A DNA stretch of 64,000 nt. Origin: Candidatus Pacearchaeota archaeon (GTDB taxonomy: Archaea > Nanobdellota > Nanobdellia > Pacearchaeales > GW2011-AR1). Of the stretch, positions 1 to 64,000 are shown in pieces. The position numbers and the translations under genes were made by a program. The stretch is taken from NCBI GenBank assembly GCA_038874355.1, contig JAVZCO010000001.1, forward strand, positions 159,295-223,294, read 5' to 3'. Each line of letters begins with the position of its first letter. Within the stretch, counting starts at the first letter, position 1. Below the pieces are notes generated by a model. It made no database searches, had not been told where the DNA came from, and was given only the letters and a program-made list of their open reading frames with translations.

Positions 1-579
1 GAATTCTTCTTGCGATTCTTCTTGTGTTTCTCGTGTTGATTCTTCATTTTTAATAGGCGATTCTTTTGTTTTTTCTTTTATTTTTAGTGTAAAACTAATC
101 TCTGGGTATATCTCTTTTGTTCCATAAAAACCATATCCTTCTCCAAAACCTTCTATATTTGTGTTTTCTATATAGTAATTTCCTTCTTTAGGTTCTTCTT
201 TTATTAGTTCGCTTATTGGTATTATTTTTTCTTGTTCATTAAGCTTTATTTTTATAAAAGAATCTTTTGGAATTAATTCTCCTTCTTTTAAAATAATCTT
301 CAGATTTCCTTCAATTGTTTCATTTTCTTTATAAATTGGTTCTAATTTAACTATTGCTTTTCCGCTAATTTTAGGATGATATATAAAAGAATATATCATA
401 AATGAAATAAATAAAAATCCAAATAAGAAAAGAAGATAATTTTTTATTCTTTTTATTTTTTTTAAATCTTCTTTTTTTCCAATATATTTTTTCTTTATAT
501 CTTCTCCTTTTCTATAGCTTTCGTAATAATAAGGACCAAATACTTTATTCCCTCTTTTTATATATTTTTTATAAACCAT
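1..579 (-). CDS. partial CDS: N-terminal 193 codons of a membrane-anchored hypothetical protein, running off the window start
   Basis: My own minus-strand translation from the ATG at 579-577 stays open to position 1 (MVYKKYIKRGNKVFGPYYYESYRKGEDIKKKYIG...). One hydrophobic helix (YLLFLFGFLFISFMIYSFI). Absent from the ORF track because no stop lies in the window. Confidence 0.45.
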   Translation of the reverse strand, partial: MVYKKYIKRGNKVFGPYYYESYRKGEDIKKKYIGKKEDLKKIKRIKNYLLFLFGFLFISFMIYSFIYHPKISGKAIVKLEPIYKENETIEGNLKIILKEGELIPKDSFIKIKLNEQEKIIPISELIKEEPKEGNYYIENTNIEGFGEGYGFYGTKEIYPEISFTLKIKEKTKESPIKNEESTRETQEESQEEF

Positions 580-746
580 TCTATTTCTACTTATTAAATA
601 AATTGTATTTAAATATCTTTCTTTAGTTACTCTACAAAAATAAGATAAAGATCATAAAATAATTTATAACAATTATATTTTTATTTCCTTTTCAAAAAAG
701 AATTTTTAGTTACTCCACATTAATTATAATCTAAATTTATTATAAT

Positions 747-1973
747 CTAAAATAAAGTTTTTTGCTCTCCTTTCAATATAGCTTTTCCATAAACACCATC
801 ATAACCTGGAATAACTTTTATGTTTCCTATTCTATTATCAATTATAGCGTTAATTAATTTTTCTTCAAATTTATTTCTTAATAATTCTTCTTTGCTAACA
901 TTTAAAAGAACATTAAACTCATTTTCAAATTTATCTATTATCTCATTATAAATTTTCCAAACCTTATTAGAATTCATTTTAATTTCATATACTAGAGATA
1001 TTATTTCATGCAATGGCAAAACTTTAAAAAAAGGTTTTTTACTATGAAACATATAGCTATCTTGGTCTGCTAATTGCAAAGTTCTGTTTTCTACTCCTAT
1101 AGTTAGTTCTTTATTGCATTTAGGGCATATATTATTTAATTCTTTTGTTATCTCTGGGTTACAAGAAAAATTACAAAACCTATGACCATCATAATGATAT
1201 TTTCCATAAGCTGGATTAACTTCTATAGTTGCATATATATTATTATTTCTTATTTGTTCAATTAAATCTTTATAATTACTAATAGGATTAAAAATAGTAG
1301 CTTCTCTTCCTAAGCGCCAAGGCCAATAACTATGACTATCAGAAAAACTTAAAATTGTTTTTTTGTTTAAAAAAGAAAATTTCCATAACATCTCTGGATC
1401 AGCAGACATTCCTGTTTCAACTGCATAAATTTTATCTTCTTGTTCTTCAAAAGCTTCTTTTAAAGAATTAAATCCAGATTTGCTTCCAAAAATTCCAAAC
1501 CAAGGAGTCATACAATGTGCAGGAATTATTTCTATATCTTCAGATATACTTTTTATATCTTTAACAAAATCCTTACAAGAAATATTAAAAATCGGCCTTC
1601 CATCATAATCTCTTCTTCCTTTTTTATCTAAATACTTATTAATTTTATTAACTATTTCAAAATCAGGAGCTAATAAAACAAGATGGACTCTTCTTCCTTT
1701 ATTATCTTTACTATATACTAAAGAAATTTCTCCTGAGAATATAAATTTTATATTGCTATTTTTATCTTCCTTAGGAATTAAAAAACCATTTTCTTCATAT
1801 AGCTCATTTCTTATTTCTTCTAACCATTTATCATGTGTAAAATCTCCTGTTCCTAACAAATTTATTCCTTTTATTTTAGCCCATTTTACTAAGTTTTTAA
1901 TTGTTAAATCTTTACTTGTTGCTCTGCTATAACGTGAATGGATATGCAAGTCTGCTATTATTTTATCTTTCAT
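747..1973 (-). CDS. PHP-domain nuclease, endonuclease Q-like
   Basis: N-terminal PHP motifs DLHIHSRYSRA and GTGDFTH, plus a later zinc-ribbon CPKCNK. Size and architecture match the archaeal/Bacillus EndoQ family as I recall it. Confidence 0.55.
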   Translation of the reverse strand: MKDKIIADLHIHSRYSRATSKDLTIKNLVKWAKIKGINLLGTGDFTHDKWLEEIRNELYEENGFLIPKEDKNSNIKFIFSGEISLVYSKDNKGRRVHLVLLAPDFEIVNKINKYLDKKGRRDYDGRPIFNISCKDFVKDIKSISEDIEIIPAHCMTPWFGIFGSKSGFNSLKEAFEEQEDKIYAVETGMSADPEMLWKFSFLNKKTILSFSDSHSYWPWRLGREATIFNPISNYKDLIEQIRNNNIYATIEVNPAYGKYHYDGHRFCNFSCNPEITKELNNICPKCNKELTIGVENRTLQLADQDSYMFHSKKPFFKVLPLHEIISLVYEIKMNSNKVWKIYNEIIDKFENEFNVLLNVSKEELLRNKFEEKLINAIIDNRIGNIKVIPGYDGVYGKAILKGEQKTLF

Positions 1974-1988
1974 TTTTATCTCAAGAAG

Positions 1989-2002
1989 AAAAGATTTAAA
2001 AA
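1989..2002 (+). promoter_or_regulatory. BRE/TATA-like box for ndk
   Basis: AAAAGATTTAAAAA centred about 26 nt upstream of the ATG at 2023. The same consensus recurs at the same spacing before many genes in the window. Confidence 0.5.
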
Positions 2003-2022
2003 TGTAATCGATAATTTCTTAT

Positions 2023-2535
2023 ATGGCAATACAGCAATGTTTAGTTATAATAAAACCAGACGGATTAGTTAAAAGCTTAACAGGAAATATTCTTACTGCT
2101 TTATCTGAAACAAAATTAATTATTGTTGGAGCAAAAGTAATGAAAGTTTCTAAAGAACTAGCAGAAGAACATTATAAAAACTTAAAAGAAAAAAAACCAA
2201 ATGTCTTTGAACAAGCTGTTAAGTATTTAATGGGAGAATTTCATACAAAAAGAGTTTTAGCTCTTGTTTATCATGGAGAGAATGCAATAGAGAAAATAAG
2301 AAAAATCTGTGGTTCTACTAATCCAGAAGAAGCATCTCCTGATTCTATAAGAGGAAGATATGGAAGAATAAACAGTAAAACAGGTGTTTATGAAAATGTT
2401 ATTCATGCTTCTGAATCTGAAAAAGATGCAGAAAAAGAAATAAAATTATGGTTTAAACCAGAAGAACTTGTAGAAATAATTTATCCTGTTAAAGAAATAG
2501 AAATAAAAAATAGAAAAGAACTTATTTGGGCTTAA
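2023..2535 (+). CDS. ndk: nucleoside diphosphate kinase
   Basis: LVIIKPDG start, NPEEASPDSIRGRYG, and active-site region NVIHASES followed by EIKLWF. Confidence 0.85.
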   Translation: MAIQQCLVIIKPDGLVKSLTGNILTALSETKLIIVGAKVMKVSKELAEEHYKNLKEKKPNVFEQAVKYLMGEFHTKRVLALVYHGENAIEKIRKICGSTNPEEASPDSIRGRYGRINSKTGVYENVIHASESEKDAEKEIKLWFKPEELVEIIYPVKEIEIKNRKELIWA

Positions 2536-2726
2536 TAATATAAAAAAATTTATTTTTATTTTCTTTATAAAGATTTAATCATGATTGAATTTTTTTGGTT
2601 AGATGAGATAAAATTTAAATTCTTTAAAATAATTTTTTATTTTTGTTAGAGTTTAAAGATATTTTTATCATTGAAATAAATTTGTTATCGCATTTTTTAT
2701 TTTTTTAATGTATAATTAAAATATAC

Positions 2727-2743
2727 AAAGATTAAATTTATAA
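2727..2743 (+). promoter_or_regulatory. BRE/TATA-like box for the tRNA gene
   Basis: AAAGATTAAATTTATAA; the TATA centre lies about 32 nt upstream of the mature tRNA 5' end at 2771. Confidence 0.5.
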
Positions 2744-2770
2744 TAAATAATTTTATATTATAATAGAATA

Positions 2771-2876
2771 GCCCCTATAGTTTAATGGATAGAATACAAC
2801 CTTGCGGTGAGCGAGTTCAAAGAAAAGGAGAGCTCGCGAATAGGTTGGGATCGAGGTTCGACTCCTCGTAGGGGCA
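2771..2876 (+). tRNA. tRNA-Arg(GCG) with a roughly 34-nt intron at the canonical 37/38 position
   Basis: Hand-folded cloverleaf. Acceptor GCCCCTA/TAGGGGC, D-arm with GG, anticodon stem CAACC/GGTTG, loop TT-GCG-G...A, T-arm CGAGG-TTCGACT-CCTCG. The loop is interrupted at 2808-2841 by TGAGCGAG...CTCGCGAAT, which contains a GCGAG/CTCGC helix. No encoded CCA. A T-run follows. Confidence 0.8.
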
Positions 2877-2924
2877 TTTTTAGTTCATTTTTTAAAGTAA
2901 TTTTCTTTCTTCTTTAGTTATATT

Positions 2925-3206
2925 TTAAAACCATAAAATAAAAATTAACCAAAAGCTCTTCTATAATCAATTATATCAACAGAAGAAACATTCTTTATTT
3001 TCTTTATCATTTCTTCTACTAAATTTGTATCTTGTGACTCTGGCCAACTTATTGTAACAATTAAAGCTTTTAAACCAAAAGCAATCGGTTCTTCTTCAAA
3101 TTTTTCTAATTTCCCATTATTTTTTTTTATATTTTTTTCTATCTCTGATTTTATTAATTTTAGATCTACACTAGGATTCTCTGGCAAAACTTTAATTTTT
3201 AATAAT
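2925..3206. repeat. segmental duplication copy 1 (EF-1beta gene plus about 20 nt of 3' flank)
   Basis: 282 nt that match 6323-6604 except for about 3 substitutions. Aligned by eye. Confidence 0.85.
2945..3187 (-). CDS. elongation factor 1-beta paralog, 5'-truncated copy without an ATG (possible pseudogene)
   Basis: Protein almost identical to ORF 6343-6615 but lacks the MALT start. The only candidate start is TTG at 3187. The frame is preceded in phase by the radA stop codon. Confidence 0.45.
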   Translation of the reverse strand: MPENPSVDLKLIKSEIEKNIKKNNGKLEKFEEEPIAFGLKALIVTISWPESQDTNLVEEMIKKIKNVSSVDIIDYRRAFG

Positions 3207-3208
3207 TT

Positions 3209-4219
3209 TCAATCTTCTTCTTTTCCTGTATCGCTTATTCCGCTTTCTGATAAAAAGAAAATTGTTTCATTTTCTGGCAAATTAGGAGAATCTATCATTT
3301 TTGCTACTCTGCTTCCTCCTTTACCTCTTCTTAAATATATTCTGTAAGTAGAAGCGTGCCCTACAATATTACCACCAACAGCTGTTGTTGGGTCTCCAAA
3401 CATCATAGCAGGATTTGCCATTACCTGATTTGTAACATAAATCGCTATATTTGCTTGCTCTGCTAATTTCATTAAATTATGTAAGTATTTATTTAATTTT
3501 TGTTGTCTGTCTGCTAACATTCCTCTTCCAGAAAATTCTGCTCTAAAATGAGCTGTTAAGGAATCAATAACAATTAATTTTATTGGTTCTCCTTCTTTTA
3601 TCATTTCTCCTATTTTATCTAAAAGTAATATTTGATGATCACTATTAAAAGCTCTTGCAACAAAAATATTTTTTAAAACCTTATTTTCATCTGCATTAAT
3701 TGATTTTGCTAATTGTTTTATTCTTTCTGGCCTGAATGTTCCTTCTGTATCTATCCATACAGCTTTTCCATTAGCACCTCCTTTTTCTTTTGGCAGTTGG
3801 ACATTAACAGCTAATTGTAAACCTAACTGCGTTTTGCCAGAACCATAAGCTCCATAAGCTTCTGTTATTGCTTTTGTTTCTATTCCTTTACCTCCAAATA
3901 AGTTATCTAAATTCTTACTTCCGGTTGTTATATAACTTATATTTTCTCTTTTTTTAGCAAATTCTAATCCATCAACAAAACTTAAATTCATCATTTTTCT
4001 TGCTGCTTGAATTGCTTTTCTTGCAACAGCTTCTCCTATACCTGCTAATTCTGATAACTCTGATGGGGACATTACAGCCAAACCCATTAAGTCGTATATT
4101 CCAGCACTTTCTAATTTAGAAGCAACTGCCGGTCCAATTCCAGGTAAATCTGTAAGTTTTAATTCCTCTTTTTCCTCAGAAGAAATATTTTCTTTTTCCT
4201 CTTTTGATTCTTTAACCAT
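3209..4219 (-). CDS. radA: DNA repair and recombination protein RadA
   Basis: N-terminal HhH (LTDLPGIGPAVASKL), Walker A GAYGSGKTQ, Walker B LIVIDS, 336 aa. Confidence 0.95.
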   Translation of the reverse strand: MVKESKEEKENISSEEKEELKLTDLPGIGPAVASKLESAGIYDLMGLAVMSPSELSELAGIGEAVARKAIQAARKMMNLSFVDGLEFAKKRENISYITTGSKNLDNLFGGKGIETKAITEAYGAYGSGKTQLGLQLAVNVQLPKEKGGANGKAVWIDTEGTFRPERIKQLAKSINADENKVLKNIFVARAFNSDHQILLLDKIGEMIKEGEPIKLIVIDSLTAHFRAEFSGRGMLADRQQKLNKYLHNLMKLAEQANIAIYVTNQVMANPAMMFGDPTTAVGGNIVGHASTYRIYLRRGKGGSRVAKMIDSPNLPENETIFFLSESGISDTGKEED

Positions 4220-4237
4220 TTTTATACAAAAAAGATC

Positions 4238-4253
4238 TTTATTTATAAATATT
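4238..4253 (-). promoter_or_regulatory. BRE/TATA-like box for radA
   Basis: The minus strand reads ATATTTATAAATAAAG, centred about 27 nt upstream of the ATG at 4219. Confidence 0.45.
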
Positions 4254-4360
4254 ACTTATTTGCAAGATATATTTTACTTTATATCTAAAATAAGTTTTTT
4301 TATTTTATTACTTTTACAAAAAATTAAAATTCTTTTTTAGAATTCAATAATCTTTAATTA

Positions 4361-4375
4361 AAAAGATTTATATAA
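4361..4375 (+). promoter_or_regulatory. BRE/TATA-like box
   Basis: AAAAGATTTATATAA centred about 27 nt upstream of the ATG at 4396. Confidence 0.45.
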
Positions 4376-4395
4376 TAAAAAAAACATATAATTAT

Positions 4396-4734
4396 ATGGA
4401 AAAAAAAGAAAAAAATTTATTAGAAACTATTAATACAATTTCCTTTATTATATCCTTAATTTTTTTTATTATAATATTTGTAAGTTTGTTAGTTCCATTT
4501 TTTTATCCTAAAAGTTATATGTTCTTTAATAAAACTTTTCATAAAAATTTTCCTATTTTTTTTGTTATATTTATTATATCTTGTATTTTTTCTATAACTT
4601 TATGTAAAATTCAAATGAAAGAAATTAATTTAAGAAAAAAAATGAATAAGAAAAAGAATAAAATAATCCTAAAAATTTCTATTACAGAAATAATTTTGTT
4701 TATAATTCTTATTCTGCTATACTTTTTAAAATAA
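4396..4734 (+). CDS. small membrane protein, hypothetical
   Basis: Three hydrophobic helices. A consensus promoter lies at the right distance. No recognisable family. Confidence 0.4.
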   Translation: MEKKEKNLLETINTISFIISLIFFIIIFVSLLVPFFYPKSYMFFNKTFHKNFPIFFVIFIISCIFSITLCKIQMKEINLRKKMNKKKNKIILKISITEIILFIILILLYFLK

Positions 4735-4735
4735 A

Positions 4736-5206
4736 TTAATTAAAAAGGATAATAATTTTGAATATTACAATTAATATATCAAAAAATAAGAATATGAAAA
4801 ATAAAGATTTATCTATTAAAGAACCTGTTCTTATTTTCCATGAAGATTTTATTTTAGATGGCCAAAAGAATTTTATTCCTTCTGGTGTAAAAGAATCTAT
4901 TAATAAATGTATAGAATAACCAACAAAAAAAGATAATGCCAAAATTGGAAAAATAAAAATTAAAATAATAGTAACAAGCAAACAAAAAGTAAAACTATGT
5001 ATAAAATCCCTATGCTTAGTAAAAAATTGTATTGGTCTTGCCATCTTATTTTTTCCTATGATAGAATATCTTATGTCAATATCTGGTAAAATGCTTGAAA
5101 TTAAAGTAAAAAAGAAAAATATAAATTTATTAATATTATTTGAAATACTTCCTAATAACAATAATATAAAAAAAAGAGTTATTGTTAAATGAGTTTTAAA
5201 CATCAT
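4736..5206 (-). CDS. membrane-bound metal-dependent hydrolase-like protein (YdjM/DUF457-like)
   Basis: Polytopic, with LPDIDIR, HRDFIHS and HLLIDSFT motifs typical of that family as I recall it. Confidence 0.55.
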   Translation of the reverse strand: MMFKTHLTITLFFILLLLGSISNNINKFIFFFFTLISSILPDIDIRYSIIGKNKMARPIQFFTKHRDFIHSFTFCLLVTIILIFIFPILALSFFVGYSIHLLIDSFTPEGIKFFWPSKIKSSWKIRTGSLIDKSLFFIFLFFDILIVIFKIIILFN

Positions 5207-5318
5207 TTTTATAATAAAAGAAAGTGGTTTTTATAAAACTAACTAATAAGAAATGTGTTATAAAACAAGTATCTTTTATTTAAGATTTTTCTTAAGATAC
5301 AGTAAATTTATTTATTTC

Positions 5319-6272
5319 TTAAACGATTTCTTTACTTGATTCTAATTCTTGGATTAATAATTCGTTATCTATTTCTTTTAAGTCATTAATAATAAATTCT
5401 ATATTATTAAATAGTTTATTTTGTCTTACATTACCAAAAAAGATAAATTCTTTTCCTAATAAGATCTCTCTTTGATATAAAAAAGAAGATTCTAAATCTT
5501 TTAGGTTAGTCCCTAATTTTTCTATGTTGTCAGAAAAAACAATTGCTCTTATAACTTCTGTTCCATCATCTAAAATAATAGATAACAAAATTTTCTTTTC
5601 TGGTATAACTCTGCCATGTTCTTCACACATATATATCTCACCAGTAGATATAACCTTCTTTTTACATTCAGGGCATACTTCAAAAAATTTCGGTTCAAAT
5701 ATCTGAACTATAAATGCCCTAATCATAACATTTTCCCCTATTCTTAAATCAGATATATTTTTATTAACATATTGAACTTCTGTTCTTATATTTTCTATAT
5801 AATTATTACTCAGTTTTATTTCTGAAAAACCTGTAAGATGAATTTCGTTATTTCTTAAAGAAGCATTATTTATCTCTACAAAATCTCCTTCTTTTATTTC
5901 TCCTTTTTCTATTAAAGATATATGGTTTGTGTCCCATAAAACAACTTTTATATTAGACGTCTCGTCAGCTAAAACAAAATTAACAACTTTCCCTTCTCTA
6001 TTATTTTTTTTATATTCTTTTACAGGGAATAACTTAATAATCTTACCAAAAGTGTTTATTTTTTTCATTCCGGGTATTATTTCATTAATTTTGTATTTTT
6101 GTTTTTCAAAATTTACTCCAAGTTCTGCGCAAATTATTTGTAAAGCTCCTTCTCTAGAAATCAGACCAGATAATTTTGCTCTTTTTGCCTCTACTAATCT
6201 ATTAATTTCTTCTTCGCTTTTTCCACTTATTTCAGAAACTTTTTTTAAAATTCTGTAATAATCATTTATCAT
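5319..6272 (-). CDS. replication protein A-like ssDNA-binding protein (OB folds plus zinc ribbon)
   Basis: OB-fold signature VVNFVLADETSNIKVVLWD, a second OB region, and zinc ribbon CPECKKKV...CEEHG. Confidence 0.65.
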   Translation of the reverse strand: MINDYYRILKKVSEISGKSEEEINRLVEAKRAKLSGLISREGALQIICAELGVNFEKQKYKINEIIPGMKKINTFGKIIKLFPVKEYKKNNREGKVVNFVLADETSNIKVVLWDTNHISLIEKGEIKEGDFVEINNASLRNNEIHLTGFSEIKLSNNYIENIRTEVQYVNKNISDLRIGENVMIRAFIVQIFEPKFFEVCPECKKKVISTGEIYMCEEHGRVIPEKKILLSIILDDGTEVIRAIVFSDNIEKLGTNLKDLESSFLYQREILLGKEFIFFGNVRQNKLFNNIEFIINDLKEIDNELLIQELESSKEIV

Positions 6273-6322
6273 TAAACAAAAAAATTAATATAGTTTAAAA
6301 GTATTACTATATTATAAAAATA

Positions 6323-6604
6323 TTAAAACCATAAAATAAAAATTAACCAAAAGCTCTTCTATAATCAATTATATCAACAGAAGAAACATTCTTTATTTTC
6401 TTTATCATTTCTTCTACTAAATTTGTATCTTGTGACTCTGGCCAACTTATTGTAACAATTAAAGCTTTTAAACCAAAAGCAATCGGTTCTTCTTCAAATT
6501 TTTCTAATTTCCCATTATTTTTTTTTATATTTTTTTCTATCTCTAATTTTATTAATTTTAGATCTACACTAGGACTTTCTGGCAAAACTTTAATTTTTAA
6601 TAAT
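6323..6604. repeat. segmental duplication copy 2 (intact EF-1beta gene)
   Basis: See 2925-3206. Confidence 0.85.
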
Positions 6605-6615
6605 GTTAAGGCCAT
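6343..6615 (-). CDS. ef1b: translation elongation factor 1-beta (aEF-1beta)
   Basis: 90 aa. LPESPSVDL...EEEPIAFGLKAL...IIDYRRAFG is typical of archaeal EF-1beta. Has a proper ATG. Confidence 0.85.
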   Translation of the reverse strand: MALTLLKIKVLPESPSVDLKLIKLEIEKNIKKNNGKLEKFEEEPIAFGLKALIVTISWPESQDTNLVEEMIKKIKNVSSVDIIDYRRAFG

Positions 6616-6632
6616 ATTCTTTTATTATAAGC

Positions 6633-6645
6633 AGGATTTAAAAAG
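6633..6645 (+). promoter_or_regulatory. TATA-like box
   Basis: AGGATTTAAAAAG centred about 26 nt upstream of the ATG at 6666. Confidence 0.4.
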
Positions 6646-6665
6646 TTATTCATCTTATCTTTTTT

Positions 6666-7355
6666 ATGCTGAATAAGGAACAAGCACAACAAATAAAAAA
6701 ACAACTTTTCTCGCAAATAGAAAATTTAGATATTAATAAAGAAGATAAAGAGAAACTAAAGAATTATATCCTAAGTTTAGATGAAAAGGGTCTTGAAGAA
6801 TTTCTTATTCAAAATAATATGATAAAAAATGAAAATTTTGAAAAAAAGGGAGAGGAAAAGGAAATAAGAAGTATAAATAAAGAAATAAAAAAAGATTGTG
6901 TTTTTTGTTTAATTGTTGATAATTTAATTCCTTCTTATAAAATTGGGGAAAATAGATTAAGTTTAGCAACTTTAGAAATAAAACCAATTTCAAAAGGGCA
7001 TGTTATAATAATACCAAAAAAACATTTGAATGTGGATAAAATTCCAATTTCTGCTTTTTCTCTTGCAAAAGAAATAGCAAAAAGGATAAAGAAAAGACTA
7101 AAACCAAAAGAGATATCTATAAATACCTCCTCTTTTTCTAATCATGGAATAATAAATATTGTTCCTTTTTACGGAAATGAAACTGGTAAAAGATATGAAG
7201 CAAAAAAAGAAGAATTAGAAGAATTACAGAAAGTATTAACTCAATATAAAAATAAAGAGAAAACAAAAAGAGAAGACAAAAAGGAAGACAAAAAACTAGA
7301 AAAAGAAAAAAAATCAGAAAAAGAAATTTATAAATTTCCTAGAAGAATACCATAA
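6666..7355 (+). CDS. HIT-like domain protein with a degenerate histidine triad
   Basis: CVFCLIV...ISKGHVIIIPKKHL resembles the HIT fold. The position of HxHxH reads NHGIINIVP, which has only one His. K/E-rich N- and C-terminal extensions. Confidence 0.5.
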   Translation: MLNKEQAQQIKKQLFSQIENLDINKEDKEKLKNYILSLDEKGLEEFLIQNNMIKNENFEKKGEEKEIRSINKEIKKDCVFCLIVDNLIPSYKIGENRLSLATLEIKPISKGHVIIIPKKHLNVDKIPISAFSLAKEIAKRIKKRLKPKEISINTSSFSNHGIINIVPFYGNETGKRYEAKKEELEELQKVLTQYKNKEKTKREDKKEDKKLEKEKKSEKEIYKFPRRIP

Positions 7356-8159
7356 TATTAATGTAAAAATAAAAGCAAATAAGAAAGAGGGTGTAAATGG
7401 TATCCCTTGTTTTATTTTTACTTTCTTTTTATGTTTCTTTAATAATTCTATTTCTTCTTTTGTTAAACCTTCCCAATTCGGTTTTATTATTTTTTTATTT
7501 ATACTTATTTCTTCATAAAGCCAATCTCCTTCTGTTAAATTTTTTGTTTCTATTTCCTTTACCATAAGTTCTTCTAGAGATTTTGAATAAATATAAATTA
7601 AAGGAAAAATTATAAATAAAAAAGAAAAAAAAGAAAAGAATATTTCATTTATAAATAAAGAAAAAATGAAGAGAATTAAAGCAAGAATAATTGAAAAAAT
7701 AAAAATAAACTTTCTTTTTTCCAAGTCTTTTTTGAAAAAGAAAAAAAATTTTTTCTTATTGCTATAAATTATAAAAAAACTATAAATAAATCCGTAAATT
7801 CCTCCAAAAAGTAATAAAGACAGAATAAAAATAGAAAATATTTTTATGTTTTCTTTAAAGTATAAAGAAAATGGTAAAATTGTTCCTAGTGCTATAAGCA
7901 ATTTAGCATCACCGCCAGCAAATATTCTTGAATAATAAAAAATATTTCCTAAAACTAAAAATATAAATAAACCAATTACCCCATATAAAAAAAATCTCCA
8001 TTCATCAAAAAATAAAGAATAAAATAACCTATAAGTAAGAGCAAAAATTATTAAAGAAAAATTAATCCAATTTTCTACTTCTCTTTTTTTAATATCTTGT
8101 ATTATAGCCAAAATAATCCAAATGAATGCTAACAATATTAAAAAAAAATTCTTATCCAT
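7314..8159 (-). CDS. A24-family prepilin/preflagellin peptidase (PibD/FlaK-like)
   Basis: Polytopic. First catalytic Asp in IQDIKKREV, second in AGGDAKLLIALG (GxGD-type). GIPFTPSF near the C-terminus. Confidence 0.75.
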   Translation of the reverse strand: MDKNFFLILLAFIWIILAIIQDIKKREVENWINFSLIIFALTYRLFYSLFFDEWRFFLYGVIGLFIFLVLGNIFYYSRIFAGGDAKLLIALGTILPFSLYFKENIKIFSIFILSLLLFGGIYGFIYSFFIIYSNKKKFFFFFKKDLEKRKFIFIFSIILALILFIFSLFINEIFFSFFSFLFIIFPLIYIYSKSLEELMVKEIETKNLTEGDWLYEEISINKKIIKPNWEGLTKEEIELLKKHKKKVKIKQGIPFTPSFLFAFIFTLILWYSSRKFINFFF

Positions 8160-8581
8160 ATTTTATTTAATTTTGAATAATTTATAAATTATTCTGATTA
8201 TCTTTTGTTGCAAAAAAATGTTATTTATTCTTTAAGTTTTCTACTTTTTTCAAATACAATTTAATTAACAAAATAAAAAAATTTATTTTTTAAATAAGTT
8301 TTAAAATTTTTATTTTCCTTGTTCTTTTAATTTTTTATTTGAGAAAAAATATTTTTATTTATAAACGTATATTTCTTAAAGAAGTTATTATGTCTTATTT
8401 TATTAATTAATTTTTTCTCTTGTTCTTTCTTTTCCACCTCTTTTGTAAGGATGTCTCTTTTTTTCTTTGAATTTATCCTTTTTCTTTTTTCTTTTTTCAT
8501 AATAGCCATATTCCATTTTTTAAATTTTTATATAGAAAATTTATAAGAATCCCATTTTTAATTTATTTTTTAATGATCTTT

Positions 8582-9004
8582 TTAAGTAGGACAACTAATT
8601 ATATTTGGGCATTCTGTTAGAAGATTCATTAATTCGTCATCAATATTAACAAGTTGTTTATTTTCTATTTTTTTATTTTTACTCCAAGATTCACAAGTAA
8701 CTATAACAGATTTCATATTTCCTTCTTTTTCCCCTTCTTCTGGGGTTAATATTTTAAAATTTATTTTTCTTTCTTGTTTACACCATCCGTTTATGTTCCC
8801 TAAGGAATTACATGCAATTTCACATCCACTTTTTACATTATTTATGTTTTCGCTATAAAAAATATTTTTAAACCAATCACCTAAATTAAGAGTCCCTTTA
8901 CCTAAATATATTATAACAATGGCAACTATTACTAAAGCAAGAATTAATCCGATCACAATCCAAATCATATTTGCATCTGCTTTCTTTTTTCCTCTTTTTA
9001 TCAT
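8582..9004 (-). CDS. pilin-like secreted Cys-rich protein (class III signal peptide-like)
   Basis: N-terminus MIKRGKKKA/DANMIWIVIGLILALVIVAIVII (basic, K-A-D-A, then about 20 hydrophobic residues). Confidence 0.5.
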   Translation of the reverse strand: MIKRGKKKADANMIWIVIGLILALVIVAIVIIYLGKGTLNLGDWFKNIFYSENINNVKSGCEIACNSLGNINGWCKQERKINFKILTPEEGEKEGNMKSVIVTCESWSKNKKIENKQLVNIDDELMNLLTECPNIISCPT

Positions 9005-9053
9005 AAGATAATAATATTTTTTTTATTTATAAATGTTATGTTTTTATCTTTCA

Positions 9054-9072
9054 AAAAGATTAAATTTATAAA
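9054..9072 (+). promoter_or_regulatory. BRE/TATA-like box
   Basis: AAAAGATTAAATTTATAAA; the TATA centre lies about 25 nt upstream of the ATG at 9094. Confidence 0.45.
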
Positions 9073-9093
9073 TTATTATTAGTTTTTTAAACC

Positions 9094-9939
9094 ATGAATC
9101 AAAAATTAAAAACAACTCTTTTTATTTTAACCTCTTTTATTACTGGTGTATATTTTGGAAATAATTTTTCTATTGATATTAAAATGAAACATAAATCAGA
9201 AGATATAACTAAGAAGGAAGATAGTAAAAGAAATAAATTAATAAATATTATTAAAGAAAATTATAATAATAAAAAAGAAGTTATTAAAACTTTTTCAGAA
9301 GAAAAAAAAGAAGAATTAATCAAAAAGTATGATAAAATTCCTTCTTATTTCCAAGAAGTATTTTTCAGTCCTAATGAAATCCCTAAAGGTTTCTATTTAA
9401 TAGGGTTTGATTACCTTAATCCAAAAGAAGTGGAAACAGAATTTGGAAAGAATACGAAACTTCCTCTTTATATAGAAGATATTATTGAAATAATTTACCA
9501 TAGTGAAAATGAAAATAGAGATATTGGAATCCGCGCATGGAGATATGATAATGATATAAGTCCATCAAAGGGTCTTGACGAGTATGGAGAATTTTTAAGT
9601 GGTGGATCAACTTTTTCTACACTACATTTTTTTAAATATAATAAAGATAAAGATGGGAATAATAAAAATAATATTTCAATAGCACTTCATGATAGAAGAT
9701 TAGAATCTTATTTAGTAAATATGTCTCTTATTTTAAAAGGAATTTCTTCATACCCGCCTGGAGTTGAAGGTGAAGAAGAAAAAAATAGAAGAAAGGATCT
9801 AGTAAAAGAAGTCCAAGAATACATACTTAATATAAAAAATTACTCAAAAAGATTAAATTTATATTTTCCTAACGGGAATAAAGCATATGATGAATTAGAA
9901 AAATATTTAGATGAAATTGGAAAATTAAAATTTGATTAA
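9094..9939 (+). CDS. hypothetical membrane-anchored protein
   Basis: Long ORF with an N-terminal hydrophobic helix and a consensus promoter. No family recognised. Confidence 0.45.
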   Translation: MNQKLKTTLFILTSFITGVYFGNNFSIDIKMKHKSEDITKKEDSKRNKLINIIKENYNNKKEVIKTFSEEKKEELIKKYDKIPSYFQEVFFSPNEIPKGFYLIGFDYLNPKEVETEFGKNTKLPLYIEDIIEIIYHSENENRDIGIRAWRYDNDISPSKGLDEYGEFLSGGSTFSTLHFFKYNKDKDGNNKNNISIALHDRRLESYLVNMSLILKGISSYPPGVEGEEEKNRRKDLVKEVQEYILNIKNYSKRLNLYFPNGNKAYDELEKYLDEIGKLKFD

Positions 9940-10001
9940 AATTCTTTTTTAATTAATTTTAAGGATAAAAAAATGTAAGAATTTTATTAATTGAAATAAG
10001 A

Positions 10002-10589
10002 TTATAATTTTTTTATAATCTTTATATCTTTTATTTTTTCTATTCCGATAGGTTTTATCATTTTTTCTTTATATAAGTTGTATGGTAATGCTCTTATTAT
10101 CTTAGTTTCTTTGCCCCTTTTTTCTATAAACTCTTTTTCAATTTTTTCTATTTCTTTATTTTGTACTTCATAAGATATCAATAAGATCATTCTATAATTT
10201 TTCACTATAACTTCTATTTCTTTATTTTCTTGATTATAACTAACTTCTATTTCGTCATTCCTATATTTATTATTTAATTTATTAACATAATCTATATAAG
10301 AATATTTTTCTAATTGAATTTTAAAATTTTTTTCAAAAATATTTTCAAAATTTTCGTTTTCTTTTTCTTCTAAACTTATATTTTTTATTGTTTCTTCTAC
10401 TAAATCTGAAAGATAAAATTTTATCAAATTTTCTTCTTGTTTTATAAAATTATTTAAATCATAATCCTCTAAAATATTTCTTTCTATTTTATTTTTAGAA
10501 ATGATAAAAATAAATAACATGCTTAAAAATAATGTAATCACGAAAAAAACTATTAAAGTAACATTAATGTCTGCTTTTTTATTTTTCAT
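10002..10589 (-). CDS. pilin-like protein (class III signal peptide-like)
   Basis: MKNKKA/DINVTLIVFFVITLFLSMLFIFII. Overlaps the upstream gene by 11 nt, which suggests an operon. Confidence 0.55.
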   Translation of the reverse strand: MKNKKADINVTLIVFFVITLFLSMLFIFIISKNKIERNILEDYDLNNFIKQEENLIKFYLSDLVEETIKNISLEEKENENFENIFEKNFKIQLEKYSYIDYVNKLNNKYRNDEIEVSYNQENKEIEVIVKNYRMILLISYEVQNKEIEKIEKEFIEKRGKETKIIRALPYNLYKEKMIKPIGIEKIKDIKIIKKL

Positions 10590-11088
10590 TTTTTAAATAA
10601 AAACTTATTTTTATTTTTTCTTTTCCAATAATATATATTTCATTTTTCTTTTCTAAATCAGGATATTCAACTTTAGAATAATAATAACCAGAACCTCTAT
10701 AAGGAAGACTAGATTCGAGGTAAATTTTTTTATTGTCTTCTTCTCCTTTTTTTATTTCAATTTTATAATTATATTCTTTTAAATTTTCTTTTAATGTATT
10801 TTCTATAAACCTCTTTTTATCTTCATCTAATTTATCAGAAGAATAATATTCTTTTATTAAATCTTTAAAAACTAACTCTTCACTTTTATAATTTACTTTT
10901 AAATTTAATATAGAAATTATTTTTTCATAATTTAAAGATTCTGTTTTTAATTTTTCTATATTTTCTTCTACATTCTTTAAAGATAAAGCAATAGTAACAA
11001 TAGTGAAAATAATTATGATAAAAAATATGATGATGAATGCTATAAACCATGTTAAAGTTTCTCCTATTTGTGCTTTTTTATTTTTCAT
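10579..11088 (-). CDS. pilin-like protein (class III signal peptide-like)
   Basis: MKNKKA/QIGETLTWFIAFIIIFFIIIIF. ATGA overlap with the upstream gene. Confidence 0.55.
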   Translation of the reverse strand: MKNKKAQIGETLTWFIAFIIIFFIIIIFTIVTIALSLKNVEENIEKLKTESLNYEKIISILNLKVNYKSEELVFKDLIKEYYSSDKLDEDKKRFIENTLKENLKEYNYKIEIKKGEEDNKKIYLESSLPYRGSGYYYSKVEYPDLEKKNEIYIIGKEKIKISFYLKNEK

Positions 11089-11573
11089 TTTATATCGCTT
11101 AGTAAAATTCTTTTTCCTTTAGCATTAGAAGATGTTAATATTATTAAATTATATAATTTATTTTCTTTGGATACATTTATTTCGCTTTTTACGCAAATTG
11201 GATAATTAATAGCATTTGCTTCTTCTTTTATTTCGCATTGTATAAACATAGATTCTGGTCCTAATATAATTTTTTTATTTTCTTGTACGACTTCGATTTT
11301 AGCACTAAAAAGTTCGCTGTTTAAAGTATTATTATTCAAATTACAAATTTCTAAAATATCTTTTTTTATTTCTTCTTCGCTCTTAGAAAAATTGAAATAA
11401 TTATTTTGCAAACAATGAGAAATTTTTTTATTTAATATTTTACTATCTAAACTCCTATAATCAATTTCTTTATTTGTAAAAATATAAATATTACTTATAA
11501 CTCCAACTATAACAATTATCCATATAAAAAACCACCATATTGTCATTATTTTTTCTATAGCAGTTTTATTCAT
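11085..11573 (-). CDS. hypothetical protein with an N-terminal hydrophobic anchor, possibly a minor pilin
   Basis: MNKTAIEKIMTIWWFFIWIIVIVGVISNIYIF. No clear K-[AG] cleavage motif. Sits in the same operon. Confidence 0.45.
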   Translation of the reverse strand: MNKTAIEKIMTIWWFFIWIIVIVGVISNIYIFTNKEIDYRSLDSKILNKKISHCLQNNYFNFSKSEEEIKKDILEICNLNNNTLNSELFSAKIEVVQENKKIILGPESMFIQCEIKEEANAINYPICVKSEINVSKENKLYNLIILTSSNAKGKRILLSDIK

Positions 11574-11590
11574 TTTATTTTAAATTTGTT

Positions 11591-11998
11591 TTATTTTTTA
11601 TCATAACTTTCTATTTTTAATATAAGATGATTATCTTCAAAGTATGTATTAATCTTAACATTATTAAAAAAATAATATGAATAATATGTTTGTGGATTTA
11701 AAGAAAAATAAACTATTCCTTTTTCATTGTTTATTTTTATTAAATTTTCTTTTTTTAATATACCTTTTTCAATTTCTTTTTCATATTTTTTATATAAATA
11801 ACTTAAATCAAAATAAATTGTTGTATTGGGTTCTGCCGAATTAATTAACAAAGCAATTTCTTTTGCATAATATTGTTCATCTATTAATTTACCATTTGAA
11901 GAATTATAAACAAAAATTAATAACGTGACAAAAATTATCATATTCAAAATTAAAAAGATAATATTTTCTTCTAATAATTGTTGACCTTTTTTATTCAT
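11591..11998 (-). CDS. pilin-like protein (class III signal peptide-like)
   Basis: MNKKG/QQLLEENIIFLILNMIIFVTLLIFV. Confidence 0.5.
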   Translation of the reverse strand: MNKKGQQLLEENIIFLILNMIIFVTLLIFVYNSSNGKLIDEQYYAKEIALLINSAEPNTTIYFDLSYLYKKYEKEIEKGILKKENLIKINNEKGIVYFSLNPQTYYSYYFFNNVKINTYFEDNHLILKIESYDKK

Positions 11999-12315
11999 AG
12001 AGTAATAAAAAATCTATAATTAATAAATATTTCTTAAAAAATCAAAATAAAAAAATTTAATTAATCTATAAAAAGATTCTTTTTTATTTCGAATCGTCTT
12101 GATTTTTATCAATCTTATTTCTCTCCTTATTACTTTGTTATACAGATATAATTTTAAATTTCTCTACTGCTTAAATTCCATAAATTTTTTTATATCCTTT
12201 AAATTGATTTTATTTTTAATTTTTTTTAAACTATTTTTATTAGATCTTCTACCTTCTACTTATTTTTTAAGTGTGCCTCTAATTTTTTTCAAATCTTTAT
12301 TCATAATATAAAAAT

Positions 12316-13524
12316 TTAAGGAATGCTTTCTATATTTCCAGAGCAATAAGTATTTATTGCTTGTGGTTCATATTTTACAACTCTTACAACACTGCAACCA
12401 CTTCTTGCATTTTTTGAAGATGAAGAAACGTCTCCGCAATAACCCATTGATACATGCCTATTATATGCTACATTAACTTGTTGAGCTCCTGCTATTACTC
12501 CTCCTAAAACAAAAGCTATTTTTAAACAATAAGGATTTGTTAAACAAGATTTAGTAAAACTAATTGTATTTCTAGGAGATAAAACAAAAGAACCTCCATA
12601 CATTAATCCTCCTAATTTAGCTAAATTCATTAAAGAATCTGCTACTTTAGGAGCACTAATCTGCATAAAAACAATTGCCAATTGTTCTCCATTCCATTCT
12701 GGTAATTCTCCACCAAAAGAGTATTTAATTTGATCTATTGCTAAAGAGGATTCTTTTTCTGAATTAGTGTCTTCTGATAATTCTGATACATACAAAAAAG
12801 AATTATTTATTATATTGTTTTTAGTTTCATTTGAAACAAATTCTATTTCAACCTGCTCTTCCTCTTCTTTAGTTATCTTTTCTATATCTTTTTTGTAATT
12901 TATATTATTTAAAACATCAAATGATATTTTTGCGAAATCTTCTCCTGCGGAAATATCATTTCCTAACATATAGGTATAATAAGAAACGCTCTTTCCAGGG
13001 ACAGCATGTGTTGCCATGTATTCTTGTACATTCACTTTTTTTATTTCATCCAAACTTATTCTTTCATCTATTGCGATTCTCGAACAAATAATACATGAAG
13101 GATACACCAATCCAAAACCATATCTTGTTGCAATAAACTGAGAAAATAAATCTAATCTTCCTTGCCCCATCATATTCCAGCATTCTAAAATTTCTTGAGA
13201 AATAACTTTTTCAATTCCTTCTTTATCTTTAACAATAACTTTTTCTACTCCTTTTTCTCCAGTAAATTCTTCACAATTACCAAAAACACTATTTGTAATA
13301 CAAACTTTTTTTTCTTTACATTGTAAAGGGGCATAAGATTTGCCAGCATCTAATACAGGAAGGCTAGCAATAGTTCCCCTCATTATAACACTTTGTTTAC
13401 ATGCTTCTCTATCTGTTCTTTGACTTAAGTTCAAATTTATAATAAAGAATAAAAGAATACCAAAAGCTAAGATTAATAAAATTATTGCTACTAATGTAGA
13501 CAAAGTAATTCCTCTTTTATTCAT
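12316..13524 (-). CDS. large pilin-like protein (class III signal peptide-like), Cys-rich
   Basis: MNKRG/ITLSTLVAIILLILAFGILLFFI. 402 aa. Confidence 0.55.
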   Translation of the reverse strand: MNKRGITLSTLVAIILLILAFGILLFFIINLNLSQRTDREACKQSVIMRGTIASLPVLDAGKSYAPLQCKEKKVCITNSVFGNCEEFTGEKGVEKVIVKDKEGIEKVISQEILECWNMMGQGRLDLFSQFIATRYGFGLVYPSCIICSRIAIDERISLDEIKKVNVQEYMATHAVPGKSVSYYTYMLGNDISAGEDFAKISFDVLNNINYKKDIEKITKEEEEQVEIEFVSNETKNNIINNSFLYVSELSEDTNSEKESSLAIDQIKYSFGGELPEWNGEQLAIVFMQISAPKVADSLMNLAKLGGLMYGGSFVLSPRNTISFTKSCLTNPYCLKIAFVLGGVIAGAQQVNVAYNRHVSMGYCGDVSSSSKNARSGCSVVRVVKYEPQAINTYCSGNIESIP

Positions 13525-13716
13525 ATTAAATTCAATAGTATTATAGTTATAAATTTAACTTTTCTATTTTTTATTCTTAAATAGAAATAAAGATTAATTA
13601 ACTTAAAGGAATTCTAAAATATCAAGTCAAATTATTATCTTTTCGATGAGTTGATTTTTAATATTCTACTTAATAAAAAATCTATTTTTTTATCTTAATT
13701 ACTAGTAAATAGGAAT

Positions 13717-14268
13717 TTATTTTTTATTTATTAATAAATTATTAAAAAATCTTTGAAGTTCTGATGTTGGACCTGTATCACAAACAATAGAAATATGCCC
13801 TTCCTTATTTTTATTTATTGTGCAGGGTGTTGATTGATAAATTGCAATAACATTCTCTTCATAATTTTTATTTTTTATTACTAAGTAGTCATCTACAACT
13901 TTACATACCGCTTTAGATTCGTCTAAATAACCATTTAAAGCATTCCAAGGGTTCTTTACAGCAGAAGAATGTGGAGCCAAACATAAACAATATTTTCCAT
14001 TGCAAATATTTGTTGTATTAAAATAAAAATAATAATCTTTTGGTGCGCTAATAATAAAACTTATTGATTGATTTTTTTCTTTATATACTTTAATCTTCCC
14101 CTCTATAATTTCTAAAGTAGACTTTGCTTGTTGAATTTTTGTATTCTGTATAAACATATTAAAAATTAAAATTGATAAAATAACAAGAAAAACTATACAT
14201 ATAATTGCAATTATTATTTTAAGAGTTTCTTCTGGCAATAATGTAGAACTTGCTTTTTTATTTTTCAT
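13717..14268 (-). CDS. pilin-like protein (class III signal peptide-like), Cys-rich
   Basis: MKNKKA/SSTLLPEETLKIIIAIICIVFLVILSILIF. Confidence 0.5.
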   Translation of the reverse strand: MKNKKASSTLLPEETLKIIIAIICIVFLVILSILIFNMFIQNTKIQQAKSTLEIIEGKIKVYKEKNQSISFIISAPKDYYFYFNTTNICNGKYCLCLAPHSSAVKNPWNALNGYLDESKAVCKVVDDYLVIKNKNYEENVIAIYQSTPCTINKNKEGHISIVCDTGPTSELQRFFNNLLINKK

Positions 14269-14615
14269 TTTATTATTAATCTTATTGCAATTATAAATTT
14301 ATTCTTTTTAATAAATTAAATAAAGAATATAAACAATAAGAATAAAAAGAGATAATTTTAAATTACTAAATAAAAAAGAAGATAAAAAATTCGTATACAT
14401 ATTTATTAGGGTTTAAACCGCAAAAATTTATACAACCAATAAAAAAGTAAAGATAGTAATCATTAAAAATATAAATATTATGTTAGTAATTTCATTTATT
14501 AGTAAAATTCTTATAATTTTTAAAAAATAAAATAATACAAATTAAAATAAGAATAAATGAAATAATGTATTTTAAGTATAATAAAATTTAAAAGATTCTT
14601 TTTATTTTATTTTTT

Positions 14616-15956
14616 ATGAATTTTAATAAAAAAATAAATAAATGGATAGCAACTTTGGGATTAGCAACAACATTTTTATTTCCTAATCCTGCTGCTTATC
14701 CTCAACAAAAAAGATATTTGCATTTAGAAAAACCAATTTTAAGAAAAGCAGAAATAAAAGACTCTATTTTTAATAAAGTTAAAGGAACTCTAGAGTTAAA
14801 ATTAGATTATAATCCAGAAAATAAAGAAATTTGTTTTGAAATCTATACTCCTGATTGGAATAAAAAGAAAGAAAATGTTGCTGATTTGGACAAAGAATAC
14901 ATAAATATAAGAGACGATTCTAAATTTTATATGATATGTAAAAGAGAAAATTTCGAATTTGATTATATAACATCAGAAGGTTATTTTATAGAATTAGATA
15001 AGAATAGAAACTCTTTTGGGGAATGGAAAAAATTAATAGATTTCGAAAAAAATCCTGATGCAAAATTAAAAATTCTTATAAGAAAAAAAGCATTATCTAA
15101 TTTCATAAAAGAAACAAAAATTCCTAATTTTATACCTATAATAACAGAAATTTTGGAATATTCTGAACTAAAAAAAGAAGTTGAATTAGAAAAGATAGCA
15201 TATACTATAGGAAAGGATTATGAAGTCAGAGAAATTGAAATAGGAACAGCAGAAGGATTATTTGCTACAAGAAATACTGCTGTAAAGATAAATATAAAAT
15301 TAAGAACAAATCCAGAAACAGAGAAAAAAACTATTTTATTTTATGATATAAAAATGGGCTCTTCAGGAAGTCCAATAGCTTCTTTATCTGCAAATGGAGA
15401 AATTAGTTTTATTGTTCCGGGTGAAAGAGAAAGAAAAGTACAAGAGCAAACACTTGATGATAAAATATTAGCAACTTTGACTGATTATGAAGATAAAGAA
15501 GAATGGCGTAAGTATTTGGGAAGAATTCCATTATCCATAAAAAAATATTTTTTTCAAAAAGAAGATATACCAAATAATTATAGATTAATAAGTTTGTGGT
15601 ATTCTTCTGGACTGGGAATGAAAAGATATTCTGAATTAAAAGAAATTTTTAATAAAGAATTTGATGTGATTATGATTTATGAAGATATAAAAAATAATAA
15701 AAAGGAAATGTCAAAAGAATCTATTTTTATGGTTAGAATGATAAAATATTATAAAGATTTAAAAGAATCAACTTTTTATGAAGATGTTGATATTAGAGAT
15801 GAAATATATGAAAATAAAGAAGATGGAATTGTTATAGAACTTTTAAATAGTTGGGGTAAAGATGTTGAACACATAAAAGTTTCTCCAGAATATTTGAAAA
15901 GATTAAGATTAGAAGAAAATAAAGAGAAATACTCTATAAAGAGAAAATTAGATTAA
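14616..15956 (+). CDS. secreted hypothetical protein
   Basis: Sec-type signal-like N-terminus KWIATLGLATTFLFPNPAAYPQQ. 446 aa. No family recognised. Confidence 0.55.
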   Translation: MNFNKKINKWIATLGLATTFLFPNPAAYPQQKRYLHLEKPILRKAEIKDSIFNKVKGTLELKLDYNPENKEICFEIYTPDWNKKKENVADLDKEYINIRDDSKFYMICKRENFEFDYITSEGYFIELDKNRNSFGEWKKLIDFEKNPDAKLKILIRKKALSNFIKETKIPNFIPIITEILEYSELKKEVELEKIAYTIGKDYEVREIEIGTAEGLFATRNTAVKINIKLRTNPETEKKTILFYDIKMGSSGSPIASLSANGEISFIVPGERERKVQEQTLDDKILATLTDYEDKEEWRKYLGRIPLSIKKYFFQKEDIPNNYRLISLWYSSGLGMKRYSELKEIFNKEFDVIMIYEDIKNNKKEMSKESIFMVRMIKYYKDLKESTFYEDVDIRDEIYENKEDGIVIELLNSWGKDVEHIKVSPEYLKRLRLEENKEKYSIKRKLD

Positions 15957-15961
15957 TAATT

Positions 15962-16558
15962 TTAAGTTATATCATTTTTTTTATTTCTTAAAATTCTATC
16001 ATAGACAGCTTTTGCATAAGATATTCTTTTTTCAGTAGAGCAATAATCAGGATGGCACCTTTCAAATTTATCTTGAAAGGAAATTGTAGCATCTCTAACA
16101 TTATTTTGGTATTTTAAATGATAATAAGCTTCTTTTTCAGTTCCTAGAAGTTCTTTTACTAAAAAGTTTAATTGACATAATAATACTTCCTTCTCTATTT
16201 CATTTGTTCTTTGACCTTCTGGAGTTTTTGTTTTCGGACAATCTTTTAATAATGCATCTTTTCTCTCGTTGTGCCATTGTGCTAATCCAATAGAAGTACA
16301 TTTATTATTTTTACAATCCCCTTCTAAAAAAGGGTCTAAATTTGATTCTTGGATTAAATTTCCTATTATACCCGCTATTTGTTCATCTGTTAAGGTTATA
16401 TTCTTTATATTCTTAAAATATTCATAAATGAGATCTACTTTATTTTCATAGTTAATATTTACACGCGTTGTTTCCACAGGATGCTCTAAAAAGTTTTTTA
16501 TATCGTTTTGTAAACTATATTTTTCTCCTTCTCTTGTTTTTTCTTCATTCTCTCCCAT
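15962..16558 (-). CDS. stand-alone lysozyme-like domain protein (phage-tail-lysozyme / lytic-transglycosylase-like), no signal peptide
   Basis: DEQIAGIIGNLIQESNLDPF...SIGLAQWHNERKDAL...CQLNFLVKEL...ISFQDKFERC...RISYAKAVY. Paralog of the central domain of ORF 16902-18956. Its own TATA-like box lies about 25 nt upstream. Confidence 0.7.
   Translation of the reverse strand: MGENEEKTREGEKYSLQNDIKNFLEHPVETTRVNINYENKVDLIYEYFKNIKNITLTDEQIAGIIGNLIQESNLDPFLEGDCKNNKCTSIGLAQWHNERKDALLKDCPKTKTPEGQRTNEIEKEVLLCQLNFLVKELLGTEKEAYYHLKYQNNVRDATISFQDKFERCHPDYCSTEKRISYAKAVYDRILRNKKNDIT
16197..16388. repeat. 192-nt block identical to 17701-17892
   Basis: Exact identity by eye across the lysozyme-like catalytic core, flanked by strongly diverged sequence. 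Confidence 0.85.
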
Positions 16559-16567
16559 ACAAAATTG
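16523..16567. repeat. 45-nt block identical to 18027-18071
   Basis: Covers MGENEEKTREGE plus 9 nt upstream of the small gene's ATG. The matching stretch is internal coding sequence in the large gene. Confidence 0.85.
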
Positions 16568-16901
16568 ATAGATTTAACTTATATTTTTATGATTGGCCCA
16601 AACTTTAGTAATAAAGAATTTTCTATTTCTAGATCCTTTTAATAAAGATGGCTTATTTTTAATAATTTATAAAGATACTGAAAAAGAACAGATTTATAAT
16701 AAACATTCTATTATAAAAATAATTAAATATTCTAAAGAAATTGATGAAAAATTTATAATAGATGATATTGAAGATTTTGGAAGTAGTGTATTAATAAATA
16801 AAAAAGAAAGAATGATAGTAGAATTGATTAATCGAGAAGAAGAAATAATAACAAAAAATTATTTAAAAAAATTTGATCTAGAAAAAATTAGATAATATAA
16901 A

Positions 16902-18956
16902 TTAAGTTATTTTATAAACAGCTCTTAATTTCTTTATACTTTCGCTACCAAAATTTACAGGTTTTTTATAACCAGAATCATGAATAAATAAAACTTTTTT
17001 TGTTTTTGGATCGTAACCATTCAAGATAACAATATGATAACCGCTATTAGAAACCTCACTTCTAAAAACACCTATATAACCTGATTTTAATATTTCATTA
17101 ATTTGTTCTTTATTGTTTGTATTTATTTCTCCATTTATCAAATAATCATAAATTTTTACCCCTCCATTTTTTAATATCTCTTTTTCTAATAGAGGAACAG
17201 AATCCCTTATCTCTATATTAATTCCAGCTTCTCTTAAAATATTACTCACAAATCTAGCGCAAACAAAATCTTTACAATTCCTTGCTTTATCCTTACAACC
17301 ATATCTTATAGTATCTTTACCAATATAACTATTCGCTATTCTAAGAATATCTCTACTCTTTCCTTCTCCTATATTAGAAGCAAGATAATCGTAAGAAGAG
17401 GGATCAATTTTATAGTTTCTATCCTGAAAAAAAGTGAATAGATTTAATAAAACATTTCTTATTCCACTTATTTCTCTTTCTTTGTGTCTTATTATATTAT
17501 AGAAAGCTTCTGCATATTCTATTCTTTTATTTGTGTTACAAAGTTTCGAATTACATTTTTCATATTCATTTTGGAATAGAATTGTTATATCTCTAACATT
17601 CTTCAATTTTTCCATTCTCTTTAAAACTCTACTTTTATATGGTTCTTTATTTAACTCTTTATTCAAAAAATCAAGTTGACAAAAGATCATTTTTAATTTT
17701 ATTTCATTTGTTCTTTGACCTTCTGGAGTTTTTGTTTTCGGACAATCTTTTAATAATGCATCTTTTCTCTCGTTGTGCCATTGTGCTAATCCAATAGAAG
17801 TACATTTATTATTTTTACAATCCCCTTCTAAAAAAGGGTCTAAATTTGATTCTTGGATTAAATTTCCTATTATACCCGCTATTTGTTCATCTTCATATCC
17901 CAAATCTTTTAAGTAGTAGTAAATAATTAAAGTTTCTTCTTTCAAAACTGTATTTTCTTTAAGTGAAGAAATAAAATTTTTTAAAAAATTTATATAATAT
18001 TCTACTTCACTTATTTCTTTTTCTGTTTCTCCTTCTCTTGTTTTTTCTTCATTCTCTCCCATACAAAATTGGTATTGCCATTTTCTATAAATCATTTTTA
18101 TTTTTTGTGAATATTCATGCCCTATACTCTTTAAAGTTTCTTCTGTTTCTCGATTATGATAATTTTTTCCTGTTTTATATATAGAAAGAATACAAGTGAA
18201 TTTTTCTTCTTCTGTTATTGAATTATAACATTCTTCATATTTTTCATTTTTGTTGTCAAATGCATTCCTTAATTCTTCTCCTAAATTTTTTATTTCTTCT
18301 TCATTCGTATTAAAATTTTTTTCATTGATTATGGAAATTAAAAGTGCTTTAAAAGATTCTTTATTCATAATTCTTGGATATTCTTTAACAATATTTTCTA
18401 CTAAAAACTTTAAAGATTCATTTTCGTAATATTTTTCTATTTCTGAAGGAGATTCTCTTATAATGTATCTATCATCACAAATAAAAGTTATCAATGGTCT
18501 ACATAATTTATTATCTAAAGAAAAATAAGAATTATGTATTCTTCTTAAAATATCTACTTCTGTATAATCGAGTTTATTGTTATAAGATAAATAATAATTA
18601 TCTATTTTTATTTGTTTTTGATTTGAAAGATATCCTACATATAATTCTCTAAGAAACTTTCCACCTGCTTTATAAATTTTATTATCTTTTATATAAAAAT
18701 CTGTTTTTATTTCTTTATTATTATCATAGATATAAATAAAATCTAACTTAATATTTCCAACATAATCCTCTCCAATACAAATTCCTAATTTTGCATATTC
18801 ATCTTTCGTAACATTTATTAAATGATCACTTTCGTTATAAGGTAAATTTTTAAAAAAATCTATTATTTGTGGTCTTGTTAAAAGTATTATAACAAAAACA
18901 ATTACTAAAATTATTAAAACTAAATAAATAGTTTTTTCCATTGATTGCTGAACCAT
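16902..18956 (-). CDS. membrane-anchored two-domain peptidoglycan hydrolase-like protein (lysozyme-like domain plus NlpC/P60- or CHAP-like cysteine peptidase domain)
   Basis: Signal-anchor IYLVLIILVIVFVIILL. Central GIIGNLIQES...GLAQW...R motif set. C-terminal ANSYIGKD...DFVCARFVSNILREAGINI...GYIGVFRS...GYHIVILNGY...FIHDSG (Cys/His pattern). Confidence 0.8.
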   Translation of the reverse strand: MVQQSMEKTIYLVLIILVIVFVIILLTRPQIIDFFKNLPYNESDHLINVTKDEYAKLGICIGEDYVGNIKLDFIYIYDNNKEIKTDFYIKDNKIYKAGGKFLRELYVGYLSNQKQIKIDNYYLSYNNKLDYTEVDILRRIHNSYFSLDNKLCRPLITFICDDRYIIRESPSEIEKYYENESLKFLVENIVKEYPRIMNKESFKALLISIINEKNFNTNEEEIKNLGEELRNAFDNKNEKYEECYNSITEEEKFTCILSIYKTGKNYHNRETEETLKSIGHEYSQKIKMIYRKWQYQFCMGENEEKTREGETEKEISEVEYYINFLKNFISSLKENTVLKEETLIIYYYLKDLGYEDEQIAGIIGNLIQESNLDPFLEGDCKNNKCTSIGLAQWHNERKDALLKDCPKTKTPEGQRTNEIKLKMIFCQLDFLNKELNKEPYKSRVLKRMEKLKNVRDITILFQNEYEKCNSKLCNTNKRIEYAEAFYNIIRHKEREISGIRNVLLNLFTFFQDRNYKIDPSSYDYLASNIGEGKSRDILRIANSYIGKDTIRYGCKDKARNCKDFVCARFVSNILREAGINIEIRDSVPLLEKEILKNGGVKIYDYLINGEINTNNKEQINEILKSGYIGVFRSEVSNSGYHIVILNGYDPKTKKVLFIHDSGYKKPVNFGSESIKKLRAVYKIT
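17701..17892. repeat. 192-nt block identical to 16197-16388
   Basis: See the partner block. Confidence 0.85.
18027..18071. repeat. 45-nt block identical to 16523-16567
   Basis: See the partner block. Confidence 0.85.
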
Positions 18957-18959
18957 TTT

Positions 18960-19118
18960 TTAACCAAATCTAAATAAATTTTTTAAATTTATAACCATCC
19001 CTTTTAGTTTTCCGCTTAATATTCCATAAGCAACAAGTACTAAAAACAAAAATATTAAAATTAAGATTATCTTTCCTAAAAAATCCATCTCTAAATCTGC
19101 TTTTTTTATTTTTTTCAT
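18960..19118 (-). CDS. 52-aa pilin-like mini-protein (start revised to an internal ATG)
   Basis: MKKIKKA/DLEMDFLGKIILILIFLFLVLVAYGIL. The track's longer 73-aa version would overlap the neighbouring small ORF. Lies 3 nt upstream of the hydrolase gene. Confidence 0.45.
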   Translation of the reverse strand: MKKIKKADLEMDFLGKIILILIFLFLVLVAYGILSGKLKGMVINLKNLFRFG

Positions 19119-19240
19119 TTTATAATATTTGAAAATATTTTTTTTATTGCAAAAAAAGCGATCCCAAATAAGATTATCCATAATAATATAATCAATATTT
19201 TTTTTAATCCTTGACTTTCTTCTTCTGCTCTTTTTTTCAT
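19115..19240 (-). CDS. 41-aa single-TM mini-protein (below the ORF-track cutoff)
   Basis: My own translation: MKKRAEEESQGLKKILIILLWIILFGIAFFAIKKIFSNIIK. Its stop overlaps the next ATG (ATGA). A TATA-like box lies about 28 nt upstream. Confidence 0.35.
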   Translation of the reverse strand: MKKRAEEESQGLKKILIILLWIILFGIAFFAIKKIFSNIIK

Positions 19241-19261
19241 TAGATCATTAAATTTTTTAAT

Positions 19262-19275
19262 ATTATAAATTTATC
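19262..19275 (-). promoter_or_regulatory. TATA-like box for the mini-ORF/hydrolase transcription unit
   Basis: The minus strand reads GATAAATTTATAAT, centred about 28 nt upstream of the ATG at 19240. Confidence 0.4.
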
Positions 19276-19357
19276 TTTTTATCTTATTATTTAATAAGAA
19301 AGTTATAAAATAAATTAAATAAACTTAATAAATTAGAAATAATTTTTATAATTTAGA

Positions 19358-21526
19358 TTATCCTAAATTCATCGCTGAAAGTGCAAATGAAGACAATAAT
19401 GATAAAATTAATATCGCCATAAAAGCTATAATAAAATACATTATTATTCCTCTTTTTAAATTCTTTCCAGTTTCATTAACAATTCTTAACTTATCATATC
19501 CATTTTCTATTGTTACTAAAGAATATGACAAAATAAAAGTAATTTCAATAATATATATTCCTATTACTATTTGTAAAAAATAAGGTGGAATCATAGCTTG
19601 TAAATTAAATATACTTAAGATATTTCCAAACCCTCCAATTGCTTCAGAAACTTCTTCGGCTCCTATGCCAGAAATTGAAATATTTAATTTTGTTAATATA
19701 TTTGTTATCATTCCTGTTAGCCCAATAATAATTCCTGCTAATAATGGTGCTAAAAATGTCATATTACTTCTCATGTCACTTGTTATTTCTGCTAATAAAT
19801 CCTTTAATCTTTCTTCTATTTTTTTTACATTTTTTGTATACTCACTTATAGACATTAATGAAGAGGCTGCTATTTTTAATCCTTTTTTTACAGATTCTAT
19901 TAAAATCATCATAGATGTTGCGATTAAAGCTGATGGATAATAAATTATAGCACCCCTTCTTTTATTAAATATGGCTTCTTCTAAATTCATACCTAACTGA
20001 TGCATATTTTGATTTACTATATTAAAAAATCCTTCTGTTGTTTGTCCTTTAACTGATTTAGCAACGTGTGAAAAAGCAATTTCTGCCGGCATTCCATCTC
20101 CTAATCTATTACCTAACTGGAATAAAGAAGAAGCAAATTCATCTTCTAATTTTTTACTTTTCTCTTTTGCAATAATTAAATCTTTTGTTTTTCTATTATA
20201 AGCAAAAGAAAAAAATATCCCTATTGATAAAGGAATAAATAAACTTAAAATTAAAGCGATAATACCAAATGGTCCTGTTTTTGTTTTCCCAACATTTTTA
20301 AAATCAAAAATCTTTAGATCTTCAAATCCAACTAACCTAAAACCAATTTCTCTAAAAGTGTAATCATTTTTTAAACCTAAATTATTAATAAAATTAGTTT
20401 GAAAAATAAATGGTAAAAAACCAATCATTAACAGAGGAAGAATAAGGAAAAAAGAAATTAGAAAAGGTTTTTTATCTATAAATTTTTTATAATCTTTATT
20501 TAATTCTAAAAGTTCTGTTTCTCCATAGCCACCTGGTCTTTTATAAAGAATTTCATTAGACATAAAAAAAACAAAAAAAGGAACTATAACATTAAAAATA
20601 AAAAACACATGATACCATTTTATTATTCCTGCTAACATAGTAGAAGCTAAAGGTAGCAAAGCAATTGCTAATGTAGGAAGTATTATACCTAACATATAAA
20701 TATTTGTTAAAGGACTTCTAATATCTCTACTATACTTCAACATTTTATCATAAATACCATCTAAAACAACTTGTAGAGCTTTTTCTAAAATAGTAATTCT
20801 TCTTGTTTCTTCTATCTCATATAGACTTGATTCAATTAAATGAAAAGCTTCTACAAATTCTATATTATCATCTTTCCAGGTTTCTAAATAAGCTTCTAAA
20901 CTTTCCTTAAGATTAGAATATTTTCCTATTTCAACATCCCAAAAAACTTTTTTTAAATCTAAAGATAAAGGAGGTTGTAAATGTTTAGCTGCGAAAGAAA
21001 TTGCTCTTTCTAAATTACTTGTATGTTTCATATAAGCAATTATGTACAAAATACATGGAACCATTTGAGAAGAAGTTTTTAATCTTCTTTGATTTGCTAA
21101 TCTATTTGGAGTTGTATAAAAATAATAAAACAAAAATATAGAAAAAAGTAAAAAGAAAAATAATAAAATAAATGGAAAGACATCTGTTAATAAAAAAATC
21201 AAAATGCTTAATAAAGTACCGAAAAAAAAAGTTAAAAATAAAGAGACAACAGATAAAGAAGCAACTTGTTCTGGTGTTATGTCTAATCTTGCTTTTTCTA
21301 TTTCTTTTTTTATTTTTTCATAATCTTTTTTTGAAGGTTTAATTTTGACACTATTACCAATTCCTTTACAAAGTTTCTCAAACCAATTTAATTCATAATA
21401 CATCTCTTCTTTAAATTTTTTGTAATCTCTACTAAAATCCTTATAAGGTATAATATCTGATCTTATCTCTTTTTCTATTTTTGCTCCATATTTTTTTAAT
21501 ATATCCTCTACCTTTATTTTTTCCAT
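19358..21526 (-). CDS. polytopic pilus/archaellum platform protein (FlaJ/TadC/PilC-like)
   Basis: About 720 aa with many TM helices arranged in two halves, immediately downstream of the secretion ATPase. Start revised from GTG at 21532 to ATG at 21526, which is preceded by the SD-like AGAGGTGA. Confidence 0.65.
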   Translation of the reverse strand: MEKIKVEDILKKYGAKIEKEIRSDIIPYKDFSRDYKKFKEEMYYELNWFEKLCKGIGNSVKIKPSKKDYEKIKKEIEKARLDITPEQVASLSVVSLFLTFFFGTLLSILIFLLTDVFPFILLFFFLLFSIFLFYYFYTTPNRLANQRRLKTSSQMVPCILYIIAYMKHTSNLERAISFAAKHLQPPLSLDLKKVFWDVEIGKYSNLKESLEAYLETWKDDNIEFVEAFHLIESSLYEIEETRRITILEKALQVVLDGIYDKMLKYSRDIRSPLTNIYMLGIILPTLAIALLPLASTMLAGIIKWYHVFFIFNVIVPFFVFFMSNEILYKRPGGYGETELLELNKDYKKFIDKKPFLISFFLILPLLMIGFLPFIFQTNFINNLGLKNDYTFREIGFRLVGFEDLKIFDFKNVGKTKTGPFGIIALILSLFIPLSIGIFFSFAYNRKTKDLIIAKEKSKKLEDEFASSLFQLGNRLGDGMPAEIAFSHVAKSVKGQTTEGFFNIVNQNMHQLGMNLEEAIFNKRRGAIIYYPSALIATSMMILIESVKKGLKIAASSLMSISEYTKNVKKIEERLKDLLAEITSDMRSNMTFLAPLLAGIIIGLTGMITNILTKLNISISGIGAEEVSEAIGGFGNILSIFNLQAMIPPYFLQIVIGIYIIEITFILSYSLVTIENGYDKLRIVNETGKNLKRGIIMYFIIAFMAILILSLLSSFALSAMNLG

Positions 21527-21554
21527 TTTCACCTCTTTTTTTATTTAATTTTAT

Positions 21555-23837
21555 TTATTTTTTCATTTTTTTAATTTCTTTTTTCATCCATTCTTTAACT
21601 AAAGGTAAGACTCTTTTTGATTCTGGTAATCCTATTTCTTCTTTTATTTTTTCTGAAATTTCATGAAAAATTGTATTACATTTAAAATTAAATTCTGCTT
21701 CTAATAAATCTTGTATAGAAGTTTTTTTATACATATTTAATATTTCTTCTTTTATTTTTGCCCTTAATAAAATATTATCATAAACCGCATCCCAATTTCC
21801 TGCCCATCCCTTAACATTAGCCGCTATACTTTTTATTATTTCTGAATCACCATTTATTAATTCGTCTGTAGCTTGTAATTCGTCTTTATCTGGGTTATAT
21901 TTAAATAAATCTACAAAACCTTTTTCTTCTAACGGATCTTTAATCCAATGTTTTCTAACCTCACTTATTTGTGTTATTCTTCTCCAAGACCTTATTCCAG
22001 AAGGAGATTTAATTAAATTAGCCACAACTATTAAATCCGTTGCTTTAAAACTTGTTACAGGAACTTGTAGATCATTAACTACTCTATCAAAAACTCCATA
22101 AGGAGAAGCTCCATGAATTGTTCCTGCAACTACATTTGCTAAAGCACCAACTCTCATAGCTTCATATAATGCTTTTGCTTCTATGCTTCTTACCTCTCCA
22201 ACTATTAAACAAGAATCTCCTAATCTTAAACTAGTTCTTATTCCTTCATCTGCTGCAACCTCATTACTAGATTGTAATAAAGCTGATCTAACTTTCATTC
22301 TTAAAATATCGTACCCTAATTTTCTTAATGAATCTACAGGTAATTCTAAAGTATCTTCAACAACAATAATTCTGTATTTAGGTACTATTTCAAGCATTAA
22401 ACTACCTAACAAAGAAGTTTTTCCTGCGCTTCTAGTTCCTGCTACAAGTAAAGTTCTTGCCCCATCAATACAAAAACTTAATAATCCGGCTGATAAAGAA
22501 TTTATCATTTTGTTTTTCATAAATAATGTTAAAGTCCATGGTTTGTCTCTATGCCTTCTTATAGAATATGCTAATCCATATGGTGATAAAGGTTGTTGTA
22601 TAACAGCTATTCTAGCTCTAGTTTCTCCTAAAAGTAATTCTGTATCTAATATAGGATTTGCTTCATCTAATGGTCTGCCAGATAGCATTCTAAATTTTGC
22701 TGCCCAGCTATCTGCATCTTCTTGGCTAGGAATTATATTTGTTAAACATTCGTCATATTCTTGATGCCTAACAAAAATATTATTTTGAGATATAGGAGCA
22801 TTTAAAACAATATCTTGCAAATTTTCATCTTGTAAAAGAACTTCTATTAAACCAAAACCTATAGTATGTCTTATTAATATCTTCGCTAATTTATTTAATT
22901 CCAGATAACTTAAATTTATATTTTTAGAATTAGCTAATTCCTGAATTAAATCTTTAGCAATATTAAAAAAAGTTTGTCTTGTTCTTTCTAAATCAATAAA
23001 TTCTTCTGCTTTTGGTTGATGCTCAATTAAAACGTTTCTAGCTAAATTTAAAAGCATTTGATGATCTTCATTAAGAATATATTCTGGAGGTGTTATATGA
23101 TAAATGTATTTTGGTTCGTTTATTTTTTTTAATATTGTAACATGAGCTTTATCTTTTTCTTCTCCTATTTCATATTCATCTATTATTTCTGCATCTTCTG
23201 GAAGTTTTAAGATTAGTCTTGTAAATGTAAAATTTGGTATTATTTCTGGTCTAAAGAATCTTTTATATATCTCCCTATTATTAAAAGAATATTCTTCTAT
23301 ATATTTTTGTGCCTCTTTTATTAAATTTGTTCCTTCTAAAAGAAGAGTTATTTTTTCTAATAATCTTATATAATTCATCAAACAAAATTTACATTGATAT
23401 GTTTTTTCTAAATTATTTCTTTGTTCTGACAGGATTTTTTTAATAAAAATATAAGCTCCTATTGGATCTTGTTTTAATAAATTAATAAAATTATTAACTA
23501 CATCATATCTTTTTCCTAAACATTGCTGACAATTAAGAACTAATCTTCCTGGAGATAAAATCCTTTCTTGTTTTACTAAATGTATATAGATTCTTGCTAT
23601 CTCATTTAATAAGGATATTTGATTAAAATCATAAACATAGTTTCTTTGTTGAACAAAAACTATTCTTGAAATTTTTGGATTTTCTATTAATAAACTTATT
23701 GCTTTTTCCATAGACTCTTTATTTTCAGAAATATTTGGAATAAGAGAAGAACCCATATAGTTTACATAAGCTACATCTATTCCAGTCTCTCTTACAATTT
23801 CATAAGAATATAACGGAGTACCTTTTTTAAATAACAT
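21555..23837 (-). CDS. type II/IV secretion-family ATPase (FlaI/PilB/VirB11-like)
   Basis: Walker A GTRSAGKTS, Asp box VVEDTLEL, Walker B CLIVGEVR, His box AGTIHGASP. Start revised from TTG at 23852 to ATG at 23837, which has a TATA-like box about 25 nt upstream. Confidence 0.9.
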   Translation of the reverse strand: MLFKKGTPLYSYEIVRETGIDVAYVNYMGSSLIPNISENKESMEKAISLLIENPKISRIVFVQQRNYVYDFNQISLLNEIARIYIHLVKQERILSPGRLVLNCQQCLGKRYDVVNNFINLLKQDPIGAYIFIKKILSEQRNNLEKTYQCKFCLMNYIRLLEKITLLLEGTNLIKEAQKYIEEYSFNNREIYKRFFRPEIIPNFTFTRLILKLPEDAEIIDEYEIGEEKDKAHVTILKKINEPKYIYHITPPEYILNEDHQMLLNLARNVLIEHQPKAEEFIDLERTRQTFFNIAKDLIQELANSKNINLSYLELNKLAKILIRHTIGFGLIEVLLQDENLQDIVLNAPISQNNIFVRHQEYDECLTNIIPSQEDADSWAAKFRMLSGRPLDEANPILDTELLLGETRARIAVIQQPLSPYGLAYSIRRHRDKPWTLTLFMKNKMINSLSAGLLSFCIDGARTLLVAGTRSAGKTSLLGSLMLEIVPKYRIIVVEDTLELPVDSLRKLGYDILRMKVRSALLQSSNEVAADEGIRTSLRLGDSCLIVGEVRSIEAKALYEAMRVGALANVVAGTIHGASPYGVFDRVVNDLQVPVTSFKATDLIVVANLIKSPSGIRSWRRITQISEVRKHWIKDPLEEKGFVDLFKYNPDKDELQATDELINGDSEIIKSIAANVKGWAGNWDAVYDNILLRAKIKEEILNMYKKTSIQDLLEAEFNFKCNTIFHEISEKIKEEIGLPESKRVLPLVKEWMKKEIKKMKK

Positions 23838-24068
23838 CTTAATTTTTAACAATTTTTTTATAAAAAAATAAGAAAATTGAGTATTAAATATCTTTCTAAA
23901 TTTATACTTATTAGATAAAATTTTTATATTTAAGACATCTTATATTTAAAAAAATTTTATCATCTTATAAATTGAAATTTATTTTGATTAAATAAAATGA
24001 AAAGAATTTAAAAGATAAATATTTTAAACCCATTTGTATATTATACTTTTATAAAAGGGGATTAAAAA

Positions 24069-24392
24069 ATGGAAGAAAAGACTAATAATTTTATAACTTC
24101 TATAATTTCTGATTTTAACTTAAGAATATCTGATATAGAAGAAAAGCAAAGATTATTAAGAGATAGAATTATATTAGTAGGTAAAAATATTATTGAATTA
24201 AGAGAAGAACAATCAAAAGAAATGACCGAAATAAAATTAAGATTAGAAGAAATAGAAAAATCTGTAGAAAAAATAAAATCTGCTTTGCTAACATTAAGTA
24301 ATGAATTAGAAAAAAAAGCTAGAAAATCTGAACTTGAAATAATAAAAAAGCAAATAAAAATGTTTGAGCCTTTAAAATCAAAAGAAGAATAA
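24069..24392 (+). CDS. coiled-coil protein, hypothetical
   Basis: Heptad-rich K/E/L sequence. Preferred over the antisense S/F/I-rich ORF 24062-24400. Its C-terminal half resembles that of the next gene. Confidence 0.5.
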   Translation: MEEKTNNFITSIISDFNLRISDIEEKQRLLRDRIILVGKNIIELREEQSKEMTEIKLRLEEIEKSVEKIKSALLTLSNELEKKARKSELEIIKKQIKMFEPLKSKEE

Positions 24393-24393
24393 A

Positions 24394-25101
24394 ATGACAA
24401 TAATAGATCAAATAAAAAAAATGAGAGAAAATGGGATGACAGAAATGGATATTATAAAAAAATTACAAGAAGCGGGTTATTCTCCATTAGAAATAAATCA
24501 AGCTATAGAGCAATCTAAAATAAAAGCAGCAATTTCTGATTTAAATTCAGATTTACCTCAAGAAGATAATTTTGATACAGAATTGATAAAAAATATGCAA
24601 CAAAGTATAATGGAGCAATCAAATGAAAATAATTTACCTCTTTTACCACAACCGGATCAGCAATTACAAATTTCAGAAAATATCCCAGAAGAACAATATG
24701 AACAACAATATCCTATAGAATCTATACAACAACAAGAATACTATCCTCCTCAAAACTATTATCAAGAGCAATATCCTATTTACCAGCCATCTTATAACGA
24801 AAATGTTAATGAAATAATAGATCAGATAGTAGAGGAAAAAATAAACAAAACCAGAAAAAAAGTTATAGAATTAAATTCTTTTAAAATACTAGTTGAAAAA
24901 AAAATAAGAAATATAGATGTAAGGTTAAGAAAAATAGAAAATTTTATTCAGGAATTAGAAATAAAAATTCTTGGCAAAGTAAGTAGTTATGGGGAAAATT
25001 TACAAGACATCAAAAAAGAAATGGAAATGATGCAAGATTCTTTCAGTAGTGTTTTGGAAAGTATCAAAAATTCTTTAGGTAAGGAAAAGAAGAAGAAATA
25101 G
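24394..25101 (+). CDS. hypothetical protein: small helical N-domain, Q/P/Y-rich linker, C-terminal coiled coil
   Basis: N-terminus QIKKMRENGMTEMDIIKKLQEAGYSPLEINQAIEQ, then a Q-rich low-complexity stretch, then a coiled coil. 2-nt gap to the upstream gene. Confidence 0.55.
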   Translation: MTIIDQIKKMRENGMTEMDIIKKLQEAGYSPLEINQAIEQSKIKAAISDLNSDLPQEDNFDTELIKNMQQSIMEQSNENNLPLLPQPDQQLQISENIPEEQYEQQYPIESIQQQEYYPPQNYYQEQYPIYQPSYNENVNEIIDQIVEEKINKTRKKVIELNSFKILVEKKIRNIDVRLRKIENFIQELEIKILGKVSSYGENLQDIKKEMEMMQDSFSSVLESIKNSLGKEKKKK

Positions 25102-25102
25102 A

Positions 25103-25579
25103 TTATTTTTTTGTTAAAATCCAAGAGACTACCACTACTACTATAACTAAAATTATAAAATCAAAAATTTTTGTATTTTCACTTATTGTTGATTTAAGTT
25201 TATCTAAAAACATAAAATTAGAAAAGACCATATTTGCTGAAATTAAAAAAATTATTATTAAAACTATAACTATAAACCAAACAATAGATGGTTTAAAAAC
25301 AATTTCTGCTTTTTGTTGACTCATTCCTATAACTAAGAGTATAAAAAATATACAGATAACAAAAACAACTACCCATGGAGTTATAGTTTGAATATATTCT
25401 TTCGGCTTTGTTGTTGTTGAAAATATAATTGATATGATAAAACTAATTAAAAGATGGGCAAACTTATTTTCTCCAACAATTTTTATTTTTTCTAATATAA
25501 GAAAGATTATTATAAAAACAAATAGAAACATAAATAAAGGCATAAAATATTCAGCAAAGGAAATTTCAAATACCATCAT
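25103..25579 (-). CDS. 4-TM membrane protein, paralog family member 1
   Basis: Shares the pattern F..(L/M)P(L/F)...F....IL......G/F.E.K....L with the next two genes. Confidence 0.5.
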   Translation of the reverse strand: MMVFEISFAEYFMPLFMFLFVFIIIFLILEKIKIVGENKFAHLLISFIISIIFSTTTKPKEYIQTITPWVVVFVICIFFILLVIGMSQQKAEIVFKPSIVWFIVIVLIIIFLISANMVFSNFMFLDKLKSTISENTKIFDFIILVIVVVVVSWILTKK

Positions 25580-25636
25580 ATAAGATAATTTTTTTTTATT
25601 TAAAAGTTTTTTGTTTTCAAAAATATCTTAAATTAA

Positions 25637-25698
25637 TTGTAAGGCAACATTCCTCTTATTGTTCTTTTCATTATTTTTTCTGCACTAGAAGGAAAAGA
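25637..25698 (-). pseudogene. intergenic fragment of the ribosomal protein L13 gene
   Basis: 38 nt identical, and about 58 of 62 nt overall, to 60000-60060 inside rpl13. Would encode ...EKIMKRTIRGMLPY. Confidence 0.6.
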
Positions 25699-25704
25699 AC
25701 ATTT

Positions 25705-26223
25705 TTATTTTTCATCTTTTTTTCTAATAACAAGAACAATAGCAAAAATTAATATACCAGCAACAAGAGTAACAGCTCCATATCTTTCCCACCAAGATTC
25801 AAATTCAGAATAACCCATATAACCTGTATCTCTAAAAGCATTTATTATAACAATTAGAAATATTACACCACCTATAATTAAAAATAAAGATTTTTGCCAT
25901 TTGCTCCCTGTTTCAACAAAAGCTCCCAATAAAATTAAAGCAACTATTAAAACTCCAAGGCCTTTTCCTAAGTAAGGAAATAATTTAGAAAAAAAGATTG
26001 GAACTGCATCATATAACAAAGATAATAAACCTATAGCTAAAGATATAATTAAAGCAGCTCCTTTATTTTCTTTAAATAAGGACAAATTTGATAATATAGT
26101 GTATACTAAAGCAAATATTAATAAAAATGGCAAAACATAAGAGAAAAATCCTAAATCTGCTAAATCATTTAAAACATCTGCAATAGATGTGCTACCTGCC
26201 CATTGCAATAAGATTCCTAACAT
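25705..26223 (-). CDS. 4-TM membrane protein, paralog family member 2
   Basis: FFSYVLPFLLIFALVYTILSNLSLFKENKGAALIISLAIGLL. Confidence 0.55.
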   Translation of the reverse strand: MLGILLQWAGSTSIADVLNDLADLGFFSYVLPFLLIFALVYTILSNLSLFKENKGAALIISLAIGLLSLLYDAVPIFFSKLFPYLGKGLGVLIVALILLGAFVETGSKWQKSLFLIIGGVIFLIVIINAFRDTGYMGYSEFESWWERYGAVTLVAGILIFAIVLVIRKKDEK

Positions 26224-26433
26224 ATTCCAAATAATATTTTTTAATTTAAATATCTTTCGTTTATTAGTTTTGTAAATTTAAGAATTTATTTTTCATTTAT
26301 TTTTTTAATCTTATTTTATTAATAAATTAGTAATTATCTTTAATTTAAAGTATTAAAGGAATAAATTTATATTCTATTTTTTCTCAAGAAAGATTTTCTA
26401 TTTTAAATTTTATACCAAGAAATGTTTTTTATT

Positions 26434-26925
26434 TCATTCCTTTCCTTTCATTTTCCAAACACTTATCATAGCAACAATTATTGCTATAATGAAAATAAGA
26501 TTTGTTAAAACTTTTTTCCCTTTTTCTTTACTAAAAAAATCTATAAAATTATCCCAGCTATTTGTTATTTTTAATAAACTTATAGCAACAACAATTATTG
26601 AAATAAAAACAATAACAGAAATAGCACCTCTTGGTAATTTTATTTCTTTTTCTTGCTTTGCAAAACCATAAATTATTAAAAAAACTAATAAAATAACAAC
26701 CATAACAGCTAAAATTGGCATTAATTTTACTACAATAATTCTAGATTCAGGAAAAGATACTAATAATAAACCAATTACTAAACCTACCAAAGCATTTACT
26801 TGTTTTTTTCCCTCACCTAGAATATTTGATCTATCTAGTATAGCAAAAACAACAGAAAAAACAAGTATAAAAGGTAGAATAAAATCTTGAAAAATAGGGG
26901 AACTTAAAATTGTTTCTGATGCCAT
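26434..26925 (-). CDS. 4-TM membrane protein, paralog family member 3
   Basis: FQDFILPFILVFSVVFAILDRSNILGEGKKQVNALVGLVIGLL. Confidence 0.55.
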   Translation of the reverse strand: MASETILSSPIFQDFILPFILVFSVVFAILDRSNILGEGKKQVNALVGLVIGLLLVSFPESRIIVVKLMPILAVMVVILLVFLIIYGFAKQEKEIKLPRGAISVIVFISIIVVAISLLKITNSWDNFIDFFSKEKGKKVLTNLIFIIAIIVAMISVWKMKGKE

Positions 26926-26951
26926 TATTTAGATTAAAAAGATTTTATTTT

Positions 26952-27239
26952 TTAATAGGTTTCTGATAATTCTTCATTAGATGGTATGTCTATTTCTTCT
27001 CTTATAGGTAATACTGTTTTACTCATAACAAAAACATCTCCAATTGACTTAACAAAACTATGAGGTGCTATCAAACCTCTTGCTCCTCCAATCATCCTTG
27101 AAATTTGGCTGTTAACTCTAACTTTCCACCCATCAATTTTATTATCTACTAAATTTGCTTCTTCTATTTGGCCAATAAAATCTCCTGCATCAGTAAATAC
27201 ATTCTTTCCTAAAACTTCTGAAATTCTTTTTATTTTCAT
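26952..27239 (-). CDS. PRC-barrel domain protein
   Basis: 95 aa. ISEVLGKNVFTDAGDFIGQIEEANLVDNKIDGWKV is a typical PRC-barrel N-terminal pattern. Confidence 0.65.
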   Translation of the reverse strand: MKIKRISEVLGKNVFTDAGDFIGQIEEANLVDNKIDGWKVRVNSQISRMIGGARGLIAPHSFVKSIGDVFVMSKTVLPIREEIDIPSNEELSETY

Positions 27240-27436
27240 TTTATATCTATTTAATTTTATATAATCCTAGTTTATATAGTTTTCTATTCTGAGTTTTTAA
27301 ATTTATTGTTTTTCTTTTTTATTTTTTCGGTATTTATTATAATAATGTTTTTTATTAATTTATAATTTTTTATTTTAAGATTTTTTTCTATTTATTATTT
27401 CTTATTATTTAATATTACAGTTTATATTTTTTAAAG

Positions 27437-27449
27437 AAAAGATTTATAA
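27437..27449 (+). promoter_or_regulatory. BRE/TATA-like box
   Basis: AAAAGATTTATAA centred about 27 nt upstream of the ATG at 27472. Confidence 0.5.
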
Positions 27450-27471
27450 GAAATAAATTATTAATTGAATT

Positions 27472-28107
27472 ATGTTTAGATTAAAGGAAATAATAGTAAT
27501 ATTAATATCCTCTTTATTAATTGCTTTTCCATATTTTTTAAGCAAAAACTTATCCTTTATCTTATCCTTTGTTTTTGCCTTAATTGTTTTATTTGTTTAT
27601 TTTTTAACAGAAAAAATAGCAGCATATTATTTTGAAACAGCATCAGAAATAAAATTTTGGGAAGAAAAAAGATATGGTTTTTATGAAAAATCTTATTTTA
27701 AATTTGGTGTTCCTTATGGAGTAATCTTATCTTTTATACTGCCTTTAATAAGTTCTGGCTACTTTAAATGGTTTGCTTTAACTCAAACTGAATTAAAAGA
27801 AAAAAAGTCAAGAGTAGCAAGAAAACACTTTTTTTATAGTTATCCCAAGCTTACAGAATGGAATATTAGTTTAATATGTGGCATACCAATAATTTCTTTA
27901 TTTTTTTTGTCCATTATAATAAAAGTCATATCTAATTTCTTTCCAATTCTAACTATTTTACCAAAGATAAGTTGTTATTTTGCTTTATTTAATTTATTAC
28001 CAATAGGAAATTTAAATGGAATGAAAATTCTTGCAGGTTCTTTTAAATTTTGGTTATTTTTAGTTTGTTTAACTTTTTTTAGTTTAGCTTTTGTTATTTT
28101 GTTATAA
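27472..28107 (+). CDS. polytopic membrane protein, site-2-protease (M50)-like but lacking HExxH
   Basis: The C-terminal FNLLPIGNLNGMKIL resembles the M50 NxxPxxxLDG motif with D replaced by N. Where HExxH is expected the sequence reads LTEKIAAYY. Confidence 0.45.
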   Translation: MFRLKEIIVILISSLLIAFPYFLSKNLSFILSFVFALIVLFVYFLTEKIAAYYFETASEIKFWEEKRYGFYEKSYFKFGVPYGVILSFILPLISSGYFKWFALTQTELKEKKSRVARKHFFYSYPKLTEWNISLICGIPIISLFFLSIIIKVISNFFPILTILPKISCYFALFNLLPIGNLNGMKILAGSFKFWLFLVCLTFFSLAFVILL

Positions 28108-28174
28108 TTATCAGATTATATTTCCTAAAAATTTTAATTATAAAAAATTTTTAAATAAACTTTTTAATTTATAA

Positions 28175-28840
28175 CTATCTATATCTTTTAACATTAATTC
28201 TTTTACAATATTTTTTCACAGGGCATATGTTACACTTGGGTAAAATTGGCAAACAAATCTCTTTTCCAAATAAAATGATTATTGTATTAAATTCTTTCCA
28301 ATATTTTTTCGGCAAAATTTTCATTATTTCTTTTTCTGTTTCTTCTGGATTTTTAGTTTTTATCCATCCCAATCTATTGGGAATTCTATGACAATGCGTA
28401 TCTATAGGAATATAATCCTTGTTATAAGCAAATGATAAAACTATATTTGCTGTTTTTTGCCCTATTCCCTTTATACTTAACAATTCTTCTTTTGTTTCTG
28501 GAACTTTTCCTTTAAATCTTCTTAAAATTTCTTTAGAAACTTCTTTTATAGTTTTTGCTTTTTTTCTATAATAACCAGAAGAATAAATTAATTTTTCTAA
28601 TTTTTTTATATCCATTTTTAAAAATTGTTTTGGAGTTTTTGCTATTTTAAATAACTTTTCTGTAACTTTTTCTGTATTTTTATCTTGTGTTCTTAAAGAA
28701 ATTAAGCATGCTATTAAAACCTGAAATGGTGTTAAATTTTTTGATGTTCTCCTCAATGTTGGTTGTCTTTTATTTTTATATCTTTTAAGAAGAATATTCA
28801 TAACTTTACTTATATCTTTTTTATTATGACTTAACATCAT
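28175..28840 (-). CDS. nth: endonuclease III (HhH-GPD DNA glycosylase with a 4Fe-4S cluster)
   Basis: LISLRTQD, HhH IKGIGQKTANIV, IPIDTHCHRI, and C-terminal CLPILPKCNICPVKKYC. Confidence 0.85.
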   Translation of the reverse strand: MMLSHNKKDISKVMNILLKRYKNKRQPTLRRTSKNLTPFQVLIACLISLRTQDKNTEKVTEKLFKIAKTPKQFLKMDIKKLEKLIYSSGYYRKKAKTIKEVSKEILRRFKGKVPETKEELLSIKGIGQKTANIVLSFAYNKDYIPIDTHCHRIPNRLGWIKTKNPEETEKEIMKILPKKYWKEFNTIIILFGKEICLPILPKCNICPVKKYCKRINVKRYR

Positions 28841-28917
28841 TTATTATATAATAAATTATGATTTAAATTATTATTGAAAAATAAATGTTTAAACTAAAAT
28901 AAGAAATAAGATAGTTT

Positions 28918-28932
28918 AAAGTATTTAAATAT
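28918..28932 (+). promoter_or_regulatory. TATA-like box
   Basis: AAAGTATTTAAATAT centred about 26 nt upstream of the ATG at 28952. Confidence 0.4.
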
Positions 28933-28951
28933 AAAATCATTTATAAGTTAA

Positions 28952-29905
28952 ATGAAAAAATCAAAAAAATATAATATTGGTTTGTTTTGGAAAGGAAAAA
29001 AGCAACCTTTATCTGTAAGACTTAAAAATTCTCTTTCTTTAAAAAAAGCTTATCTTGAAGGAAGGCATAAGAAAGTATGGTCAGGAAAGCATTTTTCTAA
29101 AGAACATAAAGAAAAATTAAAAAGAAGTAATATAAAAACATGGAAAAATAAAGAATTAATTAACAAACATAAAAAAATAATGAAAAAAAGATGGAAAAAC
29201 AAAAAAGAAAGAAAAAAACATTCTAAGATAATGAAAAAAGTTTATGAAAATCAGGAATTAAGAGCAAAAATTGCTTTGAAGTTAATAAAAATAAAAAGAA
29301 ATCTAGAAGAGATAAAAAAAGCGAAACAGAAAGCAAAAGAGATTTGGAAACAAAAACCTTATTTAAAAGAAAGATGTAAAAAAGCTTTGGAACTTTATTT
29401 ATTAAATTATAATTTAAAAAAACTTCTAGGAAAAAAAGAAAATATAGAGAGACTAAAAACTCTTTCTGGATATGTAGTCAAAAGCAAGTATGAAAAAAAT
29501 TTAGCAAATTTTCTCTATTTAAATAAAATAAACGCAAAATATGAGAGATATGCTTTATTTTTTCCTGAAATGTTCTGTGTTCCTGACTTTTATTTACCAA
29601 AATTTAATGTTTTTATAGAAGTTTATGGCCAACACCCAGATGCAGAAAGAAAAAAAAGAAAGAAAATTAAAGTTTATAAAAAATATAAAGTTCCGGTAAT
29701 AGAATTGACCCCAAGTGAATTTAGAAATTTAAATTATTTTGTTATATCAGAAATAAAATCAAAAGAAATGATTAAAAAAGCAAGAAATTTTAATCTTAAA
29801 ATTTGGACAAATCCTTTAAACAATGAAATAACAAAGGAATTTAAAAGAAAAAATCCTTCTTTATTTAAAGAATATCTAAATTCTTTAGTAAAAAATAAAT
29901 TATAA
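28952..29905 (+). CDS. NUMOD3-like repeat protein with a C-terminal PD-(D/E)xK (Vsr/DUF559-like) nuclease domain
   Basis: GKHFSKEHKEKLKRS-type repeats in the N-terminal half. C-terminal SKYEKNLANFL...VPDFYLPKFNVFIEVYG. Confidence 0.55.
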   Translation: MKKSKKYNIGLFWKGKKQPLSVRLKNSLSLKKAYLEGRHKKVWSGKHFSKEHKEKLKRSNIKTWKNKELINKHKKIMKKRWKNKKERKKHSKIMKKVYENQELRAKIALKLIKIKRNLEEIKKAKQKAKEIWKQKPYLKERCKKALELYLLNYNLKKLLGKKENIERLKTLSGYVVKSKYEKNLANFLYLNKINAKYERYALFFPEMFCVPDFYLPKFNVFIEVYGQHPDAERKKRKKIKVYKKYKVPVIELTPSEFRNLNYFVISEIKSKEMIKKARNFNLKIWTNPLNNEITKEFKRKNPSLFKEYLNSLVKNKL

Positions 29906-29915
29906 AAGATATAAG

Positions 29916-31502
29916 ATGGAAGAGGAAAATGAATTAAAAGAAGTGAGAAAGTATTTGGTTTCTATTACACCAAGAGATTATCAAGAAAAGATATTTTTAA
30001 CTGCTGTAAAAAATAATACTCTAGTTGTTCTGCCTACTGGATTAGGAAAAACTTTAATTGCTCTAATGCTATCTATACATAGATTAATAAAATTTCCTAA
30101 TTCAAAAATTTTGTTTTTAGCCCCAACAAGACCTTTAGCAGAACAACATTATAATTATTTTAAAAAATATCTTCCAGATTTATTTGCCGATATGATTTTA
30201 TTTACAGGAAAAATAAAAGCAGAAAAAAGAAAAGAGCAATGGCAAAATGCAAATATAATTTTTTCTACTCCACAATGTATTTCTAATGATATAAAAAATA
30301 ATTTGTATTCTTTACAAGAAGTTTCTTTATTAATAGAAGATGAATGTCATAGATGTATAAAAAATTATTCTTACACTTATATAGCAAAAAAATATAAAGA
30401 ACAGGCAAAAAATTTTAAAATTCTTGGTTTAACTGCGAGTCCAGGAAGCGAAAAAGAAAAAATAAGAACAATATGTCAAAATTTAGAAATAGAAAAAGTT
30501 GAATTAAGAAATAGAGAAAGTGAAGATGTTAAGCAATATTTACAAAAATTAAAATTTGAAGTTATAAAATTAGATTTCCCAGAAGAATTACAAAAATTAA
30601 GAAACATATTAAAAAAAGTATATGATAAGAAAATAGAAGAACTTATCAAAAGAAAATTATTGTTTGGCAAAGCTACAAAAAAGAATTTATTAGAAACCCA
30701 ACATAAAATTATGAAAGCAATATCTACCGGCAACAGACATTTCAATCTCCTTTCTGGGGCAAGCGCCTGTGCTGTTGCACTAAAAATACAACATGCTATA
30801 GAACTTATAGAAACACAAACTCTAGTTTCTGCTTTTGAATATTTGCAAGATTTATTTAGACAGTCAGAAAAAGAAAAAAGTAAAGCAGTAAAGCAAATAG
30901 TAAAAAGTAAAGAATTTAATCAAGCTTATAACTATTTAATTGAATTATTAACAAGAAAAAAAGAAAATCCAAAGTTAGAAAAACTTAAAGAAATAATAAT
31001 TGAAGAATTAAAAAACAAAAAAAATTCAAAAATAATAGTTTTTTCTCAATATAGAGATAGTGTTATTAAGATTTGTAAAGAATTAAATAACATAGAAAAT
31101 GTTAACGCTAAAATTTTTATTGGACAAACAATAAAAAAAGAAATTGGAATGACGCAAAAGGAGCAGCAAGAAATAATAAGAGAATTTTCTCTTGGAAAAG
31201 CAAATATTTTGGTATCTACTTCAATAGGAGAAGAAGGTTTAGATATTCCTGAAGTAGATATTGTAATTTTTTATGAACCCATACCTTCTGCAATAAGAAA
31301 AATACAAAGAGCCGGAAGAACGGCAAGATTAAGACCAGGAAAAATTATAATTTTAATGATAAAAAAAACAAGAGATGAATATTATTATTGGGCTTCTTTT
31401 CATAAAGAAAAAAAGATGTATAATGTAATAAATGATATAAATAAAGAAATAAATAATAAAAAAACAATAATAAAAAAAGAAAAGAATTTATTTGATTATT
31501 AA
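29916..31502 (+). CDS. hef: Hef/FANCM-family helicase (helicase half only)
   Basis: PTGLGKT, DECH box (IEDECHRC), TASPG, QRAGRTAR. Confidence 0.85.
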   Translation: MEEENELKEVRKYLVSITPRDYQEKIFLTAVKNNTLVVLPTGLGKTLIALMLSIHRLIKFPNSKILFLAPTRPLAEQHYNYFKKYLPDLFADMILFTGKIKAEKRKEQWQNANIIFSTPQCISNDIKNNLYSLQEVSLLIEDECHRCIKNYSYTYIAKKYKEQAKNFKILGLTASPGSEKEKIRTICQNLEIEKVELRNRESEDVKQYLQKLKFEVIKLDFPEELQKLRNILKKVYDKKIEELIKRKLLFGKATKKNLLETQHKIMKAISTGNRHFNLLSGASACAVALKIQHAIELIETQTLVSAFEYLQDLFRQSEKEKSKAVKQIVKSKEFNQAYNYLIELLTRKKENPKLEKLKEIIIEELKNKKNSKIIVFSQYRDSVIKICKELNNIENVNAKIFIGQTIKKEIGMTQKEQQEIIREFSLGKANILVSTSIGEEGLDIPEVDIVIFYEPIPSAIRKIQRAGRTARLRPGKIIILMIKKTRDEYYYWASFHKEKKMYNVINDINKEINNKKTIIKKEKNLFDY

Positions 31503-31504
31503 AA

Positions 31505-32161
31505 ATGTTAGATATATTTAAAAAAGATAAAGGAAAAAGCAAAGAAAAATTAAGAATAATTGTAGATTTTAGAGAAAAAAATTCTTTAGTAGTTGCAGAA
31601 TTAGTAAGTAAAGGAATTTTATTAGAATTAAAAAACCTTTGTGTCGGAGATTATATAGTAAATGATGTTATTATTGAGAGAAAAACTTATAACGATTTTA
31701 TCAACAGCATAATAAATAAAAGATTAATAGAGCAGTTAGAAAATTTAGAAAAATGCGAAAAAAAACTTTTAATTATTGAAGGATGTAAAGAAGAAATTTC
31801 AGAAAGAAAAATTAACCAAAACGCAATTAATGGATTTTTACTTTCTGTTTTAATAAATAGAAAAATTCCTATTCTTTTTACAGAAGATTATGAAGAAACT
31901 AGTAATTTTTTATATATTTTAGCAAAAAAGAAAAAAAGAAAAAATTTTTCTTTAAGATTCAAAAATAAAAATATGAACAGGAAAGAACTATTACAATTTA
32001 TATTAGAAGGATTTCCTACTATTGGCCCTATAACAGCAAAAAGATTATTAAAAAATTTCAAGACAATAAAAAATGTTATAAATGCAAATGAAGAAGAATT
32101 AAGAAAAATCCTTGGAAAAAAAACAGATTTATTCTTAAAAATTATAAATTCAGAATATTAA
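31505..32161 (+). CDS. Hef/XPF-type ERCC4 nuclease with a C-terminal HhH2
   Basis: IIVDFRE, GDYIV...IIERKTYNDFINSI, and C-terminal FPTIGPITAKRLLKNF. Starts 2 nt after the helicase ORF stop. Confidence 0.85.
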   Translation: MLDIFKKDKGKSKEKLRIIVDFREKNSLVVAELVSKGILLELKNLCVGDYIVNDVIIERKTYNDFINSIINKRLIEQLENLEKCEKKLLIIEGCKEEISERKINQNAINGFLLSVLINRKIPILFTEDYEETSNFLYILAKKKKRKNFSLRFKNKNMNRKELLQFILEGFPTIGPITAKRLLKNFKTIKNVINANEEELRKILGKKTDLFLKIINSEY

Positions 32162-32613
32162 AAATCCTTTATCTTTAGTTCTGATTTTAAAAATTTACTA
32201 TCACAATAATGGCAAGAAAAAATTCCTTTTTTATAATAAATTATAGGTTCTACTTGTTCTGTCGGATCATTTGTTATACAATTTGGATTATTACATAAAA
32301 CTATATTTTCTAATCTCTCTGGAATAACCGCTTTTGTCTTTTCTTTTACTTTTCCATTAATTATTTTATTTATTGTAGCGTCTGGAGCAATTAATGCAAC
32401 GAGATTAATTTCATATGGTGTTAAAGATCTTCCTTCTATTTTAATAAAACTCTTTTTTCCCATTCTAGTACTAAAATAATGGTCTCCTAAAGAGATTCTT
32501 CCTTCTTTTTGATTTTCAATTTTTAAAATTCTTGCAACTTTCCAAACTATACTTGGAGGTAAATGATCTATCACAATTCCATTTTCTATATACCCTATTA
32601 ATTCTTTCGCCAT
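32158..32613 (-). CDS. pyrI: aspartate carbamoyltransferase regulatory subunit
   Basis: IENGIVIDHLPP, and zinc domain CNNPNCIT...CHYC. Adjacent to pyrB. Confidence 0.85.
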   Translation of the reverse strand: MAKELIGYIENGIVIDHLPPSIVWKVARILKIENQKEGRISLGDHYFSTRMGKKSFIKIEGRSLTPYEINLVALIAPDATINKIINGKVKEKTKAVIPERLENIVLCNNPNCITNDPTEQVEPIIYYKKGIFSCHYCDSKFLKSELKIKDF

Positions 32614-32614
32614 T

Positions 32615-33583
32615 TTAACATAAAAATTTATCTCCTGCGATTAAATTTATTAAACCCATTCTTACATAAAGTCCTGCTTTTTCTTGTTCTTTAATATATG
32701 CAGAATATGGTGTATTATCTAAAGATTTTGGTAATTCCTGTCTTCTTGGTCTAGGATGCAAAATAATAAAATTTTTCCTTAATTTAGCTCTATCAAGCAT
32801 ATCTTTTGTTAAACAGTATTGAGAAATAACTTTTTTATATTGAAATTCTCCTTCCACTCCTTCTGGAAATCTTTCTCTCTGAACTCTAGTCATATAAATA
32901 GCATCTATTTTTCCTAGAATATCTTCTAAATTCTTAATATCTAATTCTTCAAAATTTAATTTATCTTCTTTTAATTGATTAACAAAAGATTCTGTTAATT
33001 TAGTTTCTTGAGGAGAAATAAAATAAACTTTGCAATCTTTATATTTTTTTAAAGCGTTTGCAAGAGAATGCACTGTTCTTCCATATTTTAAATCTCCTAC
33101 TATTGCGATTTCTAAACCATCTATTCTCCCAATTTTTTTCTTTATTGTGTAAAGATCTAAAAAAGTTTGAGTTGGATGTTCATTAATTCCATCTCCAGCA
33201 TTAATAACAGGAGCTTCAATAATATCTGCAAATAATCTAGCAACACCATCTCTCCTTTCTCTAACAACAACAACATCAAAAGAGTAGTTGTTTATTGTAA
33301 TTGCTGTATCCCAAAGACTTTCTCCTTTACCTCTAGAACTTCTTTCTGGATCAAAATCAGAAACTTGTCCGCCTAATCTTCTCATAGCAACATCAAAACT
33401 TAAAGTTGTTCTAGAGCTGTTTTCAAAAAATGCTGGTAACATAATCTTATTTTTCATTAATTCTTCTACTCCTTCCTTCTTTAATTCAAATAAAGAAGAA
33501 TAGTCAAGAATAAAATCTATCTCGTCTCTTGAAAAATCATTAACAGATATTACATCTCTTCCTTTAAATTTAGATATCATCAA
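32615..33583 (-). CDS. pyrB: aspartate carbamoyltransferase catalytic subunit
   Basis: FENSSRTTLSF, EHPTQTFLD, ILHPRPR. Confidence 0.9.
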   Translation of the reverse strand: MMISKFKGRDVISVNDFSRDEIDFILDYSSLFELKKEGVEELMKNKIMLPAFFENSSRTTLSFDVAMRRLGGQVSDFDPERSSRGKGESLWDTAITINNYSFDVVVVRERRDGVARLFADIIEAPVINAGDGINEHPTQTFLDLYTIKKKIGRIDGLEIAIVGDLKYGRTVHSLANALKKYKDCKVYFISPQETKLTESFVNQLKEDKLNFEELDIKNLEDILGKIDAIYMTRVQRERFPEGVEGEFQYKKVISQYCLTKDMLDRAKLRKNFIILHPRPRRQELPKSLDNTPYSAYIKEQEKAGLYVRMGLINLIAGDKFLC

Positions 33584-33671
33584 AAAGAATATATAATTAA
33601 ATTGTTTATAAATACAATTGTAAATTAGAATATATTTTTAAAAATATACAAATAATTAAATAAATTAGTTT

Positions 33672-34193
33672 TTATTTTAAAAAATAAACTTCTAAATCTT
33701 TATATTCTGCTCTTTCTCTTTTTAAAATAGATTCTTTTAACTTAAAATTCTTTACTAAAAATTCTTTTTCTGTTATTTTTATTTTTTTTAATTCTTCTAA
33801 AAATTTTTCTTTATTTTCTATGTTCTTTACTCTTGCTATTGTTATATGTGACATAAATCTTTTTTCTTTTTCGAATAAATCTTCTAATTTATAATCAATT
33901 TCTTTTTGTAATCCATCACAATTTTCTAATTTTATCCATATTATTTTTACAAAATTTTCATCAAAAACTCCTAAATTAGATAATTTCGCTTTAAATTTTT
34001 TAAAATTGATTTCTCTTAACCTTTTTTTTACATTATCTAATGTTTCTTTATCAATCTCTCCTAAAAATTTCAAAGTCAAATGTAAATTTTCTAATTCTGT
34101 TTTTTTTCCTTTAAAATCTGGTAAATCGCCTTGTATTTTTTCTATTTCTTTTTTTATTTCTTCTGGTAAATCCAAAGCAATAAAAACTCTCAT
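33672..34193 (-). CDS. thpR: RNA 2',3'-cyclic phosphodiesterase / 2'-5' RNA ligase family (2H phosphoesterase)
   Basis: MRVFIALDLP, with two HxT motifs (HLTLKFLG and HITIAR). Confidence 0.8.
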   Translation of the reverse strand: MRVFIALDLPEEIKKEIEKIQGDLPDFKGKKTELENLHLTLKFLGEIDKETLDNVKKRLREINFKKFKAKLSNLGVFDENFVKIIWIKLENCDGLQKEIDYKLEDLFEKEKRFMSHITIARVKNIENKEKFLEELKKIKITEKEFLVKNFKLKESILKRERAEYKDLEVYFLK

Positions 34194-34195
34194 TT

Positions 34196-35410
34196 TTATT
34201 CGGGAAGTAAAGTAAAAATTGAAAGTTTTTTTATTTTTATATTTCTTATATCTTGCAATTTTAAATTCTGTAATCTAGATTCGTAATTATAAAATTCTTC
34301 TGCCCCAAAACCTTCTTCTTCTATTAATAAACGATTCATAACTTCTGTGGAATCTTCTTCTAATAATCTTCTGGAACCTATTAATTGCTCTCTGGTTTCT
34401 TCTAAGTCTTTTTGTTTGAAATTTTTTAAATTTTTTAATTCTCTTATTACTATTTTATTTACTTCTTCTATCTTTTCTTTTCTAGTTCCTACATAAATTG
34501 TAGCATAGGAATAATTTTTCCCGATATTTATTCCTCCTTTAACAGAATATGCTATTCCACGTTTTTCTCTTATTTTGTTAAAAAGTACAGAGGACATTCC
34601 TTCTGTTAAGTGTGTTAGGGCTAATTCATATGCATATCTTCTTATATCATTTAATAAAGGTGTATGAAAACCAAAAACAAGGTGTGTTTGTTCAAGTCCT
34701 TTTCTTTTTTCTTTTTGTTTTTTGTTTATACATTCTATTTTTATTTTTTTTGTTTTAATAATTTCTCTTATATTTTTTTTTACAAAAATCTTTTCTAATT
34801 GTTCTTTTATATCATAAAATTCTGCTTTTCCAACAATAGATAAAATAATATTATTTGCTGAATAGTGATTTTTATAAAACTTTATTAATTCTTGTCTTTT
34901 GATATTCTGTATATTAGGAATATTTCCTATTATGCTTAAACCGAATGGTTTTCCATACAACAATTCTTTTATTTTATCCATAGAATAAAAAATAGGATTA
35001 TCTTTATACATTTTAATTTCCTCTATAATGACTCCTTTTTCTTTTTCAAATTCTTTTTCCTTAAAAGCGGGATTAGATATTATTTGTATCGGATTTTCTA
35101 AGCTAGTAATTAAATATTTAGAAGGTAGTTTATTCCAAAATACTGTTCTTTCTTCATCTGTATATCCATTTAGAATACCTCCTTTTTTTTCAATTTCTCT
35201 AGAAATTACCTCATAGTTTTTTTTCTTGGTCCCTTTAAAAAGCATATGTTCAACAAAATGCGCAATTCCTTTATTTTTTTCATTTTCATTTATTGCTCCT
35301 GTTCTTATAGCAGCCGCTGTACTAATAACAGGGGTACTTCTTTTTTCAAAAAGTATTGTAATTCCATTCTTTAATTTTTCTCTATAAAAATTAAATATTT
35401 TTGATTTCAT
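34196..35410 (-). CDS. M16-family zinc peptidase (pitrilysin-like)
   Basis: Inverted zinc motif GIAHFVEHMLFKGT. Confidence 0.8.
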   Translation of the reverse strand: MKSKIFNFYREKLKNGITILFEKRSTPVISTAAAIRTGAINENEKNKGIAHFVEHMLFKGTKKKNYEVISREIEKKGGILNGYTDEERTVFWNKLPSKYLITSLENPIQIISNPAFKEKEFEKEKGVIIEEIKMYKDNPIFYSMDKIKELLYGKPFGLSIIGNIPNIQNIKRQELIKFYKNHYSANNIILSIVGKAEFYDIKEQLEKIFVKKNIREIIKTKKIKIECINKKQKEKRKGLEQTHLVFGFHTPLLNDIRRYAYELALTHLTEGMSSVLFNKIREKRGIAYSVKGGINIGKNYSYATIYVGTRKEKIEEVNKIVIRELKNLKNFKQKDLEETREQLIGSRRLLEEDSTEVMNRLLIEEEGFGAEEFYNYESRLQNLKLQDIRNIKIKKLSIFTLLPE

Positions 35411-35964
35411 TTTAAATTTACAAAATTTATTATTATTTCTTTTTGATTTACTTCTGGATGGAATAAAGTAACGTAAAATTCTTTATTTTTATGCTTTAAT
35501 GCATCTATACTACCTTGAGAAAAAATTTCAAATTCTCTTTCTAATACGCTACTAAAAGAAATTTCATAATTATGTAATTCATAAACTTCTTTCCATCCTT
35601 CTATCCCTAAAAAATTTTTTTTAAAATTTACCAATTTTAATCCTATATCTAAATTTTTTTCTATATTACAATTAAATATTTTACATAGTATCTGCATCCC
35701 TGCACATATACCTAATATCTTTCCATTATAATTTTTTATCCATTCAAAATTTTTTATATTTTCAAAATATTCGTTATCTTTTAAAGAAGTGCCGCAAAGG
35801 ATTATTTTTTTAAATCTTTTTATTGTATTTTGATTTAATTTTTTGTAATAAATTGTTTTATATTTTTTGTTTGTAATTTTTATTATATCTTCTACAGGTT
35901 TAACAAATTCATAATAATGTAAATTATTATAACATAAATTTATTATTAAAATTTTTTCTTCCAT
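35407..35964 (-). CDS. class I glutamine amidotransferase (GMP synthase subunit A-like)
   Basis: ILGICAGMQIL nucleophile elbow and LFHPE. Start revised to the internal ATG (MEEKILIINL) to remove the overlap with the upstream gene. Confidence 0.65.
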   Translation of the reverse strand: MEEKILIINLCYNNLHYYEFVKPVEDIIKITNKKYKTIYYKKLNQNTIKRFKKIILCGTSLKDNEYFENIKNFEWIKNYNGKILGICAGMQILCKIFNCNIEKNLDIGLKLVNFKKNFLGIEGWKEVYELHNYEISFSSVLEREFEIFSQGSIDALKHKNKEFYVTLFHPEVNQKEIIINFVNLK

Positions 35965-35968
35965 TTTT

Positions 35969-36682
35969 TTATTTCTTTTTATCTTTCTCTTTATTAATAA
36001 GATATACATCCTTTATTTTCATTATTATCTCCCCCTTATAATCATCAAAAATCCCAAAATCTTTTATTATAATTTTCTTTTTAAAAAAATTTGTATCTAA
36101 AACAAAACTTTCTAGTTCTCCTCCTTCTCCTGCCGGATTTATTTTATACTTTTCTTGTAATTTTTTTATTTTTTCTATAAAAGAAATATCTATTTTCTTT
36201 CCTATAAGTTCTTCTAAACCTTCTGCATAAACTCCTGTTATTATAACATCAAAATTCTTTTCTACTATTTCATTTAATATCTCTATTTGGTTCCTTTGCC
36301 ATAAAGGATTAAAACATTCTATATTTAGTTTATTGCATATTTTTTGTATTCTTGAAGATTGATAAATACTTGCTATCGCTCCTGTTACAACTCCGTCTAT
36401 TTTATATATTTTTATTGCTCTAATTATAGCTTTTTCTAAATCAAAAAGTTCTTTTTCTTTTTCTCCTTCTGTATATTCTATAATTAAAGGTAATCCTATT
36501 GCTTGTGCTTGTTTTTCTACTAATCTTATATTTGGTGTATGAAACATATAACTATTTTTATTTTTTGAAATTATTGTTATTAAACAACAAACTTTTTCAT
36601 TTTTTAAAGCATAATCTAAAGCTAAACAAGAATCTTTACCACCAGAAAATAAAATTCCTAATCTTAACTTTTTTCTTGCCAT
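35969..36682 (-). CDS. PP-loop ATP pyrophosphatase, diphthine-ammonia ligase (Dph6/MJ0570)-like
   Basis: LFSGGKDS PP-loop and GEGGELESFVLD. Confidence 0.7.
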   Translation of the reverse strand: MARKKLRLGILFSGGKDSCLALDYALKNEKVCCLITIISKNKNSYMFHTPNIRLVEKQAQAIGLPLIIEYTEGEKEKELFDLEKAIIRAIKIYKIDGVVTGAIASIYQSSRIQKICNKLNIECFNPLWQRNQIEILNEIVEKNFDVIITGVYAEGLEELIGKKIDISFIEKIKKLQEKYKINPAGEGGELESFVLDTNFFKKKIIIKDFGIFDDYKGEIIMKIKDVYLINKEKDKKK

Positions 36683-36694
36683 AAATTTATAAAA
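36681..36694 (+). promoter_or_regulatory. TATA-like box
   Basis: ATAAATTTATAAAA centred about 27 nt upstream of the ATG at 36715. Confidence 0.45.
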
Positions 36695-36714
36695 TTTTAT
36701 TGCTTTAAAATGTT

Positions 36715-37629
36715 ATGGCAACAAATCAATCTCCTGAATTTATTGCTGCACAAAAAAAATACTTATCTGCTTTAACTGATGAAGAAAAAATTTATTGGCT
36801 AGAAGAGATGATAAGAAATGCTCCTAAACACAAAGGAGCAGAAGCTTTAAGAGCAGAATTAAGAAAAAGATATAAAAAATTAAAAGAAAAAATAGAATTT
36901 AAAAAGTTGAAAAAAAAGAAATCTGGAAAAAAGGAAGGGATAAAAAAAGAGGATATGCAAGCAGTTATAATAGGATTTACTAATTCTGGAAAATCTTCTT
37001 TACTTTCTTGTTTAACTAATGCTAATCCTTTAATATCTCCTATTGAATTCACGACAAAAGAACCTATAGTAGGTACATTAGTTTATAATGGAGCAAATAT
37101 ACAAATTATTGATATGCCTGCTATAAATTTTGAAAATTTTGATTATAGTATAGCAAATGTTACGGATTTGTTAATCATAGTAATAATAAATCCAAAAGAG
37201 ATACAAGAGATAGAATCTTACTTAACTAAATCCAAAGCAAAAAGATTAATTGTTTTAAATAAAATTGATTTATTAAGCAAAGAAGAATTAAGAAAGTACA
37301 CTTCTTTTTTACAAAGTAAAAAATATAATTTTATTGCTGTTTCTTGCAAAACACTAGAAGGAATTAATGAATTAAAAGAAAAAATTTTTCTTTCTTTTGA
37401 AAAAATAAGGATTTATACTAAAGAACCTGGAAAAGAACCTTCTAAAGATCCGATAATATTAAATGTTGGATCTAATGTTAAAGATGTGGCAGAAAAAATA
37501 AGAAATGGGCTATCTTTAAGCATAAAAGAAGCAAGAGTAACCGGACCATCAAGCAAATTTCCTAATCAATTGGTTTCTTTAGATCATGAATTAAAAGATA
37601 AAGATATTATTGAATTTAAATTTAAATAA
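36715..37629 (+). CDS. DRG/Obg-like GTP-binding protein with a C-terminal TGS-like domain
   Basis: P-loop GFTNSGKSS, NKIDL (G4), helical N-terminal extension, short beta-rich C-terminus. Confidence 0.65.
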   Translation: MATNQSPEFIAAQKKYLSALTDEEKIYWLEEMIRNAPKHKGAEALRAELRKRYKKLKEKIEFKKLKKKKSGKKEGIKKEDMQAVIIGFTNSGKSSLLSCLTNANPLISPIEFTTKEPIVGTLVYNGANIQIIDMPAINFENFDYSIANVTDLLIIVIINPKEIQEIESYLTKSKAKRLIVLNKIDLLSKEELRKYTSFLQSKKYNFIAVSCKTLEGINELKEKIFLSFEKIRIYTKEPGKEPSKDPIILNVGSNVKDVAEKIRNGLSLSIKEARVTGPSSKFPNQLVSLDHELKDKDIIEFKFK

Positions 37630-37723
37630 GTTTTTATTAAGCTTATTTTATCTTTGTCTATAAAATTCCGTATTTTTATTTTAGCTTAAGAACATAATAC
37701 AGGATTATAACGCAATTATAAAC

Positions 37724-38683
37724 TTATTTCCAATTCTTTCTTATAGGAGAAATAATCTCTTCTAAATAATCAGTTACAGTATTTTTTAAATCAAGAGGAT
37801 GTAAATTTCCTTTTATATATTCTTTTTCTAATTCTTCATAATTATTAAATTCTATATCGCTGCCAAATTTTTTATCTCTTTTTATTATAAATTTTTTTAC
37901 TCTTGGAAAAATTATTAATTTAGAAATTTCTAAAATAGGATTATTTTCTGATTTTTTTTCAGGACAATAAGCATTTTTTATTGTTCTTTTTATTTCTTCA
38001 TATGAATCTGTAACTGAAATTCCTGATCCTGGTATGCTTTTTGACATTTTTTCTCCAGGTCCTTTCAAACTAGTTATTAAAGGTGTGTGTATAGCAACAA
38101 AATTATAATTAATTATTTCTTTCATATCTTTACCTATCATATGAACTTTTCTTTGTTCTATTCCACCTTCTGCAACGTCTGCATTAAGATATTTTATATC
38201 TACAACTTGCATTAAAGGATATAAAAGTTGAGAAATAGCAGCATTTTCTATATCCCTTGCTATTTCTTGCATGCTTCTTAACCCTCTATTTATTGTAGAA
38301 GCTCTCGCTAATTTTATAACATCCAAAATATATTCTTTTTTAAATTGAAAAGAACTTCCTAAAATAATCTCTGCATCTATATTCAAAGCTTTAATAGTTT
38401 TTTTCCAGTTTTCAACTTCTTTTTTTATTTCTTCTTCGCTTCCTTTTTTATTTAGATAAGCATGAACATCTGCAAGCAATATTTTAATTTTAAATCCTAC
38501 TTTACTTAAATCCTGCAATTTAGTTATTGTTACTAAATGACCTAAATGTAATGGGCCAGAAGGTTCATAACCACAATATGCTATAGGATTTTTTTTCTTC
38601 TGGAGTAAATCTATCAACTCTTCTTCTGTTACAATTTCTACAGTATTCTTTTTGATTAATTCTAATTTTTCTCTTAATTCCAT
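37724..38683 (-). CDS. tyrS: tyrosyl-tRNA synthetase
   Basis: GYEPSGPLHLGHL (HIGH region) and KMSKS. 319 aa, archaeal type. Confidence 0.9.
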   Translation of the reverse strand: MELREKLELIKKNTVEIVTEEELIDLLQKKKNPIAYCGYEPSGPLHLGHLVTITKLQDLSKVGFKIKILLADVHAYLNKKGSEEEIKKEVENWKKTIKALNIDAEIILGSSFQFKKEYILDVIKLARASTINRGLRSMQEIARDIENAAISQLLYPLMQVVDIKYLNADVAEGGIEQRKVHMIGKDMKEIINYNFVAIHTPLITSLKGPGEKMSKSIPGSGISVTDSYEEIKRTIKNAYCPEKKSENNPILEISKLIIFPRVKKFIIKRDKKFGSDIEFNNYEELEKEYIKGNLHPLDLKNTVTDYLEEIISPIRKNWK

Positions 38684-38751
38684 TTTTAAAATAAATAATA
38701 AAGCTTAATAAATTTATCTTATATTTTATTTAAAATTAATTCACAATTAAG

Positions 38752-39102
38752 ATGATAAAAATGAAAAAAGAAAGAAAAGCAAAAATATTTTTATTATTAT
38801 GTATATTTGGATTATTAATTCTTTTTTATATACAGGAAAAAACTTTTCCGAAAGTAATAAATATCTGTGAAATAGAAAAATTGAAAGAAAATGAATACGT
38901 TTCTGTTTATGGTAAAGTAATAGAAGAAAGAGAACTTGCTAAAAATTTTTATTTGCTTATTTTAGAAAATTCTTCTTGTAAATTAGAAATAATTTGTAAT
39001 TGTAAAAATTTTACTAATAAAAATATTGAAGTTATTGGAAAAATTTCTTATTATAAAAATAAGACGCAGATAAATGCGGAAAAAATTATTGAAATAAAAT
39101 GA
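38752..39102 (+). CDS. membrane-anchored OB-fold protein, hypothetical
   Basis: N-terminal TM. VSVYGKVIEE...IEVIGKISYYKNKTQINAEKI resembles a tRNA_anti-type OB fold. Confidence 0.45.
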   Translation: MIKMKKERKAKIFLLLCIFGLLILFYIQEKTFPKVINICEIEKLKENEYVSVYGKVIEERELAKNFYLLILENSSCKLEIICNCKNFTNKNIEVIGKISYYKNKTQINAEKIIEIK

Positions 39103-40313
39103 TAGAAACAATATTAATTTTACAAATCTTTCTTGCTTTGCTTGTTGGTTGTGTAATAGGAACAATAACAGGCCTAACTCCAGGATTACATATAAACATG
39201 ATTTCTGTTTTAATAGTCAGTTTTTCTCCTTTATTGTTGCAGTATCTTCCTATAATAGCAATTATTTCTTTTATTGTTTCTATGTCTATAACACATACTT
39301 TTATTGATTTTATTCCTTCTATCTTTTTAGGTGCTCCAGATGAAGATACTTCATTATCTATTTTACCAGGGCATTCTTTACTTTTAAAAGGTAAAGGATA
39401 TGAAGCAGTAATGTGTACATTATATGGAAGTTTAATAGGTATTTTTACTATTCTCTTCTTTTCCCCAATTTTTATTTCTATTTTGCCAAAAATCTATACT
39501 TATCTAAAAAAAATTTTATTTTTTATTTTATTATTTTCTTCTTTATATCTAATCTTTAGAGAAAAAAATAAAATTAATTCATTAATTATTTTTTTAATGT
39601 CGGGTTTTATAGGATTAGTTGTTTTTAATTTAAACTCAAAAGAACCATTATTACCAATGCTTAGCGGATTTTTTGGTTCTTCTTCTCTTATAATAAGTAT
39701 TATAAAAAAACAAAAAATACCAAAACAAAAAGTTTCTAAAGTAAAAATTACAAAAGAAGAAATAAAAAATTCTGTTTTAGCTACTTCTTTAGCTTCTCCT
39801 TTATGTTCTTTTTTACCTGCTTTAGGTTCAGGACAAGCAGCTGTTATTTCTTCTGATTTAATAGAAGAAAAAGATAAAAAACAATTTTTAATAACTCTTG
39901 GAAGCATAAATACTATTATAATGGGTTTAAGTTTTATCTCTTTATATTCTTTAAATGTTAAAAGAAATGGCAGTGTTGTTGCTATTTCTAAAATATTAGA
40001 AAACTTTTCATTAAATTACTTATATATTATTATTTTAGTTATTATTTTTTCTGGAATAATAAGTTTTTTTATTGGTTGTAAATTAGCAAAATTTTTTTCT
40101 TTAAAAATTCATGAAATAAACTATAGAAAAATTTCTTTTTTTGTTTTATTTTTTATGTCTATTTTAGTTTTTTATTTTTCTTCTTTTATAGGTTTCTCAA
40201 TTTTTTTAACTTCTACTTTTCTTGGCTTATATACAATATTTAGTGGAGAAAGAAGAACTTTAATGATGGGTTGTTTAATGTTACCTTCTTTAGTTTTATA
40301 TTTTCCAATATAA
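39099..40313 (+). CDS. polytopic membrane protein, TctA/DUF112-like
   Basis: About 10 TM helices. GLTPGLHINM near the N-terminus. 4-nt overlap with the upstream gene. Confidence 0.55.
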   Translation: MIETILILQIFLALLVGCVIGTITGLTPGLHINMISVLIVSFSPLLLQYLPIIAIISFIVSMSITHTFIDFIPSIFLGAPDEDTSLSILPGHSLLLKGKGYEAVMCTLYGSLIGIFTILFFSPIFISILPKIYTYLKKILFFILLFSSLYLIFREKNKINSLIIFLMSGFIGLVVFNLNSKEPLLPMLSGFFGSSSLIISIIKKQKIPKQKVSKVKITKEEIKNSVLATSLASPLCSFLPALGSGQAAVISSDLIEEKDKKQFLITLGSINTIIMGLSFISLYSLNVKRNGSVVAISKILENFSLNYLYIIILVIIFSGIISFFIGCKLAKFFSLKIHEINYRKISFFVLFFMSILVFYFSSFIGFSIFLTSTFLGLYTIFSGERRTLMMGCLMLPSLVLYFPI

Positions 40314-40343
40314 AATATTAATGAAAGTTATAAATATATATTA

Positions 40344-40607
40344 TTAAATAAATTCTATTAAAAAATTCTTATTTTCTTTTAAGAGTTTTTCTATTCCATT
40401 TATAATTTCTTTTTTTTCTATATTATTGAACCCCTTCACAACTAAATCTACTCTTTTATCTCTATATTTCTCTTTTAAAAAAGATATCAGAGAATCTATA
40501 TTGTACCATCCAACAACAAAATTATTTTCTCTTAAAAGAATTTTATCTCCTAAAACATTTTTTCTTTCTGCTAATAAATTATATTTTTTTATATCTTCTA
40601 TTACCAT
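40344..40607 (-). CDS. hypothetical protein
   Basis: 87-aa ORF with normal composition. The antisense alternative is low-complexity. Confidence 0.35.
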   Translation of the reverse strand: MVIEDIKKYNLLAERKNVLGDKILLRENNFVVGWYNIDSLISFLKEKYRDKRVDLVVKGFNNIEKKEIINGIEKLLKENKNFLIEFI

Positions 40608-40664
40608 AATAAATAAAGGTTATTCTATTTTTTAAATATTATTACAAAAAAACATATATTTCAA

Positions 40665-43600
40665 TCAAAACCATCTTGTTATTGCTTGCTGTTTTTCTTT
40701 TTCTTTTCCAAAAATACTTTCTATATAACTTTTTGTTAAGTCTAGATTTTGTTTTATATAAGAAGGAACATCATACTTTTCTGCTAATTGCAAAGCCGGC
40801 TCTAAATATTTTATAATAAAACCCTCTGCTATTGTAAAAATTATATTCCCTTTACATCTCAAACATCTTCCAACTAAAGGGGGTCTTCTATATTTTGTAT
40901 TACATTTACTACACCTAAATTCTTGTTGAGAAAATTTTCTTAAATTTCCTTTTATATCTCTTATAAAGTGCCTATCTATTATTAATCTTGCTACATCACT
41001 TGTATTAACTGCTCTTATCTTTTCTGCTATTTCCATTTGTTTCATAACTTTATCTTGCATAGTTATTAATTTTTTATAACTGCTACATATTACTCCTTTA
41101 TTTATATCAGAAACTTCATATTCGTACCATAAATTATTGAATTCGTCTCTCCCTAATCTATCTTTAACTCTCGGTAAATTTATCTCATATGGTTGTTTAA
41201 ATTTTCTAGCTGCTTCATATAGCTCCAAAGGTAACTCCCTACTAATATCAAAATCAAATATCATATCATCTATTTCTCCTGCTTTTATTTTTATATTTAA
41301 TACCAAAGGTGCATCTTGTGTTGCTCCTCTATGTGCTGGTAAGAAATCTTTAGAAAAATTAATTAACATATCTAACAATAACATTATTGATGCTTCATCT
41401 CCATCACAGTCTCTTCTCATAGCGGCATGTAAATATGGATGAGCTATTAAAGCTTGTACTTTAGAAAAACCTATTATTCTACCAACTACACCTGCACAAT
41501 TATGTGGTGCTATACAAGCAACTAAATGTCCTATTAAATCTTCTCTTTTTCTTATATTGTAAAATGGTTTCATCTTATAGAATTTAATTAATAAAGTGTC
41601 TATAAAATTAGCAACTCTCATTAATATTTCGTCTGCTGGTTCGTCTTCACTTTCATAACAACAAGGTATAATTATGTCATGAGGCTTTAACTCAACTATT
41701 TGTTCATCATCAACTAAAGGATTATTATAAATATCTTTTGTATAACCTAATTCCTTTAATTTTTCTATAGAGATAGAAATTTCCTTAGGTTTAAAATGAG
41801 TCAAAGGCATTTCTGTAGCATCTATTCTTATAGTTCCATCTTTATTTACTTGTAAATTAAATAAAGCTCTTAAAATTCCTTTTTCTAACGGCTCTGGTAT
41901 ATGATCTTTATTACTAGTTCCTTTTACACCTTTAATTAAATTTGGAATTTCTTCCTGTAATAAGTCTAAATTTTTTACAGCATTTTCAAAATAATCTTTT
42001 ATTGGTATTTTTCTTTCATAAAAATTTAATGTTTGAATATTTGGATGCATAGGACATCTTTCAGAATGAACTTTCTGACCACATTCTTTGCAAATATAAA
42101 TTTTTTTGCATTCTTCTTTACATATTTCACATTTTCTGTATATTGTTTCTCTATTACATTTTTCACAAAAATAAATAGGAAAATCTGCTTTAACATAACC
42201 TACATTCATTGCTTCATTAATACTTCTTAATCTTCCTCCTTCTTCCCCTACCGGAAAAAGAACATTTATAGATCCTTCTAATTTTCTTATTTTTGCTTTT
42301 TCTGGTCTTCCCATTCTTGCCCCAATAAATGTACCTGCTTTATCTTTAATTTCACAAGAACATAATTTGTTTACTATTTCTAAAACATTTTCACTTTTTA
42401 TATATTGTATTTTTTCTTTAATATTCTTTATTTCATTTTCAAAATTTTCTAAATTTTCTATTCCTAAATTAAATAAAAAAGAAAATGTTTCTTTTTGTGA
42501 TAAAACAACATTTTCTATAGAGACATCATGTAAAACTCCTAATAATTCTAAAGCTCTTTTACCATCTTTAAATTTTGTTTTTTCTTCTTTATTATAAGGC
42601 ATTATTAATTTACTATTTGAAATTTTAGAAAAAGAGAGCCATTCTAATAAAGATAAAAATAAATGATAATCTATTTGCGACCAATAATAAATATAAGATG
42701 GATGTAAAGCTATATCCATTTCTTTAGAAAGAAAAATAGCTTCTTTCAAAGAAACATCATAAATATTTTCTATATCTAAAGATTTTTCTTTTTGTTTTGC
42801 TTTTAATTTTAATTCTTGCCACCACTCTTGCTCACAATATCCAGGTGGCATTAATTTATGATTTCTATTAAGAAAATCTCCATAAGGTATTAATAAATCT
42901 CCTAAATAAATTATTTCCTCTACATCCTTATAAAGAATTTTGGCTTCTTCTAAATCATATACTTTTTTTACACTTCCGTTCTTTAATTTTACTATTGGTG
43001 GTTCTATTGTATCGCAACTTGCAACAACCCCTCCTTTTGTTGGCAATTCTATTTTAATTTGAGTTCCAATAGCAATAAATTCTCCCAACATTATCATTGT
43101 TGCTGGATGAATTGCTAAACAACTATAACCACTATTTCTTGCTCTACCATATCTCAATCTAAATGCTCCTGAACGAGAAGGATGGCCTAAAACCGGTCTT
43201 CCAGCAACTAGATCTGTAATATATGTTGGCGAATTAGAAGAAATTCCTTTTTCTCTTTTTTCATGAATTTTTATATATTCTTCTAGAAAATCCCAGTCTT
43301 TTAATTTAAAACCTTTTTCTTTTAACTTTTTTATTATTCTATATATCTTTGGAGCTTTTTGTGCAAGTCCTTCTGCAAAAACTAAACAAAAACCACTTCT
43401 TATTAGATTAGTTTCGATTCTTTCTAAGTCTTTAAAATTAGAAACTTCTTTATCCTCCGAAGGGTCTCCATTTATTTGTATAGGTAAATGTTTAGCTAAA
43501 AATTCTATTTCTTCTTCTGTTGGTAAATATTGTAAATTAGTAATTTTTTCATGATAATCATAAATTTCTGTTATTGTTCTTTTTATTTCTTTTTCATTAG

Positions 43601-44135
43601 CATCATATTTCTCATAACCAAAAATTCCTCTTAGATAGTCTGCAATAACTAAAGAAAAAGCAGCTCCAGTGCCTCCAGCACTTCTTACAGGACCTGCATA
43701 ATATAAGATAAAATATTCTTTTCCATCTTTTCTTTTTCCTAATCTCAATTCTGTAAATCCTTCTATAGGAGAAGAAACTACACCTAAAGTGAAATATGCA
43801 AAAGCAATTCTTATTCCAGCATCAATTGCTTCTAAAAAAGATTTAAATTTACAAAATTTTTCTTTTGCAACCTCTTCTGCTATTTTTAAACAAACAGCCG
43901 GATCTAATATTCCATATTCTTTTTCTAATTCTTTAATTCTCTTAATAATAGTTTGATTATTTAATTGAGGATAAATAGTAGAAATTAAACCAGCAACTTT
44001 TCCTGCAAGACTTGTTGCTATTGGAATTTCAACTATTTCTTTAGGATCTAATCCTTTTTTTCTTGCTTCTTCTGCAACACTATAAATTACTTTTACTTTA
44101 TCTTCTATTTCCTTAAAATATTCCTCTATTCTCAT
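40665..44135 (-). CDS. polC: DNA polymerase II (PolD) large subunit DP2
   Basis: 1156 aa. Typical N-terminus MRIEEYF, zinc clusters CEKCNRETIYRKCEICKEEC...CKECG and CSKCNTKYRRPPLVGRCLRCKG. Adjacent to DP1. No intein-sized insertion evident. Confidence 0.95.
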   Translation of the reverse strand: MRIEEYFKEIEDKVKVIYSVAEEARKKGLDPKEIVEIPIATSLAGKVAGLISTIYPQLNNQTIIKRIKELEKEYGILDPAVCLKIAEEVAKEKFCKFKSFLEAIDAGIRIAFAYFTLGVVSSPIEGFTELRLGKRKDGKEYFILYYAGPVRSAGGTGAAFSLVIADYLRGIFGYEKYDANEKEIKRTITEIYDYHEKITNLQYLPTEEEIEFLAKHLPIQINGDPSEDKEVSNFKDLERIETNLIRSGFCLVFAEGLAQKAPKIYRIIKKLKEKGFKLKDWDFLEEYIKIHEKREKGISSNSPTYITDLVAGRPVLGHPSRSGAFRLRYGRARNSGYSCLAIHPATMIMLGEFIAIGTQIKIELPTKGGVVASCDTIEPPIVKLKNGSVKKVYDLEEAKILYKDVEEIIYLGDLLIPYGDFLNRNHKLMPPGYCEQEWWQELKLKAKQKEKSLDIENIYDVSLKEAIFLSKEMDIALHPSYIYYWSQIDYHLFLSLLEWLSFSKISNSKLIMPYNKEEKTKFKDGKRALELLGVLHDVSIENVVLSQKETFSFLFNLGIENLENFENEIKNIKEKIQYIKSENVLEIVNKLCSCEIKDKAGTFIGARMGRPEKAKIRKLEGSINVLFPVGEEGGRLRSINEAMNVGYVKADFPIYFCEKCNRETIYRKCEICKEECKKIYICKECGQKVHSERCPMHPNIQTLNFYERKIPIKDYFENAVKNLDLLQEEIPNLIKGVKGTSNKDHIPEPLEKGILRALFNLQVNKDGTIRIDATEMPLTHFKPKEISISIEKLKELGYTKDIYNNPLVDDEQIVELKPHDIIIPCCYESEDEPADEILMRVANFIDTLLIKFYKMKPFYNIRKREDLIGHLVACIAPHNCAGVVGRIIGFSKVQALIAHPYLHAAMRRDCDGDEASIMLLLDMLINFSKDFLPAHRGATQDAPLVLNIKIKAGEIDDMIFDFDISRELPLELYEAARKFKQPYEINLPRVKDRLGRDEFNNLWYEYEVSDINKGVICSSYKKLITMQDKVMKQMEIAEKIRAVNTSDVARLIIDRHFIRDIKGNLRKFSQQEFRCSKCNTKYRRPPLVGRCLRCKGNIIFTIAEGFIIKYLEPALQLAEKYDVPSYIKQNLDLTKSYIESIFGKEKEKQQAITRWF

Positions 44136-44201
44136 TTTTTATTATAATTTTAATAATATTAATTATTTTAATTTTTATTTGAATTCTTTTTGTAAATTTT
44201 A

Positions 44202-45785
44202 TTATTCTGAAAAATCTAATATCTTTAATTTTCTTGTCTTTAAATTTAGTAAAGGAACTTTACATGGATCTGGATGATTCCCAACCTTTTCTTCGAAAGG
44301 GGTTATTGATTGCCAACAGCTACAACAAATAATTTGTATATTATTATAATAATCATGATCTGCCTTATGAAAATCTCCAGTAACAATTACGTCTGGAATT
44401 TCTCTTATTATTAGAGGATCGTATTTTTCATTAGGTATATAAATAACAGAAGAATGTGAAGGAGCTAAATGTCTTCTTTTTAATAATTCTTTAACAACTC
44501 TTGCTGGATTATCATGAGCTTTAGATAATCTTAAATCTTCTATTTCATTAACAAAATAACTCATACTAGCTCCATGATAAGATAAAATTTTTATTCCCTG
44601 TTTAGAATTATTTTTTATTTCTATCATACAAGGATTACTTACTAAAATAACATTATCTAATTCATATAAACAATTTGCGTAATCTTTTCCTATAGGTGGT
44701 TGAGGTTCTGCAACTCTAACAGCATCATGTTGGCCTGGTAAAATAATTATAGTTATATCTTTTCTTATTTTTTTTAAATATCCCGCTAATTTATTGTATT
44801 GTTCTTTTATATCTTTTATTGATAATAAATCTTCTTGACCAGGATATACTCCTACACCATCAACAACATCCCCAACAATAAAAAGATATTTTACTTTATT
44901 TGCTTCTTCTTTCTGCTTTTCATCCCCTACTTTACCATTAATCCAATTTATAAATTTTAAAAAATTATTTTCTAAGAATAAAGAGCTACCAACATGAATA
45001 TCTGAAATAAAAGCTATAGATTCGTCTCTTTCCAAATAATTTTTTTCTATTAACATTATATCTGGATAATAAATTTCATTGGCAAATAAAATTTCATTAT
45101 TCCCAAAACCTTTTATAGCTATTATATCGTCTAAGAGTGCGTTTTTTGCTTTTTCATAAATTTCTTTTTTTTCATGATTAATTAAAACATTTATTTGTCC
45201 TGTTAGATCTTCTACAACTAAAATAATATTTTTATTTTTAGTTATTCTTTTTTCTAAAATAATTCCTATGATACTAATTGTTTGTCTTTTTCCATTAATT
45301 CTATTTATAGAAATTAAATTTTCAAGTTCTTTTCTTTCTTGTAAGTATTTTTTTATTTCAAGATATCTATTTCTGAAATGAACAACAAAATCTGTTGGCT
45401 TTATTTTTTTTGTTATGTTAATCAAAGAATATAATATTTTAACATTTTTATTTATAAATGATTCTTTTTTATTTTCTAAAGAAATTTTTTCTTTATTTTC
45501 TAATTCTTTATATTTCTCTTTGATTTCTAATTCTAAACCTAAAGTTAATTTTATCTTTTTTATTATTTCTTGATCGGATATTTTATTTTTTATAAGTTCT
45601 ACATTTTTTTCTAAAATTGTTTTAGTTATTAATTTTTCATTTAAACAAGAAATTAACTCGATAATTTTTTTTGCATCTTCTAAGTTTAAATTACATAATA
45701 TATTAAAAATTTCTGGTTCTAATAAAATTTTTTTCTCGAAACATAATTTTAGCAATTCTTTTTTTAATTCTGTATTTTGTTCCAT
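44202..45785 (-). CDS. polB: DNA polymerase II (PolD) small subunit DP1
   Basis: OB region, then calcineurin-like phosphoesterase motifs DIHVGS, GDVVDGVG, GQHD, YHGAS, GDFH. Confidence 0.9.
   Translation of the reverse strand: MEQNTELKKELLKLCFEKKILLEPEIFNILCNLNLEDAKKIIELISCLNEKLITKTILEKNVELIKNKISDQEIIKKIKLTLGLELEIKEKYKELENKEKISLENKKESFINKNVKILYSLINITKKIKPTDFVVHFRNRYLEIKKYLQERKELENLISINRINGKRQTISIIGIILEKRITKNKNIILVVEDLTGQINVLINHEKKEIYEKAKNALLDDIIAIKGFGNNEILFANEIYYPDIMLIEKNYLERDESIAFISDIHVGSSLFLENNFLKFINWINGKVGDEKQKEEANKVKYLFIVGDVVDGVGVYPGQEDLLSIKDIKEQYNKLAGYLKKIRKDITIIILPGQHDAVRVAEPQPPIGKDYANCLYELDNVILVSNPCMIEIKNNSKQGIKILSYHGASMSYFVNEIEDLRLSKAHDNPARVVKELLKRRHLAPSHSSVIYIPNEKYDPLIIREIPDVIVTGDFHKADHDYYNNIQIICCSCWQSITPFEEKVGNHPDPCKVPLLNLKTRKLKILDFSE
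45463..45505. repeat. 43-nt stretch identical to 59897-59939 (rpl13 3' region)
   Basis: TTCTTTTTTATTTTCTAAAGAAATTTTTTCTTTATTTTCTAAT in both places. Encodes ENKEKISLENKKE in both proteins. Confidence 0.8.
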
Positions 45786-45786
45786 T

Positions 45787-46992
45787 TTATAAATTTAAAG
45801 AATTATATATTATTTCTTTAATTTTTGGTATTATTTTTTCTGGAATAGATAATTTTATTTCACGGGTTCTTCCATGTCTGCCTTTACTTATAACTCTGGC
45901 ATTAATCAAACCTAACATATCAAATTCTGCTATTATATCAGATATTCTTCTTTGAGTTAAGATTTCGAATTTTGTTTTTTTACACAAATCATAATAAACA
46001 TTATACACATCTCCTGTAAAAATATTTTCTAATTGTTTTTTTTCTACTAAATTTATTATACTTAATAAAACAAGTTGAAATTGTTTAGGAGCAGCTTCTA
46101 TAATATCTATTATTTTATCTCTTTCTAATTTTTCTCTTGCCTCATCAACATGATCTAAAGTTACTTTTTTGCTTCCTTGTCTTTCTGCAATTTCTCCAGC
46201 AATCCTTAGTAAATCTAAAGCTCTTCTTGCATCCCCATGCTCTCTAGCAGCATAAGCAGCACATTTTGATAAAACACCTTCTCCTAAAACATTTTCATTA
46301 AAAGCATGTTCTGCTCTTTTTCTTAAAATTTCATAAAGTTGTTGTGCATTATATGGAGGAAAAACTATTTCTTCTTCAGATAAAGAACTTTTTACTCTTG
46401 GATCTATGTTATCTAAAAATTGTAAATCATTACTTATACCTATCAAACATAATTGGCTTTTTGTTAATTCAGAATTTAGTCTTGTCAAACTGTATAAAAA
46501 ATCGCTATTTATTTTTTTTACTGCTTGATCTATCTCATCTAAAATTAAAATTAATAACTGTTTTTCTTTTTCTAATATCTCAATAAATTTTGAGTATATC
46601 TGTTGTGTCGGCAAGCCAGTAATTGGAACTTCATATCCTAATTTTTTTATTATTTCTGCTAAAATCCTGTATTCTGTATCTGAAATTTTTTTTAATTTAC
46701 AATTCAGATATTCTATTTTTAAAGGAATATCTAATTTTTTTGCTCTTTCCATCATTTCTTTACTTATATATTGTATACATAATGTTTTACCAGTACCTGT
46801 TTGTCCATAAACAAATAAATTACTTGGTCTTTCTAATCTTAAAGCAGGTGCTAAGATAGAAGCAACTTGCTCTAGCTGTTTTTCTCTGTAAGGTATTTCT
46901 TCGGGATTATAATTGCTTTGTAGAATAAATTTATTTTTAAAAATAAAACTTTTAGAAACTGAATCAAAAATTTTATCTAAATTTATTGACAT
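45787..46992 (-). CDS. cdc6: Orc1/Cdc6 replication initiator
   Basis: Walker A GQTGTGKT, Walker B LILDEID, C-terminal winged helix. 1-nt gap to DP1. Confidence 0.9.
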   Translation of the reverse strand: MSINLDKIFDSVSKSFIFKNKFILQSNYNPEEIPYREKQLEQVASILAPALRLERPSNLFVYGQTGTGKTLCIQYISKEMMERAKKLDIPLKIEYLNCKLKKISDTEYRILAEIIKKLGYEVPITGLPTQQIYSKFIEILEKEKQLLILILDEIDQAVKKINSDFLYSLTRLNSELTKSQLCLIGISNDLQFLDNIDPRVKSSLSEEEIVFPPYNAQQLYEILRKRAEHAFNENVLGEGVLSKCAAYAAREHGDARRALDLLRIAGEIAERQGSKKVTLDHVDEAREKLERDKIIDIIEAAPKQFQLVLLSIINLVEKKQLENIFTGDVYNVYYDLCKKTKFEILTQRRISDIIAEFDMLGLINARVISKGRHGRTREIKLSIPEKIIPKIKEIIYNSLNL

Positions 46993-47096
46993 TTTTCTCT
47001 TTTTTATTTAATTTTAATTTTTAACAAAATGTAATATAAAATAAATATTTTTAAAGATTTGTTTCTTGTAAAATATATTTTCATTTCAAAAAATAA

Positions 47097-47124
47097 CACC
47101 AACACCTTTATTTCTCATAGAAAA
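47097..47124 (+). repeat. ORB-like element A
   Basis: CACCAACACCTTTATTTCTCATAGAAAA. 23 of 28 positions match the reverse complement of element B. Confidence 0.6.
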
Positions 47125-47204
47125 TTTCTAATAATAATTTTTCGTCGAATTTTTTTTATATAAAATATTTTTTATTATTTTAAAGTGACTTTTTTATAAA
47201 AAAC

Positions 47205-47218
47205 TTCTTATGGAAAAA
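47205..47218 (+). repeat. mini-ORB-like element
   Basis: TTCTTATGGAAAAA; compare the archaeal mini-ORB core TTCCAnTGGAAA. Confidence 0.4.
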
Positions 47219-47311
47219 ACAATAATTATACTATAAAATATATATTATACTATATTATATATTTTTAAATTAAATTAATATCACTCAATTTTTATATTTA
47301 TTTATAAATCT

Positions 47312-47339
47312 TTCTCCATAAGAAATAGAGGGGTTGGTG
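47312..47339 (-). repeat. ORB-like element B (inverted), with a G-string
   Basis: The plus strand reads TTCTCCATAAGAAATAGAGGGGTTGGTG. Its reverse complement is CACCAACCCCTCTATTTCTTATGGAGAA. Confidence 0.6.
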
Positions 47340-47428
47340 GTTTAAAAATAAAAAATTTATTATTCAAAACTTTAATAAACTTAAATATATTATTATATTT
47401 TTTAATAACTTCATAAAACCAATAAATA

Positions 47429-47442
47429 GAAAGATTTATAAA
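47429..47442 (+). promoter_or_regulatory. BRE/TATA-like box
   Basis: GAAAGATTTATAAA centred about 27 nt upstream of the ATG at 47464. Confidence 0.5.
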
Positions 47443-47463
47443 TAAAACACATTTTTAAATTTC

Positions 47464-47721
47464 ATGGTTGATAAAAGACCTTTTAATGAAATAATAGGAA
47501 AGCTTGTTGTGACAAAAGAAGGAAAAAGATTAGGTATAGCAAAAGATATAACTTTTGAAACAACTACAGGTGAATTAATTCAATTAATAATAAAAGAACC
47601 AACACCATATGCAAGAAGTTTAAATTTAGAACAAACAAAAAATAAAGAAATTTTAATTCCTTATACTTCTATAATAGCCATAGGAGACTTTATAGTTGTC
47701 AGTGAAGAAGATTTTATATAA
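47464..47721 (+). CDS. PRC-barrel domain protein
   Basis: 85 aa. FNEIIGKLVVTKEGKRLGIAKDITFETTTGELIQLII. Confidence 0.65.
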   Translation: MVDKRPFNEIIGKLVVTKEGKRLGIAKDITFETTTGELIQLIIKEPTPYARSLNLEQTKNKEILIPYTSIIAIGDFIVVSEEDFI

Positions 47722-47843
47722 AATAAACAAAAAATTCTAAATATAATTTTATTAATTTTTTTAAATAAATAATTCTTTTTTTATTTTTTAATTTAAAAAA
47801 TCTTTTTGAAAAAATTTAAAAACAATCATTTCTAAGAATTTTA

Positions 47844-48251
47844 ATGAAAATTATAGGTTTTGGTTTAACAAGAATAGAAGCAAAAAAATTAGATAATATA
47901 AAAGATGATTTAAAAATAAACACAAATGTAGAAATAAAAGAAATAGTAAAAGAAGAAATAGAATCTTTAAAAGATTTTTATCCTCTAAAAATATCTTTTT
48001 CTTTTTCAGTAAATTATCTAGAGAATATAGGATATGTAAATATTGATGGTTATCTTGTTATTTCAACAGACAAAAAAGAATTTAAAGAAATTTTAAAAGA
48101 CTGGGAAGATAAAAAAATAGAAGACTCTATAAAATTAATAATTTTAAATTTTATTATAACAAAAGTTAGTTTAAAAGCTTTACAATTAGAAGAAGAACTT
48201 AACTTACCTTATCACATTCCATTCCCAAGAATAAAAAAGCAAAAAGAATAA
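47844..48251 (+). CDS. hypothetical protein
   Basis: 135-aa ORF with normal composition. No family recognised. Confidence 0.45.
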   Translation: MKIIGFGLTRIEAKKLDNIKDDLKINTNVEIKEIVKEEIESLKDFYPLKISFSFSVNYLENIGYVNIDGYLVISTDKKEFKEILKDWEDKKIEDSIKLIILNFIITKVSLKALQLEEELNLPYHIPFPRIKKQKE

Positions 48252-48422
48252 AAGTAAAAAGATAAAAGCAAATTAAATTTTTATCTGTTAATTATTTTTT
48301 ATTTGATAACTATTTTAATTATTTTTAAATAATAAAACAAAAATTTATAAATTCTTTTTTCCATAAATTATTAAGATTTCTTCTGGGGAAAGAGGTGTTT
48401 AAATAAACTTTTATTAAATAGA

Positions 48423-48650
48423 ATGGAAGAACAAAAAATAAAAAATTATATAGAAAATAAGATTTGTGGTTGTTATAATCCAAATTTTCATTTTTGTGGA
48501 TTAGTAAATTTAAAAACAGGTTGCGAAGGAAATCTAGAAAGGTGTATTAAAGATGCAATAGAAATAAGAGAAAAAAGAAAAAATAATACTAATATAAGTT
48601 GTTATAAATTAAATAAAGGAGAATGCTACGGCTGTAAAAAGCAAATATAA
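48423..48650 (+). CDS. small Cys-rich hypothetical protein
   Basis: 75 aa with 8 Cys. Lies 6 nt upstream of the aminopeptidase gene. Confidence 0.4.
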   Translation: MEEQKIKNYIENKICGCYNPNFHFCGLVNLKTGCEGNLERCIKDAIEIREKRKNNTNISCYKLNKGECYGCKKQI

Positions 48651-48656
48651 ATTAAG

Positions 48657-49736
48657 ATGCCAACTGATTTAAGAGCGAGAGAATTAGCAAAATTAGCAGT
48701 AAAATTATGTACAAAAGTCAAAAAAGGAGAAAATGTAATTATATCAGGTTCAAGTGAATCAGAGCCTTTCATAATAGAACTTTATAAACAAGTTATTCTT
48801 GCAGGAGCTCATCCAATAATAAGAATGATTCCAAATAATATATCAGATTTCTTTTATAAATATGCTAATGAAGAACAATTAAAAAATTTTCCTAAATATT
48901 GGTTTGATACAGTTAAATCAGCACAAGTTTATATTGGAATCTATACAGATTTGAATACAAGAGAATTAACCTCTGTAAATTCAGAAAGAATCTCTATAAG
49001 AAAAAAAATATTAAATCCAATTTCTGATTATATAGTAAACAATAGAGACAAAATAAGAAGATTAACTATAGCTTATCCTTGTTTGGCTCATGCAATAGAA
49101 GCTGAAATGTCTTTAACAGAATGGGAAAATTTTGTATACTCTTCTTGTTTGCAAAACTGGCCTGTTTTAATAAGAAAGATGAAAAAAATAAGAAAATTAT
49201 TCAAAGAAGGTTCTTTTGTTCATTTAATTGGCCCTAATTTAGATTTAAAATTCAGGGTTCATGGAGAAAAAGCAGTATGTGATACAAATACTTTTGAAAA
49301 TATGCCTGCTGGAGAAATTTTTATGGCACCATTTAAAGAAAGTTTAAATGGATGGGTAAAATTTGACTATCCTGCAATAGAAGCTGGAAAAGAAGTTTCT
49401 GGTATTTATTTAGAATTCAAAGAAGGAAAAGTTGTAAATGCAAGAGCAGAAAAAAATCAAAATCATCTTTATTCTTTATTAAATATAGATGAAAATGCAA
49501 AATATGTAGGAGAATTTGGAATTGGATGTAATCCAAAAATAAATAAGTTTACTAAAAATTTATTATTTGACGAAAAAATTGAAGGAACAATACATCTTGC
49601 TTTAGGAATGTCTTATAAAGAAAATGGTTCATATAATAATTCTGCCTTACACTGGGATCTTGTAAAAGATATGAAAAATGGAAAGATAATTGTTGATAAT
49701 AAAGTTATTCAAAGTAAAGGGATTTGGAGAATATAG
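48657..49736 (+). CDS. M29-family aminopeptidase (AmpS/PepS-like)
   Basis: PAGEIFMAP, GEFGIGCNP, DEKIEGTIHLALG. Confidence 0.75.
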   Translation: MPTDLRARELAKLAVKLCTKVKKGENVIISGSSESEPFIIELYKQVILAGAHPIIRMIPNNISDFFYKYANEEQLKNFPKYWFDTVKSAQVYIGIYTDLNTRELTSVNSERISIRKKILNPISDYIVNNRDKIRRLTIAYPCLAHAIEAEMSLTEWENFVYSSCLQNWPVLIRKMKKIRKLFKEGSFVHLIGPNLDLKFRVHGEKAVCDTNTFENMPAGEIFMAPFKESLNGWVKFDYPAIEAGKEVSGIYLEFKEGKVVNARAEKNQNHLYSLLNIDENAKYVGEFGIGCNPKINKFTKNLLFDEKIEGTIHLALGMSYKENGSYNNSALHWDLVKDMKNGKIIVDNKVIQSKGIWRI

Positions 49737-50451
49737 ATTTTATATTTTTTAATTTTCCGAAATCATATAAATTATTATCATCACTTATAGCATAAATATT
49801 AAAATTTTCTTTATTAATTTTAAAATCTAAATTTAAATCTTCATTTTCAAATATATCAACTCCTTCTACTAAAGGAAAAAAGCTTGGAAGAATTATAACT
49901 TTTTTACTTTTATATTTCCCGATTAAAAAACACTTATATTTTTCTTTTTTTACATATTTTTTTATTGTTATTGCTGGATGATTATGCCCAACAATCCAGA
50001 ACTTTATTTTTTTATTAAATAATTCCTTAAAAATTTTATTTCCATGAAAAAAAGCATATTCTTTTTCGATATGAAAGTCTTTTATAATTACTTTTAACTT
50101 TTTTATTAGATATTCTAAAGAATTGTCATGATTTCCTTTAATCAAAATAATTTCTTTACAATTTTGTTTTAGTAAATATAAAATTTCTAAAATCTCCTCT
50201 TTTTCATTTTTATTTATTCTGCCAAAATCATGTTTTAAATCCCCTAATATTAAAATTTTATTTGGCTTTGTCTTATTTAAAATATAAAATATATCTTTTT
50301 TTATTTCTTCTTTAATAATTTTAGGTACAAAAAAACCATTTTTTAAAAAAATTTGTTCATATCCTACATGTAAATCACTAATAACTAAAATCTTCTCTTT
50401 TATTAAAAATAAAGATTTTCCAATAATTTTTATATTTTTATCTAATATCAT
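49705..50451 (-). CDS. binuclear metallophosphoesterase (SbcD/Mre11-related, Lhr-associated MPE type)
   Basis: ISDLHVGYE, ILGDLKHDF, GNHD, GHNHP. Downstream of lhr on the same strand. Confidence 0.75.
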   Translation of the reverse strand: MILDKNIKIIGKSLFLIKEKILVISDLHVGYEQIFLKNGFFVPKIIKEEIKKDIFYILNKTKPNKILILGDLKHDFGRINKNEKEEILEILYLLKQNCKEIILIKGNHDNSLEYLIKKLKVIIKDFHIEKEYAFFHGNKIFKELFNKKIKFWIVGHNHPAITIKKYVKKEKYKCFLIGKYKSKKVIILPSFFPLVEGVDIFENEDLNLDFKINKENFNIYAISDDNNLYDFGKLKNIKSIFSKSLYFE

Positions 50452-50488
50452 AATCCTATGAATATAGAAAACTTAATAAAAATAACTT

Positions 50489-50797
50489 TTATTTTTTATA
50501 AGAAATTATTATTTTTTTATTATTTCCTTCTTCTTCATAAATTGTAAATTCGTTCATAATTCCTATTTCTATTTCCAATTTACTTTGTTTAAATTGTATA
50601 TCTTTTATATTACTTCCATAAATATAGATTTTGTAATACCCAAAATTTAGATTTTCTTTTTTATCTTTTATATATGCATAACAAGAATAATCTCCATTCT
50701 TATTAAAATTTTTTATTATATTTTCTAATTTTTTCAATTTTCCATTTATACTTTCCTCACTATATTTTGTTATTAATAAAAAATTGTTTTTTTTCAT
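50489..50797 (-). CDS. hypothetical protein between lhr and the MPE gene
   Basis: 102-aa ORF on the operon strand. No family recognised. Confidence 0.4.
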   Translation of the reverse strand: MKKNNFLLITKYSEESINGKLKKLENIIKNFNKNGDYSCYAYIKDKKENLNFGYYKIYIYGSNIKDIQFKQSKLEIEIGIMNEFTIYEEEGNNKKIIISYKK

Positions 50798-50869
50798 AAT
50801 TTTAAAATAGAAAGATAGTTTAAAAATAAATCTATTTTATAAAAAATATATTATAAGCATTACAATTAT

Positions 50870-53470
50870 TTATAAATTTTTTATAGAGTTCTTTTTTATT
50901 TCTTCATAAACTCTCTTAATGAAATTTAATTTATCTTCTATTTTTATAATATCATAATAACTCTGTAAAATTAAATTTATAGCAAATGGACTACATATCC
51001 TTGTTTCCTTAAATTCTATTTTAATATCTTTATTTTTTATCCAATTAATAACTTTTTTTGCATTTTTTATATCCATAACATCTTCTAATATTTCTCTCCT
51101 TGTTTCTTTCAAAATAGGAAAATTATTATCTAATCTTCTCACGCTATCAATTAAAAAAGAAGATTTTAATTGTAATTTTGCAATAGATTTTTTATTACCT
51201 TTATAATTCCTTAATATCGTCAAAGCACGAGAAGCACAATGTCTAAATCTTCTTTTTAATATCTCTGATTTTTCAATCGCTTCTTTTAAAATTTCTTCTA
51301 AGTTATTTTCATTAATAAAATTTAAAGTTTTTTCAATTTTTTCCTTATTTATATTTTCCCCAATTAAATAAAAGCCATTATCATTTATTCCAATCTCAAT
51401 ATCCCTTACATTTTGTTTCGCTAAAATAAAAGCAATAGCTCTTGATAAAGCATCATTCACTCTTCTTCCAAATAAAGAATGAAAAATATAATAATTTTTT
51501 TCTACCTTATAATTTTCTATTATTATTTTATTTAAATGAGGAATACCAATATAATCATTTTGTAATAAAAAATAATTATAAATTTCCTCTGCTATTTCTT
51601 TTTTTATATAACAAAATTTTTCAATAAATTTAATAATATCTTCTTTTTCTTCTTTGTTTATTCTTTCATTAATTAATTTTCTGAATCTTTGTATGTCTAA
51701 AGCAAGGTCAAAAGATAAAGGTAAAATTTCTGAAAACCAAGAAGGAATCGTAGGAGGCCTATCAATAGTTTGGCTAACATATAATTTCATTCCTCTACTA
51801 AACATATATACATATTTATTACCACCCAAAACAAAAACGTCCCCTTTCTTCATTCTCTCAAAAAAACTTTCATCTATATTTCCTATTTTTATTTCTTTTC
51901 CATCTTTTCTTAAGATAACAGAAATAAAAGATTCTTCTGGTATTGTTCCTATATTTGTCATGTATATCATTCTTGCCAATTTTCCCTTTTTACCTATTTC
52001 TCCTGTTTTTTCATCATACCAAATTTTTGCATAAACTCTTTTATCTTCTAAAGCATATTCTCCAGCTAAATAAGATATAACAGAAAGAAAATCTTCATAA
52101 CTTAAGTATTTATAACAATAACTCCCTCTAATTATATTAAACATATCTTTTATATTATATTTTTTTGTTATAGCCATTCCATAGATATGTTGGGACAAAA
52201 CATCTAAGCAGTTTTTAGGAATTTCTACATTATCTATTTTTCTTTCTATTATATTCTTTAACATTATACTACATTCTACTAAATCATCTTTATCTAAAAC
52301 AATAAATCTTCCTTTGATAGTGTCATGTAATTTATGACCGGCCCTTCCTATTCTTTGTAATGCTCTTGCAACAGATTTTGGGCTTCCTAATAAAATCACC
52401 ATATCTATATAGCCTATATCTATTCCTAACTCTAAACTTGTAGAAGACACAATAACTTTTAATTTTCCTTCTCTTAATTTCTTTTCAATATCAAATCTAT
52501 ACTCTCTACTTAAACTTCCATGATGAGCACCTATATCATCTAAATATTTATTTGGAAAAATTTCTTTTAAGTGATTTACAACTCTTTCGGTAGCACTTCT
52601 TGTATTTGTAAATATTAAGGTAGTCTTATTTTGTTGTATTAAATTATCAATTACCTCATAAAGATATTTATTTATTTCTTTATTTTCATTAAAAATATCA
52701 CCAATATATAAAACATTAACATCCAATTTTTTTTCAAAATTAACATTTGCTATTACACATTCGTTAGAGCTTCCAATTAAAAATTTAGCTATTTCTTCTA
52801 AAGGAGATATTGTAGCAGATAACCCTATTCTAACAAAATCATAACTTATTTCCTTTAATCTTTCTAAGCTCAATGATAAATGTGTGCCTCTTTTATTAGC
52901 TAAAGAATGAATCTCGTCTATAATTACATATTCTACATTATCTAATTTTTCAATAAACTTTTTTGAAGTTATTATTATAGAAAGAGTTTCTGGAGTGGTT
53001 ATTAATATATGTGGAGGTTTTTTTAACTGCTCTTGTCTTTCCTTTATTGTTGTGTCTCCTGTTCTTAACGAAATTCTTATTTTTTGCAGTTTTATATTTC
53101 TTTTTTTTGCTATTTCTTCTATTTCATTTAAAGGAGTTATTAAATTTACATATATATCATTACTTAATGCTCTTAAAGGAGAAGTATATATGACATAAAC
53201 TTTATCTTCCAATTCATTTTTTTCAGCAAGAATAATAAGATAATTTAAAATGCTTAAAAAAGCAGTAAGAGTTTTTGTTCCACCAGTAGGAGCAGAAATC
53301 AAAGTATTTTTTCTTTTCCATATAGGAATAACACCATATAGTTGCGTTTTACTAAAATTTTCAAATTTTGAAAAAAACCATTCTTTAACTAAAGGGTGTA
53401 AAATTTCATTTATTTTTTCTTTGCTTACCTCTTTGGCATATTCTATTTTATATTCTTCCATTTTAATCAA
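50870..53470 (-). CDS. lhr: Lhr-family ATP-dependent DEAD/DEAH helicase
   Basis: HPLVKEWF, APTGGTKT, IIDEIHSL, SAT, QRIGRAGH, and a long C-terminal DEAD-associated region. Confidence 0.85.
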   Translation of the reverse strand: MIKMEEYKIEYAKEVSKEKINEILHPLVKEWFFSKFENFSKTQLYGVIPIWKRKNTLISAPTGGTKTLTAFLSILNYLIILAEKNELEDKVYVIYTSPLRALSNDIYVNLITPLNEIEEIAKKRNIKLQKIRISLRTGDTTIKERQEQLKKPPHILITTPETLSIIITSKKFIEKLDNVEYVIIDEIHSLANKRGTHLSLSLERLKEISYDFVRIGLSATISPLEEIAKFLIGSSNECVIANVNFEKKLDVNVLYIGDIFNENKEINKYLYEVIDNLIQQNKTTLIFTNTRSATERVVNHLKEIFPNKYLDDIGAHHGSLSREYRFDIEKKLREGKLKVIVSSTSLELGIDIGYIDMVILLGSPKSVARALQRIGRAGHKLHDTIKGRFIVLDKDDLVECSIMLKNIIERKIDNVEIPKNCLDVLSQHIYGMAITKKYNIKDMFNIIRGSYCYKYLSYEDFLSVISYLAGEYALEDKRVYAKIWYDEKTGEIGKKGKLARMIYMTNIGTIPEESFISVILRKDGKEIKIGNIDESFFERMKKGDVFVLGGNKYVYMFSRGMKLYVSQTIDRPPTIPSWFSEILPLSFDLALDIQRFRKLINERINKEEKEDIIKFIEKFCYIKKEIAEEIYNYFLLQNDYIGIPHLNKIIIENYKVEKNYYIFHSLFGRRVNDALSRAIAFILAKQNVRDIEIGINDNGFYLIGENINKEKIEKTLNFINENNLEEILKEAIEKSEILKRRFRHCASRALTILRNYKGNKKSIAKLQLKSSFLIDSVRRLDNNFPILKETRREILEDVMDIKNAKKVINWIKNKDIKIEFKETRICSPFAINLILQSYYDIIKIEDKLNFIKRVYEEIKKNSIKNL

Positions 53471-53547
53471 AAAATTAAATGATAGTTATATTTAAATTTA
53501 ATTTTATACTCTTTAAAGATATAAATTTCAAAATAATAACTTATGAT

Positions 53548-53560
53548 AAAATATATAAAT
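53548..53560 (+). promoter_or_regulatory. TATA-like box
   Basis: AAAATATATAAAT centred about 26 nt upstream of the ATG at 53581. Confidence 0.45.
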
Positions 53561-53580
53561 TATTAAAAAATAGTTCTTCT

Positions 53581-53841
53581 ATGAAACTTTCTCAAAACAA
53601 AAAAGAAAAAATACAAGAACAAATAATATCTTATTTATTAACTATTTACCCTTCTTCTAAATTTACCGCAGAAATTGCAAGAGAAATTGCAAGAGACGAA
53701 GAATTTACACTAAAATTATTAAAAGATTTAGAAGAAAAAAGAATAGTTTCAAAAATAGTAAAAAATCCAAAAGGAAAGCCTTATTCAAAAAGAATTAGAT
53801 GGTGTTTATCTAAACAAGCTTATTTTGCTTATCAGAGTTAA
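53581..53841 (+). CDS. small winged-helix DNA-binding protein (start revised)
   Basis: MKLSQNKKEKIQEQIISYLL...FTAEIAREIARDEEFTLKLLKDLEEKRIV...PYSKRIRW. The track's upstream extension is F/I-rich and overlaps the lhr 5' region. Confidence 0.55.
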   Translation: MKLSQNKKEKIQEQIISYLLTIYPSSKFTAEIAREIARDEEFTLKLLKDLEEKRIVSKIVKNPKGKPYSKRIRWCLSKQAYFAYQS

Positions 53842-53861
53842 AAAAATATTTTATAATAAAT

Positions 53862-53875
53862 AAATATTTATAAAA
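53862..53875 (+). promoter_or_regulatory. TATA-like box
   Basis: AAATATTTATAAAA centred about 26 nt upstream of the ATG at 53896. Confidence 0.45.
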
Positions 53876-53895
53876 CTATATTGTTAATTTTTTTT

Positions 53896-54750
53896 ATGGA
53901 TAAAATAAAAAAATCTTTTCAAAAAGTAAAAGAGGATATCTTTTTTTTAGGAGAAAAAATCTCAAAATTAGAAGAATCTATTTCTAAAATTAATTCGTTT
54001 TTAGAAATAATAAATAAGGAGATAACAGAATTAAAACTAAATATATTAGAAAATAATTCAAAAATAAAAAATAAAAATAATAATTTATTTATTCCAACAC
54101 AAAAAGAAAAAATACAGACAAATAACAGTGATATAAAGACAAATAAAGAAGATTCGGCAGATAAAATATATTTTAAAGGCTTAAAAAAAGAAAATTATAA
54201 TGTTTCCATAGGAAATAATGGGGTTCCAACAGACAGACAGACAGACAGACAGACAAACGAACAAACAAAAAATATAGAAGAAAATAATAAAAAAATAAAT
54301 AAAATAGATAATAAAAATAATATTAGTGAAATATCAGTAGTGCCTAATTACTATAAAGAAAAATATAAAAATTTAAATGTAGTGGATAAAAATAAAGAAA
54401 ACATAACAATAAAAAATGATTTTGAAGAAATATTAAAAATATTAAATAGTTTAGATATCATAAAAAAAGAAATAAGAAACAAATTTAAAAGATTAACAGA
54501 ACAAGAATTTAAGGTTTTTTCTTATATTTATGATTTAGAGGAAAAAGGATTTTTAGTAGATTATAAATTACTTTCAGAAAAATTAAATTTGACAGAATCT
54601 TCCGTAAGAGATTACGTAGGAAAATTAATAAAAAAAGGAATTCCTATAATAAAAGAAAAAATAAATAATAAACAGGTCATTCTTCATATAAGTAAAGAAC
54701 TAAAGGAAGTAACACCTTTAGAAACAATAATTAAATTAAGAAATATTTAA
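53896..54750 (+). CDS. coiled-coil / low-complexity linker / C-terminal winged-helix protein (start revised to ATG)
   Basis: N-terminus KSFQKVKEDIFFLGEKISKLEE, linker PTDRQTDRQTNEQT, C-terminus LTEQEFKVFSYIYDLEEKGFLVDYKLLSEKLNLTESSVRDYVGKLIKKG. Confidence 0.6.
   Translation: MDKIKKSFQKVKEDIFFLGEKISKLEESISKINSFLEIINKEITELKLNILENNSKIKNKNNNLFIPTQKEKIQTNNSDIKTNKEDSADKIYFKGLKKENYNVSIGNNGVPTDRQTDRQTNEQTKNIEENNKKINKIDNKNNISEISVVPNYYKEKYKNLNVVDKNKENITIKNDFEEILKILNSLDIIKKEIRNKFKRLTEQEFKVFSYIYDLEEKGFLVDYKLLSEKLNLTESSVRDYVGKLIKKGIPIIKEKINNKQVILHISKELKEVTPLETIIKLRNI
54229..54252 (+). repeat. (ACAG)x6 tetranucleotide repeat inside a CDS
   Basis: Six perfect ACAG units followed by the degenerate ACAAACGAACAAACA. 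Confidence 0.9.
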
Positions 54751-55072
54751 AAAATTAATTATAATTATTAAAAGTTCGTTTTAAATTTATTAATATTATT
54801 AATATAAATTATAAATTATGATAATATATTTATGTTAATATTATTCGTTGTAACGATTATTTAATTATTAATATCTTATATTATAAAATGATCTATATAT
54901 ATTTCTATTATTAAGCCTTATAAATAAAAAATTTTTACATTTTATTTAATTCTCTAACTTTCTTAATATCTAAATTTTTAAATAACACAATTATTAATTA
55001 ATTTAATTTTTTATTTTTTAAGCTTTAAAAAGCTATTTTTTTATTTCACACTTTTTATTTTTTTATTAATTA

Positions 55073-55708
55073 TCACTCAATTTCCTCTATTTTTTCACTT
55101 TTTTTCTTTTTATTATCTCTCACTTTTACGTTTTTTAATATTCTTTCTTTTATACTATCCTCTATAAATATCCTTTTTTTACCATTTTTTTCAATTATCT
55201 CTTGAATTAAACCCTCACTTTTCTGTTTTATTGAGTTTATTTGCCCTCTTATAGTAGCTCTTGTTTTTCCCATCATTGCAGCAAGATCATCATAACTTAA
55301 TTTTAGGTCTGTATTTAACAATACCCAAATTATTGCTCTTTCCATAGCACTAAAATTCTTAAAAATGCCATAAACACCTGTTTGAACAGGTGTTTGAACA
55401 CCTAAACAAACACCTTCAACAGCTGTTTGTTTTTCAATTTTTTGAACAGGTGTTTTAAACAGCTGTTTAAACAGCTCTTTATCAATAGTATCAACAATAT
55501 TTTTTAATCCTTCTATTTCATTTTTTATCGACGATATTTGCTGTTTTATATCAGAAATATCATTTTCTATTTTTTCATCCTTCTTATTCAAATGTTCAAC
55601 CCACAAACCAAGGTTGTTTATATCCTTTTTTACAGCTTCAAAGCTTCTTTTTATCTCCTCTTTCTTTATTTCTTCATCTTTTTTTCTTTTAAATATCCAT
55701 CTAAACAT
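55073..55708 (-). CDS. coiled-coil / QT-rich linker / C-terminal winged-helix protein, paralog of 53896-54750
   Basis: N-terminus IKRSFEAVKKDINNLGLWVEHL, linker FKTPVQKIEKQTAVEGVCLGVQTPVQTGV, C-terminus FSAMERAIIWVLLNTDLKLSYDDLAAMMGKTRATIRGQINSI. Confidence 0.6.
   Translation of the reverse strand: MFRWIFKRKKDEEIKKEEIKRSFEAVKKDINNLGLWVEHLNKKDEKIENDISDIKQQISSIKNEIEGLKNIVDTIDKELFKQLFKTPVQKIEKQTAVEGVCLGVQTPVQTGVYGIFKNFSAMERAIIWVLLNTDLKLSYDDLAAMMGKTRATIRGQINSIKQKSEGLIQEIIEKNGKKRIFIEDSIKERILKNVKVRDNKKKKSEKIEEIE
55372..55395. repeat. inverted repeat inside a CDS (11-bp arms, 2-nt spacer)
   Basis: AAACACCTGTT-TG-AACAGGTGTTT. Confidence 0.8.
55454..55471. repeat. 18-bp perfect palindrome TTTAAACAGCTGTTTAAA inside a CDS
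   Basis: Identical to 55885-55902 in the upstream tandem repeat. Confidence 0.85.
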
Positions 55709-55730
55709 AATTTAATCACATAAATATTAT

Positions 55731-55744
55731 TTATAAATCTTTTT
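55731..55744 (-). promoter_or_regulatory. BRE/TATA-like box
   Basis: The minus strand reads AAAAAGATTTATAA, centred about 27 nt upstream of the ATG at 55708. Confidence 0.5.
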
Positions 55745-55848
55745 ATTTTTCAATTTTTCGTCGTATTTATTATAAAATTTTATTTAAAAAATATTTAATT
55801 TTTTATAAAAAAGATAAATGTTTATTCTTATAATCGATATATATAAAA

Positions 55849-55948
55849 AGCTGTTTAAACACCCTTAAACACCATAAAATTTTATTTAAACAGCTGTTTA
55901 AACACCCTTAAACACCATAAAATTTTATTTAAACACCTTTAAACACCC
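55849..55948. repeat. 43-bp tandem direct repeat, about 2.3 copies
   Basis: Units at 55849-55891 and 55892-55934 are identical (AGCTGTTTAAACACCCTTAAACACCATAAAATTTTATTTAAAC), followed by a partial third unit. Rich in TAAACACC half-sites. Confidence 0.85.
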
Positions 55949-56243
55949 TATATTATAAAATAAATTAAAAAATCTTTTAAATTTTATTAAAAATAGGTTA
56001 AAATTAATAAAAATATTATTTTTAAGAATAATTGATAAGTGTATTAAAAAATATTTTTTTAATAAAAAGATTTTTAAATTAAAATTAATTATTATAAGTA
56101 AAGTAATTAATTAAATAAAATAATATAAATTTGATAAATAAAAAAAGATTTGATAAGTTTTGATTATTTACTGATAATAAGATTATTAAATAATAGGGTT
56201 ATTAATTTATTTATAATAAAAAGATTTAATGATAAAATTGAAA

Positions 56244-56251
56244 GGAGGTGA
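56244..56251 (+). promoter_or_regulatory. Shine-Dalgarno-like site
   Basis: GGAGGTGA, 11 nt upstream of the ATG at 56263. Confidence 0.5.
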
Positions 56252-56262
56252 GAAAATAAAAA

Positions 56263-56478
56263 ATGAAAAAAACAAAAGCAATAAAAATATTTGGATGGAT
56301 AATTGCTATTTTATCTTTGCTTAATTTATTAAGAATAAACATAACAGAAACATCTAATCCTTTGTTTCAACTAATAATCTCTTTAGTTGTTTTGGTTTTA
56401 GCAATAGTCCTTTTGACATTCAATCAAAAAAATAATAAAAAACAAGAAAAAGAAGTTAAAAATAAAAGAAAAAAATAA
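56263..56478 (+). CDS. small 2-TM membrane protein
   Basis: 71 aa with two hydrophobic helices, a K-rich tail and a strong SD. Confidence 0.5.
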   Translation: MKKTKAIKIFGWIIAILSLLNLLRINITETSNPLFQLIISLVVLVLAIVLLTFNQKNNKKQEKEVKNKRKK

Positions 56479-56519
56479 ATTTTATTGACTTTAGATTAGT
56501 TTATTTAAATTTTTATTTT

Positions 56520-56542
56520 CACTTAGGTGACCTTAGTTAAAA
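56520..56542. repeat. inverted repeat, left copy (contains the near-palindrome CTTAGGTGACCTTAG)
   Basis: CACTTAGGTGACCTTAGTTAAAA. 20 of 23 positions match the reverse complement of 56762-56784. Confidence 0.7.
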
Positions 56543-56761
56543 AATAATAAAGAAAATAAAAATTTTAAATAAGTAACTTATACAATTTTTAAAAAATAAG
56601 ATCCATATTATAATTTTTTTAATAAAAATAGCAAAAAATAAAAAATGAAAAACAAAACAAAAATAAAAAAATAATATTTAAGAATAAAATAAAAATTAAA
56701 AAAATTTATATTAGAAAGATTATAAAAAAATAATAGAATAATTAAATAATAAATATAATGA

Positions 56762-56784
56762 TTTTAACTAAGTTAACCTTAGTG
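56762..56784. repeat. inverted repeat, right copy (contains the near-palindrome CTAAGTTAACCTTAG)
   Basis: TTTTAACTAAGTTAACCTTAGTG. Confidence 0.7.
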
Positions 56785-56889
56785 CAAAAAAATAAAAATA
56801 TTAATAACCTATAGTAGAAAAAATTAGAAAAATAATAAAAAGTTCGCACAAGAGTTATTAAACGAACCATTATTTATAATAAAATTTGA

Positions 56890-56903
56890 AAAAATTTATA
56901 AAG
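56890..56903 (+). promoter_or_regulatory. TATA-like box
   Basis: AAAAATTTATAAAG centred about 26 nt upstream of the ATG at 56924. Confidence 0.45.
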
Positions 56904-56923
56904 AAGTTCGTTTTATTTTTTTT

Positions 56924-57739
56924 ATGAAAAAAGAGGAATTCATAGAAAAATTAGAAGTTGAATTAAAATTAACTAAAAAATCTGAACTAACAATAAGAAA
57001 CTACAAATATTTTAATTTAAAATTTTTAGAATATTGTAATAAAGATATAGAGCAATTAACAAAAGATGATGTAAAAAAATTTTTAGCTTATATTTCTGAA
57101 AAAAGCCCAAATTCCATACTTCTAGCAATATCAGCAATAAAATTTTCAACATTAAAAATTTTAGGTAAAGACTTAACAGAAAATATAGAAAGGCCTAAAA
57201 AAGAAAAATCTTTGCCAAAAGTATTAACAAAAGAAGAAATAAAAAAATTGATAGAAACTATAGAAACAAAAAAATCAAAATTAATAGTAAAATTCCTTTA
57301 TAGTACTGGCTTGCGAGTTTCAGAATTAGTTAATCTTAAAAAAGAAGATATAAACTTTCAAGAAAGAATAGGAATAGTTAAAAAAGGAAAGGGAAAAAAA
57401 GATAGAATCTTTATACTTTCAGAAAAACTTGCTAATGATTTACAAGAATACCTTAATAATAATCAAGAAAATCTTTATCTTTTTTCTAAAGAAAAACCAT
57501 TAACAACAAGAAACATACAGAAGATTATAAAAAAGACAGCAGAAAAAGCACAAATAAACAAAAAAGTAACTCCTCATGTACTAAGACATAGTTTTGCCAC
57601 TCATTTATTAGAATCAGGAACAGATATAAGATTTATTCAGACTTTATTAGGGCATGAAAATCTTAATACAACCCAAATTTATACTCATGTAAATACCCAA
57701 GAACTTAAAAAAATAAAAAATCCATTAGATGATTTATAA
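56924..57739 (+). CDS. tyrosine recombinase (XerA/integrase family)
   Basis: SAM-like N-domain. GLRVSELVNL (Arg I) and HVLRHSFATHLLESGTDIRFIQTLLGHENLNTTQIYTHV (H-x-x-R ... Y). Confidence 0.85.
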   Translation: MKKEEFIEKLEVELKLTKKSELTIRNYKYFNLKFLEYCNKDIEQLTKDDVKKFLAYISEKSPNSILLAISAIKFSTLKILGKDLTENIERPKKEKSLPKVLTKEEIKKLIETIETKKSKLIVKFLYSTGLRVSELVNLKKEDINFQERIGIVKKGKGKKDRIFILSEKLANDLQEYLNNNQENLYLFSKEKPLTTRNIQKIIKKTAEKAQINKKVTPHVLRHSFATHLLESGTDIRFIQTLLGHENLNTTQIYTHVNTQELKKIKNPLDDL

Positions 57740-57741
57740 AA

Positions 57742-58341
57742 ATGTATATATCAAATTCATTAAAAAAAGAGATTTTAGAAAGAGACAACTTTAGTTGCCA
57801 AAAATGTTTTTATAAAGGTGATGAAGAAAATCTAAAAATTCACATAATAAATAAAGAAAAAAAGCCATCTAAAGAAAATCTAATTACTTTATGTGAAATA
57901 TGTAATAATTATGCTCCAACAAAAGAAGAAGAATTTAAAGAATATATAAGAGAAAAGATAAATTCTGATATTTTAGAAACATTTAGGAAATATAGAAAAA
58001 ATAACCCAAATATTGAAGGAATGAATAAAAAATTTGAAGATGGAAATATAATAACAAGACCACCATTAGGATATAAAATAATTGATAAAAAACTTGTTGT
58101 TGATGAAGAAAAAAAATTGATTGTCCAGGAAATATTTCAAACCTTCTTAAATGAAAATATAAGCTTAAATAAATTAGCGAAAAAATATAATTTATCTGTT
58201 AATGGATTAAAAAAAATATTGAAAAATTTTGTTTATGTTGGAAAGATAAAATTTAAAGGAAATTTAATAGACGGAAAACATCCACTTTTAATTTCTCATG
58301 AAATTTTTAATAGAGTTCAAAAAAAATTAGAAGAAAAATAA
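57742..58341 (+). CDS. HNH-like zinc-finger plus serine-recombinase 'Recombinase' domain protein, with no resolvase catalytic domain
   Basis: N-terminus RDNFSCQKC...NLITLCEICNN. C-terminus PPLGYKIIDKKLVVDEEKKLIVQEIFQTFLNENISLNKLAKKYN...VGKIKFKG...HPLLISHEIFNRVQ. Confidence 0.55.
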   Translation: MYISNSLKKEILERDNFSCQKCFYKGDEENLKIHIINKEKKPSKENLITLCEICNNYAPTKEEEFKEYIREKINSDILETFRKYRKNNPNIEGMNKKFEDGNIITRPPLGYKIIDKKLVVDEEKKLIVQEIFQTFLNENISLNKLAKKYNLSVNGLKKILKNFVYVGKIKFKGNLIDGKHPLLISHEIFNRVQKKLEEK

Positions 58342-58368
58342 TAATATAAAATATTTTTCTTATTTCAT

Positions 58369-58382
58369 ATATTTTTATAAAC
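58369..58382 (+). promoter_or_regulatory. TATA-like box
   Basis: ATATTTTTATAAAC centred about 26 nt upstream of the ATG at 58402. Confidence 0.45.
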
Positions 58383-58401
58383 AACTATTATTTTTATTTT
58401 T

Positions 58402-58965
58402 ATGCTTATATCAAAAAGAAAACTATTTGTAGGAATAGACGAATCAAATCACGGAAAATATCCTGAAATTTTTGTTGCAGCTTATTCTAATAAAGAAGAA
58501 TATTCCATTTATTTACAAAATCCTATTAAAAAAGATAGAAAACATTTAGAATTAAATGAAAAACTTAGAAAAGTACGTTATAATTTTCTAATTTTACAAG
58601 AATATGATATAAATAGGATGAAGGAAGTAATAAAAAAAGATAAAAGAATAAATTTAAGTGTAAGAAGTATAGTTTTCTCTAGTTTATTAAAAGGAATTAC
58701 TCGTTATTATAAAGATTATTCTTTAGAAATCTTAATTGACGGAGATTTAAAGATAGAAGAATTAAAATCTACAAAGAGTTTAATTTCTAAAATAGAAAGA
58801 ATACCCGAAGAAAACATTTTTTTATATTCTGGAATTAAATTTGATGAACATATTTTAATAGTAAATTATGCAGATGAAATAGCGCATTTTCTTTTTAGAA
58901 AAAAAACTTTAGAAGATATTATTTCAGAAAAATATTGTTCAATTAGAAAAGAATTAATTCTTTAA
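58402..58965 (+). CDS. hypothetical protein with a GIDES N-terminal motif (DUF3800-like or a divergent RNase HII-like fold)
   Basis: LFVGIDESNHGKYPEIFVAAYS at the N-terminus and VNYADEIAHFLF near the C-terminus. The RNase HII GRGP motif is absent. Confidence 0.45.
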   Translation: MLISKRKLFVGIDESNHGKYPEIFVAAYSNKEEYSIYLQNPIKKDRKHLELNEKLRKVRYNFLILQEYDINRMKEVIKKDKRINLSVRSIVFSSLLKGITRYYKDYSLEILIDGDLKIEELKSTKSLISKIERIPEENIFLYSGIKFDEHILIVNYADEIAHFLFRKKTLEDIISEKYCSIRKELIL

Positions 58966-59430
58966 TTAAGGATCTCTGTCTTCCCAAGTTACTGGTTTTA
59001 CTACATTTATATTATAAAAATAATCTTCAAATGCAATTCTGTACCCAAAATATAAAGAAACTAATTTTCTTTCTTTAAGTTTTTCTATTACTTCGGAATA
59101 TTTTTTTATAAGGTCTTCTTTTTCTTTTATAAAAGAATTTAAAATCTTATATAATTTAATTTCAGCTTCGCGATAAGATTTTCCATAACCATTAGATTTA
59201 ACTTCTACAATTAATAATTTGTATAATCCTTCTTTTTCTGTTTTATTTGTTTTACAAAGAAAAGCTAAATCAGGAACATAATTTCCTATTTTTGGATATT
59301 TTTCAAAATAAACAAAATTATCAATTTTGTCTTTTATTAAATCTATATTAGAATAAATCTTTTCTACTAATCTGTCGTGAATATCTTTTTTTATTTTTTT
59401 ATAATAGACATGATGCTTTTTCCTATTCAT
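58966..59430 (-). CDS. PD-(D/E)xK nuclease-fold hypothetical protein
   Basis: VPDLAF...(about 20 aa)...LLIVEVKS gives a D...ExK pattern. Lies 9 nt downstream of rps9 on the same strand. Confidence 0.45.
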   Translation of the reverse strand: MNRKKHHVYYKKIKKDIHDRLVEKIYSNIDLIKDKIDNFVYFEKYPKIGNYVPDLAFLCKTNKTEKEGLYKLLIVEVKSNGYGKSYREAEIKLYKILNSFIKEKEDLIKKYSEVIEKLKERKLVSLYFGYRIAFEDYFYNINVVKPVTWEDRDP

Positions 59431-59439
59431 TTTTTAGAA

Positions 59440-59850
59440 TTATCTATATGACTTTTGTCTTTTCGCTCTCGCTTTGCTATCATTAGGTTTATAAGCTTCT
59501 TTTCTCCTAACATCCGCTACTAATAAATTTCTATCATAAGATAAGAACGCTTTTTTTAATTCATTATTTTTTGTTTTTTCTACTAAAGCTTTAGCAATTG
59601 CTAACCTAGCAGCCTCTATTCTAGAATTAGAACCGCCACCTTTAACTAAAACTTCAATATCATAATTTAATTTACCTAATTTTTCTTTTGCTATTTCTAA
59701 TGGTTCTTCTATCATTAACCTTTTTATTAAAGGTAATAATTCATAAGGTTGTTTATTTATTATTATCTTGCCTGTTCCATCTTTTATTGTTGCTCTTGCT
59801 ATACTTCTTTTTCTTTTCCCAGAAACAACTATAGATTGTTCTTTATTCAT
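59440..59850 (-). CDS. rps9: 30S ribosomal protein S9 (uS9)
   Basis: GKRKRSIARA, VKGGG, C-terminal ARAKRQKSYR. Confidence 0.9.
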   Translation of the reverse strand: MNKEQSIVVSGKRKRSIARATIKDGTGKIIINKQPYELLPLIKRLMIEEPLEIAKEKLGKLNYDIEVLVKGGGSNSRIEAARLAIAKALVEKTKNNELKKAFLSYDRNLLVADVRRKEAYKPNDSKARAKRQKSYR

Positions 59851-60259
59851 TTTTTCCTTTTAATAATTTAGTTAGTTGCAATAAAGTTATTCCTTTTTCT
59901 TTTTTATTTTCTAAAGAAATTTTTTCTTTATTTTCTAATCCCTTCGGAACACTTTCATAACATTTTATTTTTTTTAAAGCTTCCCTTCCTCTATACTGTT
60001 TGTAAGGCAACATTCCTCTTATTGTTCTTTTCATTATCTTTTCTACATTAGAAGGAAAAAATGGGCCTTTTTGAATATCACCTCCCTTTCTTCTTTTTTT
60101 TAAATATTCCTCTAATACAGATTCTTTCTTTCCTGTTATAATTGCTTTTTCTGTATTTACTATGATAACTTTATTTCCCAATAAAGCTTTTTTTGCAGCA
60201 AAACTTGCTATTCTTCCTAAAGGAGAGTTAGTTGCATCAATTATTATTTCTTCTTCCAT
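59843..60259 (-). CDS. rpl13: 50S ribosomal protein L13 (uL13)
   Basis: IIDATNSPLGRIAS, RTIRGMLPYK. Conserved L18e-L13-S9 order. Confidence 0.9.
   Translation of the reverse strand: MEEEIIIDATNSPLGRIASFAAKKALLGNKVIIVNTEKAIITGKKESVLEEYLKKRRKGGDIQKGPFFPSNVEKIMKRTIRGMLPYKQYRGREALKKIKCYESVPKGLENKEKISLENKKEKGITLLQLTKLLKGKNE
59897..59939. repeat. 43-nt stretch identical to 45463-45505 (inside the DP1 gene)
   Basis: See the partner repeat. Confidence 0.8.
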
Positions 60260-60261
60260 TT

Positions 60262-60624
60262 TTAAGTTATTATTTTACCTTTAATTTCTTTATTTTTTTT
60301 AATTTCATCTCCTATAAAAGATATTTCACATCCAGCTTTTTTCAATTTTGTAATTGCTTTTTCCGAAAAAGATAAAGCAATTATTTTTACTTTTTTAGTT
60401 ATATCTCCAGAAGATAAAACTTTCCCAGGAACTATAATAATATCTCCTTCTTTAGCTTTTTTTTCTATTTCACTAATATTAATTTCTATTTTTTTTCTTC
60501 TTGGTTTTGATAATAATTCTGCTATCTCTTTATTTTTTCCTTTTATTAATTCTTTTACACTATCAACTAAAAAAATATTTGTTTTTCTCTTTATTTGTTT
60601 TTTTATTTTTGTCTTACTTTTCAT
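60262..60624 (-). CDS. rpl18e: 50S ribosomal protein L18e
   Basis: 120 aa. ISEIEKKAKEGDIIIVPGKVLSSG...KVKIIALSFSEKA. Position between the tRNA and L13. Confidence 0.85.
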   Translation of the reverse strand: MKSKTKIKKQIKRKTNIFLVDSVKELIKGKNKEIAELLSKPRRKKIEINISEIEKKAKEGDIIIVPGKVLSSGDITKKVKIIALSFSEKAITKLKKAGCEISFIGDEIKKNKEIKGKIIT

Positions 60625-60629
60625 TTTTA

Positions 60630-60713
60630 TGCAGGGAAGAGGATTCGAACCTCTGAAGGCACTAAGCCACAGCGTCTTGAGCGCTGCCCGTTTGACCGCT
60701 TCGGTATCCCTGC
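60630..60713 (-). tRNA. tRNA-Leu(CAA), class II with a long variable arm
   Basis: Hand-folded. Acceptor GCAGGGA/TCCCTGC, anticodon stem CAGCG/CGCTG with loop CT-CAA-GA, variable arm GGC-TTAGT-GCC, T-arm AGAGG-TTCGAAT-CCTCT. Confidence 0.85.
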
Positions 60714-60754
60714 TTACATTTATTTATATAGGGATACAAAAGCAGTTTTAAATT

Positions 60755-61483
60755 TTACTTAATTTCTTTTAAATTATCTTTTAATATTTGAATAGATTTA
60801 ATCATAATTTCTTTTGCTTCTATTTGGCCGAATGATTCTATAGTAAATAAAATTTCTTTTTCATTTGGTTTAACGTAAACTATTTCTTCATTAAATTTTA
60901 CATATTCATCTAAAAAATCAAATGCTATTTTATCTTTATTTTTTATTTTCTCAAAAGTTTCTTTATCAACTTCAATTATTTTTTCTTTTTCAATTTTATC
61001 TTTACTAACTTTCTCTATTATTGGTGTATAAGAATAATAAACTAAACCAGGAGAAAATTTTGTATGCTGTATTCCCTTTCCAAATCTTGCTATTGCTAAA
61101 AAATTTAATTGTTGATCTTTTGCTAATTCTACAATAGGAATTTTATCATATACTACTTCTGCCTTTCCTTTTAAATCAGAAGAATAAACAATACATGGAC
61201 CTTTAGCGTTTAATTTTAATTCTATTTCACATAAACTACATCCTTTACCTTTACATTTACATTCTCCTTTTAATTCCATATCTTTAGGAGTCTTTAATGG
61301 TATTAAACCCAACCTTAGTGCTAATACTTCATCATATAAAACAGAATCATTATTATAAAATTCAACCTCATCTATTGCTAATATAGGAATTTCTAAAGAA
61401 GATCTTCTTATAGCATTTGCTAAACTATCTTCTATTTCTAATAAAAAAGATATTTTTTCTTTTTTATTTTCTAATACTTTCAT
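60755..61483 (-). CDS. rpoD: DNA-directed RNA polymerase subunit D (Rpo3)
   Basis: LANAIRRS, Cys cluster CKCKGKGCSLC. Position after S11. Confidence 0.85.
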   Translation of the reverse strand: MKVLENKKEKISFLLEIEDSLANAIRRSSLEIPILAIDEVEFYNNDSVLYDEVLALRLGLIPLKTPKDMELKGECKCKGKGCSLCEIELKLNAKGPCIVYSSDLKGKAEVVYDKIPIVELAKDQQLNFLAIARFGKGIQHTKFSPGLVYYSYTPIIEKVSKDKIEKEKIIEVDKETFEKIKNKDKIAFDFLDEYVKFNEEIVYVKPNEKEILFTIESFGQIEAKEIMIKSIQILKDNLKEIK

Positions 61484-61517
61484 TTTTTTCTTTATTTTTC
61501 TTTGTTTTTAAATTTAA

Positions 61518-61904
61518 TTAAACTCTTCTTCCCCTTCTTCCACCTTTTTTCTTAGGACCACCTCTTGGTACTTTAGTAATATCAATTACATTTAATATTT
61601 TAAATCCTTCTTTTCCGAAAGTTTTGACAGCAGAATATGCTCCTGGACCTGGACTTGTCATTCCTGTTTGTGCTTTTATTTTAATAAAAAGAGAATTTAT
61701 TCCTAAATCTTTAGCTATTTCTGCTACCCTTTTTGCTACAAACATTGCTATAGTAGGATTTGCTTTTAATCTATCCTGCTTTGTGACTTGCCCTCCAGAT
61801 ATTCTAGCTATAGTTTTACCTGTTAAGTCAGTTAAGTTAATTATTGTATTATTAAAAGATGTATAAATATATACCACACCAATTATTTCTTCTTTTTCTT
61901 TCAT
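61518..61904 (-). CDS. rps11: 30S ribosomal protein S11 (uS11)
   Basis: GVVYIYTSFNNTII, and C-terminal PRGGPKKKGGRRGRRV. Confidence 0.9.
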   Translation of the reverse strand: MKEKEEIIGVVYIYTSFNNTIINLTDLTGKTIARISGGQVTKQDRLKANPTIAMFVAKRVAEIAKDLGINSLFIKIKAQTGMTSPGPGAYSAVKTFGKEGFKILNVIDITKVPRGGPKKKGGRRGRRV

Positions 61905-62404
61905 TTTTCTTCTATAAAAATATTTTCATTTAGTTTTTTATTATTTTCTTCTGAAATTTTCTTTTTTAAAGTAATTTCAATTTTTTCTTCTTCTCCTTTT
62001 TTCACTATGTAACTAGGAGAATTTACTCTAACACCTCCTACTTTAACATGTTTATGAACTATAAGCTGTCTTGCTAATTTAGGAGTAATATTATATTTTT
62101 TACTTAAAATTGTTTGTAACCTTCTTTTTAACCAATCTTCTTTATTTAATGCTAAAACATCAGAAATACTCTTTACATTTAAACCTATCTTATTTAATTT
62201 TTCTATAAATTTTTTTTGTTCTTCGTATGATGCTGTTAATATTTTTTTTGCTTTTTCTCTTATTTTATTAATTTTATATTCTGCTTTCCATATTTCTCTT
62301 TTGTTTTTTAATCCATATTTTTCTTTTATTTTATTTTCTTCTTCAATTCTTAATTTATCAAAAGGTTTTTTTGGTCTTGAATATTTTTTCTTTTTTCTTA
62401 TCAT
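61901..62404 (-). CDS. rps4: 30S ribosomal protein S4 (uS4)
   Basis: KKYSRPKKPFD, and S4 domain RRLQTILSKK...ARQLIVHKHVKVGG. Confidence 0.9.
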   Translation of the reverse strand: MIRKKKKYSRPKKPFDKLRIEEENKIKEKYGLKNKREIWKAEYKINKIREKAKKILTASYEEQKKFIEKLNKIGLNVKSISDVLALNKEDWLKRRLQTILSKKYNITPKLARQLIVHKHVKVGGVRVNSPSYIVKKGEEEKIEITLKKKISEENNKKLNENIFIEEK

Positions 62405-62410
62405 TTTTTA

Positions 62411-62911
62411 TTATTTTTTTGATTTAGTTGGTTGTTGTTTTTTTCTTTGAACTCCAACTACCTTATTCTTTCTAAAATGAGATTTTGTTCTCTGTCCTCT
62501 TACAGGTTGACCTGTAGCATGTCTTAATCCTCTGTAAGATCTTATCTTCTTTAATCTTTTTATATCAAATTCTTTTCTTAAATCTAAATCAGAACCAATT
62601 AAATGAATATCTTCTTTACTTTCTCTCTCATTTCTTCTGTTAAATAAATGAGAAGGCAAATCTGGATTTTGAATAAAATTTGATATTTTATCTATCTCTT
62701 CTTTTGTTAATTCAGAAATTCTTTTATTTTTATCTATATCTAAAATATTACATACAGCATTAGAAAAACTCCATGAAACTCCCTTTATCTTTGTTAAAGC
62801 AGGATAAACTCTCATATTAGATGGTATATCAACAGATAGAATTCTAATTAAGTTTTCTTCTTTTTCTTCTTTATTTTGTTTTATTATCTTATCCATTTTT
62901 TTATTTAGCAA
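62411..62911 (-). CDS. rps13: 30S ribosomal protein S13 (uS13); the true start may be the internal ATG at 62896
   Basis: IRILSVDIP, YRGLRHATGQPVRGQRTKS. Confidence 0.9.
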   Translation of the reverse strand: MLNKKMDKIIKQNKEEKEENLIRILSVDIPSNMRVYPALTKIKGVSWSFSNAVCNILDIDKNKRISELTKEEIDKISNFIQNPDLPSHLFNRRNERESKEDIHLIGSDLDLRKEFDIKRLKKIRSYRGLRHATGQPVRGQRTKSHFRKNKVVGVQRKKQQPTKSKK

Positions 62912-63437
62912 ATAAATTATGCCTTTGTAATTCTGTTAATTCTTCAAATATCCTTTTTTCTACAGCTTTTTTTGGATCTGGTAAGCTAGGTATTCTTTTT
63001 TTTATATCTTCAAAACTTTCAAATGGTTTTTCTTCTCTTGCTCTTATTATATCTTCTTTATGTTTTTTTCCAAAACCCGGAAGTAACTCTAATTGATGAA
63101 TTCTCGTATTTATTGGTTGAGCTTTATTAAAAAATTCAACAAATTTTTTTTCTTTTTTTTCTACCATCTCCTTTATAAATTCTTCTAAATTTTTTTTTGC
63201 GGTTTCTGTTAATTTTTCTCTTAATAGTCTTCCTTTTATAAAATGAATTTTATCTCTTTTCCCTTCTCCTATATAAACTCTTTCTTTTAATTCTAATGTT
63301 ATTCCTCTTCTTGGTATTAATTCTAATAATATTAATTCATTTTCACATATAGCCTGAGCTACAGCCATTCCCCTTCTTTCTAAAGGATAACCATATGGTA
63401 AAAAATCTAATATAATTGCATATTCTTCTTTTATCAT
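62901..63437 (-). CDS. DUF655/COG1491-type HhH nucleic-acid-binding protein
   Basis: EEYAIILDFLPYGYP start. Conserved archaeal neighbourhood L21e-Rpo4-COG1491. Confidence 0.7.
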   Translation of the reverse strand: MIKEEYAIILDFLPYGYPLERRGMAVAQAICENELILLELIPRRGITLELKERVYIGEGKRDKIHFIKGRLLREKLTETAKKNLEEFIKEMVEKKEKKFVEFFNKAQPINTRIHQLELLPGFGKKHKEDIIRAREEKPFESFEDIKKRIPSLPDPKKAVEKRIFEELTELQRHNLFAK

Positions 63438-63442
63438 TTTCT

Positions 63443-63760
63443 TTATTTGTATTTCTTGACAATGTCAAGAATTTTATTTGTTTCCTCTTCATTTAAAACA
63501 ACATCTACTAATATTTTATTTAATTCTGAAACATTTTCAGGTAAGAAATCTATTATTTTTGAAATATGCTCTGATTTAATTTTTATTAAATCTAAACTTT
63601 CTAATTCTTTTCTTAAACTTATTGCATCTTCATTTTTTAATTTAATAAATTTTTTTATAAAACCCTTTAATTCCTTTCTTTTTTCCTCATCCATTTCTAT
63701 ATTTTCAATTAAATTCAAACTTTCTGCCATGCTTAAACTTTTCATTTCTTTTATTTTCAT
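63443..63760 (-). CDS. RNA polymerase subunit Rpo4 (RpoF)-like
   Basis: 105-aa helical protein between L21e and the DUF655 gene. The call rests mainly on conserved gene order. Confidence 0.6.
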   Translation of the reverse strand: MKIKEMKSLSMAESLNLIENIEMDEEKRKELKGFIKKFIKLKNEDAISLRKELESLDLIKIKSEHISKIIDFLPENVSELNKILVDVVLNEEETNKILDIVKKYK

Positions 63761-63761
63761 T

Positions 63762-64000
63762 TTAATATTTTAAATGAATCGGGTTGATTAATAATTTTTT
63801 TATTCTATTAAAATCCTTTATTTCTACAATATAAATCTTTCCTTTTTTTCCAATTATTTTTCCAGATTTTCCATTAAATCTTTTTGGGAAATTTATAGGA
63901 TGACTTATATCTATTTTTATTACTACTTTATCCCCCTCTTTATAATTATATAATATTTTAGATGTCTTTATCTTTCCACTTTCTCTAGTAGCTTTTTTTA
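63762..64000 (-). CDS. rpl21e: 50S ribosomal protein L21e, partial (5' end beyond the window)
   Basis: My own translation: ...YNYKEGDKVVIKIDISHPINFPKRFNGKSGKIIGKKGKIYIVEIKDFNRIKKLLINPIHLKY*, with the stop at 63762-63764. Confidence 0.75.
   Translation of the reverse strand, partial: KKATRESGKIKTSKILYNYKEGDKVVIKIDISHPINFPKRFNGKSGKIIGKKGKIYIVEIKDFNRIKKLLINPIHLKY

Follow-up and report, generated by a model that had tools for sequence, protein, structure and literature searches.

Shared motif arrays upstream of and within the linker-coding DNA of an origin-proximal winged-helix gene in Pacearchaeota

In Bacillus subtilis, a parS site is located inside spo0J (parB), near the origin, and the operator galOI is likewise intragenic, lying in galE. 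Palindromic DNA can also enter coding sequences, since Rickettsia palindromic elements can insert in frame. In the case of phage lambda, the ori region codes for the interdomain hinge of the O protein. The iterons lie inside the gene of this O initiator, and extra iterons add residues to the protein (PMC7466680). In archaea, the Pyrococcus dp1 gene contains a cluster of ORB/mini-ORB sites bound by Cdc6/Orc1 (PMC1904270).

Here, we analyzed a 64-kb stretch of DNA (64,000 nucleotides, hereafter "the window") from a Candidatus Pacearchaeota archaeon, in which a gene that we call X has the same motifs in its coding sequence and upstream of it. A literature search retrieved no description of the X family, nor of origins in Pacearchaeota. 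To our knowledge, regulation in the uncultured DPANN archaea is almost entirely uncharacterized.

Motif arrays at the X locus

The gene, its promoter and the two arrays are located as follows:

55073-55708, minus strand: gene X, an ORF for a 211-aa protein; residues 2-84 form a long helix at the N-terminus, 80-112 a disordered linker and 121-192 a winged helix at the C-terminus
55727-55743, minus strand: gene X promoter; its sense strand carries the BRE/TATA-like AAAAAGATTTATAAATA, which places the TATA box near -28 to -19
55840-55949: upstream array (site A), a 43-bp tandem repeat present 2.6 times, spanning -141 to -240 relative to the ATG
55369-55481: intragenic array (site B), in which about 8 SSTGTTY half-sites are spaced mostly by 12 bp

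The product of gene X, whose translation includes ...ELFKQLFKTPVQKIEKQTAVEGVCLGVQTPVQTGV..., is conserved and of Pacearchaeota type (DPANN): it has 1752 homologs, which are from Pacearchaeota wherever they are named. Searches of X against Pfam, NCBIfam and PADLOC gave sub-threshold HTH and coiled-coil matches only, with no Pfam/NCBIfam family at threshold, and a PDB sequence profile returned only coiled coils. A reading made beforehand from the sequence alone had described X as a wHTH gene, and this description holds: there is a weak HTH_11 match, residues 121-192 are predicted to fold as a winged helix, and the top Foldseek matches of X are wHTH proteins of the AbfR2, MepR, MarR and SmtB type. 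The C-terminal domain is thus, as modeled, a MarR/ArsR/Lrs14-type winged helix. In the AlphaFold2 model, pLDDT values are below 50 at residues 80-112, which correspond to the linker encoded by the motifs.

Every feature that the sequence-only reading had described was found where it had been placed. In site A, Tandem Repeats Finder detected a period of 43 bp with 2.6 copies (55840-55949), and the two identical units seen earlier (55849-55891 and 55892-55934) are indeed followed by a partial third one. The array contains 8 half-sites (GGTGTTT or GCTGTTT, on the sense strand of gene X) plus one full palindrome, and a related population from another metagenome carries a 31-bp deletion (55908-55938) inside it. 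As had also been noticed, the 18-mer TTTAAACAGCTGTTTAAA is found exactly both in the gene (55454-55471) and upstream of it (55885-55902). With an additional copy at 55842 that has 2 mismatches, this makes 3 matches when 0.05 are expected from shuffles, and the X locus is the only place where the 18-mer occurs in the 64 kb. Similarly, 7 of the 11 copies of TAAACACC in the window (1.0 expected) fall within 55371-55947, and 18 of the 33 copies of the half-site AAACASC/GSTGTTT in the 64 kb are concentrated in about 600 bp (55360-55960). The arrays at the X locus are therefore far from chance.

Inside the gene, site B comprises the palindrome at 55454-55471 and the inverted repeat AAACACCTGTT-TG-AACAGGTGTTT at 55372-55395, and it codes for the linker ELFKQLFKTPVQ...QTPVQTGV, in agreement with what had been proposed for the inverted repeat and for the coding role of this region. 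The intragenic palindromes are nevertheless not isolated, as they belong to a 12-13-bp tandem array (55440-55481) with more motif copies down to 55369.

The TATA-like element TTTA[AT]A starts at -30 to -26 in 63/78 orthologous loci. Considering the established geometry of archaeal promoters, the position of the TATA box implies that the mRNA of gene X is leaderless or near-leaderless, and since the upstream array lies 5' of this box, it is outside the transcript.

Conservation of the linker DNA and of the upstream arrays

All 80 orthologous loci examined have the linker and its DNA motif, always in the same position, and site B is conserved at the nucleotide level in up to 68 of them. The density of AACASSTGTT over these 80 loci is 4.8/kb in the gene and 2.3/kb over the 500 nt preceding it, compared to 0 downstream and 0.05/kb elsewhere, the latter value being measured over 334 kb outside the X locus. 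Minimum 3 half-sites (at least three within 300 nt upstream) were found in 74/77 loci, compared to 12 of 1111 control windows (1%), and these GSTGTTT arrays, phased at 10 bp, are positioned about 120-220 bp 5' of the start (-215 to -124). Specific sites near the X promoter are thus conserved across orthologs, as they would be for an autoregulatory operator of a wHTH regulator. The commonest half-site spacing is 10 bp upstream (81 cases) and 12 bp in the gene. In clade 1, whose motif is GSTGTTT, the GG/GC type of the upstream half-sites is weakly correlated with that of the intragenic ones (rho 0.24, p 0.04).

The linker DNA is under selection as DNA. Codon use in the linker is nearly fixed, with Gln-Leu written as CAG-CTG in 37/38 cases and Gln-Val as CAG-GTG in 30/32, while Ala is GCT in 116/117, Gly is GGT in 90/92 and Pro is CCT in 20/21; the background use of these codons is 1-5% for CTG, 4-11% for GTG, 32-42% for GCT, 18-27% for GGT and 38-46% for CCT. 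Third-position identity reaches 0.87 in the linker, compared to 0.67 in the coiled coil and 0.58 in the wHTH, and the residue changes seen in the linker (L<->V; A/G/P) are exactly those that preserve CASSTG. In addition, AACASSTGTT is translated in two frames within gene X, giving KQ[L/V]F (n=59) or QT[A/G/P]V (n=180). Selection on the peptide alone is ruled out by these codon and frame statistics. We also looked for orthologs that would keep the linker protein while lacking the DNA palindromes, and found that the orthologs retain them.

A sister clade (clade 2) of syntenic X orthologs has a different recognition helix (VT[IV]RRHINDIKK, compared to ATIRGQINSIKQK in clade 1) and a linker DNA motif, CGTTCA/CGTTCATGAACG, that is unlike the clade 1 motif. 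In clade 2 genes, this motif is used in all three frames (54/42/49) with spacings of 8 and 10 bp, and 5' of their promoters it reaches 3.7/kb compared to 0.10/kb elsewhere. The upstream array is found in 11/25 distinct clade 2 genes, indicating that the upstream site is not obligatory. Inside each clade, the X recognition helix and the motif are both invariant; between clades, the site sequence co-varies with the helix.

Two further motifs are embedded in gene X and recur in its flanks:

55758-55763: TCGTCG element, directly 5' of BRE/TATA, the counterpart of TTATCGTCGAAAA found at about -50 in orthologs
55526-55536: palindrome TATCGACGATA, in the CDS (I-S-S-I, residues 58-61)
55047-55221, minus strand: AAAGTG[A/T]G, three copies, at K-V-R codons (55119-55126), at K-S-E-G (55214-55221) and 3' of the stop codon (55047-55054)

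The palindrome TATCGACGATA is the second motif found both in gene X and upstream of its orthologs: 34 loci conserve the 11-mer, its TCG-TCG codons are used at 92-93% compared to 7% in the background, and TCGWCG falls in the -60 to -41 bin in 30/78 loci. As for AAAGTG[A/T]G, the three sense-strand copies at X are the only ones in the window, while orthologs use it in two frames (KVRV 76, KSEG 48) and, at most loci, have 1-3 copies 3' of the stop codon. The third motif, AAAGTGAG, shows strict strand specificity and maps to the 3' part of the transcript. Neither TATCGWCGATA nor AAAGTGAG is accounted for by a simple operator model with one protein.

Autoregulation and competing explanations

Since the same motifs are found in the linker code and before the gene, this DNA is probably both a protein code and a docking site for the encoded protein. 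On balance, we favor the reading that the repeats, upstream and linker-coding, are operator/iteron arrays for the encoded X protein, which would regulate its own gene. The sequence-only reading had proposed operator or iteron sites and dual coding/binding DNA as separate possibilities; both gained comparative support and merge into one, to which synonymous-site conservation, the use of several frames, the conserved upstream arrays and the concerted change between clades all point.

The recognized unit would be the half-site GSTGTTT(AAA) on double-stranded DNA, overlapping half-sites forming the palindrome AAACAGSTGTTT, and the likeliest binder would be X itself, as a coiled-coil oligomer that ends in a winged helix. 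The two arrays, each of about 5-8 half-sites (about 120-220 bp upstream and +220 to +340 in the gene), would flank the TATA box at about -30 and the leaderless start, with the intragenic array coinciding exactly with the DNA for the disordered interdomain linker. Sites inside the CDS are tandem and helically phased, at 12 bp in clade 1 and at 8 or 10 bp in clade 2, as candidate X sites. Because the linker residues are free to follow the DNA motif, the peptide KQLFKT...KQTAV..VQTxVQTxVQT would largely be a translation of the site array. We infer that X binds and fills both arrays cooperatively, and that a coiled-coil bridge would then loop out about 450 bp of DNA and repress the gene, resulting in negative autoregulation; a roadblock at the intragenic array would be an alternative route.

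The surroundings of gene X may point to a role beyond autoregulation, given their conserved closeness to oriC:

53896-54750, plus strand: paralog of X (coiled coil - linker - wHTH), convergent with X
54203-54258: linker DNA of the paralog, with ORB-like TTTCCATAGGAAAT-AAT-GGGGTT, then (CAGA)n
about 53581-53841: gene for a small wHTH protein
47094-47343: probable oriC, with orc1/cdc6 (45787-46992, minus strand) on one side and a PRC-barrel gene on the other; its AT-rich stretch is enclosed by two inverted ORB-like elements (47094-47125 and 47311-47343)

The inverted-ORB architecture of this probable origin recurs in 14 orthologous loci, and the X locus, which in the window lies 8.5 kb from the syntenic orc1/cdc6 with its ORB-flanked origin, is about 3-4 kb away from it in most loci. 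GC skew in the window tracks gene orientation and is uninformative. The paralog is syntenic in 76/80 loci, and its linker DNA is conserved at the nucleotide level in up to 69/80; the element that it contains resembles the ORBs of oriC and has the TTCC...GAA core. A search for k-mers common to the paralog gene and intergenic DNA found nothing comparable to X. The X motif GSTGTTTAAACA was also considered as an archaeal ORB/mini-ORB and rejected, as this core is absent from it.

As the X locus adjoins oriC/orc1, a replication or segregation role is possible, and the arrays may tentatively be seen as iterons of a replication/segregation nucleoprotein complex, instead of or besides an operator, with X as an origin-proximal binder. 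This would fit the synteny with orc1/cdc6 and a canonical ORB-flanked origin, the ORB-like element in the linker-coding DNA of the convergent paralog in both clades, the iteron-like 10-bp phasing of the arrays and the long coiled coil of X, as well as the distribution of TCGWCG, which has only 3 copies in the 64 kb (47142, 55528 and 55758), confined to oriC and the X locus. Lambda O/ori-lambda and ParB/parS in spo0J would be analogies. However, orc1 already has a classical origin beside it (inverted ORBs, AT-rich stretch), the cluster is without a conserved partition ATPase or helicase-loader gene, and no distinct AT-rich unwinding element is distinguishable in DNA of 23% GC. Published precedents exist for iterons and ORBs in coding DNA (PMC7466680, PMC1904270), but the X motif does not have the ORB core (PMC1904270).

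Somewhat more doubtful is that X is only the target of a different protein, which could be the paralog, the small wHTH protein, Orc1/Cdc6 or a factor diverging in parallel. Three wHTH genes (X, the paralog and the small one) are conserved side by side, and GGTGTTT follows some of the oriC ORBs. The recognition helix of the paralog also differs between lineages, so that co-variation by itself cannot assign the binder to X. Against this explanation, the motif clusters only in and before X and not at the paralog or the small wHTH gene, the paralog has its own, different embedded motifs, and an invariant X helix pairs with an invariant motif in each clade.

It seems quite improbable that selection has acted on the mRNA, for instance on palindrome hairpins or on the site of an RNA-binding factor, instead of on DNA binding. 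The linker RNA of the window is indeed much more stably folded than its shuffled versions (-43.5 kcal/mol, z = -5.7), and the strand specificity of the third motif in the 3' part of the transcript would suit this explanation. Still, RNAalifold on 40 orthologs gave a consensus of -1.5 kcal/mol with 0 compensatory pairs, adjacent units are pair-compatible in just 29/66 cases with GG-GG neighbors being the commonest, and motif arrays with 10-bp helical phasing are also present 5' of the TATA box, outside the transcript. A search of the window and of 10 loci against Rfam found no family.

Least credible of all is a protein-level peptide repeat or an in-frame element of the Rickettsia type, the upstream copies then being coincidences or remnants: orthologs do strongly conserve the peptide KQTAVxxVQTxVQT and such insertions do occur in Rickettsia, but synonymous positions are fixed against background codon use, one motif is translated into two peptides (clade 1) or three (clade 2) with spacings that are not multiples of 3, the feature sits at one position in all orthologs rather than being dispersed, and the upstream arrays are kept. 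The in-frame insertion suggested by the sequence-only reading is thus abandoned, as is, in the sense of a mobile element, the element origin that it had raised, X being a chromosomal core gene with conserved synteny with orc1/cdc6. A scan of viral contigs for the motif gave one unrelated high-GC phage match, a chance one, in which the motif encodes LFKQVF.

If autoregulation by X through these arrays is true, the locus would be a case of natural dual-purpose DNA, in which a binding-site array took over the sequence of a flexible linker, and X with its motif would provide a testable regulator-site pair in DPANN archaea. It would also call for caution, as a low-complexity linker can look strongly conserved as "protein" because of selection at the DNA level. 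The conserved origin-side cluster, made of X, the paralog with its coding ORB, the small wHTH gene, the PRC-barrel gene and orc1, may bear on replication or segregation control in reduced genomes. A more speculative thought, which we consider rather unlikely, is that X and its paralog represent an undescribed archaeal class of "self-sited" DNA-binding proteins (coiled coil, linker translated from their own site array, and wHTH) that, with Orc1 at the paralog ORB, would build an extended nucleoprotein domain near the origin. This domain could be a centromere-like or replication-licensing platform in DPANN, the genes of the binders being themselves the platform.

Comparison with described systems

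One close parallel to the X locus is lambda O with ori-lambda, where a site array also lies in the middle of the coding sequence of a DNA-binding protein, X being the presumed binder in our case. X differs in being an archaeal chromosomal core gene and not a phage gene, in having a second array upstream of the promoter, in its architecture of coiled coil and C-terminal wHTH, and in a motif that varies by clade, whereas the initiator function and the unwinding element are features of lambda. The Pyrococcus dp1 ORBs are similar to the X sites as origin-proximal sites in coding DNA that are conserved across related genomes; unlike them, the X motif (GSTGTTT / AAACAGSTGTTT) is without the TTCC...GAA core, and the dp1 sites serve a protein encoded elsewhere when those of X are proposed to serve its own product. 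The paralog of X, in turn, has an ORB-like element of this kind (TTCC..GGAAA + G-string) in its CDS.

As in parS and galOI, the palindromic site of a DNA-binding protein would be located in a CDS, and a pair of upstream and intragenic sites permits promoter looping; parS and galOI are however single sites on ordinary coding sequence, whereas at X a whole array is the linker code, in several frames, and imposes the peptide. Rickettsia palindromic elements share with the X array that palindromic DNA is translated in frame within a protein, but they are dispersed, mobile and variable among orthologs, while the X array is undispersed, has a fixed position and matches a conserved upstream array. 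Finally, archaeal autoregulators of the MarR/ArsR/Lrs14 type (AbfR2, ST1710) resemble X by the fold of its C-terminal domain and by palindromic sites near their own promoter, and X is set apart from them by its long N-terminal coiled coil, its disordered linker and its arrays of 5-8 half-sites in place of a single dyad.

Gene X and the repeats at its locus

The window has a GC content of 22.8% and contains an intron-containing tRNA, its proteins have their nearest named relatives in Candidatus Pacearchaeota (DPANN archaea), and its sequence was found in hot-spring metagenomes. Gene X (55073-55708, minus strand) encodes a product of 211 residues, which an AlphaFold2 model built with 29 orthologs resolves into a single long helix (residues 2-84), a disordered linker (pLDDT < 50 at 80-112) and, at 121-192, a winged helix. 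Among solved folds, AbfR2/Lrs14, MepR/MarR and SmtB/ArsR come closest. None of the curated families scored above its own threshold for X. The gene belongs to a small family, for which 1.84 billion proteins yielded 186 representative clusters at E <= 1e-3 and which has no description in the literature searched.

The sequence-only reading had described a palindrome and related motifs shared between the linker-coding DNA of X and tandem repeats upstream of the gene, and everything it described was found in place. Features of the locus are:

55372-55395, inverted repeat inside X
55440-55481, 12-13-bp array inside X (Tandem Repeats Finder)
55727-55743, TATA-like element of X (from the window sequence)
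55840-55949, 43-bp tandem repeat in 2.6 copies, upstream of X (Tandem Repeats Finder)

The 43-bp units at 55849-55891 and 55892-55934 are identical. The 18-mer TTTAAACAGCTGTTTAAA occurs exactly within X (55454-55471) and upstream of it (55885-55902), with a two-mismatch copy at 55842, so that the window holds 3 matches when 0.05 are expected; TAAACACC has 11 copies in the window, 7 of them at the X locus, when 1.0 is expected. Additional AACAGSTGTT copies lie within X, and 18 of the 33 window copies of the half-site AAACASC/GSTGTTT fall in 55360-55960. Motif counts for this genome cover its 64-kb window, and those for related loci cover 5-7 kb each. A contig of a related population, from another hot-spring metagenome, carries a 31-bp deletion (55908-55938) within the upstream array that leaves two half-sites fewer, and in the best-matching metagenome run this array is fragmented into short unitigs of high depth, the outcome to be expected of a repeat.

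Conservation of the linker-coding DNA

Among 29 aligned orthologs, the linker (KQLFKT....KQTAVxxVQxxVQTxVQTG) is one of the best conserved parts of the protein, and in 80 orthologous genome loci its position is identical and it is never missing. Since the linker is constant in place across these loci, an in-frame insertion resembling a Rickettsia palindromic element, which had been proposed as one of three readings, is excluded. Across the 80 loci the linker DNA is near-identical, synonymous sites included, and reads AAA CAG [C/G]TG TTT AAA ACA followed by (GTY CAA ACA SST)x3, with codons that are uncommon elsewhere in several cases.

Codon use in the linker and in the background (other open reading frames of the window and of the loci)
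Residues; codons; linker; background
Gln-Leu; CAG-CTG; 37/38; CTG 1% (window) and 5% (loci) of Leu
Gln-Val; CAG-GTG; 30/32; GTG 4-11% of Val
Ala; GCT; 116/117; 32-42%
Gly; GGT; 90/92; 18-27%
Pro; CCT; 20/21; 38-46%

Judged from these sequences, the conservation of the linker acts at the DNA level. Where amino acids do vary (L<->V; A/G/P), the changes are exactly those preserving the hexamer CASSTG, and third-position identity at identical residues is highest in the linker, at 0.87 (winged helix, 0.58; coiled coil, 0.67). Using an unbiased scan of window positions 45-59.5 kb for 11-mers in common with the 80 loci, we recovered, in 54-56 kb, the linker, the upstream array, two other short X motifs and one segment of the convergent paralog, together with weaker coding matches within X. 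The loci are related by descent, and counts across them are not independent events; their divergence is nevertheless deep, as is shown by the many conserved residues of X outside the linker that are synonymously saturated.

An RNA-level feature is unlikely to explain this conservation: the linker RNA of the window folds well alone (z = -5.7), as any palindrome set would, but RNAalifold on 40 orthologs gave a consensus of just -1.5 kcal/mol with no compensatory pairs, and most adjacent units are unable to pair (29/66 could), the commonest type being GG-GG neighbours, for which pairing is impossible. A peptide-level explanation, to which the conserved protein segment might point, is poorly supported, since X contains the DNA motif AACASSTGTT in two reading frames (KQ[L/V]F in 59 cases, QT[A/G/P]V in 180) and one DNA motif thus accounts for two different "conserved peptides".

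Upstream arrays and a sister clade with another motif

Across the 80 loci, AACASSTGTT reaches 4.8 copies per kb in X and 2.3 in the 500 nt upstream, but has no copy within 500 nt downstream and only 0.05 per kb elsewhere; half-site density is 12.9 per kb upstream and 0.57 per kb elsewhere, and at least three half-sites lie within 300 nt upstream in 74/77 loci compared with 12/1111 control windows. The upstream arrays have a median extent of -215 to -124, their half-sites read mostly GSTGTTT on the sense strand, and neighbouring half-sites are most often 10 bp apart (81 cases), with 13 and 12 bp next in frequency; inside X the spacing is 12 bp. The start of the TATA box falls between -30 and -26 in 63/78 loci, indicating that the X mRNA would be leaderless or nearly so and that the upstream array would lie outside the transcript. 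The promoter thus has one array on either side, centred near -170 and near +285.

Other linker peptides, such as FMNVQSFMNVQT, are found in distant homologs that the representative search returned. We retrieved 43 metagenome loci for these homologs, which form a sister clade (clade 2); the loci are orthologous by position, with the same paralog, small winged-helix (wHTH) gene and 140-aa gene downstream. Their recognition helix is VT[IV]RRHINDIKK, compared with ATIRGQINSIKQK in the 80 loci of the window type (clade 1), and their linker DNA consists of an array built from another motif, CGTTCA, frequently in the palindromic form CGTTCATGAACG. The spacing between neighbouring copies is 8 or 10 bp and not codon-phased, all three frames are used (54/42/49; peptides RSI, SFM/SFN/AFN and NVQ/RVQ/IVH), and the array includes rare codons (CGT, 9% of Arg; TCG, 3% of Ser; GCG, 5% of Ala). 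CGTTCA also recurs at 10-bp spacing 40-140 bp 5' of the start in 11/25 distinct clade 2 genes, its density being 3.7 per kb upstream and 0.10 per kb elsewhere. Such co-variation of motif and protein is what would be expected if the motif were the target of a DNA-binding protein encoded at the locus, and if one site array in the linker DNA and another at the promoter were the design of the family.

Gene neighbourhood, possible mechanism and known systems

In the 80 loci, X belongs to a conserved cluster with the convergent paralog (76 loci; 53896-54750 in the window), the small wHTH gene (72), the 140-aa gene, a PRC-barrel gene and orc1/cdc6. The origin-side part of the cluster in the window comprises:

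45787-46992, minus strand, orc1/cdc6, then the PolD small subunit; PolD genes follow
47094-47343, probable oriC in the orc1/PRC intergenic region, an inverted pair AACACCAACACCTTTATTTCTCATAGAAAA / TTTCTCCATAAGAAATAGAGGGGTTGGTGGTTT, resembling origin recognition elements (ORBs), around an AT-rich stretch
47470-47718, PRC-barrel gene

The oriC-like layout is repeated in 14 other related loci, and the distance between X and the probable oriC is 8.5 kb in the window and 3-4 kb in most genomes. The ORB core is TTCC...GAA (PMC1904270), and we rejected the X motif as an ORB because it is without this core. The linker-coding DNA of the paralog (54203-54258) is itself conserved at the nucleotide level (L001-L080, L085-L119), with an ORB-like TTTCCAnnGGAAAT-nnn-GGGGTT resembling the ORBs adjoining orc1, then a 4-nt repeat. 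In clade 1 this repeat is (CAGA)n; sublineages of clade 2 have (CAAT)n, (CATT)n, (CACT)n or other short repeats in its place, and the paralog recognition helix also differs between these sublineages. Compared with most related genomes, the window carries an insertion of about 5 kb (48300-53470; M29 peptidase, SbcD-related phosphoesterase, small ORF and Lhr-type helicase) between the 140-aa and small wHTH genes. Upstream of X (56924-58341) lie a Xer-like tyrosine recombinase and an ORF with HNH-like and "Recombinase" domains, and recombinase genes of related type occur on that side in 15-21 of 80 loci.

Other short motifs surround X. TCGWCG has just three copies in 64 kb: a palindrome TATCGACGATA in the X coding sequence (55526-55536), whose TCG-TCG codons are fixed in orthologs, one immediately 5' of the X TATA box (55758-55763) and one in the AT-rich core of the probable oriC (47142-47147); in orthologs, TTATCG[T/A]CGATAAA occurs close to the upstream array as well as around -50. 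AAAAGTGAG[A/G]G occurs exclusively on the sense strand, its only window copies being 55047-55054, 55119-55126 and 55214-55221 (minus), two of them in the 3' coding part of X in two frames (KVRV, KSEG), and 1-3 copies directly follow the stop codon in most orthologous loci. A conserved element (T)GCACTWAGGTTAnCTTWGT, with no match in Rfam, is found at 56519-56540 (+) and 56766-56790 (-) and in 78 copies in L001-L080 (1-4 per locus, constant orientation, 200-1700 nt upstream of X), often beside the motif array and apparently 5' of TATA boxes of leftward genes. Beyond the X locus, the X motif is by our own estimate about 10 times commoner than composition predicts; single extended copies SCTGTTTAAACAGCTGTTT, encoding KQLFKQ, lie 2-2.8 kb upstream of X inside genes for a HAD-type hydrolase, a serine recombinase and a Xer-like integrase (L003, L012, L017, L034, L048, L050, L058, L068), and could be further targets or chance.

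From comparative sequence analysis, we infer that X may oligomerise via its N-terminal helix and bind GSTGTTT half-site arrays, probably cooperatively, through its winged helix. X on both arrays would then loop out about 450 bp containing its own promoter and so repress its own transcription, the intragenic array possibly adding a roadblock; such an array could have settled in coding sequence because this stretch encodes a disordered linker. Alternatively, the arrays could have a role in a replication or segregation complex close to the origin, a reading favoured by the synteny of X with oriC, the ORB in the paralog and the confinement of TCGWCG to oriC and X within 64 kb. Another possible binder is a wHTH protein encoded next to X, which likewise has a helix that varies between lineages.

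Sites embedded in genes are known from other systems. Examples are galOI, located inside galE, and a parS site inside spo0J of B. subtilis. In Pyrococcus, a Cdc6-bound ORB cluster lies within dp1 (PMC1904270). Unlike these cases, X represents a chromosomal core gene family of DPANN archaea, its array makes up the entire linker-coding segment, is read in two or three frames and is paired with a promoter-upstream array, and its motif has switched between clades along with the protein.
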